NCBI GenBank assembly: GCA_001949185.1
Contig: BDGG01000011.1
Coordinates: 1,536,597-1,600,596 of the forward strand
DNA length: 64,000 bases
Reading direction: 5' to 3'
DNA from: Ramazzottius varieornatus
Taxonomy: Eukaryota; Animalia; Tardigrada
Shown here: in pieces, positions 1 to 64,000 of the stretch
Numbering within the stretch: the stretch's first letter is position 1
How the letters are laid out: each line of letters begins with the position of its first letter
The notes under the pieces: generated by a model
Database searches by the model: none
What the model was told of the DNA's origin: nothing
The model's input: only the letters and a program-made list of their open reading frames with translations
Program-made: the position numbers and the translations under genes

Positions 1-100
1 TTGGAAGCGTGCGCCACTCGGAGGAACGATCATGTCGCGTTGTTCTCCCCAGTGACGCTTGTCTCCGGTGCTGCTGTCTGGAACGCGCGCCACTTGAAGT
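1..100. repeat. Palindromic GTGGCGCA-N27-TGCGCCAC element, partial (intron of the RRM gene)
   Basis: gtgcgccactcg at 9-20, then a degenerate unit cagtgacgct...gcgcgccacttg at 50-96. Confidence 0.65.
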
Positions 101-161
101 GAAATCCATAGTAAGGTGGTCGCTTTGCTTGCGGAATACCGATGCCTGTTTCTCCTTGCAG

Positions 162-476
162 CTGGATGACGTCTGTGTTCAGAAAGGCAAGGGTTACGCC
201 CTGTTGTCATTCAAGGAAGCTTGGCGCGCAGAGAACTTTCTCAAGACGTTCGAGAAGAAGTCTTTGGTGCTGGATGAAGGCGTTCAGGTAAATTAGACTG
301 TTATTTTCTCGAGAAACAGTGTTGTTTTATTGAGGTACTTGACGCAAAATGTTCATGTTTTGCAGGCTCAGGTTATCATCGCACGTCTCTCACTGCGATT
401 CGATCCGCTTCGACCAAAGCCTTCTCTTTACCCATTGCCACCTGCAATGTCCGCTCCTGAAAGCTTCCTGTCGTGA
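162..476 (+). CDS. 3' end of an RRM-domain protein (last two exons 162-287, 366-476; 5' part outside the window)
   Basis: AG/GT-bounded in-phase exons give LDDVCVQKGKGYALLSFKEAW...EGVQ|AQVIIARL...FLS*. KGYALLSF resembles RNP1. AATAAA at 652. Confidence 0.6.
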
Positions 477-1000
477 TGCAATGTCAGTCTGACATTGTAT
501 GACGACATTGCTTTGTTTGTTGTACGGTATACCATTGCGGCATTGTCCATTGATATGTATGTTGAGATCTAATTCATCCTGCTTTTATATAAGATGAGTG
601 AGCTTTTTGCCAGTGTTATTTTGATCATTATAATAGGAAATCGATTTTAGTAATAAAAATCGTTTTAATTGTGCGGGTTGGTGTTCGCTTGATTGATTGA
701 TCCATAATAGGAAATCGAATTTTGATTTTAATAATTGAAATTCGTCAGCGATAATTGATTTTACTTGCAGTCAGCTGATCACGTAGACTTAACATTAACA
801 CGTGACTTTTAATAATTTTAATTGCATAGTAAAATAACACTGCTTTTTGCACTATTTGCAGCGCAAAAGTTCTAGTAGTTCCCTCGTTTATTCAATTAAT
901 ATGTTGATGAAGCCTTTTACGTAGCTACGTAAAAGTATCGGGATGGAAAACACAAGATCAGGCGGTTGATTGATTGCATTATGCGAATTTCGAGGCGGAG

Positions 1001-1164
1001 CAGAGGCGGCTGGAGGTATCAGAAACGTCCGCAATCTGACCTTTTTTCCTACAAAGTTGCTCGGCAGGTCTGGGCTCGGCACAACCTTCACTGATAACCC
1101 AACGAAAATTTCGTAGAATAAGGGCCGAATTGCGGACTTTTTGAAACTCCTCCAGCCGCTTCTG
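1001..1164. mobile_element. hAT-type MITE, 164 bp
   Basis: ~35-bp imperfect TIRs (CAGAGGCGGCTGGAGG / CCTCCAGCCGCTTCTG). Perfect 8-bp TSD AGGCGGAG at 993-1000 and 1165-1172. Confidence 0.85.
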
Positions 1165-1267
1165 AGGCGGAGCGAATATTTTGTACGTCATCGACCATAA
1201 GTGATAGAACCAGCAACTGAATAATCCCGTTCTGTCGGACTGTCATGGGCAAGCTATTACAGCGGGC

Positions 1268-1855
1268 TAAGGCTGTAAATTCCTAATTCCATTCCTTTCC
1301 AAATTCCGTTCCATTCCTGGAATTCCGTTCCGTTCCGAGGGGCAGCCGTTTGGAACGGTGGAATTTCTATTTGGAAAACTAGCAAAAATCGGAGAAAATC
1401 TAGGAATGCAAAGAGGTAAACAGTCGAAGATCCAGCAGATCCTGTCGAAAAACTGAACCCGATGCTGGCTCACACATGCGTATTACTGAGGCTAATTGGT
1501 TGTTCAGTTGAACGAAGAATAGCATTTTCGATCCGTCGCACTAAAGTATGCGGCGCATTCAGCTGTCCGTAAGTCTTTGATTTTCCCTTGGACTTTCAGG
1601 TCCGACAAGACCCAAAGTTCGGATCGGTGAATCTTCAGCTGGCTTTCAGTCTCAAAACCAATATTTGTTGATGACTTCAGATCATATTTACTGTTTTAGA
1701 TGGGTATGTAAAAAGAACTAAACTGGCAAATGGGACTTTGGAATTCGGGATTTTCGCGAGGACCTTCTGGAGAAGGAAATAGGAATATAGTAATATCAGG
1801 AATTCCTTTCTTATTTTCCATTCCGAAGGCATGCGGCCTGGAATTTACAACCTTA
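1268..1855. mobile_element. Non-autonomous hAT element, 588 bp
   Basis: 16-bp TIR TAAGGCTGTAAATTCC / GGAATTTACAACCTTA (15/16 match). Perfect 8-bp TSD CAGCGGGC at 1260-1267 and 1856-1863. ATTCC/GGAAT subterminal repeats. Confidence 0.9.
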
Positions 1856-2868
1856 CAGCGGGCGACATTTTCCGAAAGCTCCAGAGCTCTGAAGTGTCTG
1901 TGCGGATCTGAGTACTTCTGCCAACGATGATTCGTTAAATTCCATATTATAACTTGATTCGCCGATCTTCAGCGTGCTTACTGACAGGTGTCATTCACCT
2001 ATCTACGGCGGCTGCTGAGTCAACCTGAATTTTGGCACGTCGTTGTTTGCAGACGGCGATGTACAGTTGCTCTTCAGTGTGTCTAGATTATTTTCTTAGT
2101 TCTACCAGAGTGATACACGTGCAGAATGTACCAAAATTCTGATGGAATTTCACGAGGAGAGTTGGATGACGTAGGATTTCTCCACTGGGATTGGATAATG
2201 TAACTCCGCCCAAATAGAGGTAAAGGTGACGTATAGGTCACGTGCTGTAGTCGCGTATTTTGCACACGTGACTTGTGACGTTGGACGCAGTATCGGTGGG
2301 TATCAGCACTTGCATGTGTGAAAATGACAAGATTGAAAAGGAAACCTGTCCGAATAGATGTCTGATTGGTTTGGTGGAAGTATGCCAAATCAGACAGTGT
2401 GTGTAGGATCGTGGTCTTAAGTGTTATTCGAGTACAGTTTGTAACACGCAATTAACTTTACTATTGTATTAATTATTCTACCGGCTTGCAGTGGCCGCAC
2501 ATGTTTTGTCCTCCGAGCAAAAAGATAGCCCTCAAAATTTAACATTTAAACGGAACAACGGATCCGGCAGAAAGTTGCTTGACAGAGTGGGAAGAAAAGT
2601 CAAAGCTGCGTCAGTTCACTGAGAGCAATGCTGAACACTAGCCAGAATAAACTTGCTGCTTTCTCCACTGGTAAAAGAACCCCATAACCTGCCAAACTCA
2701 ACTCCCCGCGTGATTGTGCCATGCTATCCTATGCTATAAAGCCTGGCATCGCAAACAGCTTCGGCACGTGTATCACTCTGGTTCTACTGCATAGTGCCCA
2801 TACACTGTACTCAGTTACTCCATCTTCCATCCTGATTTCTCAGTGAAACTGTCTTCTTCTTTCCGGAG

Positions 2869-5800
2869 ATGAGCGCTGCTTTATCCAGTGACCGAGCCAG
2901 CTCGGTCAGCCGTTTCGACAACGATGCCGTTCGGGAGAAAGAAGGACTAGGTCGGCGTCCACGAGAAGGCTCTGTTCATCGTCTGGAAGGCAGTGATCCG
3001 CACGATCGTGGAGGTTTACAACTGAAGAAAGAAGGTCCGGCTGTCCCCAGAGACATTTCTTCGCTTCACCGCCTAGCTGGTTCCAGTCCACAGGATCGGG
3101 GAGGGTTAGAAATCCGAAAGCCGTCGGAGAGCAGAGATGGCTCAGCCACTCCACAAATCAAGCGTGAACAGAGCGTCGACTCTGACTTCAAGCCTCCTAA
3201 ACCTTCGTTGTTAGGTCTGGACAGACTGGCTGCCGAAAAGCGGAAAGCTCAAGATGTCGAAGACGAGAATACGAGGATCGAAAGGGAGAAGAAACAGTAT
3301 CGTGCGTACGCCACTGAAGCTTCGGCGACGCCTGGCATTTCCGACGAAGTTCGGGAGAAACTAGCTGATCAACACCGAGCGAGAGACCGTCGACAGCAGA
3401 TTACTTCCCAGAAAGAACATGAAAGGGATCGGGAAAGGAAGGATTGGCGGAGAGAGAACGACAGATCGTCCAGGAGAGATCACAACTCGGAGAGGAATCG
3501 TTATCCGGAAAGCCCGAGACATGGCGCGCGCACACCCCGAATGAGCCCAAAAGGTAAAGAAATTCTTTGATCGGCTGAAAGTTTCACCCTGTGATTCAGT
3601 GTCTGTGAGAGAAGATCTGCGGAAAATTTGCCTGCTTATCGGATATTTCGTTTCAGATACGCCTTCGAGATCGCACTGGGAAGAGGACGATTTGGCTTTG
3701 TCGAGACGTCCTCAGAGCACACCCTTCACCCCTTCCTACAAATACAACGACTGGGCTGATGATAAAAAGAGGATTGGCTCAACGTTGAGAAGAGATCGAG
3801 CTGTCAAAGTCGAGGATGGGGAAGATGGGGAGAAGTTCGCGACCGAGATGGAGCGAAGAGAATGGGAAGAAGAACAGAAGCAGCTCGATCGGAACTGGTA
3901 CGATATGGACGAAGGAAACGACCTGGAACACGGCGCCTTCGACAACGTTTCGGACGAATATACCCGCAAGAAAGAGGAACAGTTGGAAGAGAAGAAGCAA
4001 AAGAAACAGTCAGCGTTGCAAAGACAGCATAACCGGGATAACATGCTGTGGGAAACAAGTCGAATGGTAAGTGGCAGCTCGATAGATAAACTGTACAAGA
4101 TTGTTTTCCCGGGTGGCTCACGTTTTCAGTGTTATTAGCTGGGCGAGTGCGCCACTTGGAAAACGATCTTGTCCAGTTTGTTTTCCAAGGTGGCGCACGT
4201 GCTCAGTGGTTTTGGGTGAAAACCTGCGCCACTTGAAAGAACTGTGTTCTTGTCTAGCTTGGCATTTATGGTCGAATTCTTTATTAGGTGCGCTCCGGTG
4301 TCGTTGTTAAACTGGACCATAACGAAGACTTCGAAGAAGACAACGAAGCAAGAGTCCATCTACTCGTTCACAACATCGTCCCGCCATTCCTCGATGGTCG
4401 GATAGTCTTCACGAAGACGACAGAGCCCGTCATCCCCGTGAAGGATCCCACTTCCGATCTGGCTGTCGTGGCCAGGAAGGGAAGTGAAATGGTCAGGCGT
4501 CATCGCTTGCAGAAAGAAAAGCAGAAGATAGTGCAGAGAGAGATGAACATGGCTGGAACACAGATGGGGAACATCCTGGGGATTAAGGAAGTTAAGGAAG
4601 ATGTCGTGGACGAGAATAAAGATTTCAGGGCCGGCCACAAGTTTGCTGACCATATGCAGGTATTTATTTTCATTTATCAGGTCAATCAACGCATGACGTC
4701 ATTTGAGAACCGTTAATGGATATCCCAGTCGTGACGTCATACGCGGGCTGAGATAATATTGAAATACTAGTATGGTAAATTATTTTGGTATTAAAGTTTG
4801 TCCCGAGTAGGCGGCTTCGTAATATCCAAGTCCTACCGTGTCTCTTTTTGTTTGTAGGAGAAGACGGAAGCTGTGAGTAACTTCGCCCGGTCCAAGACGT
4901 TCACCCAGCAACGCCAGTACTTGCCCATCTTTGCAGTCCGCGAAGAACTTCTCAACATCATCCGAGAGAACAGCGTGGTGGTCATCGTGGGAGAGACAGG
5001 CTCGGGGAAGACTACCCAACTGACGCAGTACCTGATGGAAGATGGCTACGCGAAAGTGGGTATGATCGCCTGTACTCAGCCACGGCGAGTAGCTGCCATG
5101 TCAGTCGCCAAGCGTGTTTCGGAAGAGATGCAGTGTAAGCTGGGTGGGACAGTTGGCTACGCTATCCGTTTCGAAGACTGTACAAGTGACGAGACGGTCA
5201 TCAAGTACATGACGGACGGTATTCTCCTGAGAGAAAGCCTACGTGAGCCCGATCTGGATCAGTACAGCGCAATAGTCATGGACGAGGCTCACGAACGTTC
5301 ACTGAATACCGATGTACTGTTCGGGTTACTGAGAGAAGTGGTGGCGAGAAGGCACGACCTGAAGCTGATCGTGACGAGTGCCACGATGGACTCGGATAAG
5401 TTCGCGCAGTTCTTTGGAGGCGTCCCGGTGTACATCATCCCAGGCAGGACGTTTCCTGTGGAGATCGCCTATGCCAAGAATCCTGTGGAGGATTATGTGG
5501 ACGCTGCGGTGAAAGAATGCATCAAGGTGCATTTGACAGCTTCCACCGGAGATATTTTGGTGTTCCTTCCTGGACAGGAAGACATTGAGGTAAGCGTCAA
5601 TAGAGTTAGTCGAATCCACCGTTGGTCAGTTGAAGGGTGTTTGGCACAGTTTGCAACGTATTTCCCCCTGGAATGGGTTGATCAGGCACGGCCTTAGATA
5701 TGTGGCCGTTGGGGTTTTTGTACGGTTGATTGACTAGCAGTTATTTTCTTGATTAGGTGGCCTGCGAACTCATCAAAGAACGTCTAGCGCAGATCGACGA

Positions 5801-7873
5801 AGCTCCCGCACTCACACTCCTGCCTATTTACTCCCAACTGCCCAGTGATTTACAAGCTAAAGTCTTCATGAAGTCTCCAGATGGCTCGAGGAAGTGCGTG
5901 GTGTCGACCAACATCGCCGAAACCTCACTAACGGTCGACGGTATCATGTACGTGGTGGACGCTGGCTACTGCAAGCTGAAAGTCTACAACCCGCGCATCG
6001 GTATGGACGCCCTCCAGATCTACCCCATCTCCCAAGCTAACGCTAACCAGCGGTCTGGTCGAGCTGGTAGAACAGGGCCAGGGAAGTGTTACAGACTGTA
6101 CACGACGAAACAGTACAAAGACGAGATGCTGGTGTCAACTGTACCGGAAGTACAGAGAACAAATCTAGCTAATGTCTGTCTGCTTCTTAAGAGTCTGGGT
6201 GTTCAGAACTTGCTAGATTTCCACTTCATGGACCCTCCACCACAAGATAACATGCTCAACTCCATGTTTCAGTTGTGGATTCTAGGGGCGTTGGATAACA
6301 CGGGCAACTTGACACCGTTGGGCAGAAGCATGGCCGAGTTCCCACTGGACCCCGCTATGTCCAAGATGTTGATTGTGGCCTACGATATGGCTTGCAATAC
6401 CGAGATTCTGACGATTGTGTCCATGTTGTCCGTTCCTTCCATCTTTTACAGACCGCCGGGAAAAGAAGAGGAAAGTGATGCCAAACGCGAAAAATTCCAG
6501 GTAAGAACTTGACAACACGGCAGACGAGCTCGACCAGATTGTCTTCTCAAGTGGCGCACGTTGTGAGGCTCATGGACTGGAAGCGTGCACCACTTGGAAA
6601 AGCCATCTTGCCGAGCTGGCGCCTGGCGAGCTCCAATTTTCGTAACGTATCTCGGCGTACCCAATCGTATCAAACCGAAGTGAACGATGTGTACCAGACT
6701 ACCAGTCCAAGACCAACTAACTTATCTTAGGTACAGCCAGAGTCCATATATCCTGCAAGATATAATATATGGACCCTGATACAGCTGTATCTAGGTGGTC
6801 TTAACCAGTCTACCGTATCCTCGCACTTTCTCCGCTAAATTCTGTTTTCCGCCGTTCTTGAAAGTTCTCTTTGCCTCTTCCCAGTTTTCAGCGAATGTTT
6901 TAACTTTAACCTTCCCTTAACGTGCAGATATGTTTTCTAGGTGGCTGAAAGTGACCATCTGACGTTCCTGAACGTCTTCAACCAATGGAAGCAGAACGGG
7001 GAATCGAGCAACTGGTGCCGCGACAACTACGTTCACGCTAAAGCCATGAAGAAGGTTAATGAAGTCCGACTACAGCTGAAGGAAATCATGGATCAGCACA
7101 AGATGCGCCTGCGGTCTTGTGGCTCGGACTGGGACGTGGTCCGCAAGTGCATCTGCTCGGCCTACTTCCATCAGGGCTGTCGACTAAAGGGCCTGGGCGA
7201 GTATGTCAGTCTCCGAACTGGCATGCCATGTCATCTTCATCCCACTTCCGCCCTTTATGGTACGTAATAACAGAACAAGAAATGAAGGCTGAAAGTTTGA
7301 GAACTTACTGTTGTAATACTCTGGAAACAGTTGGCCTGATTTACACGGTGAAAACACGGAAAGCAAGTCATGCTTTTGTCACGCTGAATAAGCTGATGGA
7401 CACCTGAGAAATATTTTTTTACGTTGCAGTCACGTGCTCAAAGCGTCGTTTTTTCACTGATGTTGAACAGGGTTGGGCAAAGTTTTGATCTTTCCTCTTC
7501 TTTCTTTGCAGGAATGGGTTTTCAGCCAGATTACGTCGTGTACCACGAACTGGTCATGACGTCCAAGGAATACATGCAGTGCGTAACGGCAGTAGATGGT
7601 CAGTGGTTGGCCGAGCTGGGTCCGATGTTCTACAGTGTCAAAGAGTCTGCCAAAACCCGCAACGAAAAGCGCAAGAACTTCCAGGCCATCGAGATGACCA
7701 TGGAGCAAGAGATGAGCATCGCTCAGAAGCAGATGCAAGAAATCAAGAGTAAGGAAGCCTTGACGCCGATGAGCGTCAAGAAGAGAATGCAGATCGTCAC
7801 GCCGGGTATCAAGTCGGAACCCGGAACGCCCTTCACGCCAAGACAACATAACTCTAGTCGTTATGGCTTGTGA
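2869..7873 (+). CDS. DHX38: Pre-mRNA splicing DEAH-box helicase PRP16 (exons 2869-3553, 3657-4066, 4288-4659, 4858-5589, 5757-6500, 6941-7259, 7512-7873; 1207 aa)
   Basis: Motifs [15 protein letters not shown] and [11 protein letters not shown]16-type segments LDRNWY and [21 protein letters not shown]. All introns are GT-AG and phase-compatible. AATAAA at 8003 and 8015. Confidence 0.97.
4075..4265. repeat. Palindromic element, two units (DHX38 intron 2)
   Basis: Units start at 4113 and 4190, both with a 27-nt spacer between GGCKCA and TGCGCC. Confidence 0.9.
6525..6635. repeat. Palindromic element, one unit (DHX38 intron 5)
   Basis: caagtggcgca-N27-tgcaccacttg at 6548-6596, flanked by gagctcg...ccgagct arms. 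Confidence 0.9.
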
Positions 7874-8289
7874 AGAACGTCCTTACCTTCTGTACATATT
7901 TTGCTCTTTCATGTAATCATGTTTCTTTCTGAAGCTTATTTTTTACTGTTGCTTTTTAATTCTTTAGAATTTGTGTGTTGTAGAATGAAGTTCGAACTGT
8001 GAAATAAAATGAAAAATAAATGAAGAGCAGGAAGAGTTCGGTATGGGACTGGAAGTTTCCGCGGTTTTTGGTGCGCACTGGGCGCAAAGCTAGTCATACG
8101 ATTTTCCAGCATTGAAGAGCGGGAAACTTTCTGAGAGGGGACATTTTTTCTTGCGTTGTGAGATGCAGCAGATCTGAAGTTGCTATGGCTGATGCTGTAA
8201 GCAACTGTTGCTGTTGCGTATGTCGATCTATCGTATGGGTAGAGTACCGAGAGGAAATCTCGTACTGTGTGGAAATGTTTGCCGGAAAG

Positions 8290-11200
8290 ATGGCTAGAAC
8301 GGAATCTTCAGATTTAGTTCAATTCGTTCTTGTATTATTGCTTTTCCACGTGAGTGTTATCCAGCCATGTGTGACAACCTATACAAAGCCCACTGTTCTG
8401 GGATATGCGCAACTCAATACGATCTCGACGCAAATGTCAGCTTACGTTCACAAATCCCTTTTGTCAGGTACGTGTTGCTGCTTATCGGGATGATTTGGCC
8501 AGCTACCTGCATATCATCGTCCGCTGTGATATCTTCGTAAATTTACTTCCGGTGCGAAGTCATTTGGAAGCTCGGCAAGCAAATCCGATAAGGCTGTTTC
8601 CTTAGTGGCGCACATTGTTTTGCGTTTTTGGGGGGAAGTGTGCGCCACTTGGGAAAAATGATCTTGTTGAGGTTCTTTGCTCTTTTCAAGTGGCGCACGT
8701 CCTCGCTATTATTACTTGGAAGACTGCGCCACATGGAACAACGAACTTGTCCAGTTTGCTCGCCCAGCTCTAATTTTTGGCTTACGGTGGTTTGGTTCAT
8801 AGGTTATTCGTGGTTCCGAGCCGACTGGTACAACATCGTGGTCTACGTGACTATTTCCCTGGAAGGTATGACAGAGTTGCGCTACGACAAGTTCCGGAGC
8901 AACCAGACGTCAATGTATGCCACATTCACCGAAGAAGAGAATAGCTGGGCCGCCATGATGACCTGCGAGTCCCACATGCCTTCCAAGTACCCACGAGTTC
9001 CGCCGTTCCCTCTCCTACCTTATGACCCCGTCTCCAACAACCCCGCCACCAATAATACAGTCAGTTACGACTTGGCACTGCCGCTGTTTCTGTACCAAGT
9101 CGTGGTGGTCTTCAAGGTACCTGGGTTGACGACCTTGCAGTTGTCGAGGGACACCATGTTGAAAATCTTCACGGGCGTGTATACCAAGTGGAGTCAGATT
9201 CCAGCGTATGTGCAAAATTCTCGTGCTTCAGTGAAATTCACACTTGGGACGTCGACAAATGAATTCGCCCAGATCGTTTTCCAAAGTGGCGCACGACATT
9301 AGCCAGCGGCAATAATCACGTGCGCCACTTGGCTAAATTCATTACCAAAGCCCCAAATGCGATTAGAAAAAATCGATCAAAGTATGGATTGAAGGAAACT
9401 CAAGTAACAAGGATGTCGGTTTTTCAAGAATGAATCTCGGAAGCAACCCTTGGTATTTTGGGCGTGTCAAAGTTGACGAGTGTTTTGGCAGGACAGCATA
9501 TAGCGGGCAGACCATCACGGATCCCACCCAGTCCATCACCATATACATCATCAGCCAGCCCAACAAGATTAGCGATATCCTCTGTCGTTACGTGAAGAAC
9601 GCCGGGGCTAGCTGGACCAAAGTGGATATGGACGCCAAATGTGCCACCGGCGACATGTTCCCCCCATCCGCCACCAACCCCACTTTCAAGCGAGTCCGCT
9701 CGGCCGATGGCGCGCTGGCCTCCTTGACCAACACTCCGTATTCCATCACCTACACCAGTCGAGTCAACCTGATCGCATATGGCAAAGCTGTCACCACCGC
9801 TTCCCTTCAAAACGCCGCTGGAAACTACGTCAGTGCCAATTTTACCACGGTAAATTCAAATAAGAAGCAATTTTATTTTTTGGGTAGGAGTAGGTCGTAA
9901 AAGCTGAGTCCGGCAAGATGAAGTGCTCCGTAGAACTAGGACCTACTGCATGATGAATTCCTCTGGAAATTATTACAAGATTTATGGCTAGTTCAGATTC
10001 TACTTCTACTTTCAATTTCTGTTCTTTTTTCCTAGTTGAATGCAACGATCTACGGAAACAACATTACGGTGGCGGCCAACGGTACGGGTCTTGTGGACCT
10101 TCCCAACGCAACGGCCTACCCGCTGATCGGCATGAGCTTCATTACTGTGCGTTCGGCGCCCGATATCCGCAACGGTCCACCGGTGGATATCTACGTGGCT
10201 TCCGAAGTCCTTCGCTACTACCGTTGGGTCAACCGTGATCCTGCTGCTCGAGTCCGACTGTATAATTTCGAAGCGTTGCCCATTCCCAATGCAACCTACG
10301 ACGGCACCATCACCTTCATTAAGAACGAATGGTACGATGGTCGATGCTACCTTCACACGCGGGTTGATTCAGTTTCTTGGCGCAACTGTTGAGTACGCAT
10401 CACGACATTACTTTGGTCTGTCGCAGGTGGGCTACAATGCCCAACCAAGAGGACAACACAACCTACAGCGTGTGGGCCGAAATGGAGTACCAGTCCAGTC
10501 TGGAGCAGCTGACAGACTTTCAAGACATCTTTGTGATTTATGTCCTCCCACCCCTCATCGCTTTCATTTTTGTCGCCTACCTAACCTGGCGACTCATACT
10601 CTGGTTCATTCTTTATCGCAAAGTCCACCACGGAGTCTACCAAATCCCCGCTGAGGACATTGTCTTCATCGAGACTTCCAAAGAACGCTACCGATGCATG
10701 TTACATGGCCGAGCTTATTTGGACAGCCGACCCGAAAGCGAAATACCATTCTTAACCGGTACGACCATGGTAAAGTTTTCGCCCCTAACGGCATAGCATG
10801 AATGCCCTCGTCTGTTCCTATTAATCATTACTTCGAGCTCCGACAACCAACAGGATTTTCTTTGAAACTGGTCAAGTCTTTCTTTTTCACGCAGGTGAAT
10901 ATAAATCCGGTGTAGTGTTGCTTCGATCCTTCCCAATGGCCTTCAACACCTCCAGTCTCCGCGTCCGTCAAGAACTGATCCATATGCAGGAATGGCGTTG
11001 TCACAAGAACCTCGTCAAGTTCCTTGGAGTGGCGGAAGTGCGACGACAGCGGTACATCGTCTCCGAGCTGAGTTTGTTGGGCGACTTGCGAACACTCTTA
11101 AACAGCGTCAGTCAACAACATCTTCTGACGCAACCTGTCAGGTTCAACATGGCACGGGGTGTGGCCGAAGGTATGAGATACCTCCATGAACAAAAGATTG

Positions 11201-14200
11201 TCCATGGCAATCTGCGCAGTTCGTCGGTGTATGTCGAGTCGGATTGGTCGGTGAAGATCAGCGACTGGTAAGGTGAGAATTTCATCTGTCTATCTTTCAT
11301 CAGCCATTTTTCGGCAAAGGTTGAAGTGAAGTGAGTGGGTGCTTGTAGGGAGTACGCGCATTTGTACAGTCTGCAAGGGACGTTTGTGGCCAAGGAGCAG
11401 ACCTTCAAGAAGGTGCATAGGATACCCAAAACGCAACAGATACCACTGACCGTGCCGCACTTGTGGACGGCGCCGGAACTGATCAAGGCGGCTGTCGATC
11501 AGACGGGACTACTTCCTCAACGAACAGCCGACATCTACAGGTCAGCTTTTTCTTCAATGCATTATCGCAGGAAAATAGCCTTAAACTTATTTAGTATGGG
11601 GAATTAATTTGTCAGTAAATTCCAAGCCCACAGCTTTCCTTACTTCCGTCTGATCCGTCGTGCAGTATATTCAGTTGCATCCTAATTTACAGTAATATGC
11701 ACTTTCAAAAATGTTGAAACGTTCAGATTTTTGGTTTCAACAAGTTGAAATATTGTGAAATCCCCTGAAATTTCGAAAGTGGGCCAGTGGAAAAGAATGA
11801 GCTCAGAAAATGTTCGACCAAGTGAGGGCTTGATTTGGCTAGGCAGAAGCGATTATACAGTACTTTTGAGTTGTGACTGCTGGGTAGACATTACTTATGC
11901 TACGGACTGTCAAGAGTGGATTTCCATGGGGCTTTTCTACGATTGCAGTTACGGTATTATCTTTTACGAAATCCTGACCAGCTTCTACCCGTACAAATGG
12001 AAGCCTTCCAGTGGTCCTCCTTTGCCCATCATCATGCGCATTCTCAACCCTAAAAAGCCTCTCCGACCTCTCGACCTGGAGACCGCGGAAACGCTAGCTG
12101 AGGTCCCCGACTCCATGTTACGCCTGATGAAGTCCTGTTGGCACGTCAAACCTGAACGTCGTGTGACGTCCTACGGCATCAGCGTCATCCTGGCCGAAGT
12201 CCAGGCCGAGACGAAGCGGATGGCTGACTTGACCATCATCAACACTGACGTCTTCATTGAGAAGCAGAAAGCCGAGATCAAGAACTACAACTCTGACTTG
12301 AGGCAGCGGGTGCTGGATTTGAAGAGGGCCGGCGAAGAGTTCCAGACGCCGTTAGTGTATGAGCGGACCAGGAGTAAACTGCCAACCGAACCACAACTCA
12401 TTGAGAAAGCCTATATCATGCATATCACCATGGTCGAATACTCGGATCTGCTTGGTAAGATATCAACCTTTGCGCAAGCTTGTAGCCAATATCACCGTCA
12501 ACTTGCGCCACTTGGAAGAAAACAAAGCCGACAATTTCGTTTGCCGATGTGGCGCACGCTTCCGGCCAATTATACCAGTCTCGTGCGCCACTTGGAAATA
12601 CGACTTGTCAAATATGTTCGCCGAGCTGTCAGTTCCCTGTCAAAAAAGAGACTACCGGCATGTTGATCGGTACAAGGGAAGAGGGTCAGTAACGTGGTGA
12701 TATCATCCCTCCATTTTCTTGCAGGTGGGACGCACGGTGAGTCGGCCATAGCCTTGATTGAGCGTTTCCAGACCATGATCAATCAACACTTGCTGACCAT
12801 TCCCGATCCGAACATCTTCCGTCTTCATGCATCCGGTGACGACTGTACCATCCTCTGTGGTATCCCTGAAGGAGGTCTGCAGTATACCGACACCATCGCT
12901 ACCATGGCCTTCGACATTCTGACCATCACATGGAAAGCCGTCATGCTGGACATCGACATTGACCACATCAAGATCCGCATTGGCATTCACTGCGGCCCAG
13001 TCTTAGCTGGACTGTATGGCGGTGAACACTCCGAGTATACCATCATCGGAGATAACCGTGACATCGCTGAAGACATGGAGGTAAGCGCACCGTAATCCCT
13101 TGTGCCAACGTCACCAGTAGTGAGGACCTAGGCAGGCAGACTCGACAGCATCAGTTTGTCCAAGTGGCGCACACTTGCGGTCAATGACAGTGAGAGCGTG
13201 CGCCGCTTGGGAAAACAGTCTGGCCCAATACTTTTGCAAGTTGGCAGTTTCTTTTTCTTTTGTAGCGCCTTTCAGCGACCTTCCGAATTCTGATCAGTGA
13301 GGACTTTTTGGAAGACCTGAAGCACTTTAACGGCTACAGTTACATCCGCAACACGGACCGTAGCCGCTTTCATGAGAAGAAGACAACCTACTGGTTGATC
13401 GGTCGAGAGAACTATCCGTTCCAAGAGTCCCTGGACGAAATTCACACGGAATTTGGACGCATAACGGACGGTCGAGTTCCATTACCGCCCAAGAAGAAGG
13501 CCAAGTCGGCCATGGCTGGTGCCGCACCTGCCCATCTGGAACGCGTTCAAGCAAGACGAACGTCCATCGCAGCTTATGACGCTCAGCAGACGACCGAGAA
13601 TCGCGCCAGTATCTTGGAAAGAAGAAAACCTCGAGACAAACGCATCTCAAAAGGGTCAGTTATTTTCACAAATCAGTAAAGTTTTATCTGAAACCTCGGC
13701 AAACAAACTTTCGCAAGTGGTGCATGCTGCCAGCTAGCAACACCGCCAGCGTGCGCTACTTAGAGAAATGGTCCTGTCGAGTCGGTCCAAGTGGCGCATG
13801 TTATCATTGTTCCTGGCTAAAAGTATGCGCCACTTGGCAGAAAGATCATAACGATTTCTTGGATTATCGGTTTTAGATTTTGAAATCTATTCGTCGTTCT
13901 TTTTCGGTGTTTTAGAATGGACTTTAAGAATTCATTTTGTGATATGACGAAAAGGCATGTCATTATTTTGCAGGTCGTTGGGTCCAGAGGCGGTGCGGAA
14001 GTCTTTGAAATCCCACTCGATCGTTGAGCCTGACGACGGTGAGAGGGCCAGGATCGACGTAGTCAAACTACGCAACACCGAGCTGATCGTTGTGGACTTT
14101 GAGGACGATGACGAACACGCCTTAGCCATGGCCGATGCCCAACGACGCTTCCTGTACCCCGGCCCACCTGGTAGCGGCCTCTCCGTCATCAAAGAAGCCT

Positions 14201-17200
14201 CCAGCATCGGCTTGCAGTCTTCACGAAACAAGTCAGAGAGCACTCAACTCCAAGACAGCGAATCCATCCAGCAATCCCTCACAGCAACAGATCAACCCTC
14301 CTACCAATCAAGCTCAGTTTCGGACGCCGAAGCCCTACTGCATTCTCATTCAAAAGACCATTCGGCTTCAGTCATCGTGCAGATCTCCAAGGATTTATCT
14401 GACGTGCAGTCTTTCGTCACGCAGAGTTCGATGCCCGTTCAACCAGCACCAACTGTACCTTCAGTACGGTCTGTCCAAAAGCTCAATGCACCTATGAGAA
14501 TGACGGTCAGTGAGACCATCCGAGCACAACCCACCATCGTGGCGCACCCTAACCCCTTCACCTTGGCTGTTCAAAGAGTCAAGTCAGACACGACCTCGCT
14601 ACCCTTCCAGATGACGGTTAGCGAGACGGTGACCACTCAACCGACGGTGGTGTCACACCCCAACCCCTTCATACTGGCGGGGCTGATCAGTGGCAAACGA
14701 AGCGCCAAAGTGGCACCAGCACCGCAAGAAGTGACGTTGGAAATGCAGGAAAGACTACCGAGTATCAAAAGTGTCCCGTCTGTCCAAGTGAAAAATACAC
14801 CCGTCAGTCAAACTGAAATGGCCGATAATCAACCAACTCAACCGGCCAGTTTCCCAGCAAGGCAAATTACGGTGCAAGTGGAGCCTACCAATTGGCTGCA
14901 GCCAACTGGAAGCGTGGCTACGAATGAGAAAAGGCCGACGGTAAAGGATCGACTGTCGGTGCTTGAGAAACACAGTGCGCAAAGTCAGCAAAGTGATGGA
15001 AGTGCAGGTGCCTCGGTAGTAGCCAGTTGGTCAATACGCAGTCAAGCGGGTTCGACCAGGGCACTCGGAGGTGCCATCTCCGGAGTCTCCTCCATCAAAA
15101 GCTGGTCGACCATGCCTCGAGATGTTCAGTCGCAGTACAGCAACGACTTGGAAGCACCTTCTACCACTACGTTGACACATCCAACCAAGCACTCTCCCTC
15201 GTTTGACGCAAGCTCGCTGACGATGGCTGGCAACCAGCCGCGACTGCCTCAAGTCCATTCCCCAGGTCCATTCCCTGACGAGGCAGTCATCGGAGTAAAC
15301 TCGCTCAATACATATTCGACGTTACCCCAAATGCCTTCATCGAATGCAGCGACGGTTGGGACCTACACAGGTCGCAATAACATCGACGCACTTATGAACG
15401 CCTCCCCTCCAAGCGGCCCACAGCTTTATCCCAGTGTGGCTACTGTTGACTCGTCCGATGGCAGTATCAAAGGTGTGACGTCGGTCAAGACTTGGGCAAC
15501 GCTACCCGCAGCGCCTTCGACCAACCCAGGGACCGTCGGCTCGCTCTCTAATCAAACTGTCCTTAGCACCATCCCAACGGCCAACCAGCAAGCTTCATCA
15601 GACGTCGTCTCAAACTTTTTCGAAAACAGCAGAACGTTTTCCCAGCTGCATATGCCGGCAGTAACATCGGCCAGCTTACCCCAAATACCACCTGCCAACT
15701 TTGAAGCGATGAGCGACCTGAGGAGCCTCCAGCCAATATCCCGGGTCAGTGCCACTCAGTTGACTGAAAATAACCGTACGTTGTCAGAGATGGGCATATC
15801 TGCGGCCAGTCTACCTGGCTTGCCTTCGGTCAAGACAGAGATGGCTGAATGGCCAGCGAGTTACATGACTTCAAGTACTACATCAAGCAACGCCCTTCCT
15901 GCTGTGGCTTCTGTCAAGACATGGTCAACTTTGCCCTCAGCCTCTTCCGCAAACAAGCAGCCTTTGGGGGATATGGCCTTGTCGAATGCCATGATGAGAT
16001 CGAATGTGGGTATGTTGGGACCTCTAACGGATAGCAAGACGGACAGCCAGAGCATGTCATTGCAGAAGCAGCCGACCATCTTTGACGTGTCGAAACCCAT
16101 GCAGACACTGGGTGCCCCAATGACCGTTGCCGACATGGTGCCTTCGCAAGCTACGTTAGAGCACATCGTCCGAGTTCTCTCCACAAACGTACCTTCCGTC
16201 ACGGGTACAAGCGCGGACTCAAGAGAAGACACGAAGGCTAACCCTGCGCCAAGTGGAGAGACCGAAGGACCGGAGGAAGATAGTCCAGCGATAAATCTCC
16301 AAGTAATAAACCGACCGGAGGAAACAGCCGAGCCAGTGGATGACAGCAAAGAACGGGTGAAGAGCCAGTGGAGGTCTCTTTTGGACAAACAAGTCACTCG
16401 ACGTCGATCGTCCCTCCCCGCAGCCATCCCTCTTATCCTCCAACCCACGCAAGACAATAAGGTAGGTTTTCTCCTTTCTGATCGTCTTTAGAAGGCCGTC
16501 CACAGTTCAACATGGATATTGTTGTCTATGTTTTATAGACTGAGAGGGTATTGAGCACCTGGCGGGCTTTAGTCGACAAAGTACAGCAGCAACGTCGCCA
16601 GTCGCTGACTGGTACCTTACCTACTTTCACCGCAGACACACCGCTTGATCATGGAAACGAAGCTGCTGCGGTATCTGAAGGACCAGAAAGGCGACGGTAC
16701 TCTGCACCGGCCACTGTAATCATGCCGGCTGAAGCTTCCGATGTTGTGTCGTTAACACCAGCCAGGCCAGCAAGACAGTCTGAGGAAGATGGACTTTTGC
16801 CGTCCAGTACAGCCGATAGGCAATTTGTGGCTGGCAGGAAAGCTTCAATGGCAACTGAGGCGAACGGAAACGACGCTGGACCTTCATTGTCTGCAACCTC
16901 GCAAACGACGGTGGTGATCTTTCCCCAAGTCCAAGCTTTACCGACAATCCAACCAAGAAAAATTGAAGGCATGTTGCAGCCTGAAGCCACCGTGGTACTG
17001 GCAGCCCGAGGTGAGGCTGTAATGTTACCGTTCGTTACTGCGGAAGCAGCCGATGATGGACAATCAAGTACGGCCACACCCATGCCCATTGCTGGTCGGA
17101 GGGAATCTACGGATGGAAATGGCAGTATCAGTACCGCTGCTCGACCGTCTCTGGTTGGTCGAAAAGCCTCCGTGGCTCCGTCTGTTACCTTACCTGGAGC

Positions 17201-18662
17201 ACCTCGGAGGGAAATTTATGTCGAGGTCGATCCAGTCGCAAGAACATCACGACAGGAATGGCCCGAAGACGTTACCGGTGGTACCTTCCAATCAAGTGAG
17301 GCAGCGCGACTTTCGCTGACAGGTAGAAGACTGTCCGATGCGCCAACGGCCAATCGCGTGCTGACTGCTCGACCAGCAGTCATTTTAGTGCCTGAAAATG
17401 ACGTAGAGGCATCTGGTGAGGATACCGCTCCCCTTTCTGGAACAGCCAATCGACTATCGTTGTCAAGCCGAAGGGAATCCAGCGTGACGGATGACGAGGT
17501 CAGACGACAAGGTGCGCAGCTTTCGGCTGTGACTGAGACTTTTCCAAATGAAGTCGCCGATGAGGGGGTGCTACCGTCGAACGCAGTCAGATTTTCAGCC
17601 ACTGGCCGGAGTGCTTGGGATTACACAGCAGAGGACAATGCCCGTCTGGCTCGAGAAGAAAGAATGGTTAGAGCTCAGCGGAAAAGAATGCCGACAAGTC
17701 AGCCGGAAGAAACCTTACTGACCACAGCTGATCAACTATCGTCAAGTCCGAGAAATCAATCAACCAAGCCGGTCCATGACATTCCGACGTCTCTCTCACC
17801 ATCGACGCCTGTCCGAAGTTCTGTTGTGAGGGAAACGGATGAAGAAACTGAAGCAGCCAGACGACGTAAAGAGAGTAGAAGTGCGACGGGTGAACGAAGG
17901 ATGATCGAGGTGATCCAAGCTCCCATTGTCATGAGTCCGTCCGAGGTGGAACAAGTCATGAAGAGACGAAGACGAAGTATCAAAAGTAATAACCGAAGGA
18001 GAAGCTCTGCACGAACGTCGACTGTCGCAGCGGATGAATTTCCTACAACTCTTCAGGCGATCAATCAAGCGGAAGAGGCAACTGACGATGTTGGACTTTC
18101 CACAACCACGAACAGGCTTTCGTTGTCGACTCGGCAGCCTTCGAACGAATTGATACCAAGTCGGAAAAAGTCATCCAAACCTCGAACAGAAACGTCACTT
18201 GCGAAGGAAAGTCCGGTGATGATTGTATACCCTTCTCCGACAGAGGAAGAGGCGCCTCACGCACAAAAAGAGCGCAAACGAAAGAAGAAGCTCCAAGCCC
18301 ATCATTCGATCCACTCGCACCGTAGCATTGACAACCCTTTAGAGCATCTTCCACCGGGACGGTTGAGTCCGCTGGAGCGACCTGAGAAGAGTGCGCGGGA
18401 ATCGAGAGACGAGGAGAGGATGAGGAGGGAGTCGGCTAGCCGTGTCGTGCCTTGGTTGGCCGAAGTAGAGATAACGGAGATTGCCGTGGGAGAAGGACCG
18501 ATGGTTGTTGAAGAAGTGCCATCGGCACCCAGAAGCTCACCGCGAGAATCTGAAAACATGGTCGGTCTAACGGCATCTCCATCAGAGTCCTTATCGTGGT
18601 TGACTGATGCGGATAATATCACTCAAACTGGCTCACCGCGGAAACCTCGTGACTCTCGCTAG
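8290..18662 (+). CDS. Receptor guanylyl-cyclase-like protein with PstS-like (type 2 periplasmic binding) ectodomain, TM, kinase-homology domain, degenerate cyclase and long disordered tail (exons 8290-8467, 8803-9205, 9429-9849, 10036-10331, 10427-10758, 10895-11267, 11349-11540, 11949-12454, 12725-13080, 13266-13654, 13974-16461, 16539-18662; 2685 aa)
   Basis: Signal peptide. PstS-like motifs LQLSRDTMLKIFTGVYTKW, LTNTPYSITY, LQNAAGNYV and AYPLIGMSF. TM IFVIYVLPPLIAFIFVAYLTW. KHD motifs HGNLRSS, KISDWEY, LWTAPE and DIYSYGII. Cyclase motifs IRIGIHCGPVLAG and TYWLIG. All 11 introns are GT-AG with matching phases; exon sum 8058 nt is divisible by 3. Confidence 0.85.
8568..8772. repeat. Palindromic element, two units (receptor intron 1)
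   Basis: Units at 8605 (28-nt spacer) and 8690 (27 nt). Outer arms aagctcggcaagcaaa...tttgctcgcccagctc. Confidence 0.9.
9255..9345. repeat. Palindromic element, one unit (receptor intron 2)
   Basis: aagtggcgca-N27-tgcgccactt at 9284-9330. Confidence 0.9.
12460..12630. repeat. Palindromic element, two units (receptor intron 8)
   Basis: Units at 12469 (degenerate left arm) and 12549, both with 27-nt spacers. Ends in gccgagct. Confidence 0.88.
13130..13250. repeat. Palindromic element, one unit (receptor intron 9)
   Basis: caagtggcgca-N27-tgcgccgcttg at 13161-13209. Confidence 0.9.
13692..13850. repeat. Palindromic element, two units (receptor intron 10)
   Basis: Units at 13717 and 13791, both with 27-nt spacers. 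Confidence 0.9.
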
Positions 18663-18879
18663 TTGGTTTTCTTGACATTCTGTGCCGCAACTTATCGTTT
18701 CTTCTTGTGTTTTATGGTCCCAGTTGCATTTAGATTTGGCTCTGCTCTTTCGTTCTTTCTTTGAATATTCAATTTATCGGCAGCGACATCTCTCTCACTT
18801 ACATTTATCCACATTCGATTGAAGAAGCCCCAAACTCCATCATCAAATGAATGTCAGCTGCGCAGGGATGGGCTAAGGG

Positions 18880-20583
18880 CCTGACTTGGCCTGGGAATGT
18901 AATTCTGTAGTCCCAAAATCTATTAATTATTTAAATTATTTTTTTGAATCAGTCTTTTCAGACTGCCGTACACGAGGCCCACTCGACAACCTTTCCCTCG
19001 TACATTAAAATACAGGCTGAAAATCCCACAGGATCATTCGATAGCTACATTCAGTCTGAACAAGATTTCATAAGAGGATAATATGAATTATTTCCGAATC
19101 TGGCGACTTCTGAAACAAAAGAAGAAGCACTTCTAGCATCGAAACTCAAATTGCAAATAGAGAAAGGATACCGTCCGGAGGCCAGCGACATTTTCCAAAT
19201 TTTGCTTCAAAAGACATTCACGACTTACTGTCAGGAACACGGAGAAATCACGACGAAATGAAGCGAATCACTTGACTGATCACACACGATCCGAACGACA
19301 AATGATGCGTGCCGCAAGTTACGCATCTGGTTTTAATGAGAACTGGAACATGCAAGGATGGCAACTATTCAACCGCTTTGGCTGTTGCTCCGAACATTGA
19401 CCGTCTGATTGAGCAGCATTTCCCGTTTTGATTCCAAATACACCTTGACTGAATAGAACAGCTGCACTCCCGTATTTGGACCTGATTCATGCGTACGATT
19501 CCGTCCAGAAACATACATTACGAGGATCAGTCGATCTTCCCCGGTGGCGGAATGATCGAGAGGTAAGCTCAGCTTTGTGGGATGGCCATTCGATAGCCCT
19601 TCCAGCTGTTTGAACATTCAAAGCCAATGTGGGCTTAAGTGGTTCTGCAGGAGGTTGACCATTTGGTAAATCTCTGGGTCTATCGTTGGTGAAACAGAGC
19701 TTAGACTACGTTCAGCAAATAGTGAAACTCTGGAATAACCCTGTTTTTGCAATCCCTTCCAACTTTCCATTTCTAGCACTCCCGTTCGGATCCTCCTGGT
19801 CAATTGTTTTGCCTTCGAAGTTGTACGGTGTTCCCGGTGCTAGCTAACTCTTGCGTAATGAATAATACACGCGCAATGGTTAATTGAGGGACAGCAAAAA
19901 ATTTGGGACAGGCCTTTTCGCTACGGTAGCGGTGGTACGGAAGCACGTACGTATACGACCGATTCACACTGTTGTACTTTTCAACAATTTGCCACGGTTG
20001 AAGTTCCATTTTACCGTCCTTTCCGCATGTCCCACAACTTTACTGTCCTTTAATTTCCCATCGAGCGTGTACAGGACAATGAAATCATTAGAGGAAGCGT
20101 ATTAACGTATATACAACCTGAAGGGTAAAACGTGATGAGAGCGTGGTAACTAACGTAAGGTATTTGCGGAAAAACTGAGCCGTGGTATCTGTGGTATCGT
20201 ACGGTGTCTCGAGCACGCTCGGACTGTGTAGTTAGAATCAACAATCAAGGTAGATGTACGCCCTTATGGACCGAGGTAGCAGAGTGCCACGCGGCCCAAC
20301 ATGAATCAGTACGAAAACGGAAAAATGTTAATCACGCCAGCAAACGCTACCGCTGCACCAGAAAGACATTCTCGAGACCTGGAAGTCGGTGGATCGACTC
20401 ACGTTCCGCCTTATATTTTTATATTTATTACTAGTATTAATTGCAATTCCCACCCCAATTAGCGTTCCCGGTCTTCCCAGACAGACGCTCCCGGTCCTCA
20501 TCTTTGAACGGGATTTTCCCGGTACTGTAATTCTGGACTCGTTTGGGTGGGAATATTCCCGCCATTCCCGGCCTTAGTCAGGC
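18880..20583. mobile_element. Possible decayed TIR element
   Basis: Imperfect inverted ends gcctgacttggcctgggaatg / cattcccggccttagtcaggc. The interior has stop-riddled coding-like sequence. No TSD found. Confidence 0.3.
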
Positions 20584-21698
20584 GTGCAGCTGCGCTCATG
20601 TGCATTACGTTTTAGCGCGATCAGCGTTTCATTTTATGCTCGTAATACTACAAGATGTTCCCTTCGCCTTCGCCTCGCTCGCAGCTTGTCGATGAAGTAG
20701 AAAATGAAAATGTGTAGTTTCGAAAGTTCTTTATTGGTTATGGGGAAAGGATAGGTTCATCACTTCCGAGATGTGTTAGTTCATGGGTATATGGGTATCG
20801 AAATCCCAGCTTCCAGAACATTTATTTATGTGCCGAAAGGTCCCCTTTTTGGGATGAAGTCCGAGAGAACATCAAATGGGAGGGAATGGTAAGTTTGCCG
20901 CAACTCGCCGTGGTTCGAAGTCTCGACAAACTGAAAGCCGTTGCGGGAAGAGTTTTGGGGATTCTTGAGGGTGATTCTGCTCATATTGACCCCTATCAGT
21001 CCATAGCTTGATTTCTGCGTCCCTTCATGTCATTCTACTTCCACCCTGAGGGAAGATTATTCATTCTGAAGACTCAACAGAAGATGGCACGAAAATATCG
21101 CTAAATCCTCGTTAATCGCCCTTATGTTTCATAATGCGATACCGTAAAGAAGCTCCTCACAAAAGCGGACTGGTCAGAAATCATATTTGACTTCAGGTAC
21201 GTGTTCCCCAATGTCAGGTCCATGTTACCTCACCAGCAGTTAAAAAAAGCCTCACGGGTGCCAAAACTGTTTCCTGATAAATAGTTTTATTAGTGAATGT
21301 TCCGGAAATTTGGCTGCCGAAACCCGTATGTCGTAAATGCCGTGTTAGGGAAGCCTAAGGTTGTGTATTCCTAGCTGGGAGCTCTTGGAATGGGAAGTAG
21401 GAAAGGAATTCCTAATATTCCTATATTCCTATATTCCTACATTCCTTTCTCAAATTGAGTCAACACAAATTGGGAATTCCATCCGCGGTTCCGGAAACCG
21501 GTTTTCTGCAGTAATCATTAATCTTTTACGAAGAACAAATACCTTCTCGAGATTCCAACGGAAAGATCTAGCTTGAAGCTACACCAAAACAACACGACCG
21601 TTCAAACCTCCAAGGAACCAGGAAAGACAACTGACCACCTCGGTTAAGCAATACGAAGGGCAAGTACAGCAGAACAAATTTCCACTTTGAAGAGCCTT

Positions 21699-23950
21699 TT
21701 ACATGGTAGCAGGCGAATCATACCCAAACAAATACTTGAGAGTTCGGAAGCCAGTAGAAACCGGCACGACCATTTCATCATCATCGTCTGTCAGTTCATC
21801 TTTCATCACGTCAGTCAGGAACTCGTCGAACTGGGTGCTAATGGCGGAGATTTCTGCGTCAACTTGGCTCTCACCTTCGACTTCTTGGTTAGTAGCAAGG
21901 CCTGCAGTCTGGATAACTCCTAGCACTCCATCCTCCGTTTTGCTCAGAGCACTCTTTCCATGCTTGGTCGTGTCTTTCGCTTTAAAGGTAAAGGCAATTA
22001 ATATTCGATGGACTGGTACAAGACCTGGTATTAAAGCTACTGTCTTCGGTTGGACGTCAATCGCGGACACCTTGCCTGTGCATCCAGATTAGATTCTTCA
22101 TGCCAAGTACTTTTAGAAATGAAAACCGCGCTATGATATCGAGCAATCATAACTAAATTTTGAAATCACTGTATCAGTCCATATCAACTAATTGCCTTTA
22201 CCGGTCTTGGCTCTCTCCTTCCGCTCTTCGTGCAGCTGCATCTTTACCGCGCAGACTCCAGTGACAAGATCCACCTTCATCAGGTTTCGGGCTTGATACT
22301 GGGGTTGAAAAACATCGAGACAAACCATTAGTTCCGGCTGGTAGAACCACTTCCCTCGCCTTTCTAATTTCTCCAGAAGAATAGGGCGTTCCTCCGGAAC
22401 AGGATGGTTACTGAAAGCGGCGTAGATATCCCCGAAACACACTCCGATATCGCCGAGGGTGCATTCATCATATTCTGCTTCGGACTGAGCGGGGACTAGC
22501 GGACGTAACAAAATCACCACGTCTTTGAGTCCATCCCAAAACGTGTGCTGCTCGATTACAACTTTCGCGTCGGAAGGAAGATCGTCAGTAGTTTTTCCGT
22601 ACTTCAGCGCGTAGTCCTAAAGTAAAAAAGGCCTAGTAAATGCACAATTGGACCCTCTGTTCAAAAACTACATCGAAGAGCACGCTGCATTTTTGATATT
22701 ACCTGAATAGCCATAGACGAGCTTTGCAACTGGAGAAAGCTGAAGTAATAAGAGTACCATCGAGTATCAGTGGGTCGCGGTAGCGGGATGGTCTTACTGT
22801 AAAGACCTCTCTGCAGCTTCTAGTTTTCCCATCGATAACCCACTAACACTGAACCAGCTGATTATGGACAGCGCGCACGTCAGGACGGACTTGTACTTCG
22901 GCAGGACCTTCAGCACGTATTTAGAGATCAGATTCATCTGATGAGCGCTGTACGGAAGTATGATGATTTCAGGATGAAGCTTCATCAGATCGGAGCGAGA
23001 TTTACAATGAGCGCCATTGGAGTCGCACGTTACTGCGCGAATATGACCACCCTACTTGACTTTCATATCCGTTATGGCTTCTTCGACTTTCGTCACGACA
23101 TAGTCACCAGTGTGCTTGCAGCGCATACGAATATCATCCTCATACATCATACGAAAAATTCAAAAATAAAATTGAAAAAAATGCGGAGCAAGCAGTGAAT
23201 TCGCTTTTTGAGTTCAGAAAAGTATTCGGAAGGATACTTGTTAACATTCAGATTGCCTTAAAGCATGCGCTTTTTTTGCATGGGAAGTAAATTTCAAGCC
23301 AAAAAATTATAATAAGCACGAAAACACTGCTGCAACAAGTAACGGCCGAAGGCCGGAAGATTTTTTGTGTTCTCACCAGAAATCAGCGGCAAAGTAGGTG
23401 AAATATATTCCATTCAGAATTCCTCACAAGTATGTTATGTTCATACCATCCGAACAACAGCTATAACGTAATCCGCTGTCTCGAATAGTTTTTTGTACTA
23501 TCGCCAGACTACCGATTACGGTTCGGGTATTGCCAGTTCGACAGGAATTTTAAACCGACTTTCTCTAAGTTCTAGCCTGTTGACCACATAAGAGGATTCC
23601 GCCAACTGCAAAGTCCCAATACTCAAACCAGCATCGCAGGAAGGTAGTGGAGGGTATTTTCGACAGCGAAAGTTACAGATCAGCCGAAAAGAGAAATACT
23701 AAAAGACACCGTGGGACTTGGAAGTAACGGGTTCAATTCGGCACGGTGAAATATTACATTTTGGTTGAAAGGTTTCAATGATCCGGAAATTCCGAGCCGA
23801 ACGTTTCAGCTCTCTCATCAAGTTGCGCACCATCATGCCCTTACGATGCATTTTGGTGCACCGTTCTGTTCTACAGTCTCGAAACAGCTGGTCTACTGAA
23901 AAGTCGGCAATCAGTGTTAGCATTCAGTTTACGTGCTCTACTGCAGCGAA
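21699..23950 (-). pseudogene. hAT transposase remnant (stops, frameshifts, internal deletion)
   Basis: Minus-strand peptides in canonical hAT order: IRAVTCDSNG (catalytic D region), ILPYSAHQMNLI (CxxH-like), PTDTRWYSYY (TRW), FWDGLKDVVILLRPL...TLGDI...LERR. Confidence 0.8.
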
Positions 23951-24318
23951 ACGGTTTGAGGTATCGGTTCGTGGTATCGTTTTGAGCATTGAGATTCAAC
24001 CATTGGCGAGACCACGTTGTAAGTGCTGAAGTCAAATCATCTGGTGGAGACGACACCATAAGTTTAGTTGCTTGGCGAGATTTCCCTTGTTTTCACTAGG
24101 ACTATTCATACAACACCTCTCAAAAATCAGAAAATCGGAACGTTTAGGACGAGGGGCCACTAGATTTTTGTATGTCTACTGGACTCCGAATACTGGGAAT
24201 ATGGAGCTGCCAGCACAGAACCAGCTTAATTGGACACGCAAACAGTCAGGTTCTTCTCCAGAACTATGGCTACGGTAAGCGACCATCTCTTTAGGAGGAA
24301 ATCGAGAAGCCTATCGAC

Positions 24319-24946
24319 TAGCGCTGGCAGAAATACGATAAAATTCGATACGATATTTTTCGATACAATATCGACGGATATTTTATTGCGGACTTCGATA
24401 TTCATTCGATATCGATATTTCGATACGATATTTTTCCGACACCGTATTTTCGATATATCGTATCATATCGCAGCGATATATCGATATTACTGGAATTTTA
24501 GTTTTTCGGAATTCCACTGGTTCAAGCCCAAAAACTCAAGAAGCCGATTTCCACATAAAGTACTATTAAGATCGAAAGCGTGAGATACAGCAAAGACGTA
24601 ACTACACCAAGACTTCAAACACATGGAAACCTGGACAAAATTAGTACCAGAACCGAATGGGCGGAGTGTGCTCGATACTCCATGGCCAAAATCAAGTCCT
24701 CGAATTCAACCATGGTCTTCCGTAAAAGAGATATCAATGGTGACTGGCAAGTTTGCCATTCAGCAAAATACCGATATATCGATAATATATCGATATGACG
24801 CGATACGATGTCGCCGAATATTTTATTGCATTATTCGATACGAGTTTCATATCGATATTTTCGATACGATATCTGCCGCATATTTTATCGCAAAGATTCG
24901 ATATATTTCGATACGATATCGGTATACCGTATCGTTGCCAGCACTA
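24319..24946. mobile_element. hAT-type MITE, 628 bp, with CGATA/TATCG subterminal repeats
   Basis: TIR TAGCGCTGGCA / TGCCAGCACTA. Perfect 8-bp TSD CTATCGAC at 24311-24318 and 24947-24954. Confidence 0.9.
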
Positions 24947-25364
24947 CTATCGACATTTGAGGGAATCTTCATTGTATTCGAGAAGGCTTGGGTTTTCTCT
25001 GTGTTATCAGACTCCTGATGAAAAACGTGACTCGGTCTAATTTTAGCGGTGGCGGTAGCGGTGCGCGGTCTGAGCCTACGCGTGACAAGGGGATTGTTCT
25101 CGTCCTGACATCGCGATCGTCAAACTGTCCCGACAAAACGACAGAAGAGTGTTTTTTACGACCCCAGCCAGGTAGCTAACTACCGGAACCATCGTGGGGT
25201 AAAGCTGTACATGAGCTTGGCGAACGAACGTCGCAGTAAACATAAGCTGGACAACTCGAAAGTAAGGATGGGCATTCCTCCGAACCTCCTCCATGGAACG
25301 GAATCCGGAGAGTATAGAAAGCAAAAACCAGGCGGAAGCTCGGCTTAGCCCCGTTTAACAATTT

Positions 25365-25472
25365 CAGCAAGCTCGTTTCCACGTGGCTCACTCTTTGAAC
25401 CAGTTGTACCAAAGCGTGCGCCACTTGGCAAAACAATCAAGTCGAGGTTGTTGGCCGAGCTGGCGAGCTCCA
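25365..25472. repeat. Palindromic element, one unit (intergenic)
   Basis: gtggctca-N26-tgcgccacttgg at 25383-25428, followed by gccgagctggcgagctcc. Confidence 0.8.
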
Positions 25473-25777
25473 CATGAGCTTGGCGGGAATGGACGTCACA
25501 GTAAGCATACGCTATGTGCGTCATCATATGTGCAAACTCGACATTTATTGTGACGTCAGTTCGCTTAGCTCGTGAACCAGTACAGTGCGCCAGTTGTTTG
25601 CGAAAACTGAGGACCTTGCTGTGGTAAAACCGATTTTTATAACCGGAATTCCTTTTTCCAGGCGGAATTAGGAACCGAGCGGGAAACGGAATGCCTATCC
25701 TTACTCCAAGGTGGCCTGAGAACAGTGAAATACTGCACAATCAGCACAATTAACCATTACGTCCATCGTCCGAAAGC

Positions 25778-25923
25778 CAGTGTTGAACAAAGTATCGGTA
25801 CTACTTTTTAGGTGAAGTACAGGTACCCATAGATCAGGCCTAGGTACTGGACCGGTAAATACTGATACTCTTTCCGGTACGCCAGCTAATAGTGTTACCG
25901 ATACCTGTACTTGTTCAACACTG
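25778..25923. mobile_element. hAT-type MITE, 146 bp
   Basis: TIR CAGTGTTGAACAA / TTGTTCAACACTG. Degenerate 8-bp TSD ccgaaagc / ctgaaatc. GTAC-rich interior. Confidence 0.7.
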
Positions 25924-26580
25924 CTGAAATCTGAGTTTGGCGTCAATTCCGACTGCTGTAGGTTACCGCGCGGTCGTTCCTGAAGTTAGCTACGTGGCTC
26001 TGATCGTGAGAGAAGCTTTACTCTATCGTTCTGCCGGATGATTTGATGATTGAGATGTCAGGACAAGCACGATCCCCTTGTGAGTTACATGGCTTGGGGC
26101 CTGCCATTTACCAGGCTCACTGCACATGGGACCACGACGTCTGGTAACGGATCAAATTCTGCTACGTTATGATAGATTTTGGCGCTCATATGGGAGTTAG
26201 GGGCATTACAGCCTGGACGGCTGGCGGTTCTATCCACCGTTCTCAGCTCTTTTGTCGGGAGGATAAATTGATACATCAAACCCGAGTTCAGTAAAGACAC
26301 CCTGAATTATTTTCTGGCACCCTTTCTCACGCCTGGACTAGCGCCCGGCCCTGCAGTGCCGCTTCTAATATCGTATAGAAGTACGGAACAAGAATCTCGC
26401 ATAGGAAAAATTACCATGAGGAAACAGTATTTCATAGTTCTAGTGCGGGAACACAGTACCAGCATTACACGAGGCAATATGGCGGAGTTTGGGGTCCGGA
26501 TTTCGATCTGTTCATTTGGAAGCCTTCTACCACGGATAGAGATGCTCGCAAGGGTTGAACTTCTGAGACCTTATCTTTTT

Positions 26581-26705
26581 GGTGAAGACTCCTCTCACCA
26601 CCGATTGGCTCACCTCACCACCGGTTTTAATTAACACACCACTGATGAGCTCCCCTCGATGAGGTGAGCCGATCGGTGGTGTCGATGGTGAGAGGAGGCT
26701 TCACC
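26581..26705. mobile_element. Mutator-type MITE, 125 bp
   Basis: 20-bp TIR GGTGAAGACTCCTCTCACCA (19/20 match). Perfect 9-bp TSD TATCTTTTT at 26572-26580 and 26706-26714. Confidence 0.85.
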
Positions 26706-26709
26706 TATC

Positions 26710-26850
26710 TTTTTAGCCAGTTCGGGAGCGGCGGGCAGTTTCACAGTCGCACATTACTCGTGCACACGACTGGTCAATGCATCGGTCTGCGTGCCGATGG
26801 AACGTTTGCGATTACTGAACTGTCCGCCGCTCCCTAACAGGTTCAAAAAA
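26710..26850. repeat. Inverted-repeat (MITE-like) element
   Basis: Arms gggagcggcgggcagtt / aactgtccgccgctccc with extended imperfect pairing. Confidence 0.6.
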
Positions 26851-29278
26851 TATGCTGCTGGTAGCTTAAACGTAGCGCGCATTCCTGACCATGGAGATCT
26901 TTTGCAGTGCAGCTGCTCCAAGCTACTTGGAGAAGCGTAGTGAAATAGAGGAGTCCAGGCCTTTCCGATTAGTCAGAGCGCATGTCGGTAGAGATCCAAG
27001 CCGGTAAGGATCTGTTCTACGTTCTGAAAGAGAAGTCTGCCTGTAGATAGTCGTACGATTCTGTCCTGCGTCTTCAGTGCGACCATCTCCCGTCTTCTTG
27101 ACCGGAAAACTTCCAGGCAGCAAAAACATCGCTCCTAAGTTTCGTGACGCTGGATCTTTACAAAGTTAAGGCGACATTACTTCTACTCTGGGTTCGACAA
27201 CACGAATTCGAAAGCGTCTAGTGTTATAGATCAAAGCGTCGTCCAATGGCTCAACAGCAAAGTTCACTCGACAGCTTCCAGTTTCTGAATTATAAAATTA
27301 CGATGTTGGTTGAGTCAACTTAGAATCGGCCTTTGCTGTCGTCAATCGGATAGAGTGACCGGAGACAGAATGCGGACGGCATGCGCATCCGGATCTACTA
27401 GCCGTTGCGTTTAGCAGCTGTCAAGATACATTATGCAGACCTACCTGTGAGATGTGACAATTGCTTCTTCTGCAACCGAACAGCGTTTCTGCACGAGACT
27501 GCTTGGCATGAACTGCGCAGTGCGATCAGCTAATCGACGTCCGGTTATGGCTCGACTTGATCAAGTAATCAAGCGCGCGTCTGATCAGTTGATCGGTTTC
27601 ATGCGAAGAGCACAGCGGGCAACTCCAGGCAATCATGAACCGTCCGGAACTGATCTCGGGCGTTTGAACTGTCACATCTCGCAGGTAGAACTGTATAGCC
27701 TTTGCTTGGCACCGATACTGCCAGCATGGAGCTTTGTCACTCTTTTCAACGCACTTGTCCGATGAGGGTACATCTTTAGATCGTACATAGATTGGCAATG
27801 TTTGGCGGTTGCGGGATATAGAAGGATTTGATTGGATTAAGTTTCGAGCAGAGGGAGGCATGCAAGAGACGACAGGGCACACTGAAAACCAACTCATTCT
27901 CAACTGATCCTTATATGCAGTGCCGGGGCCGGCGCGGACTGTATTGAATGTATCACATCGAGAAGGTGATGTCAGGTGCTAAGGCTAATATCCGCACAAA
28001 AGTTTCAGCCGAACAAGACGTCATGCGTCAGTTTTCATGCATTCGATACAAGCCGCGCCGCTCTTGTGCACAGCTCCCACAGAGACTGAACTACAGCAGG
28101 TCAGATGAAGCTCACTTTGTATTAGCTCACTTTGGCGGTCACCGCTAAACATTGACAGTATACTGAGCGATCGTCAGAAAAAATTTGTGAAATGGCTTGA
28201 TGTGTTTCTGAACAACTGATTTGTACATGTTGGTTCGTTAAAAGAGCCCGTGCGATTGGTTCGATAAAGATGTACGATTCTGCGCGATTCTGACACCCAC
28301 GTCGTCCACAGGCAGTATCCCTGCGTGAGGCATCTGCCTTACCTTGCCATGCGCGGGATGCACTCAAACTTACACATTAGCTGCCTTGTCTTTTTAGCGT
28401 CGTTACGAGGCACAACCCTGTTTCTTTTGAAGCCGTACAAGCGACGAATTTACTGCACAGAGCACAGCGAAGAGAAAGGTAATGCAATAACCAACTGACT
28501 AGTGCGACAATTTTTTGAAAAACGCGTCGTCCAAAGTGAGTTACTCTCTCTCTGCCTTTTTCTTTTAAATGCCCGATTGGCATTGTAGGTCACCTTTTGA
28601 AAAACCTGTCACTTTCTAGGCGAGGTATTCATCTACAGCTTTAGTACTGGTTGGCTCTTGACCAAATGCATGAGTAGAGATAGAACGCTGTAAAACCAGG
28701 ATCGTGTTTGTGGTTCCACAGCAGCGCACTTGAGCTTTGTTGTGCGCTGTGCGTGCCAGTACATTGTAGTGGGACCATTGCTCAAACATACGGAATCTTT
28801 ACACGGAAACGTTCCCCCATCTCCCGTATCTGTCTCTCAGAAGAGCCGGAATACTCGATAACATTTCCTTGAATAGGAGAATGTTCAGTACTCGTAATGA
28901 CGGCGCGAAAAGTCTTCAGTCACACTGACGGTCTTTCCTCCGCTCGGGGAAATGGAGAAAGCTGGCTGGTTGGACCAGCTACTCAGATTCTGAGTGGGCT
29001 TGGTCCCAACGGCCACTGCTCAACCCGCCGCCGGTGATCATACTTACTCTGTTCCGCGGCCACGCCCACAGCCAGCCAAAACTGCTGAATCGGAGCGCCA
29101 CAGTGTCCTGCTCGTACTGTGCACGAGCTTATTTTACGTTCCAATCACGCCTGATCGAGTCGGACTCGGGCTAGACTTTTGCGTTCCGAGTGTTCAGGAC
29201 TAGTAATTTAATCAACTTACCAAAATTTCCTGTAGCCATATGATTTTAACCGGCGCCGCGATATTAGGGACCAAGAGA

Positions 29279-32200
29279 ATGAAAAAGGCTACACAGTATT
29301 TTGAAGTCGTGTCTGTGGTAATTTGGTTCATCTGCGCTCAAATTAGCGTTTCGGCATTCCGGCTTAATGTTATCACTGTCTACACTGGTCAAAACCCATT
29401 GTATGGTTTCATCTCAACTGGGCCGGCATACACTGCGGCGCTGGAGAGAGCAAAAACCCTATATCCGGAAGTGTACAGAAACCTCACACTTCACACTATC
29501 TATTATCCTGGGGGACTTATCAGCTGCGCGGACGGAGCTGTGCAGATGAACTTCATCGCGGGACAATTAGTGAAATTCTGGATCGGGCAACCGGCTTTAC
29601 TGTCATCTATACAGCCAGTATGAAAAGAGCGACTAAACTTAACCTGCGGATCTGCCCTCATTGTAGAGATCTTTATTCAAGTTTAGACTGGGCTAAAATA
29701 GGTTCTATCATCATAGTTCGTTGTAGGCTGCAGTATGGAGACCATGACCCTGGGAGATTTCGCAAGAGGTACGTACCACACCTTGCCACTCTTGAGAAAG
29801 ACAATACTGCCCCTTTCAATCATGAATGAGAATTCCCTCTTGGCGCTTTTCTGCGAGAGAGTGCATAAAGAGTGTTTACTGTATACGTAGAATGGAACAT
29901 TCCAATGTTCTCGAGGTAAGCAGACTACCGTAGGTACAGTAAACTGCAGAAAACTTCATAGCGTACCATATACAGTAATTCCTTACTGCGCGGGAGGTCT
30001 TAAAATTGTCTTAGAGAATAATGTCCACATGTCTTTCAGTTCTGCTGGAGATTCTAGGCTAGCCAACAAACAACGTTACCCGACTACGCTGACCGCCGCT
30101 GGTGTGGACCACACCAGCACGCCAAGAAGTCTCTTGGCGTTAATCGATCGCTTCAAATGGCGGACCGTGACCACCGTTTGCGACGCTTTATCTCAGTTTC
30201 CCGGTGTCAACGCTTTTTTATTGTTGCTTGCTCCAACCTCCGCCTTATCCAGTCACAGCAGCGGACTAAATATAACTTTTACAACTTCGATTTTGATTCT
30301 AACTTCACTTCCGACTACGCTGCTTTCTTATTACAAGCAAAAAGTCGGCGGCAGTGGAGTGGCCACACTACGAAAGTCCAAGCACCGTATGGGGTGATTG
30401 ATTGGCTGATCGAAATCAGCTGATTTAGTCAAAACAGGCTTATTAACATTGGCAAGACTCTGCCTTCTCCCGCAGATCCCTGCTCAGCGTTTCAAGCCTT
30501 GTTTCGCCTTCCTTATGTCTGACAAATAGGTTAACATGATTATCTATCAAATGAATGAAAAACGAAAGGATTTGAAGGAGTGGCTGCTGAGGTCTAGCTG
30601 TGGCCACTTGACAGTCGTTTTTCCGAGGTGGCCACTCCACTGCCGCCTCCTCGTAAGCATCATCAGGCGTCAGATTTAGAAAACTATTACAGTACCATTG
30701 TGCCCGCATTTGCAGTGATTGTTCTAATGACCCATCCGAAAATCCTGCGCGATACCATGGTAAGTAACGAGGCTGCTCCGCTTCTGCGCCCAGGAGCCAG
30801 GAACTTTCTGGCTTCCACGAACCGAACTACGAAACCCGTCCTTTACTTTCCATTCAGGTGTGCGCCCATACGCTTGCCATGACCGATGGTGATTATGTAA
30901 GTGGAACTCATGTTCTCTTCGGGAACCAGTGAACGCGTACCGTTCACTGGTTCTGAGTTGCAGGTGTTCCTCGCCGGTATGATCACTCGGGCTCCAACGA
31001 GGGGGCCCGTAACGTGGAAATTTGACGACGGACAGGACGAGATGCCGTTTCTTCGACAGCTTGTGACTAATCATCTTATTTTGCATCGATTTTTGTGTAA
31101 AATTCTCACTTTGATTTCCTAATGGGCTAGGTCGCTTTTGAAACCTTCAAAAGTCTCATCATCTACTCAAACGTCGATCCCGACTGGGACAAAATCGCAG
31201 ACTGGGTAGGAGCTATTTCCGATACGGCCAAAGACAACTTCAATACGACATACACAGAGGACCAAAAGGTACCCTATCGGTATCGATTCCGTTTTTCTCG
31301 CGCTATATTTGCTGATCTATCGAGCACCGTACTGTACTCACGAGGGACCATTCAGACCGCGTCACTCGCCGATCAGGACTTTTGTAAATCAATGCTTTTT
31401 TTATGATAGCTGAGGCTCCTAGCTCTCTGGAAAAAAACAGCAGGAAAGGCACATGACCACTTCCTAGAGCTGGAGAAAATCCCAAAAGTGCATCGTCCAC
31501 CGTGGAGCCACTGTTATAGCCTGTATCGAGTTACCCTACAGGCCGAATTTTTAGGCTGCATTGTTAATTGGCCATCTAAAAAGTGACGTTTCAGCACGCT
31601 TGATGGCTATATTAAGTGACGTAGACAAGCTCGTATCAGGTCGTTTGATCGCTCCGAGTGATACATGCTCGCAATGTTCAGACCGGTGCCCGGATGAGCT
31701 CGCCATACTGCCGCAAGCTGCCGACTCACACCACAACCTGGCAAGCTCTGCCGGGACCTTCTATCAGTGCAACTTGCTCCAGTTGTTGGCGGCGTCGTCT
31801 GTGCGCCGTGCTTGCTGGCACAGAAACGTACGCCGTCGTACAACACTCGTACAGTACGAGGTAAACTTCACAATTCGGGCGGGCCAATTTTCCCATCATA
31901 AAAACCCTAGATTTCCCGTGTGGAAGGTGTAAGATCAATCTTTAAAGCTCATACGTTCTGCCACCAACAAAACGCAAATCTTTCGGGGAAAAATATCTTC
32001 GGTATGTTTATACTGTACGTATTGCGACCCTGTGACAGATTCCGTCAGAAACTGCGGAAAATACTTTGAACACGGGTTTAGCCATTCCTCACTGGTATGA
32101 GGACTTTATTTTACTTCATTTTATTTATTGTTGCGCCTTCCACAAGTGAAATCGAAAGTTTTCTCAAATAACGTGCAGTTTTCGAGTTGTCTTGTGTGAC

Positions 32201-34130
32201 GCTATGCAGCCTACAATACAGGTTCTACGGTGGACGACGCACCTGTGGGAGTTTCTCCAGCTCCATGAAGTGGTCTTCTGCCTTTCTTCCCGATGCTTTG
32301 TAGGTAAGAGTCTCAGCTATCTTATCGTATAAAAGCTTTGATATCTGGATCGGTGAGTGACATGGTATGAATGGTCCCTCGTCAGTGTACTGTCTGCAAA
32401 ATTTACGAACCGTATGTACCTTAGTTTGTGTAGTATAGTGAGTTTGCCATTTCGGCGTACGAAATCCTGCTAGCATCCGCTGAGGTATATCTGGATGTTT
32501 GTGCGAGTTGCCAACCTTACATTGTGAGCTTGACAAATGGACCAGTTTCGTCCTCGATAGTCCTTCAACAGAATGTACGTACCGTCGATCTAGATGGCGC
32601 ACAATTCGCCAGACATTTCTGGAATCGCCCTTTTTGCTTTCCATCCAGGAACCTCACAATGGGACCCTATGGTGAGTCGGTGCACTCTGCGAACACGAAC
32701 CTGATTTTGGCACATGGTTCTTTTACTTCAAGGAATGCGGATAGACGATGTTGTGTTTTCCCGTCTCAACGTATCCTCCGGAGCTATCGAGGTATTTGCA
32801 AAGGGGCGCAACATGCTTAGTCTCTCGTTAGTAAACCGTGATAATAAAGAAAATGGACAGGAGGAAGTTTTTGGTTTAGGAGGCCTGGCGATACGATGCT
32901 CTTACCAGAGTACTGAAGAACACGTCTGTCTCGGCCGCTGAGTGGTGGATGAGCGGCGGAAAGCCTCCACCCGATCAACCAGTCTGCGGATTCAGCGGAG
33001 AGCGCTGCAATCCCGGTGGTGAGCATCACGGCATGTTGTAAAAGCTGGACAATACAGCGGACACGGACATTGGACGATTTCCGGTTGGACAGCTGTACTG
33101 TACAACAGTACCGGACAATTGTACTGGACAAATGCATTGGACAAAAACTTTTAGAAGGTACGTAGGAAGTCAACAGGAAATTCTCTTATGTCCATATGAA
33201 GTAAGGTGATTTCGAAGCGGTAATTTTGCGCACTATAATTGTGGAAGACGGTATGCAAGATGGTGGAATAGTCCAAAAACAATTCTCGAGATGGCTGTGG
33301 AAGAACAGATATCAGTTGCGCTCAAAAATGCAGGTAACGTTGCAGATGAAGCCTCTCGTGTGATGAGCGAATTATCCTTATGGAAGATCGTTTTATCACT
33401 GAATAACTAGTCTGAAAAAAAATTTGCCTTAAACAATTCCGCAAATATTAATATTTTCGTTCAGATTGCTTACATGGCGGTACGTTACCGACCAGGTGAG
33501 TTAGTGTCCATGACAGGAGCAACTCGTTAAGATCCAATGAGTCTCAAAAAAGGACATAAAGTAATTCGAAGACGATCTAACAGTCGTTCGCAATAAATGA
33601 AATCCAGTGAGCTTCAAAAATCACACTGAAGGCAGTCCTTTCTTTATCACAATGGCGCCCAGACAGGCACCTTAAAATGCGCGATTATCGATCATCCAAC
33701 ATGAGAACGGTTGTTTTTCCGCTGGACTATGCTGTGGTAAGCGGATCTAATGAGCGCTGAAAGTTGAGTTTGCTGTAACTTTCGCTGGCTCTTCGCCTCA
33801 CTGATACTGATACGGATGCCGTACTTGATTTTTCAAAGTGTTCTATATTGTTTTTACTACTCAACGAATTCTGATTCACCAGAAAGATGAATTGGAATTT
33901 GCAGCTATGAAAATTTGAACTTCCTGTGTCCAGGGAATTTGTCCATTACAATTGTCCAGTACAGTTGTACAGTACAGCTGTCCAGCCGGAAATTGTCCAA
34001 CGTCCGTGTCCGCTGTATTGTCCAACTTTTACAACATGCCGATGATCACAGCGCTTTGAGATTTGCAGTGGTTTCGTCGTCGAGTTGTTTACGCAGCTAT
34101 AACCGGAATTCTGTTCTCTTACCGCAGGCC
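29279..34130 (+). pseudogene. ANF-receptor / receptor guanylyl cyclase-type ectodomain gene, disrupted
   Basis: Signal peptide, then exon peptides TGPAYTAALE, GCSMETMTLGDFARE-WNIP, LANKQRYPT, LIDRFKWRTV, AMTDGDY-VFL, GAQFARHFWNR and juxtamembrane PPPDQPVCGFSGERC. Frameshifts near 29570 and 30215. A TE is inserted at 33030. No kinase or cyclase exons found downstream. Confidence 0.75.
33030..34040. mobile_element. Non-autonomous Mutator-like element, 1011 bp
   Basis: ~110-bp TIRs beginning GGCATGTTGTAAAAG with internal TGGACA repeats. 9-bp TSD-like gagcatcac / gatgatcac (7/9). Confidence 0.8.
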
Positions 34131-34952
34131 AACCCTCGGCTAGCATCATCGCTGGAGTGCTCGCTGGACTCTCCGTATTTCTTGCTGTCACTGCGTGGCT
34201 TGGTCTGAAGTGAGTCACCAAACTATGCAAGAGAACACGCATATATGTGCGAACTTCGTTAGGATCAATATTGCTTGCAGAAAACGGAAGATCGCCGATG
34301 GCAATGGCCTGTCGTGGTGGGCTTTGCATACGGATGAAATCGATGTTCGAAAGAAATCTACGATTTTGTAATCACGGAAATTTCCCAGCCCGTTTTCCTC
34401 ATCAAACTTAATACCACACTGATGTTTCAGTTTGTTGATTTACTAATTCTACGATTTCATTTCCCGAAAATTCAGAAACGACCCGATAGAATAATATGGG
34501 CAAAACAATAAATACCAAATGTCCCCCGGAAAAATCCCCAAGAGCGACACGTACTCTTCAGGTCTATGCCTCGAACTAGCTTTCAAAATCGAATGATGTC
34601 CATGGATTCTGAGTGGGCCGGGCCCCGCCGGCCCACTGCTCAACGCGTCCCTGCATTAGTGCTGGTTTTTAGTTGTAGTACGGTAAAAATCACCTACCCG
34701 TGCCGCCGTATCAGAAAGGTATGGCCCATGATTTTCAATGTCGCATAATTTTTCATCGTACGTGTACAAATCATACCAAGTCGGTTCGACGGCACAATGC
34801 ACTTTAACCCACAACGAGTCCGCCAGTGAGAAAGCTATTAAGTCTATCACGGTATGACAACAGCTCCGACCGAAGCAGCTGTCTACCGTCGTCTAGCCGT
34901 CGTCAAACCATAAACCTTGTACACAAACAAAACATCCATAACAAGATTCCTT

Positions 34953-36014
34953 CTAATGTGACTTTTTATCATCAGGTTTGGCTGTCGAACCAGCTTTCAA
35001 ATCCTTCCCCTCATCTTTTGCTGTCTTCGCTTGGGCAGTTGCTGGTGGCGTTACATTTGCTTTCGCTGTTGTGCCTACTGGTTCTGTCGAAGAACTAGCT
35101 GCTTTGGGTAAATGAGGGTTAACGGGAACAAGATGAGAATGAAGTGGGGGTTTGTGATCAACCAGGGACTTAGTGCTATCCTTGACCGACTCTGCCATGT
35201 TCTTCACATCTGCTCTCAGCGAAGAGTTCCCATGCGAATCGTGACTGGCCACACTTCCAGAACTTGCCTTGCTGTGAGGGGTGGTGGCTTTTGCTCCAGG
35301 GAAAGTCAGAAGGTCGACTATTTTATTCGGAGCTGCGGCGATGGCTGAAAGACTCTTCGATACACCTGCAGTAATCAAAAGCAGGTAGGAACATCGGGAA
35401 GAGCGATAAAGGCAAGCTGCTGATGACAAGCCATACGGTAGGTTTTCCGACCGTGACAGTGTAAGAGAAGCCGACCCGACGGCCTGCTACAATGTCGCCT
35501 ACGTAGAACCGGAGCGCTGGTCGGCCATAGAGTACAACTGTCATGCTAGTCCGCACGTCACCAGGTATAACAAAACCGCCCATTGAGCCTGCCATAATAG
35601 ATTTCTACCATATTTTTACCTTTCCGTTTTAGCTTGTTCCTTACCGTAATTCCACTTGTCTACTAGATGGAAATCAGGCACTACCAGCTTCGGAACATTC
35701 ACCTGTAAAGAGAGGACGATGATGGGTCACATGGAAAAAGTCTGGAGCACGGGAGAAGCAAACCTTGTCGAGGTACGTTCTGATTTGAGGCACAATGACG
35801 GCCAAGGCGCTATGTTTGGCATTTTCGTATCCTGCGATCGTGGAAGCACTGTCTTTCCATATCCCACAAAGCGAAGTGACTTCTACAGCTGCAAGCGCCA
35901 CCCCAACCTTCACGAGACTCCTGCAGAGAAGAAGGCGCATCAAACCCAAATTGTATCGTGCATCACTGTTCGTGCAAGTAAGTGAAGTAACACTTACTTC
36001 GTTACCGAACGCAT
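34953..36014 (-). CDS. MICOS13: MICOS subunit MIC13/QIL1-like with C-terminal extension (exons 36014-35998, 35920-35764, 35702-35645, 35365-34953; 214 aa)
   Basis: MRSVTKSLVKVGVALAAVEVTSLCGIWKDS... and VDKWNYGVSKSLSAIAAAPNK match the QIL1 N-terminal TM/GIW and WNxG...AP motifs. Splice phases are consistent. Confidence 0.75.
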
Positions 36015-36535
36015 GCCGTACGATAAGTATTCTCCTTCAGTCCAAAATTCTCCTTAGATTACCGACTGAGGATCAAGCACAGTCGCCAAGATGCGCAGAC
36101 GAAGAAAGAGACTGCAAAATGCGAAGAAGCATCCACCCGAATGCTTCGTTTCCGTCGGAGAAGGTAATCAACAATCAAAGCCTGATACTGGTTTCGACGT
36201 CAGCGCGCCGCAGTGACGTCGCTCGCCACTTGTCGCAGCATTCGCATTTCACACACGCAGCATTCACATTTCGTTTCCGGCCAGAATCCGCCATCGCTTG
36301 TAGCAATCTTAGTGAGCACCAAGCACATGAAAGAACTTGACGGGAGCCCTGGAAGAAGCTGCGCAAAAAGTCCGACCGTTTGAACTGTCGGATCGACCAC
36401 GGTAGCGGATTACTTTGCTCACGAATCCAAAAACCAGGACGATAAATGTGGCAAGACATTTTTATGCATGGTTTACATGTGTCCTTGAATTGTATCGTAC
36501 TAATATATGAGACGCAAAAATAATACGCTTGATAT

Positions 36536-37751
36536 TTAGATTGTATGTGTGTTGTTGGAATTGCTGAGACGTGTCATGTTGGAGCTTGCGGAATCTGGCA
36601 GGGCGAAAGACGAAGAGTTGGTATGGTCCATTGAACTGTTGTTCACAGGAAGCTGAAACTGCGCCACGTAAAAGTTGCCGGCGACCGGGTTACCCAAGCT
36701 AAAATTCCTGGCGAAGTCCCGAATTTCAAAGTTCATTCTGCTGAGATTCAAGGACTGAATGAAAGAATCGGTAGCGTCGATCTTGCTGTTTTGAAGAAAA
36801 GCCAGGAACACGTAACGATGAGGACCTGAAAGATGCAAGAACTACAGTGTTTTCCTGCCGTACTTACTGATGAAAACGGTTCTTCGCTCAAGCCTTCACC
36901 TGTTCCATCCGCAGGATTTGCTCCAAAGTACGTTCCTAGAATATCCCCTTTATCGACGTTCCGTCCTGGAATATTGATGACAAGCCAGTGCTTGAGCGGA
37001 GATCTTGTCGGATTGGCTCGACTGGGTGTGTCCAAATCTGAAACGGAACTGATCACCAGAGGCTGAAAAATAAAAGTTCTGTAAAGAAAATGGTTGTTTT
37101 ATCAAGTGGAGCATGTAGTCGTTACTGTTGGCTGGAAGCTTGCGCCACTTGGAAAGCTCGCCAAGATTGTTTTCCAAGTGGCGCATGTTATCAGTTTCCT
37201 TGGATGGAAGCGTGCGTCTCTTGTAAAAGCAGCCTTGTCGAGCTTGTTTGCCGGACTCCCAAACGACTGAGTCATGGAATGGACTGCGCACTAACTTACC
37301 AGATTTACTGAGGGTGTAAAATTTGCAAGGGTCCGCTTTCCAGGCGACAAGCGCCGGAGGGTTTTGCACCATGTGGGCGGTCATTTCGTTGCCGTACATC
37401 ACCGTGATTCCCGTCGGATACAGGACCTAAATCATTAATCGTGCGTACGCGTATCCGTAAGTCCAGAGATCGACCTAACTTATCAGTGGTGATGTGATGA
37501 GAGAAATAAAGCTGTACCTCGAGTATGTCAGGCGGTGAAACGTCGATAAGGTCAGGGACAATGCAGTTCCGCTCAAATACGTTCGAACCATTTCCGGCGC
37601 ACATCGCACGCATAGACTGTACTGCGGACGTTGAATTTATGGAAGTAAGGTTGAAATTTCCTTGCTGCCCGAAGCATAGCTGGACAAAGCCCGAGGAAAT
37701 GAGCACAGCGGAGACGCATGCAATCAGTGCAACTGGGGAAAGATGATCCAT
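36536..37751 (-). CDS. Secreted phosphatidylethanolamine-binding protein (PEBP/OV-16-like; exons 37751-37518, 37426-37300, 37037-36900, 36825-36536; 262 aa)
   Basis: Motifs IVPDLID, FYTL, DLDTPSR, HWLVINIPG, GTGPHRYVF and PVAGNFY. Hydrophobic N-terminus. Confidence 0.93.
37090..37260. repeat. Palindromic element, two units (PEBP intron 2)
   Basis: Units at 37106 and 37178, both with 27-nt spacers. Confidence 0.9.
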
Positions 37752-39209
37752 AATTTTCCGCGCGCTGGAAAATAAACTGATATTCTAATGGTCGTTAGGA
37801 ACAGTCAAAGTGCAACTGGAATTCTAAAAGACAAAGCTTTGTGGCAATATCTATGGCATTCTTCGCGGCAAACTTGACGCTTGAACTTTGACGAGATGAG
37901 GCGGAAGAACGACTTATAGTTCAGAGGCTTCTACGTTCATAACGTGCATAATGTGGCCAACGAAAACCGTGCATCACATGACCAATGTGTTTTCGTTTTG
38001 CTTCCTACCATATGAAAAAAAGTTTAACGACGATTTAATGCTGCAGGTTTCTGTTTGTGATTCATTAGCATGCGGTATAGTTTCACATGTCAACGCTATT
38101 GCCTGTCACAATGAATTATGGAAGTGGTTATTGAGCGGGTCATTTTTGCCACCCTACCGCTATGTCGTACGTTTAGTAGACGCTTCAGTCGAGTGCTAGC
38201 TGGAAAGTCGAGTATTGCTTTGCGTGGGTCGTCCGTTGTTTATTTCCTTGTCTTTAAAGACCTAGCTCATCAAGGCCGCGCTGGGTTCCGCACTCAAAAC
38301 TCAGGTCAGAGTTCGACTTGTGGGGGAAGAGGGAGTGTGCTCACTGCGCTACTGCGAAGCTGCGTCTCTTGGGAAGATGACGAAGCGCACGAGCGCTGTT
38401 CATCATTAGCGTCATGGACATCAGCTTTTATAACCAGTGTGTAGATTTTACTGATTGCTAGGTTTGCACCCTTATGCCATCTCCCTCGATCACCTCTGTA
38501 CAAACAGCTTCCGTAATATCCGTCATTCATCGCTTTGCCCACAGTATACAGTGTTAGATTCACTGCGGCGCAACACAGTACAAAGTGTTTTGTAAGATTA
38601 AAGCGACTTCCGCAGTTGTCAAACCAGTCCAGTCGCTCTTCAAAGTCCGTCAAGGATACTACTAGATTCAGTGCGCTTGTTGCTCTCGACACCTCCGACA
38701 AAAACGTTCCACTCCCCAGTTCGGCGCCATCAACAACGTTGATCCAAATCTCTTCTGCAGACCACGCCTTCCATGCTACGTGATTAACTCTAAGGCAGTA
38801 CTTTTGTACAGTCACTCTGGACAATTTTTTACGGGTTAATCCTTGTTCGAATGGACAGTGGCCATTTTATCCGATCTGCGGTTTGACGTCGGGAGTCGGG
38901 ACCAAATCTGCGGTATGGTAAAATTGTATTGCGAAGCCCTTACCGATATTTCGTCACTCCTGAAAAGCATCTACCTGACGCAAGCGTAGTAACAAGGACG
39001 CCGAACACAGTTGCTGACGTCAGATAGGCGAAATTCAGAACTGCGCTTTATTGGTGGTTCAACTGCCGTATACAGTTATAGTACACGGTTATTTCTCGTC
39101 CGAAGTCCAAAACTCATCACAATTTCAGTCCTTGTTGTCCATCTACCATTTTACTGCCGAGAATCATTCCACGGATGATGCCTGTCGTTTCTCCTTGCAG
39201 GCAAAGACC

Positions 39210-41147
39210 ATGACGCCTTCGCTCCATCTTCCCTTCCGTCGGACGAAATCCTCGGTGGACCACAACAGCTGTGTCCGCACTGGTCAGCAGCTGATCGCCT
39301 CACCCAAATCGCCCGTGTCCAAAAGCGTCTCTCTCCAGTCTTCCACCAGTCAAACCTCCCTTCTCCACACTTCCCCAGACAGCTGTGCCAAGTCCGGCAC
39401 TGCTGGTGGCATCATCAAGTACATCCAGAACAAAATGCGTCGTTCATCCCTCTATTCTACCAACAACTCGGACACTGACTCGGACCATGGATTCGGTCAA
39501 GATCGACCGTACACCGTCGCTATCTCGAACGAGAACAAAGAAGCAAAGGATGGTCCACAGTTGACGCTGAGGGCCAGACGCAATGGACTGTGGCCGCTGA
39601 CGTTGAACAGTAATGACGATTTGGTGTCGTCGTCATCGTCGAGTAATAAAACGCTGCCGAGACAGTCAGCCAACACATGGCTGAGTGTCCCACCGGAGCT
39701 GCCACCGAGAGTCCCGGAGAGAAGCCCCGTAAGCTTGGGCCTCGTTCCACCCACGCCGACATCCAGGTCCAATCCCAGGACGCCCCAGTCCTGCTCGTCG
39801 CTGTCCTCCTACGAAATCCCGCTGGGACTGGATGAAGTGGGCCAAGTTCCCATTCCATCACCATCCAGTACAAATCGTCCCAGTGAGTGAAAAGCTATTC
39901 TCGCCGTGCGATAACCTCGTGGCATCTCGCACTTTCGTACACCCTGGTCGGATTTATTGTCCGTACCTGGGAGCTCGGCGAACAAACTCAAAACCATTTT
40001 TTTCTCGATTGGCGCACATTGTTGGTGTAAATAGCTGAAGAGGTGCGCCACTGGAGCAAATAGAATCAGCAACATCGCTCCCTCAAGTGGCGCATGTTGT
40101 TAGTGTTCTTGGCCGGGAGTGTCCGCCACGTGATTGGAGTCGGCGGTTCTTCAGGATAATTTGCTGTTTGTGACTGCTGACATCGATTGTTAACTGTCGA
40201 GTGTAATATTCGTTTTAGTGCAATGTTCAGTCGCCAAGAACTACAAGCCTTTTCTTCCGTCCATCCTGTCGGAAGATACTCCGCCGGAAGAAGACGCCCC
40301 TCTTCCGCCGCTGCCTTCACCCCTTCCTTCGCCCCTTCGCGACCATATTCCGTCATGCCACGAAGACTTCTCCGTTACAGCCGAACTCCACAAACTAGCC
40401 AAGTGCGGCTGGTACTGGGGTCCCATCACTCGTTCCGACGCCGAGCAGAAGCTGCTGGACAAACCTGACGGCACCTTCCTCGTCAGAAACTCCCTCGACC
40501 AGAACTACATCCTCAGCTTGAGCTTCAGATCACTCGGACAATCACTACATGCCAGAATCGAATATTCCAATGGCCGATTCAGCTTCTGCCCCAGGTAAAG
40601 TCTCTTTTACACGAGGACTTGTCAGGATCGTTTCCCCAAGTGGCGCACGCTTCAACCAACCACTCCGCAAACGTGCGCCAGTTGTGAAAACAATCAGACT
40701 CCACAAGATCGTTCTCTCAAGCGGCGCACTCCTGCAGCGTTATTGGCTATCAGTGTGCGCTAATTGGGAAAACGACCTTGTCGAGTTTTTTACCGAGTTC
40801 GAAAATATCAAGTTTTAAAAACCAATCAACCGCGCAATAATATGAGTAATTTCAATGATTTTATTCTTTTCAGGTTGGACGAAGAGACGTTTCCATCAGT
40901 GGTGGACCTGGTGGAGAAAGCCATGGAGAAAGCGACGGTCTGTTACAGTCGGGCAAGAGACCCGGACAGTCCGACGTTTCCTGTCAGGTTGCTCTACCCT
41001 GTCAGTCGCTTCTCCGAAGTTCCTTCCCTAAAGTACCTCTGTCGGTTCGCCATCAGGTTGGATCTCCGAGCGGAACACTGGGAAGATGCTCGCTTACCTA
41101 ACACTGTCCGCAAATACATCTCCTTCGAGCACCCGCTAGTCAGCTAA
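39210..41147 (+). CDS. SOCS6: Suppressor of cytokine signalling, SOCS6-like (exons 39210-39882, 40219-40594, 40874-41147; 440 aa)
   Basis: SH2 GWYWGPITR...FLVRNS...SLSFRS...RIEYSNGRFSF; CYSR...PVRLLYPVSRF; SOCS box SLKYLCRFAI...LP. The start codon is less certain. Confidence 0.88.
39970..40145. repeat. Palindromic element, two units (SOCS intron)
   Basis: Units at 40009 and 40087, 27-nt spacers. Left arm gagctcggcgaacaaac. Confidence 0.88.
40615..40802. repeat. Palindromic element, two units (SOCS last intron)
   Basis: Units at 40640 (26 nt) and 40721 (27 nt). Confidence 0.9.
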
Positions 41148-41939
41148 GAAGAATCACAACAGATAAAACACAAAACGCGAAAGCGTCTTTTTACTGTTTT
41201 CTAATTCTGCACGTTTTACCAACTAACGCAACCTTCCTGTTTCTATGATCTGCAGTCCACAATAAAACTATCGACCTAACTACGCGCTTTTGTATTTTTA
41301 TGGAATTCTTTTGACGAAGAGCTTTTTCAGTCTGCGTGTTGACTTATGGTGGAGTCATCTTTGCTCGCAGCGTCTTTCTTCGTAGTTACCATTTTTGAAC
41401 GTGAGCTGAAATGATCAAAAACAGATTCTGCTGCTGTCTGGTTTTATGATTGTCGAGCGAGAAGCCACTTCTGTACATTAATAAATCACCACAGAGTGGT
41501 CACTAAATTTCGATGTGAGTTTGCTCCTGACGGGGCGTACAATAAGCCAAGTATAAACATTGGCTACATTCCTCGACCTGGTTACTTTCAAGCGCCTCTA
41601 AATCTGCAGTTGACACTTTACAACGACCACGCCAAGGCTAGAGGCCTTTCCTTTGTTTAGTGCCGTCTCAGGCACTTAGCCGCTCTGGTGTTACTGCCGC
41701 ACAAGACAGCGATATACAGTGAGCAAATATTGAACTTGGCGATGCATTAACAGCTTTGCGACAAAGGCGAGATTACCCTTCACGGTTGTTAACCACGAAC
41801 AATTTACCATAGCCCATCAGCCCTAAAACCGTAGGAGACCCACACCAACCCGCGACAAACAGATATCTTACTTATAAGGCATCTCATCGTCGACTTCTGA
41901 CAACCTTCTAGTCCAGAAGTTAGCTGCAACGACGAAGCA

Positions 41940-44900
41940 CTAGAAAGTTCTTCGCTGATTCCATCCAAGCATATTTGACATCTGTCAAACCAAAAATAAA
42001 ATGTTACACCGGGATGCGTCTTCCCGATGAACGGTCAGATGCCGCATGCTTCGAAAAATAGACCAACTTCTTACCGTCGCTGAAGCTGCTTGAAGGAATG
42101 GCACGATATTCAGGAGCGGTTGTTGGACCTGCAGAAAAAAAGATACTAAAAGCCGCAGCCATCTAGAAGAGAAGAGATATGATGCATAATATACAGCGTA
42201 GGAGTACGGATTTGAATATGAAAAGCACCAACACTCTTTGGACAATGGCACTTACAGTACAGTAGTTTTTACAACTAGAGAAATTTCGCACCTTTGCTGC
42301 CTTGTTGTGTAGCCGTACAAAGTCTTCAGCACGTCTCTCCAAAAAATCCCACGTATCCTGATAGCCTTCCGACCTATCTTGCAGCAAGTAAAGCTCTGTG
42401 GACTGGTACAGCGCAATGATGGCTATGCGTTTCGCATACCAATTTGACTGCAAAGAGGGTCCCATCATTGATTTTGACAAAACTCACAAGTTAAACCAAA
42501 GAAGAAAACAAAACTATATCAGCGTACGTCGATCTTGTTATCCCCTAAAAGGTGCCAAATATCGTCCGCCAACTGGCCAACCAGCCGGAGACCTTGTCGG
42601 GTATTCTGCGGTAGGGACAGCAAAGCTATGGCGTCCTTCCAGTCACTTCCGTAGGCCGTGTTCAGCTCCAGCCGGGCTCGGATGGCTGATACCAAGTATT
42701 CTTTGAATGATATACCTGGCTCGGCTTTTTGCCGTTCGAAAGGCTGGAAGGTAGCTTCGAACTGCCGGTTGCTTTGGTCGTAGGCGTAGATGACCAGATC
42801 GAGGCCGCCGTTCGGACACAGACCGTGAGCGATGGACGGCAGACCGCTTTTTTCCGCACCTGCAACCAATCAACCCAAATTGTTGACGACATACAGTACT
42901 TCCAAAACATCGAGGAAAATTCGTATCAGACTGCTCTACGAAAAAGGTTGATACGAGAATTAATTGGAGCTCGCCAAGGATACCCGGCAGGACTGATTCC
43001 GAAGTGGCGCATGCTATCAGTGTTACCGGCTGGAAGAGTGCGCCAGTTGAAAACACAATCTTGTCGCGTTCGTTTGTACACATTTCAAGTGGAGCACGTT
43101 TTCACTGTATTGGATGGAATCGTGCGCAACTCGGGGTCTACCTTTGGCGAGGGCTTCGATGGTCCATCCATATTCAGGCACGTAACTCAGCCCCGCATTC
43201 AAGATCCGTTCCTTCAACTGCTTGCCGGAATTCGAGCTTGAGGGCTCTTCCTGGAAGTCATCTGAAGTTGAGCTTGCGAAGGTGCTGGTGCTGGAATCCG
43301 ACGAGCGTGCTGGTGAAGCTTCCGCGTCGCCGTCGCTTGTGCTGGTGGTGCTTGCGGAATGTGAGACGGTCATTCTTTCCTTGAACTTCTCGTTCAGACT
43401 ATCTTCGAGATGGAAACGCGAAGTGGAAAGCTTGAAGGGCGTCGTGGAATACTGGGCGAAGCGAGTGGGAGCTCTCCCATGGGGACACCTCGCTAAAAAT
43501 ACACAAGAAAGAAGTTCGACAAATATTCCGGAAGGAATTTCTCTTTCGATCGTTTTTTTACGTCTCAATCGAGATCAAAAATTCCGTTTATACAATCATT
43601 ATTTTGTCTTCATTGCCGAATTTTTTATCGGCGAGCTCAGAGAGCTCATGGAGAGCAACAGCACAGAAATTCTAAAGGGGAATCGATAACGAGAGAAGGC
43701 AATGAATAATTACATTCAACATCGCATTCCCAAGCAGGAAAATTCTCAAAGGCAGAAACATTGGATCAAAGCTTGATAGAAGTTTCCAAGCGCTCAATTT
43801 GGGTAGAAAGACCATCCAAAGACATGAGTAAAATGCCAGCATCGAACTCGTGCTTCTGAGCGATCATCTGTGCCTGTTCCGCCGTCACTTCCGGCCCCAT
43901 CGAGTCTCGGCTTGCGCCTTCCTTCTGCTTGGCCCCAAGCCTCTCCGCCTCTTTCCGACTCCACAGTTCCTCCCTCACTTGTTCCATATGTTCGTCCACA
44001 GCATTCTTCCACCGATCGCGGAACTTCATCACACCCTCGATGACGTCCCTGACGCCACTCTTGTTCTCTTCATCCAGAGACAGCATCACTGTGAAAACAC
44101 CCGAGATATTCGCCAACAAACCACAAACGTTCGAAGAAAAATTCTCCGTCGAGAAGAACAGCTTAAACAAGTATCGATATTCTTCTTGAGAAAAAGTAGA
44201 AAGAGATGCGTTACGGAGAGGATCAACCATGGGTCTCTTGACAGCCATCACGAGAACTTCAAGGATCGCGGGGAAGTTTGACATTCCTTCCGTTGTCCAA
44301 ATCTCCCCAACAGTCTTAACTAAAACTTCGATACTCATTTTCAGGAAACATTTCTGTACGAGCAAATACAGTCTCTTTCTGTGCTTCTCATTCTCCGACA
44401 GCGAAGTTTCTTTCAGGAAATCTACAAGGCGATCCTTGAGGAGAGGTGAAGTTGCTTCAGAGTCGAGAGACCGATCCGGAAGTTGATCGATGAGATTACC
44501 GAGAAAATGCACATTCTGCTGCTTCAACGAAGCACTGTGGAAATCAGCGAAAGGTAGGACGATGTCGTTGAGAAAGTACAGCGGAGAAAGAACCGCGGGA
44601 AAGTTGTCAGGAAGTACGTCGCAGATTTTGACGAGGAAGGCCAAGTGAGCGATGCTGTCCCTGCTGACGGGACATCGCATCAAGCCATCACCGACTTCCG
44701 GCTGGCTTTTCCGGCTCCACGTTGTAAAGACTGAGTAGTCTGGAACAACCTGACCTAACAGAGCTACGATACGAGTGTAGGAAGCGAAGCTTTTGGCGAA
44801 AGACACGGGCATGAAACCGAGTGGGGCTGCTAGAAGGTGAAGCAAGGAGCGACCCAGACATTGACGATACTTGAGCACGGCCTCTTCTTCCGAGCAGTTC

Positions 44901-46021
44901 TTTTCTGCTGGGAAGTTGAAAGTGGTGCGGGAGAGCTTGACAGCTTCAACGAAGGATGAGTCGAAGTCGCAGACAAGAGCGTGCATCCGTAGGAGATGCT
45001 CAAACTGAAAGGAGAACAGAACCGTTAGATTTGTAGCTGAGCACGAAGCTTTCGCTTGATTGAATACGGAAGCAACGCTTGATTGCTCAAGCGGCGAAGT
45101 TCAGCGCATGACGTCACGCTTTTACCGGAAATGCCGTTGTTCATAAGTGACGCACGACGTTGGCACCGTCACTTGACTGAACAAGACGGTTGGGGCTGAG
45201 TGAGAAAATGACGTCAGCGTTCTGGACTTTGCCGTATATAAAATATAAAGGCACGTTTGATGACGTCATGTGCCACTCTGAAAAACTTTAGTATTTCATC
45301 GGAAGTAGCTTGCTGACTTACGTTGTCCGACGAATCTTCTCCGTCTTGGCGGTTCCAGTCGAAGTCGCCCACGTAATCGTCCAGTTGAGACAGGACCGAA
45401 GACAGCCAGAACAGTCGGAACTTGCTCAAACGAAGTAAGGTACCTTGGATATTCGGCAGGAAGAATTCAACTTCAGCAGCCGTATGCTCTTCCTTGTCCA
45501 AGACGCTACTGAAGTAGATGATCAGCTCTTCGGCGCGCCCATATTCACACAGAACATACATCAGCATTTCTAGGGTAGGACGGAAGACGTTACTGAGAGG
45601 AGAGCGGACTGTGATGCTGACGGTGGCGATGATGTCTTCGCAGTGGTCGATGATGCTCTGCCGCTGTGAGGCAGGATGCTCCAAGAGTTTCTCCAGAGCG
45701 CTGGCGGACCTTGCCATCACGGCGGTGATCACCTTCTTATGCCAGTGCTGGTGAGGGAGAGCGTCGTCATCGTTGAATGTGTCCATCGTGTCAGCGTCAG
45801 CGTCCATCTTTTGTCTCTTCGCCAGCGTGAAAGACTTTTCGACGAAAGCCTCGCTTCCTACTCGCAACCGTAGTGCATAGATGAACTTAAGATTATGAGC
45901 CCTATTTCAGAAGTCAGTTTCTCAAAGTTTCCGTGGCTCACTTACAGGAGCGAGGCGAGGAGACAGTTGAGATGGCCGGTCGATGCTTGACTGCAGTTTG
46001 AACGGCCCGCAAAGAGATCAT
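41940..46021 (-). CDS. COQ9: Ubiquinone biosynthesis protein COQ9, mitochondrial (exons 46021-45946, 43492-43142, 42859-42528, 42447-42292, 42128-42075, 41981-41940; 336 aa)
   Basis: ILNAGLSYVPEYGWTIEALAKGA, LADDIWHLLGD, NWYAKR...YQSTELYLLQDRS...TWDFLERR and C-terminal NMLGWNQRR. Exon 1 is inferred from a phase-1 GTAAGT donor and its presequence-like composition. Confidence 0.9.
42967..43138. repeat. Palindromic element, two units (COQ9 intron 2)
   Basis: Units at 43004 (27 nt) and 43089 (26 nt). Ends a few nt from the splice donor. Confidence 0.88.
43766..45807 (-). CDS. GLMN: Glomulin-like protein (exons 45807-45322, 45004-43766; 574 aa), nested in COQ9 intron 1
   Basis: HLAFLVKICDVLPDNFPAVLSPLYFL resembles glomulin LAYLVF...PMVLSPLYLL; also GRAEELIIYF and LPNIQGTLLRL. 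Helical protein of appropriate length. GTAAGT donor at 45321. Confidence 0.75.
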
Positions 46022-46401
46022 GTCGCAGAGAGCTTCGAGCAGACAGCTTCTAGAGTTCAACAGAACAAGATCAGGAAGGTATGTGGTCAGAGCGCAAGAG
46101 ACAGTGAGGGAACTTAGGCGGATAGCAAGAAGCAGGAAGAAGAATCGACAATCGTGATTCTGGATTCTACAATCTGAATAGTAAAAAGTAAAAACTGAGA
46201 AATTTGAAAAATCTGAAATTTAAATTTGGGAAAGTATCAGCAGTCAAGCCTCGCTGTCAATCAACCCGAAGGTTCTTTTTAGCTGTTTTGTTTTTAAATT
46301 TTAATTATAAAATATATTCTGTTTCCGGTTCTTCGCCTGCTAGGCTGCTGCATCTGACAGTCTGACTGGGCTGCATCATTCATCCGAGAAGGTCTATCCT
46401 C
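46022..46401. promoter_or_regulatory. Probable bidirectional promoter (COQ9/GLMN and NELF-E)
   Basis: Head-to-head start codons 380 bp apart with an AT-rich core. Confidence 0.55.
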
Positions 46402-47959
46402 ATGGTCCCTCTTGCGACGGTCGGCTACCTCATGGAGCTTCCTCATGTTATGACACAAGCCGAGATCGAGCTGAAGGAAATTTACGCGGAATATCGTGAG
46501 TTGGTATGATCAGCATTCTCTCTCTTCCTGAATCCTAATCGGCTGCGTTCTTCCGTGAAAACCTTACACAATCGCCATTTTTGCAGAAAGATGAAGCCCA
46601 GAAAAAGAAGGAAGCTGAACTAGGCGCTGGCAGGAAACGCGGTACCGACGTCGTCGCTGAAGATTCCTCGGAACTCATCAAGAAGCTGCGGAATTCAGGC
46701 GTAAGTTTCCTCATAGGTCGCACATGACGTCATATAAAATAATGCTGTGTGGCCCCGGGTACTGTACGTCAGTGCGCGGGTTTAATATGACTGAAATCAG
46801 CAGTTGTCGATTTCATAGACATGCATACACATATCTCGATGCACGCTCGCTGCTTGTGGTATGTAACTTTGTGAAACGACGTTTTTCGCTCACCTGCAAA
46901 CAATAGCGTGAGCGGTTATCGGGTTGGGAAGGTATGCAAGTGACTGCAAGACTAGTTTGTAGTGCTTTCCGATTCCACCTTGGTTAGTTCATCCCGGTTT
47001 CCTTCTTCTCAGGTACTGGAAAAGCTGAAGAACGACGACACACCAAAGACACAGTACAAGCGAGCTTCCCTACTCAACCGACGCCTCCTCAACAAGCCTG
47101 GAGAAGATGCCTTCACTCCCACCGGAAGTGAACCGTCGACCGCCCGTCCCTCTCCTCTACCTCTCTCCAGACCGTCCTCAGCCACGCCAGCACAACCTCG
47201 AGGAAACTTCTCGATACCTGACAGATCTATGGGAACTCCACCGCCTTCGCCTTTCACCGACACACCCCGACCGCCAAACAAGCCTAAGAACATGTTTGCG
47301 TCTTTCATGAAGGCGTCTAAACCTGAGGCTGAAACAACGGCGGCAGCATCCAGTCAAAAACCGAGCGAAGGAACAAAGAGCCATCCTCAGTCGGCCTATC
47401 AGCCAGTCCAGAGACAGAAGATGCTCTTCGTGGAAGCAGAGAATGTGACGGAGAATTTTATCAAGCCCATATTTGAGAAATACGGAGCATTGTTACGCGT
47501 CACTTCGGTCGCCGATAAAAAGTCAGCAAATAACCAATAGCAAAACATTTTAATGCAAACTGAAGCTCGGCAATCCAAATTGAGAGGATCTTTTCGCCAA
47601 GGTGGCGCTCCATTGCTCCCACAAAAGCCGTAAACGTGCGCCACTTGGGAAGACGTTCTTGTCGAATTTGGCTCGAACTGTTTGCCGAGCTTTCAGTCAG
47701 GACAAGAAATCTGATTCTGGTATTTTTCAGGCACGCATTTGTTCTGTTCAAAATATGGGAACATTCACAGAAGGCGTTAGTCGATCTCGACGGGAAAGTG
47801 GTTGAAGGCATCGCACTGAAGGTCTCGGAAGCCAGTCGCGACCCGGAGAAAGGTCCGGTGGAGCCAAGACACTCGAACACCAATCATTCCTTCGAGAATC
47901 CACCACACCGCAGAGGAGATAAACGCGAGCTTGTTTCGTATGACGACAATCTTTTGTGA
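46402..47959 (+). CDS. NELFE: Negative elongation factor E (exons 46402-46503, 46587-46700, 47013-47521, 47731-47959; ~317 aa)
   Basis: N-terminal LPHVMTQAEIELKEIY...LIKKLRNSG...YKR, a C-terminal RRM (LFVEA; KHAFVLF) and terminal RELVSYDD match the NELF-E layout. Confidence 0.8.
47562..47695. repeat. Palindromic element, one unit with clear outer arms (NELF-E intron 3)
   Basis: aagctcggcaa...gtggcgct-N27-tgcgccacttgg...ttgccgagctt. Confidence 0.9.
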
Positions 47960-48496
47960 GTTTTTAACCTACAAAAATTTCAAAAAATGATTTTCCTGAC
48001 TTTTGTGGCCAGTGTTTTTCCCATGAGATCACACCTTCGCACAGTCTGAGCTTTCCAAAGCGCCTACAGACAGAAAGACTACATTGTCGGTTTTCTGGCT
48101 CTGGCTAATGATAACATTTCCATGTGAACTTATCGTTTTGGAGATGTGTGGAGATGGAAATTTAACTTCGCAGTCGTCAAGGGCATATCGAAAATCCAAC
48201 GACACCGAATACACCGTCAGAAAGTCCTTTCCCGATTACGAAACATAGTTGATTTGGTGCTTGGCACGACCAGCGCGTGCCCTGTACGGATATCGTCACA
48301 TGAAAGACATGGCGATCTTACGCTCACTTCCCCATTGTGCCGCTTCGATAAGATACCGCGCCAAACTACAAACTCATCTGGTCGAATAAACTCGCACTTT
48401 GCGTATCGGTATAAGAACGGGAAATTTCTCCACCAAACATCACCATCGTCTTATCCTTTCCTACCTTTTCCCTTCTGGTAATCTTCCCCAGCCACC

Positions 48497-49708
48497 ATGA
48501 AGGGCCTTATCGCTAGCGTAGTCTTGGTTGCGTTGGTCGGGTTGGTCGCCAGCCAGCGACCCAGCGCCTGCGGACAACCCATTGTTGCTCCCAAAGATTG
48601 CTCGCGATCCGGAGGGGACCGTATTGTCGGTAAATGACTTTCTCTCATTCCCAAAAAGTGTCTCGGTTTAGAGCATGTGGTTTCAGGTGGTTGCCAGGCC
48701 GAGGCACACAGCTGGCCATGGCAGTGCCAGCTGGGCAAGATCTCCACCTTCTTCGGCACCAACTACACCCAGTGGATCTGCGGATGCTCCATCCTGTCCA
48801 CTGGCCACATTCTGACTGCTGCCCACTGCGTGTCCGGGTAGGTGACGTCAACATTTGGCAGCTCGGCCAGCAAATTCTACACGATTGCTTTTCCAAGTGG
48901 CGCACTATACCAATACTGTTGGCTCGAGCCGTGCGCCACTTGAAAAGTGGTCTGATTAAATTTGCTGTATTGTTTTCCCTGTGGCGCACGTCTTCAATGT
49001 AATTTGCCTGAAAGGATGTTCCACCCGGGAAGACGATCTGTCTACCCCTTAAAGTACAATATTTTTTTCTGGGATTACCGATGGGATCATATTGTAAATA
49101 TTGGTTGCAGAAGCACCAACAAGCCCGACTTATTTATGGTCAAAGTCGGACACCACGACGTGTCGCGGCCCAGCCAGTACCAAAAGGTCCACAACGTCTC
49201 GCGGATCGCCATGCACCCAGATTACAATTCGCGCATCATCGACAACGACGCCGCCGTCTTAGTTTTGCGCGAACCCCTCGTCTTCACCACCGGAGTCCAG
49301 CCAGTTTGCATTCCCGATGCCAACAGCAACCCTAATGCCGACGTCGCCCCCGCTGTGGGTCAAGATCACATCGTTACCGGATGGGGTGAACAGAACGCCA
49401 ATGGCCGCGCCACCGCACAGCAATTGCAACAGGTCAGCGTCACCGCCTGGAACAGCGCTACCTGCAACATGACGCAACACTACGGTGGCAAGATCACCAA
49501 CCAGATGTGGTGTGCCGGTACAACTGGCAAGGACTCGTGCCAGGGCGATTCAGGCGGCCCCATTTTCGCCCTCGAGGGGGGACGCTATGTGCAGAACGGC
49601 ATTGTTTCCTGGGGATATGGATGCGCGGCACCCAACAAGCCCGGAGTCTATGCCAAGGTTGCAGCTCCTGCCATCCGAAACTTCATTCAGTCAGTCACTG
49701 GGTGGTAA
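48497..49708 (+). CDS. Secreted trypsin-like S1A serine protease (exons 48497-48629, 48687-48837, 49111-49708; 293 aa)
   Basis: gccaccATG, signal peptide, R-IVGG activation site, TAAHC, DNDAAVL and DSCQGDSGGP (S1 Asp). Confidence 0.96.
48858..49040. repeat. Palindromic element, two units (protease intron 2)
   Basis: Units at 48897 (27 nt) and 48981 (~28 nt, degenerate right arm). Confidence 0.88.
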
Positions 49709-50262
49709 AAAAATTCTTGCATAAGGTCTTCGCTCCCCTTTCCTTGGCTGTTGTCTTCTAACACATCTCTGCGCCCTTCTGTTTGCGAGATGATTTTAAA
49801 GACGTTCGCCACCTCATCAGTTCTGATATTGTGGCTTGAGCACACCCATTAAAATTCATACAGTACTGTAGGATCCAGCAATTTGACGATCGTTTAAAAG
49901 TGGCGAACAGCAATGTTTCTTTTGCTTGGGTCTTTTTCGCAAAAGTGTCGAATGTCCAACTGCATTGACAGGGAGCGAAGGAAGGAAGTAGGGATCGCGG
50001 GTTGAAGCCAGAAAGTACGTGCCCTAGTCCTACCGTACGAAGCAGCCCGCCGCGGCGCCTTCGAACCATGCTTCTACAAAGTTCAGCAATTTCGGGTCCA
50101 GAAATGAAATTTGCGGAACAGCACAAAAAGCTCCTAGTTCACTGACTCCACACTGGACCAGTTTATAGCGATCAAGACAACATCATTTTGAGGAGAACGA
50201 TAACTGCAGAAAGAGCGAGAAGCCAGCCCGGTGCAGCACAGCCTTGTTGGGAGTCATACGGC

Positions 50263-50330
50263 TCGTCGTACAGGTCGTCCTACAGGTCGTCCTACAGGTC
50301 GTCCTACAGGTCGTCCTACAGGTCATCCTC
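50263..50330. repeat. 12-bp tandem repeat (TCGTCCTACAGG), ~5.5 copies
   Basis: Directly visible; four perfect copies at 50275-50322. Confidence 0.95.
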
Positions 50331-51032
50331 CGGCTTTTCGCTCTCCTCCTCTCCGTTTTACTGTAATTCGGGTGGTTTGGATTCTTATTGTTGGCATGGT
50401 TGTCCAGATCGGCATTGACCCCCTAGGGTGACTTCCTAAGCCACCTCCGGATCCAGCGCGATTATTCGGGTCTTTGCTGGTTAGCGCTGTTGTTGTCCTT
50501 CACCTCGGCATCATGCACCCACTCCTAATACCCCTTCAGCCGCATTCTTCGGTCCCGGCGCTCATCGTCATCCAAATCACTCTCGTTATTCCTGCGGTAT
50601 CGTAGAAAGGCCCTTTCTATAAGAGAAAGCAATGCAGTAGTAATTTCTACCGTTGCAGAAACGCACCAGATTGCCGACCTTACCGAAGGGTGTCCCGCCG
50701 CACGCGGGAAGCTTCCAGTCTCCAAAGTTTCGGAACAAACAGTGATTTCCAGGACCTGATAAGAAAAGGTAGGGAAAACCAAGTTTTCTGGATTAAATTT
50801 TTGTGGGAAAAAACACTTCGGACCACGATTCGTGAAATCCCAAAGATTGCGAAAAATGATGCAGCCCGCCTTACACACGAGTGTTCCCTGTTCAGTCAAT
50901 CAAACATAGCCAAGCACGGGAAGACAACAGCTGGAAAAAGTCAGAGAACATCCGATCATCCGAATTATTCCGAAATAAGCGATGTTGCTGTTTTCACTGT
51001 GCCTTTCCCTCTTCGTCTGCAAAGCGTACCCT

Positions 51033-52057
51033 ATGGCTGCCTCCATATCCAAAACTACCGTGCCTGCTGCCGTAGATGATCCCGCGCAGGATGGTCGTTG
51101 GCTAAGTCAGCATCACCGTTTCTTGATGGAGGCACGGGACAAAGAACCGGAGGTGGTTTTCCTCGGCGATAGCATGATCCAGCGACTGCAAGACGCCGAT
51201 GTAAGTGTGCACTTGATTGGTTGACAAAACGTATCATTAAATTATCGCTTTATCGTTCAACCACTCTTCCTAGGTATGGAAAAATCTGTTCCAGCCGATG
51301 CACTGTCTGAACTTTGGGATTGGTGGAGACTCCACGCAGCACTTGCTGTGGAGGATTGTCGAAGGCGAACTTGACTCTGTCCGACCCAAAGTGAGCTTAA
51401 ACTGACGACAGTCGTCTACTTCTGGATGACCAGAAGACTGACTGTTAATTTCCGTTATAGGTTATCGTGATTCTTATCGGCACAAACAACTTCTTGAACA
51501 GCGCGGAAGAGGTAGCTGAAGGTATCGAAGAGATCGTGCGTAATGTACGGGAAAAACAGCCACAAGCACACATTCTCGTCGTGGTAAGACTCAACTTCGC
51601 GTACTGTATCCCGTTTCACTCGCGCATATATGTCACCACCTCTCTTGGAGTTTATAGTTTATCGGTGACGTCATGCGCTTGTTGATCGGAGTGTGTTGGA
51701 TGGCTCATTTGCAATGCAGGATAGCCGACGTGTCGGCCATTCTTGTAGCTGTTCTTGCAGGAAATTTTCCCTCGTGGCGAGAAAGACAATATCCAAAGAC
51801 AGAAGAATGCTCGAACAAACGAGCTTATCAGGAACAGTCTGAGGGGGAAGGAAAAGGTGCGTGTGGTCAACTTGGATCCGGGCTTTGTGGGCGAGGACGG
51901 GTCCATCAGTCCGCAAGACATGCCCGACTACCTGCACTTCAGCAACAAAGCCTACACCAAGTCTTTCACTCCTCTGGCCCACCTCGTCACTAGTTTGCTG
52001 GAAGAAGGCGACCAAGAGGCTAGCGTGGCGAAAGAATCGGGATCCGGTGATCTTTGA
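51033..52057 (+). CDS. PAFAH1B2: Platelet-activating factor acetylhydrolase IB catalytic subunit (PAFAH1B2/3-like SGNH hydrolase; exons 51033-51200, 51274-51390, 51461-51583, 51761-52057; 234 aa)
   Basis: DGRWLSQHHRF, FLGDS, LNFGIGGDSTQHLLWR, GTNN and DMPDYLH. Confidence 0.95.
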
Positions 52058-52143
52058 TCGAGTAGCGCAGTCTTGAAATACTCAAAACTCTTATCTCAGG
52101 TAACTTCGAGGGTAGAGCTTAGTGATCTGTACGTATTCATTCC

Positions 52144-52222
52144 TGTGAGTTAAGTTAAATTTGTGAGTTAAGTTCAATTTGATAGTTTAATTTGATAAGA
52201 TAAGTTAGGTTAAATTTGATGG
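52144..52222. repeat. Imperfect AT-rich tandem repeat (GTGAGTTAAGTTAAATTT-like)
   Basis: Directly visible. Lies in a probable 3'-UTR intron (GT at 52100, AG at 52230). Confidence 0.6.
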
Positions 52223-52429
52223 TTTTCCAGGTCGCAGTGCGATATCTTGGCCAGGTTGTGGCCTAGCTGCGATTTTACGACGATGTAATTCTCTCAGAAA
52301 CTGTATTGATGTTTTGTCGCGCTTGAGTTGAATTTCGAAGTGTCTGATCGAAAGTCGAATGTCCAGAAAAAACGTTTCTGGTCAGCTGGTTTTGTTCCGC
52401 GTACTTTCCGCGGTTTGCAGATAGAAGGG

Positions 52430-52625
52430 AAACTAGGCAAACACATTTGACGAGATCAATTTTGTAAGTGGCGCAGTCTCTCAGCTGGTAATGCCGGAAA
52501 GGTGCGCCACTTGCAAACTGGCCAGGATCGATTTTCCCAAGCGCCGCATGCTTTCAGCTGGTTATACTCGAAAAGGTGCACGAATTAGCGTGACCACTCT
52601 TATCAAGCTTATTTGCCGAGCTCCC
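52430..52625. repeat. Palindromic element, two units (downstream of PAFAH1B)
   Basis: Units at 52468 (27 nt) and 52541 (degenerate, 28 nt). Arms aactaggcaaac...tttgccgagctc. Confidence 0.88.
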
Positions 52626-54034
52626 CAGTCCAGGCTTCTTCGCAGTGACGTCACTGCGGCGCTGTTTTCCTTGTAGACGGCGCCTGATGCTGTTCTGCTG
52701 CGTTACCGGTTTAACGGTTGCATCCGAGTAGGCCGATCATCTTCGGATCGGGTTTCAACTTTCCAAGGGAATGGTCCGTGAACACAGTGTGGCTAATAGA
52801 AATGGGGTGCTCGCCGTCGTATAGTTTGGCCTGAAGGTTGGGCGGGAACCTCTTGCGTCCTACTGACTTGATATGGCCATTACTGCTTCCCATACGTAAC
52901 AGCTTTGAACTGCCATGGCACTTTCAAGCACGCCCGTAACCCATTGAGCTCCTCACGTAAAATAAACACAGAATCCGAATGTAACCATTTGGGCAGTTGG
53001 ACGACGCTCTTCTTTTCTGTCATCGAAGAGATATCGGAAGTCAAGTTTGGCGGTTGCGTGCGGCATAGCCTTCACGCATCCACGGCTTTATCTCTTGCTT
53101 GCATGTCTTTGGTGGATAGTTAGCCGTTGAGTTTGGTGAGTGGGCCTTGAGGAAGAATTTCCAATGATGAATGGCAGTGATCAAAGCAGCGGACGGCGCT
53201 GTTTTTTCCCTTCCACCGTTGCCTCTTTCGGTTCTCGATAGTTGTTTTCTCGTCAAGATGCACTGCTGGCGCATTCCTTTAGCCACATTTGCCATCATGC
53301 ATGTCCAATCGACGTAATCAAGGCAGTTTAGAGACATATTCGGCTTAATCATCTGGAACTGTGTCCATTGCCTCTCGTCCCTCCAAGCTTCGGTCGCAAC
53401 AGACTGTACACTGAATATATCTCTTTTCCTCGGTCTATCTTTTACTCTATCGATGTGTTCATCCCGTCTGGCCAAATACGCTGAATAGCGTTGACTGTAC
53501 AGTACACAAGGCCTAATGGAGTGGATGGTTTGCTTTTCTTGATTTGTTGGCCTGAAACTGCGGCATAGTTTTCGTAGTCTTGTGGACACAAATGCCAACC
53601 AGAGGTAAGTGGGAATTTAGTCTATTTTGGCTGTCGGTGGCAGAAGGGCGTCGACGGCGCTATAATGCTAGGCCATCGTTTCCATAATCTACCCCATCCC
53701 GCACGGATAATAGCGCTTGTTTGTTAGAAAGTCGCCTTCCAGCTGTGCTTCGATCTGTGCCAAACTATTCGCACACTATATCTTCATTAAAAGATAATTG
53801 AAAGATTTACACCACTTGTGTTTGCTGTTGCAAGAAGGAGCTGCTGTACATTTTTGGTCGAGCGGCTCTTCGGTCGCTCGGGCGGACTTTGTGAATTTGG
53901 GCTTACTTCGTGTTGGACAGTAAGCGTTTCACGGATGTGTAACTGGCGGCTGATGGATGGACAAACGGAAGTTTTGAGCGGAGCTGGCTGTCGTCAATGT
54001 CGACATTCTTCGTCACGCCACTTTGACACGGGAA

Positions 54035-57000
54035 ATGAGACTGGAGTGGTCGACCATCGTTTTCCTCACAACTAGCCTTTCCATCCTCTATTCCAAACTC
54101 GGTAAAATTCCAACCTATTTTCCCTAAAAGACTTCTCCTCGAAAATTCAACCAAGATTACCGTACTGAAGTGCCTTTGAACAAAAGGTTCTGATAATCAA
54201 TAGAGAATATTTAACGAGAAAAATCGAAACTCTGAAATTAGACTAAGCTAAAATCAATCAATGGATCCGGATTCTGAACGAAAAATAAGGAACTTAATTG
54301 AAAGTAACTGGGTTGTAGGATGTGCCTCATTGTTTGCAGGTTCTGCTAACGAGGAACAAGCGCAGTTGGTCCGTGATCTTTTCCGCAACTATAACCCCTT
54401 GCTCCGTCCGGTTCTTGAGGAAAACCAAACGGTGACCATCAGCTTTTCCATGTCGCTGACGCTGATTATTTATTTGGTAAGAACGTTTCTGTCATAGTCT
54501 GAAGAAACCGCGGTGACGCTATGTCTGGCGGTTGACGAGTGAGAATGACTTTTTTGATGGAACACCGCTAATTGGGGATTACTACGTTGAAACGAAACGG
54601 CCAGTTCGATGTGATGATAAATGGTTAAATCTCTGCACACAGTTGTGAAGCGGCGCTGTCACTCATCGCCATTACTTTGCACCATAGCCCACGCCTCATG
54701 TTTGTCCAATTAACTTGCAGAACGAACGTCACCAAGTCCTCAAAACCAACGGATACACCGTCCTAGTACGTCACAACACTCCCCGAGAAAATATTACTGA
54801 AAATATTTCAAATTAGCAGTTTTTATCTGGGACGAGCTTTGATTTTTCTGCAAATTTGCATGTCACTGAAACCAAATCCAAAGTTGAGCTTTGGTCGAAA
54901 CTGGTTCAACGAAATGGATCAAAATTTTCTGCAGACGAGGATGTAGATCCGAAACTTTTTTTCCCAAAATGTATTCTCGTATGGAGAAAGATATTCCACA
55001 AGGTTCAGACACTAAAGCTTGGGGGACATTCCATTTACATTTATATTTTCCCATATTAGTGCTCATAATTTCATGCATGGTGCAAAGTCGACTTACATTT
55101 TGGTTTGAGGAGTGGCACGATCCGCAGTTGAGCTGGGATATCGGTGACTACGGCGGGACCACGGCTATCCGGATGCCGGTGGAGAAAGTGTGGACGCCTG
55201 ATGTGGTCTTGTTGACAAAGTCAGTATACTAACCGACTGTTTTCTTGGTCTTTTACATCGATCTGTGTAACTTGGTAATGAGGAAATTTCCTGCGGACGT
55301 ACGAGCCAAATTAGATTGCTAATTCAATTGGCAAATTTGCACGCTGTAAATTGTTTCTCTTTCCCTTGTCCATTTTTAGCACAGACGGCAAATTCGGCCC
55401 CAGCTACAAATCCAACGCCGTCATTTACAGCGCCGGCATCGTCAACTGGATGCCACCCTTCATCTACAAGAGCTCCTGCCAAGTCGAAGTCAAAAACTTC
55501 CCCTTTGACGTAAGTCTAACAGGTCTAAAACTGATCATTTTCACAAAGCAAAGTCAAGAAATACCCCCATCTAAATATCACGACTTTCTTCGCGCATCCT
55601 CTCATACATACAGATTAGATTTAACCGGTATCTCGATCAACTCGCGCAGCGCGCCATCTGATGAAAAAACTCTAGAAACCCTTTCGAGTTTCGACATAAA
55701 ATGTAGGTATATCAGCTGCGGTGGACGTTGTTGTTGAAGAAAGTGGCTGTTCCTTGTTGCAGCAACAAGAGTGCGTGATGCGCTTCTCCTCCTGGACCTA
55801 CACCGCCTTGGAAGTGGACCTGCAGCCCAAGCAGATTGTCGTAGATGTGACCAACTACATGCCGGGCGGCATCTGGGACCTGGTGGACGCACGGATCCAC
55901 CGGATGGCCTACGACATGCACGGACATTCCCACAGCTACGACAGCTACGGACGCGTCGACATCCTGGTGACCATTGTCATGCGACGGAAGGCGCTATTCT
56001 ACACCGTCAACTTGCTCATTCCCACAGTCCTCATCTCCTTCATGACCGTCTTTGTCTTTCTCCTGCCCACCGTCGCCGGCGAGAAGACCACCCTGACCAT
56101 CTCCCTCACTCTCTCCATCGTCGTATTCCTCCTTCTCGTCTCCAAGATCCTTCCGCCGGCCAACGCCATGCCACTGATTTCCAAGTTCCTCCTCTTTACT
56201 TTCGCCATGAACCTCATTTCAGTCACCATGACTGTCATCACCATCAATGTCAACTACAGAGGACCAAAAACCCATGATATGAACTGGTTCCTTCGAGCTG
56301 TCTTTCTAAAGTTCCTTCCAAAGGTTTTTCTAATGAAACGACCGCCAAAGAGATTCATCAAAAGAAGGATAAAACAGCGGACGAAAATACTGGCATGCGA
56401 AGTATGGCAGCCTTTATACACTGATCAGTCCGGCTCGACCGATCCGAACCGCTCACGTGGAACCAACCTGAGTCGATCCGCTCCTTTCAGTGCCACAACA
56501 TTTACTGATCGGTCCGCTTTGCCCGGTCCGAGTCGAGCCCGGCAAGCCACTCCAAGCCGAACGTTGCCTTTCAGTCTGTCGCTTTCACCCCGCCTTCCTC
56601 TTGGTCATGTGACGTTCGAACCGTCGGTTTCGGCTGTCACGACACCCGAACCACCCTCCGCTCCGATTGTTCACTTTGACGACTGTGAACCAGACTGTGA
56701 TTTGGACGTTGAGCCAAGGTCGAGCCATCATCCGGACCGATTATCTGTGGTTGGTGCCGTTGATTACATAGCTGGACATTTAGAGCGCAATGATAGGATT
56801 AAAGAGGTATGAATTGAGGCTGCTCTTCGGGAGGCGGATTGTTGTTTGCGAAGAAACACCAGCAGGCAAAGATACAGTAAGTACTGGGCATTGTTTTTTG
56901 TAGATCGAAGAAGACTGGAGATTCATGGCCTTGGTGATCGATCGGGTACTACTGTGGATCTTTTTCTGGATCACGTGTGCCGGCTCTGTGGCGATACTCA

Positions 57001-57074
57001 TGGACTCTGAGCATCTCTTTACGCACATTGATGAAAGTGCGACGGTCAGAAGATTATCTGCCATGCTACGATGA
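54035..57074 (+). CDS. Nicotinic acetylcholine receptor non-alpha (beta-like) subunit (exons 54035-54101, 54340-54476, 54721-54765, 55110-55219, 55380-55509, 55763-56806, 56904-57074; 567 aa)
   Basis: YNPLLRPV, WTPDVVL, Cys-loop CQVEVKNFPFDQQEC, SWTY, M1-M3 with GEKTTLTIS, and EDWRFMALVIDR before M4. No vicinal Cys in loop C. Confidence 0.94.
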
Positions 57075-57229
57075 AACCCCCAACAGTAGGTGCTTTTCAA
57101 AGAATATCGAGCGATAATAACTTCTGCGACATTCTGGCAGTTTACACTGCCCGCGAAAAAAATGAAGCTGAAGGAAAAAGAAAGCTCGGTTTTTATGTGT
57201 TGTAAGAAGCTACAAACTTGGGTGCTGAG

Positions 57230-57320
57230 GCAAACTGGACGAGATTATTTTCTTAAATGGTCCATGTTTTGAGTATTTTTGGCGGAAAGCGTGCACCACT
57301 TGGACAAAACGACAGGAAGG
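57230..57320. repeat. Palindromic element, one degenerate unit (3' of nAChR)
   Basis: aaatggtcca-N27-tgcaccacttgg at 57255-57303. Confidence 0.7.
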
Positions 57321-59214
57321 TGGTCAGAACTGATTTGTGCCGTCTCTGATCGTCCAAAAACATCTGACGAGATGTCCAGTAGATGAACCAGGGTGTGCTC
57401 TGTTTTCGGCCCAAGTTGACTCCCGTCTGAACTCTCAACTTTCGTAACGCAAACTTTGGTATCTGGAATCGTGTCCAGGTTACCATCCGAATTACTTTGG
57501 CAGCCAATGATCTAAATAATCTGCTAACGTTATCCAGCGTTCATTGGAGTATGTTGTGTGGACGCAGTGGACATTTCTGAAGAGATTTTGGGCGTTGGAA
57601 AAACGTCTTTTTCTGGCAACGGTGGGTTCTCCCAAAACAGCCACGCTCGCTAAACCAATTTTGCAGCTAGACGAATGTCGATAATTCGGTTGTCAGTAAG
57701 CTTGCCCAAACGCCGAGCGATGCTGCATCGTATTGCAAAAAGCTTGAAAAAAATATTTGACTCAGACGGGAGAAAACAGTTTCCGAGCCGCCCTTCCGCA
57801 CCTGATTTGTCGTGGCTCACTGGTCGACTTGTGGCTAGCATGGCATCGGACTAAATAAGGTCTCGGTGGAGGAGCATTGCCCAAGACGACAAACGGATAA
57901 ACTTGTTCGGCTTTCTGAAAAGCGACAGACTGACAACACCACACTTAAGACCGGTCACTGGAAGGAACATGCATGCACCTGCTCATAAATGTCAAGGTCC
58001 GGCATACGAAACGAACTTTCGCAGAACCAGCACAACAGTAGGTACAGCGAATCAAGCTTTCAGCCGGCTGTAAGTCAATTGTTGCAGCACAAAGTTACGA
58101 ACCGAGCGAGAGAAAAGTCGAACTTTGCGGAAAACGCTTTGTTCAGTCCAGCCAGTTCGGCTTGCCCCGTGGCCATACAGGTAGACACTGCAACTGTAGC
58201 ATGGATTCCGATGGACCAACCAGCTAAAAACATCTAGTCTTTTTTCATACACGCTCAGAAAACATTCGAAGGTATTGGATTGATCGAAACGGCAACGCCC
58301 CGTAAAAATCAAAAGAAGCTAAACCATCAAAAGGGTCATCAAGTCCGAAACAGAAGCATTTTTCTGCCGGACATCCTTATTGAGCGATGGCGGCTTTAAA
58401 CTCAAATGCCAGTCGCTTATCCCGGTCGTCCGTAATTTTTCTCAACTGACCACCCAGCTTCAGGGCCTTCAAATCATTTACGACATGGGATAATGCCAGA
58501 GTCCATATATCCTGCATAGCCCCGCAGCATTGATTGGTCGAACGGTTAACATGGCTTTAGCTTTATGGAAAACTTCACACAAGCTTTGCAGCAACAAGGA
58601 AAAATAAGGTTATGATTGGTCAGGTGCGTGCGCGTCGCCGCCCAGCAGTGGCTGGGTGGTGCGTGATAACTGTGGTAATTTACAATGGAACGCAACAAGC
58701 ACATAAACACACCGTCCGAAATGTAGGTTGGTGCGTGACCAATCTGATAACTTAACAGTGAGACGCGACTAACACATGCACACGCCACCTGGTATGCGTG
58801 AAATGACGCAGGCATTGCATCAGACCCTAGACGATTTCTGGATCTTCTTCTCGTCTCCCGGCATCCCCTAGTCTACCTTGCTTTCCCTCATTTGTCATAG
58901 ACCCAGTAAGCGACCAGCCTTCACGGAAGGCACCGTGGGGTACGTGGTGAACCTTTGGCCTCCTGGCTGCTTTTCTTTCATGTTTGCCGACGGTGGCCAG
59001 TGTCAGCGTGCCTATCTACTCCTGCCGTCTTCTGCTGGTGTTTGCGTCTCTTTGGCCCCAGTGTCGTCTTCTCTTCATGTCCACCACGTCTTCCGCAGCT
59101 CCTCCGTAGTCTGCTGCTTATTTCTGCGTGTCTTTTCTCGTTTCTTCTTTAAATGTGGGTTATATTTTGACTCGAAACGTCGTATCCGATATTACGTGTT
59201 ACACAGCTGGGGCA

Positions 59215-59897
59215 CTATGCACGAAATATGGACTCTGATAATGCGGTGTCCTTCAGTACGGAAGCAGAGATACGACCAGCCAACAGCAACAACACGGCCA
59301 CGTTTTGATTGGTCACTTCAGCCAGCAAGATCCGTTCGCATTCCTGTTTCAAATCCTCAATCTGGTACTTTACCACCGCTACGAGAACCTCCCGAGCATG
59401 GTTCTTTGGCCCTTCAGAAGACTGGTGAAATATGTAGCTCTGGAGAATATCCAAAGTTGCATAATTTCCGGACAGATGGCAGCGACCAGTTTTAGCTTCC
59501 TTCAATTTAGAGTCGGACATGGCCTTGAAAGCGCGGCAAGAGAGACTTGGTCGACGAGTCCTTTCTCTCCATTAGAAGTGATGCGGATAAAGTCGACGCA
59601 CAGTTCCTTTGTAAGAAGAGCATGGAGCTTGCTAGACGGGGATGGTTCCGGCTGGATTCGCCCAGTAGTCACCTGACCCAAGGGCAGATATTTGTTTTCC
59701 GCGCGCAACCTCAGTGTGTCATCCACAAGGTTCAACGTAGCGTCTTCTCCCCAAACATCGGCATGAGTAGATAACGGCGAAGAACCCCAAACATCCTGTT
59801 CCATCTTGAAGACTGACGGAGCGCCGAATGTAGCCAAGAGACCAGAAGAAGTTCCAGGACAGTCTGACGAGGGAGGGCGAAAACACAATTTTTTCAA
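59215..59897 (-). pseudogene. BTB/POZ (SPOP-like) domain gene, frameshifted
   Basis: LHALLTKELCVDF...SLAALS in one frame, then DSKLKEAKTG...EVLVAVVKYQIEDLKQECERILLAEVTNQNVAVLLLLA...LKDTAL in another. Confidence 0.7.
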
Positions 59898-61048
59898 CGT
59901 GAAGGTGTCTGAAAGTCATTCTTCAGCACCTGATATCTCATCGCGCATGGATTTTCTCACCGAAGACAGATTTGACCTGTTTAGAGAGGGTTTCCCCTGG
60001 TGGAATCAGACGTTTTGTGACTGGAAGACTGTGACGCCAGTTCGCGAAGTTCAAGAAGCATTTACAGTACACGCACGAAGGAAACTTCTGGGCCAGTAAA
60101 AATTATGGGACCAGGCCTTTTCGCTACAGCGGTACGGATGCACGTACGTACATGATCGATTCATAGTAATGCATTTTTGGCAACTCTTCTACGTTTGAAT
60201 TTCTATCTTGCCGTCTTGTCCGCCTGGTCTCATAACTTTTACTGGCCGCATAATTTCTCGCCGTCCGTGTACTGCAGTCTTTTGAGTCGCGCGGCACACC
60301 ATACTGCTCATAGGACAGCCGTAGTTGACACTAGGTGTTGATCCAGACTCGATCTGGTTACAGAGAGTTTTCGCTGGTGAGATCAGCCGTTAAGTGACTA
60401 CAAGATCAACCGTTAAGTGACGCCACATCGCAGAGACGGTTGACCGAAAATGTGATGCTTACACATCGTCGTTTCGGGCGTGAAAGTGGGAACCGTATCC
60501 GCGATCCATCGCACATCGCACTATCGCAGATACGGTTGCTACAAACGCTACACTTTTACTCGCAGAGTCCTACCAGAACGTCGCTGAATAAAGTAAACTC
60601 GTTACCCAGATAAAAAAGTCAAAACAGTAAGACGCTAGAAGTGGATTCGATACACTACCGATTTTTACTGGTGTCTAACATCCATCAGCGGTGTCTTGAA
60701 AATCTGGCAGGTCTACAAGTTGTGTATTCTGCTCTCAGTGTCTTACTCGGACGTTTCAGTTGTACTGCGGTAATACGGCGAGAAACTGATTCGTGTATCC
60801 TCACAGGCGCCCCAAGTATGCGTTACATAGCATTACCGGAATGTCTTATGTCTGCTAAGAGCCAATTCGAATCCCACTGCGGGTATCTTACCGTTGCACT
60901 TTATGATTCTGACCACAATATTGAGCAAGAACTGTTAAATTAAAAAACTGAGCCAGATAAGCACTGTTTGAAATCTCTCCAGAAACGAAAGAATAGAGAA
61001 CTAAAAAAATGACGGTTTCGTACAAGCTCGACACCGAAAAAGAAGAAT

Positions 61049-62023
61049 TTAATTGTCATTGTACAAATACTTCTTAATGGTTTCCATTTTGTAGTCTATG
61101 ACAGACTCGAGGAAGCGGAAATACTTTCCACGTTGATGGCGGCGCTTGTCTAAACGATCTCGTCTAGGGCGATACGGAGTCTGAAATAAAAATATTACCA
61201 AACACGATCCACGCAAAATGGAAAACAGAGTGTTGGGGCACAGTTTATCTGTTGAGGACAGCGGGGACACCTTCGTCCTTTTCCTCATTGAAGAAAGCAA
61301 ATTTACCTTTTCCCTCAACCATCCTGGAACGACGGATAAGACCCAGAGTCAAAGTCAAAGTCGGATAAGATCCAGAGTCAAAGTCGTAGAAACCGTACTG
61401 GTTTCGATGGCCAGCTTGAGCCGTTAAATGGTCGAAGTACGCTGCAACAGGAACGATAACTGATGTTATTTGGTAAAATGAACCTTCAGGAAAGACTGCA
61501 TTACTTTGAAGCACACCACTTTCTCGTGCCCTTTCGATGGCGTCAGCAGCCTGAACATAATTGTTCACATTACGCTACTTACAAACCAGTAATTCAAGAA
61601 GCCTTACTTGTTCTTTTGTGAGCAGAAGTTTGCCTAGTATATTTTGGTTCTGGGCACTCTCAAATAGAACCGTTGATTTGTCCACTTGATGAACGCACGA
61701 AAGTTGGAAATCATCTCGCTAGTTAATAGTAGAATAGCAAAAATCCAACTTTCGTGTCTTTGGTATACCTGCGTGAAGTCTTGAGGTTCTACATGGATTT
61801 CAACCTCCATCTCTTCTTTGTCTTCTTCCTGGTAACCGTCCACGTCCATACCGTCGTCTGTGTCCCCAGTATCTTCGTCGGATTCTTCATTAATTTCTAA
61901 AACCGGAATAAAACGATTCATTATGATATCCGTGAACTGCCATAATTTACTGTACGTTCCAATGCGTACCCGCATCCACATACATTCCTCGCAGAACGCA
62001 GTTATCGTACCTGCACCGCTCAC
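61049..62023 (-). other. Possible multi-exon gene or pseudogene fragments of unknown function
   Basis: Three collinear minus-strand ORFs, one very acidic, with plausible splice sites. No recognisable family. Confidence 0.25.
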
Positions 62024-62616
62024 AATGTAAAACGGTTACGGAACGGACTATTCCGGACCACTAATGCCGTATATCGGATACGGAGCGATCCCGTGCGGCG
62101 CGACTACCCGTACGTACGTGTTTACCAGCGTCGAACGTCAGGTGATAGAATCCGGCAAATCTAAGGCATGGCCCTTCATCACGACTCCAACTCCGCCCCT
62201 TGCCGCGCGAGATGGACGCGTCGTCGAAATCCGAGAAAACATGTTTTGACGGATTGGTTGCGCAATCTTACGCTTCATATCATTGAAAAACTGTCCCGAA
62301 CTGCAAATGCACTAAGAAAGCTTCTCGCCGTTTTCTTTGTAGCTTTCTTAGCCAAGTTACGACTTTCATCATGTTCGACGAAGTTCGAGGGCTTCATCTC
62401 ATGCATCTCAACATTCCGATAACATTCCAGAAGACGAAGATGCCACGATCAACGCCATTTCAACCGTCCATCGCAGCGTAAAACGTAAGCTCAATCTTTC
62501 TAGATACTTGCTGCAAACTCTACCTTTACTGTATTTGCTTATGGGTGGAGAGTTTGTATGTTAAGTTGTCTCTTCTCTTAGACTTTGTATTAGTTCAGAA
62601 CACTGTCGACCAAAAG

Positions 62617-64000
62617 ATGCGAGCCATAAACTTTGGCCAAGTTGGAGGTGGGAATTGGGTAAAGATCAGAATGGACAAGGAAAGCCACCTGGATGAGAAC
62701 GGGCTCCGGGTTGGCGACCACATCGTCGCGTATTTCGGCCCCACGGAAAAGAGCAAGCCTGGCTACTACTCCACTATAGTCTGCGGTGTCTACGATGATA
62801 AGAAGACTTGCGATGAGGCACTGAAAGCTCTTCGTGCCTCCAAACGGAAATCAGCTGGCCCAGTATTAGAAACTGAGCGCACTAAACGTCTTCGCGGAGT
62901 AGCCCAGTCTCAAACGGATGAAGATCTGGCCGACGGTAATAAGTGATCGTGCTCTTTACTTCCGGAACGCTTTTCGAACTCGATCCTTCATAGGTAGCCT
63001 CTCAGCACATTGCGAAAACGACGGTAAGCATGTAGACTGTCAACGTTGGCGTACTCATTAGTTTCAGATTGAATACGGCGAAGCGCTTAATCCAACTTTC
63101 GTCTCTTTGAAATGTCCATGTTAATTTGTTTGATAGGGCACCTTGTGTTCCAATTATCGACCGTTCGTTTGGTTCACCCTTGATCACTGGACGCTGAACA
63201 GCCGTAGCTTCAAAGTTACGAAAGTTGGACCCCACGCTGCTCGGCCCAGCAAACTAACATGGAAATTTGAAAGACACGAAAGTTGGATTTATCGCTTCAG
63301 CTCTTGACTGCAACTTCATTCTCCCAACTTTCGAATCTTCTGTTCTCCCGTAGTCAACTTGAGCCGGGACAACACTCCAGATTCGACAGTCAGCTTATCA
63401 TCAGCAACAGAGAATTCTGGCCGTAATGCCGCTCGAGGTAAACATTGCACAAGTTGGCCAAACGAATGCACCCTAATTATTGCTGCTCTAGGCTCAGCTG
63501 CGCATTCTCCACGTATAGATCGGAGCTCAAATACACCAGCGTCAAGTGAGTAAGCCTTTGTCACCCGCCTCCGCCATTTCGATACTGCAAAATTGCCTGA
63601 CCCATACAGGTAATATTGCATCTTTGCCGGGAAACGTGTCTCAAGCTGGAACACCTACCAAAGAGCAAGACAGTGAGTAGACTCGGAAGCTAGTCGTCTA
63701 GATAAAGAAGACAGTTCTGGCAGATCTGGTCCAACATTACGGTCCCAAAGCAGTGTGTCCGAACAACTGATGGCCAAAGTACGCGTGGAAGTTGGTGCTA
63801 CACATGCTTGCAGGAGAAGAAAGCGTGTTTGCGATGAAATCCCTGACTAAGAAGATTGGGGCGAAATATTTTCTGTTCGTGAGTCTAACCATAACCTTGA
63901 TATCCGTCCTTTTAGGTCACGTCACCGAGATCTTCGCACTTACCGACCCCATCATCAAGGCCTTTTTCAAGCAGAAGATGAACAACAATATGGCATCGGT
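62617..64000 (+). CDS. Hypothetical protein, 3'-incomplete (exons 62617-62935, 62994-63023, 63354-63437, 63492-63545, 63610-63672, ...)
   Basis: A coding-like ORF followed by small phase-1 AG/GT-bounded exons that keep the frame open. Later exons are unresolved. Confidence 0.5.
63080..63298. repeat. Intronic inverted-repeat (MITE-like) element
   Basis: ~50-bp arms tccaactttcgtctctttgaaatgtccatgttaatttg / caaactaacatggaaatttgaaagacacgaaagttgga. Confidence 0.8.

What the first reader, a model, noticed from the sequence alone, without database searches (positions are those of the whole stretch)
8290..13654. Animal single-pass receptor with a bacterial-type PstS phosphate-binding fold fused to a kinase-homology plus guanylyl cyclase module
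Seen: exons 1-4 encode, in PstS order, VVVVFKVPGLTTLQLSRDTMLKIFTGVYTKW, ITIYII...ILCRYVKNAGASW, GALASLTNTPYSITY, ASLQNAAGNYV, AYPLIGMSFITV and EVLRYYRWV...ALPIP. A TM, KHD and cyclase follow. Established: these resemble ABC-transporter PstS (type 2 periplasmic-binding) motifs such as YNLPG..LKL....LAKIFLGKITKW, GVAAAVKQTPGAIGY, LQNKAGNFV and AYPI. Characterised animal receptor GCs use a type 1 ANF-receptor ectodomain instead. Inference: this is an uncharacterised class of small-solute or anion-sensing receptor built from a possibly horizontally acquired domain. It is intron-containing and lies next to DHX38, so it is not contamination. Similar fusions may already exist as unstudied database entries in other invertebrates; I cannot check.
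Basis: partly seen in the sequence, partly recalled or inferred. Interest (0 to 1): 0.85.

Follow-up and report, generated by a model that had tools for sequence, protein, structure and literature searches.

The report
Tardigrade receptor with PstS-like outer domain
A tardigrade gene joins a bacterial-style phosphate-binding (PstS-like) outer domain to the membrane and inner parts of a receptor guanylyl cyclase. In this copy both the phosphate pocket and the cyclase active site are degenerate, so it is an unusual sensor-like receptor and not a simple phosphate-to-cGMP switch.

Summary
Window 8290-13679 (+) is an intact 10-exon gene of Ramazzottius varieornatus: all introns GT-AG, 3408 nt, 1135 codons. 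It encodes a signal peptide, a glycosylation-rich ectodomain, one TM helix, a receptor-GC-type kinase-homology domain and a class III cyclase-homology domain.

A PstS profile built from bacterial proteins only picks the exon-2 and exon-3 frames out of 1424 window frames (E 6.6e-8 and 8e-5). Their profile positions are colinear.

The genome has at least four more receptor paralogues of the same design, plus one ectodomain-only gene. In three paralogues a single open frame carries the TM helix together with the PstS C-lobe, the kinase N-lobe or both, so the fusion does not rest on predicted splicing. One paralogue exon folds as PstS (Foldseek E 2e-11).

This copy has lost the phosphate-contacting loop. 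Its cyclase lacks the catalytic Asn and Arg and both base-recognition residues, but keeps both metal-binding Asp. The paralogue on contig C3 keeps every phosphate contact.

RNA contigs confirm only the exon 8-9 junction. No paper describing such a fusion was found.

The scan had already noted paralogues on other DNA of this genome. One note claims the design also occurs in molluscs, annelids and priapulids. I could not test that.

The parts
8290..8467 (+). Exon 1: start codon and signal-peptide-like hydrophobic stretch (about 8317-8373), then the start of the ectodomain. An in-frame ATG at 8276 is an alternative start.
   Evidence: 19-residue Kyte-Doolittle hydropathy mean 2.13 from residue 10; donor GTacgt.
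8803..9205 (+). Exon 2: PstS-like N-lobe with the 'FKVPGL...IFTG.YTKW' motif. An in-phase alternative acceptor at 8866 would remove the strand that aligns by eye with PstS beta-2.
   Evidence: TIGR00975 E 2.8e-4, model 63-113. Bacterial-only PstS profile E 6.6e-8. phmmer against cyanobacterial PstS P0005 E 2.4e-6.
9492..9849 (+). Exon 3: central PstS-like part. The former phosphate loop is at 9550-9570, where R135/D137/S139/G140/T141 read I/Q/N/K/I.
   Evidence: TIGR00975 E 7e-5, model 169-226. Profile E 1.3e-8. Residue mapping. 78.6% identical to P0001 from another tardigrade-like source, but only 44% across the loop.
10036..10331 (+). Exon 4: PstS-like C-lobe ('AYPL...', '...RYYRW') with 5 N-glycosylation sequons.
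   Evidence: Profile E 0.054, model 271-319, colinear. 28% identical to the C2b paralogue over 71 aa, E 3e-5. Two differences from Logan fragment P0043 over the 87 aligned residues up to the donor at 10331, then two in the next seven.
10427..10758 (+). Exon 5: end of the ectodomain, TM helix (about 10527-10616) followed by basic residues, and the juxtamembrane segment.
   Evidence: 19-residue Kyte-Doolittle hydropathy mean 2.54. Homologous to L018 2516-2692, which lies in one open frame with the KHD N-lobe.
10895..11267 (+). Exon 6: kinase-homology domain, with the HGNLRS pseudo-catalytic loop at 11203-11220.
   Evidence: PF07714 E 3.8e-19. PDB kinase alignments.
11349..11540 (+). Exon 7: kinase-homology domain, activation-segment region.
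   Evidence: tblastn to paralogues, E 1.7e-8. GT-AG and phase.
11949..12454 (+). Exon 8: KHD C-lobe, linker helix and the start of the cyclase-homology domain. The first metal-binding Asp (12445-12447) is kept.
   Evidence: Pkinase E 0.0022. 36% identical to L018 over 170 aa, E 3e-26. The junction 12454|12725 is seen in a contig of run X1.
12725..13080 (+). Exon 9: cyclase-homology core. Specificity Glu/Lys reads His (12826-12828). The second metal Asp is kept (12838-12840). Catalytic Asn reads Asp (13060-13062) and catalytic Arg reads Asp (13072-13074).
   Evidence: PF00211 E 8.2e-13. Residue-level alignments to Rv1625c-type adenylate cyclase and soluble GC beta-1.
13266..13679 (+). Exon 10: end of the cyclase-homology domain, a basic C-terminal tail and the stop codon TAA at 13677-13679.
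   Evidence: tblastn to L005 and L018, E about 2e-7. RNA-guess contigs cover 13338-13633.

Best explanation
The region is one gene for a single-pass type I membrane receptor of the tardigrade Ramazzottius varieornatus. The intracellular half (kinase-homology domain, linker helix, class III cyclase-homology domain) comes from the animal receptor guanylyl cyclase family. The ectodomain is a Venus-flytrap domain homologous to bacterial PstS, not the usual ANF-receptor domain. It belongs to a family of at least five such receptor genes plus one ectodomain-only gene in this genome.

Shown: the architecture, the PstS homology, the paralogue family, loss of the canonical phosphate-contacting residues in this copy, and loss of the catalytic Asn and Arg and of the base-recognition residues in the cyclase domain of all five receptors. 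This copy keeps both metal-binding Asp and the Arg of the IRIGIH motif.

Inferred: the protein cannot make cGMP as a homodimer and does not bind phosphate in the PstS manner. It most likely acts as a regulatory or 'alpha-like' subunit. Closure or re-orientation of its flytrap ectodomain would be passed through the TM, KHD and helix to a dimeric cyclase-homology module. That module is either half of an asymmetric heterodimer with a partner supplying Asn, Arg, Glu and Cys, or it is non-catalytic.
For: Gene model: 10 exons, all GT-AG, phases consistent, 3408 nt. Domains.

Paralogues with the same order of parts on one strand: C1 (L005), C3 (L017), C2a (L018), C2c (L020).

Physical linkage without splicing:
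- L017 frame 7962-6976 has a PstS C-lobe hit (TIGR00975 model 203-300, E 0.0026), a TM helix and a kinase N-lobe-like segment. The N-lobe is read by eye; Pfam found no family in that frame.
- L018 frame 2468-2947 holds the TM helix plus the KHD N-lobe, and matches window exons 5 and 6 in one frame.

Fold: AlphaFold2 model of P0003, the C2a exon (pLDDT 71). The top 49 ranked Foldseek PDB hits are all phosphate-binding proteins, best E 2.1e-11. ESM Atlas TM 0.67-0.76 to PBP_like_2 clusters.

Pocket: 29 bacterial PstS keep S38, R135, S139, G140 and T141 in every sequence. C3 keeps all the contacts and the window copy keeps none of the loop.

Cyclase: the motif reads GDNRDIAEDME where canonical cyclases have GD(T/A)VN.ASRME. 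The other four paralogues also lack Asn and Arg (read). Canonical GC genes of the same genome keep the motifs. One of them, C2:455738, is 'beta-like': it has E, C, N and R but lacks the first Asp.

Constraint: exon 3 is 78.6% identical to P0001, and exon 4 shows two differences in its first 87 aligned residues against P0043.

Expression: the exon 8-9 junction appears in a contig of run X1, guessed to be RNA.
Against: No read or contig joins the ectodomain exons to the KHD exons of this gene. The RNA-guess runs cover only 11398-13633, and some of their contigs run through introns 7 and 8, so they may be pre-mRNA or DNA.

The public annotation of paralogue C2a stops after its first exon (RvY_04000, 288 aa). 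Annotators therefore did not see one long gene there.

The heterodimer idea rests only on complementary residues. No binding or activity test was made.

The N-lobe pocket positions (T10, S38, D56) of the window copy could not be aligned with confidence.

The full spliced protein was not searched or folded, because the joined step was left out.
Confidence: 0.65

Rival explanations
1. It is a working phosphate- or anion-activated homodimeric receptor guanylyl cyclase. Ligand binding in the PstS pocket switches on cGMP synthesis.
For: The architecture is that of a receptor GC. The C3 paralogue keeps a complete phosphate pocket. This copy keeps both metal-binding Asp.
Against: The phosphate loop reads I/Q/N/K/I in place of R/D/S/G/T and is only 44% conserved between orthologues. 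The catalytic Asn and Arg are both Asp, and the E/C specificity pair reads H/T. Established knowledge of class III cyclases says a homodimer needs all of these residues in each chain.
Confidence: 0.07
2. Two genes lie here: a secreted or anchored PstS-like protein (exons 1-4) and a separate truncated KHD-cyclase protein.
For: RNA-guess contigs cover only the 3' half. An ectodomain-only paralogue exists: L019 has no KHD or cyclase within 7.5 kb. The annotation of C2a ends after exon 1.
Against: Exon 4 has no in-frame stop before its donor, and exon 5 continues in phase into the TM helix. Orthologue identity falls right after the donor at 10331. In L017, L018 and L020 single open frames carry the TM helix together with the PstS C-lobe, the kinase N-lobe or both. 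A KHD-cyclase protein without signal peptide and TM helix would lack the topology seen in all four other paralogues.
Confidence: 0.08
3. It is a decaying, functionless duplicate of a phosphate-sensing receptor: intact by chance but no longer used.
For: Both classical functional sites are degenerate. RNA support is low and patchy. The ectodomain is so diverged that paralogues are barely detectable pairwise.
Against: There are 1135 codons without a stop or frameshift and ten good splice sites. Exon 3 is 85% identical to a distant orthologue outside the loop, and exon 4 is nearly unchanged in a close one. The same Asn and Arg loss is shared by all five paralogues. That argues for a long-maintained non-catalytic domain rather than recent decay.
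Confidence: 0.12
4. It is bacterial contamination or an assembly chimera.
For: The nearest non-tardigrade relatives of the ectodomain are bacterial.
Against: The PstS-like part contains introns. Five further loci carry the domain on four large scaffolds. DNA contigs of run X5 match with introns. The neighbouring genes are typical animal genes. The published assembly removed low-coverage scaffolds (PMC5034306).
Confidence: 0.01

Closest known systems
Animal receptor guanylyl cyclases (NPR1/GC-A, GC-C, C. elegans GCY family)
   Same: Single-pass type I topology. Kinase-homology domain with the HGNL(K/R)S loop, a linker helix and a C-terminal class III cyclase domain. C. elegans GCYs sense ions and small solutes directly (established knowledge).
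   Different: The ectodomain is a type 2 PstS-like fold, not the type 1 ANF-receptor fold. The cyclase lacks the catalytic Asn and Arg and the E/C specificity residues.
Bacterial phosphate-binding protein PstS (TIGR00975, PF12849; PDB 1ixh, 2z22)
   Same: Homologous fold and colinear motifs. The C3 paralogue keeps T10, S38, D56, R135, D137, S139, G140 and T141.
   Different: It is tethered to a membrane receptor, split by introns, rich in glycosylation sequons and has no ABC transporter context. This copy has lost the phosphate loop. Exon scores (about 20 bits) are far below the family cut-off of 205 bits.
Soluble guanylyl cyclase alpha/beta and mammalian adenylyl cyclase C1/C2 (asymmetric heterodimers)
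   Same: One chain gives the two metal-binding Asp and the other gives Asn, Arg and the base-recognition residues. The window protein has the first set only. A gene with the second set exists in the genome.
   Different: No evidence that these tardigrade proteins pair. The known heterodimers are not PstS-linked receptors.
Venus kinase receptors, trypanosome receptor adenylyl cyclases and BvgS-type sensor kinases
   Same: A periplasmic-binding-protein (flytrap) ectodomain is fused through one TM helix to a signalling enzyme (established knowledge). A Venus kinase receptor appears among the PDB kinase hits.
   Different: Those use other binding-protein families and have active kinase or cyclase outputs.
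DING / human phosphate-binding protein
   Same: PstS-superfamily proteins reported from eukaryotic tissues. They are weak PDB hits to the paralogues.
   Different: Genes for DING proteins have not been found in eukaryotic genomes (PMC2225411). Here the gene is in the genome, has introns, and is closer to classical PstS than to DING.

Membership tests
Receptor guanylyl cyclase | Signal peptide and a single TM helix | tested here: met
   Hydropathy maxima of 2.13 (exon 1) and 2.54 (exon 5), with basic residues after the TM helix.
Receptor guanylyl cyclase | ANF-receptor (type 1 periplasmic-binding) ectodomain | tested here: not met
   No PF01094 hit on any ectodomain exon. The ectodomain scores as PstS instead.
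Receptor guanylyl cyclase | Kinase-homology domain with a degenerate catalytic loop (HGNL.S) | tested here: met
   PF07714 E 3.8e-19. HGNLRS at 11203-11220.
Receptor guanylyl cyclase | Class III cyclase domain at the C-terminus | tested here: met
   PF00211 E 8.2e-13. PDB cyclase hits down to E 5e-8.
Receptor guanylyl cyclase | Complete catalytic set in each chain (2 Asp, Arg, Asn, Arg, Glu/Cys) | tested here: not met
   Asn and Arg both read Asp. Glu reads His and Cys reads Thr. Both metal-binding Asp and the first Arg are kept.
Receptor guanylyl cyclase | cGMP synthesis on ligand binding | not testable with these tools
   Needs an enzyme assay.
PstS phosphate-binding protein (TIGR00975) | Score over the family cut-off (205 bits) | tested here: not met
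   20-22 bits per exon. The whole spliced protein was not scored because the joined step was left out.
PstS phosphate-binding protein (TIGR00975) | Type 2 binding-protein fold of PstS | tested here: inconclusive
   Met for paralogue exon P0003 (Foldseek E 2e-11). The window copy was not folded because its domain is split over four exons. Its homology is shown by profile only.
PstS phosphate-binding protein (TIGR00975) | Phosphate-contacting residues (T10, S38, D56, R135, S139, G140, T141) | tested here: not met
   The loop residues read I, N, K and I in the window copy. The N-lobe positions are not alignable. The C3 paralogue keeps all of them.
PstS phosphate-binding protein (TIGR00975) | Partner ABC transporter PstCAB | not tested
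   Not expected in an animal. No search was made.

The most novel reading that the evidence does not exclude
The tardigrade PstS-type receptors form a heteromeric sensing system. A copy with an intact phosphate pocket (C3) would be an animal cell-surface phosphate sensor. Diverged copies such as this one would be tuning or 'alpha-like' subunits that complete an asymmetric cyclase site, or they would signal without catalysis. This would be a route to extracellular phosphate or anion sensing in animals that has not been described.
Probability: 0.2. Interest if true: 0.85.

Novelty: new variant of a known kind. Interest (0 to 1): 0.6.

Why it matters
How animal cells sense extracellular phosphate and other small anions is poorly understood. 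Receptor guanylyl cyclases are known only with ANF-type ectodomains.

A gene family that puts a PstS-type flytrap on the receptor-GC chassis shows that animals have re-used a bacterial nutrient-binding fold as a receptor head. It also gives testable candidates. The C3 copy can be tested for phosphate binding. This copy shows what happens to such a receptor when both classical sites are remodelled.

The finding bears on the long-running puzzle of eukaryotic PstS-like (DING) proteins, whose genes were never found. It also bears on the noted but unexplained expansion of guanylate cyclases in R. varieornatus (PMC5034306).

This particular copy is the less informative member, because both sites are degenerate. 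The scan had already met its paralogues.

Tried and rejected
- The search of protein representatives with exon 3 gave only a 111-aa orthologue fragment and a chance bacterial repeat protein.
- The search for homologous proteins with the C2a exon, with an ectodomain alignment and with a PstS-C-lobe/TM/KHD alignment returned only tardigrade-like fragments and bacterial PstS. Its length filter excludes 1000-aa receptors, so this says nothing about other animal phyla.
- An ESM Atlas search with the bridging frame gave only a weak KHD lead, score 0.76.
- Two related-loci runs failed for lack of conserved columns. A third, with a KHD alignment on metagenome contigs, gave 80 kinase-like loci. None held a PstS-like frame. 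This is a blank, not a negative.
- RNA check: low, patchy coverage and only one junction seen.
- Six paper searches and two papers read found no PstS-cyclase fusion. No supplementary files of PMC5034306 were held as text.
- The short C3 exon was misplaced on a 6.4-length branch in the tree and is not interpreted.
All searches were exon by exon, by reference.


Full report
**What is there**

The + strand between 8290 and 13679 carries ten open segments. They join through GT-AG introns of 81-408 nt with consistent phases.

- The exons are 8290-8467, 8803-9205, 9492-9849, 10036-10331, 10427-10758, 10895-11267, 11349-11540, 11949-12454, 12725-13080 and 13266-13679.
- They sum to 3408 nt, which is 1135 codons plus TAA.
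- None of the seven split codons is a stop, and each exon is stop-free in frame.
- I checked this exon by exon.
- Two details stay open. The start codon is either 8290 or the in-frame ATG at 8276. There is also an in-phase alternative acceptor at 8866. I prefer 8803 because it keeps the strand that aligns by eye with PstS beta-2.

**Organism**

The assembly has 55.8 Mb in 200 contigs. A paralogue exon is letter-for-letter the NCBI protein GAU91813.1 (RvY_04000) of Ramazzottius varieornatus. The genome paper reports 55.8 Mb in 199 scaffolds. It also notes an unexplained expansion of guanylate cyclases (PMC5034306). I found at least 158 exon-level matches to PF00211 in the genome.

**Domains of the window gene**

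- Exon 1 has a signal-peptide-like hydrophobic stretch, and exon 5 a TM helix followed by basic residues.
- Nine of the ten N-x-S/T sequons lie in exons 2-5, before the TM helix.
- Exon 6 hits PF07714 at E 3.8e-19 and has the HGNLRS loop typical of receptor-GC kinase-homology domains.
- Exon 9 hits PF00211 at E 8.2e-13.
- Exons 2 and 3 each hit the PstS equivalog TIGR00975 at colinear model positions, E 2.8e-4 and 7e-5.

As a chance control I built a profile from 29 bacterial PstS sequences only. I scored all 1424 open frames of 30 aa or more in the 64-kb window. The exon-2 and exon-3 frames came first (E 6.6e-8 and 8e-5). The exon-4 frame was fourth (E 1.4), at colinear model positions. With the tardigrade paralogues added to the profile, the three are the top three (E 6.3e-8, 1.3e-8 and 0.054).

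**A family, not a one-off**

A TIGR00975 scan of the whole genome found six loci.

- Four besides the window show PstS-like exons, a TM helix, a KHD and a cyclase domain in that order on one strand. They are C1:4.378 Mb (L005), C3:4.465 Mb (L017), C2:1.751 Mb (L018) and C2:7.996 Mb (L020).
- Their PstS scores are much stronger, down to E 3.4e-19 on a single exon.
- The sixth locus, C2:3.450 Mb (L019), has the ectodomain only. No KHD or cyclase lies within 7.5 kb downstream.
- The window gene's intracellular half is closest to L018: 54% over part of exon 6, 36% over exon 8 and 39-44% over exon 9.

**Is it one gene?**

RNA support is thin. The runs guessed to be RNA cover only 11398-13633. Some of their contigs run through introns 7 and 8. 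One contig joins 12454 to 12725, which is exactly my exon 8-9 junction. Run X5 is evidently DNA. No transcript links the ectodomain to the KHD of this gene.

The paralogues supply that link without any splicing.

- L017 frame 7962-6976 holds a PstS C-lobe hit (model 203-300), a TM helix and a kinase N-lobe-like segment. The N-lobe is read by eye; Pfam found no family in that frame.
- L018 frame 2468-2947 holds the TM helix, the juxtamembrane part and the KHD N-lobe. It matches window exons 5 and 6 in a single frame, which also validates that junction.
- The Logan fragment P0043 shows two differences from exon 4 over 87 residues up to the donor at 10331, and two in the next seven.

The public annotation of L018 ends after its first exon (288 aa). 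The fusion is therefore hidden in at least one database entry.

**Fold**

That 288-aa exon (P0003) was modelled with a 31-row alignment (pLDDT 71, pTM 0.67). The top 49 ranked Foldseek PDB hits are all phosphate-binding proteins, the best being E. coli and Yersinia PstS at E 2e-11. The ESM Atlas model of the same protein matches PBP_like_2 clusters at TM 0.67-0.76. The window copy's ectodomain is split over four exons and was not folded.

**The pocket**

In 29 bacterial PstS sequences, S38, R135, S139, G140 and T141 (E. coli numbering) are invariant. D56 and D137 are each kept in 28 of 29.

- The C3 paralogue keeps T10, S38, D56, R135, D137, S139, G140 and T141. It is a credible phosphate binder.
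- In the window gene the loop reads I, Q, N, K, I at R135, D137, S139, G140, T141.
- The other paralogues keep it only in part.
- Against the orthologue fragment P0001, exon 3 is 78.6% identical overall. It is 44% identical in the 16 residues over the former loop and 85% elsewhere.

The old pocket is thus either relaxed or fast-evolving in this copy.

**The cyclase**

Residue-level alignments to Rv1625c-type adenylate cyclase and to soluble GC beta-1 give the following for the window protein.

- Both metal-binding Asp and the Arg of IRIGIH are kept.
- The catalytic Asn and Arg are both Asp.
- The specificity positions read His and Thr.

Reading the same motifs by eye in the other four paralogues shows that all lack Asn and Arg, and most lack one or both metal-binding Asp as well. 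Canonical cyclase genes in the same genome keep the motifs. One of them, C2:455738, keeps Glu, Cys, Asn and Arg but lacks the first Asp. From what is established for class III cyclases, the window protein cannot form a symmetric active homodimer. It could contribute the metal half of an asymmetric site, as soluble GC alpha and adenylyl cyclase C1 do. That pairing is an inference and was not tested.

**Origin**

The nearest non-tardigrade relatives found are bacterial PstS at about 31-34% identity. The named ones include Leptolyngbyaceae and Anabaena. In a tree of 39 rows, six tardigrade rows form one group (support 91/80) beside cyanobacterial-type PstS. Their branches are very long, and the bacterial sample was chosen by shared words with the query, so neither donor nor date can be named.

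The searches could not see proteins longer than about 500 aa, so other animal phyla were not examined. My attempts to test this were blank for technical reasons. If that note is right, the acquisition is old and not tardigrade-specific.

**Literature**

Six full-text searches found no paper describing a PstS-type ectodomain on a cyclase-type receptor in any animal.

**Verdict**

- The architecture is real and unusual.
- This copy is a diverged member whose two classical functional sites are both degenerate. 'Anion-sensing receptor guanylyl cyclase' overstates it.
- The best reading is a conserved, low-expressed regulatory or heteromeric receptor subunit.
- The scan had already found paralogues of this gene on other DNA of the same genome.

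Noticed in passing
window 8640-8698, 9282-9332, 12503-12595, 13160-13210, 13787-13837 and elsewhere: The 13-mer GTGCGCCACTTGG (1 mismatch allowed) occurs 23 times in the window against 0.02 expected. It often occurs as inverted pairs about 25-35 nt apart. Ten copies lie in introns 1, 2, 8 and 9 and just after the stop of this gene. Contigs from many other loci pile up on these spots. It looks like a small MITE-like dispersed repeat.
   Followed up: partly
L018:867-1733 (G000:C2:1750866-1751732): The public protein RvY_04000 (GAU91813.1, 288 aa, 'PBP domain-containing protein') is only the first exon of a PstS-TM-KHD-cyclase receptor, read through its splice donor to a stop. The database entry therefore hides the fusion.
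   Followed up: partly
L019:7534-9013 (G000:C2, about 3.449-3.451 Mb, minus strand): A PstS-like ectodomain gene closest to the C2c receptor's ectodomain (40% over 116 aa). No TM-KHD-cyclase part lies within 7.5 kb downstream. It may be a secreted or anchored stand-alone copy.
   Followed up: partly
L017 (G000:C3:4456500-4466499, minus strand): A paralogue with every phosphate-contacting residue of E. coli PstS kept, but with a cyclase domain lacking both metal-binding Asp, Asn and Arg. It is the best candidate for a real phosphate-binding receptor in this genome.
   Followed up: partly
L021 (G000:C2:455300-456900): A cyclase gene with Glu, Cys, Asn and Arg kept but the first metal-binding Asp lost ('beta-like'). 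It has the complementary half-site to the window protein.
   Followed up: no
window 13957-16491 (+): An 844-aa open frame rich in Ser, Thr, Pro and Gln lies directly downstream. It has no Pfam family at E 0.01 or below.
   Followed up: no
window 11398-11948 and 12450-12716: Contigs of runs guessed to be RNA run straight through introns 7 and 8. They could be unspliced pre-mRNA, intron retention or DNA carry-over. The exon 8-9 junction is seen in one run only.
   Followed up: no
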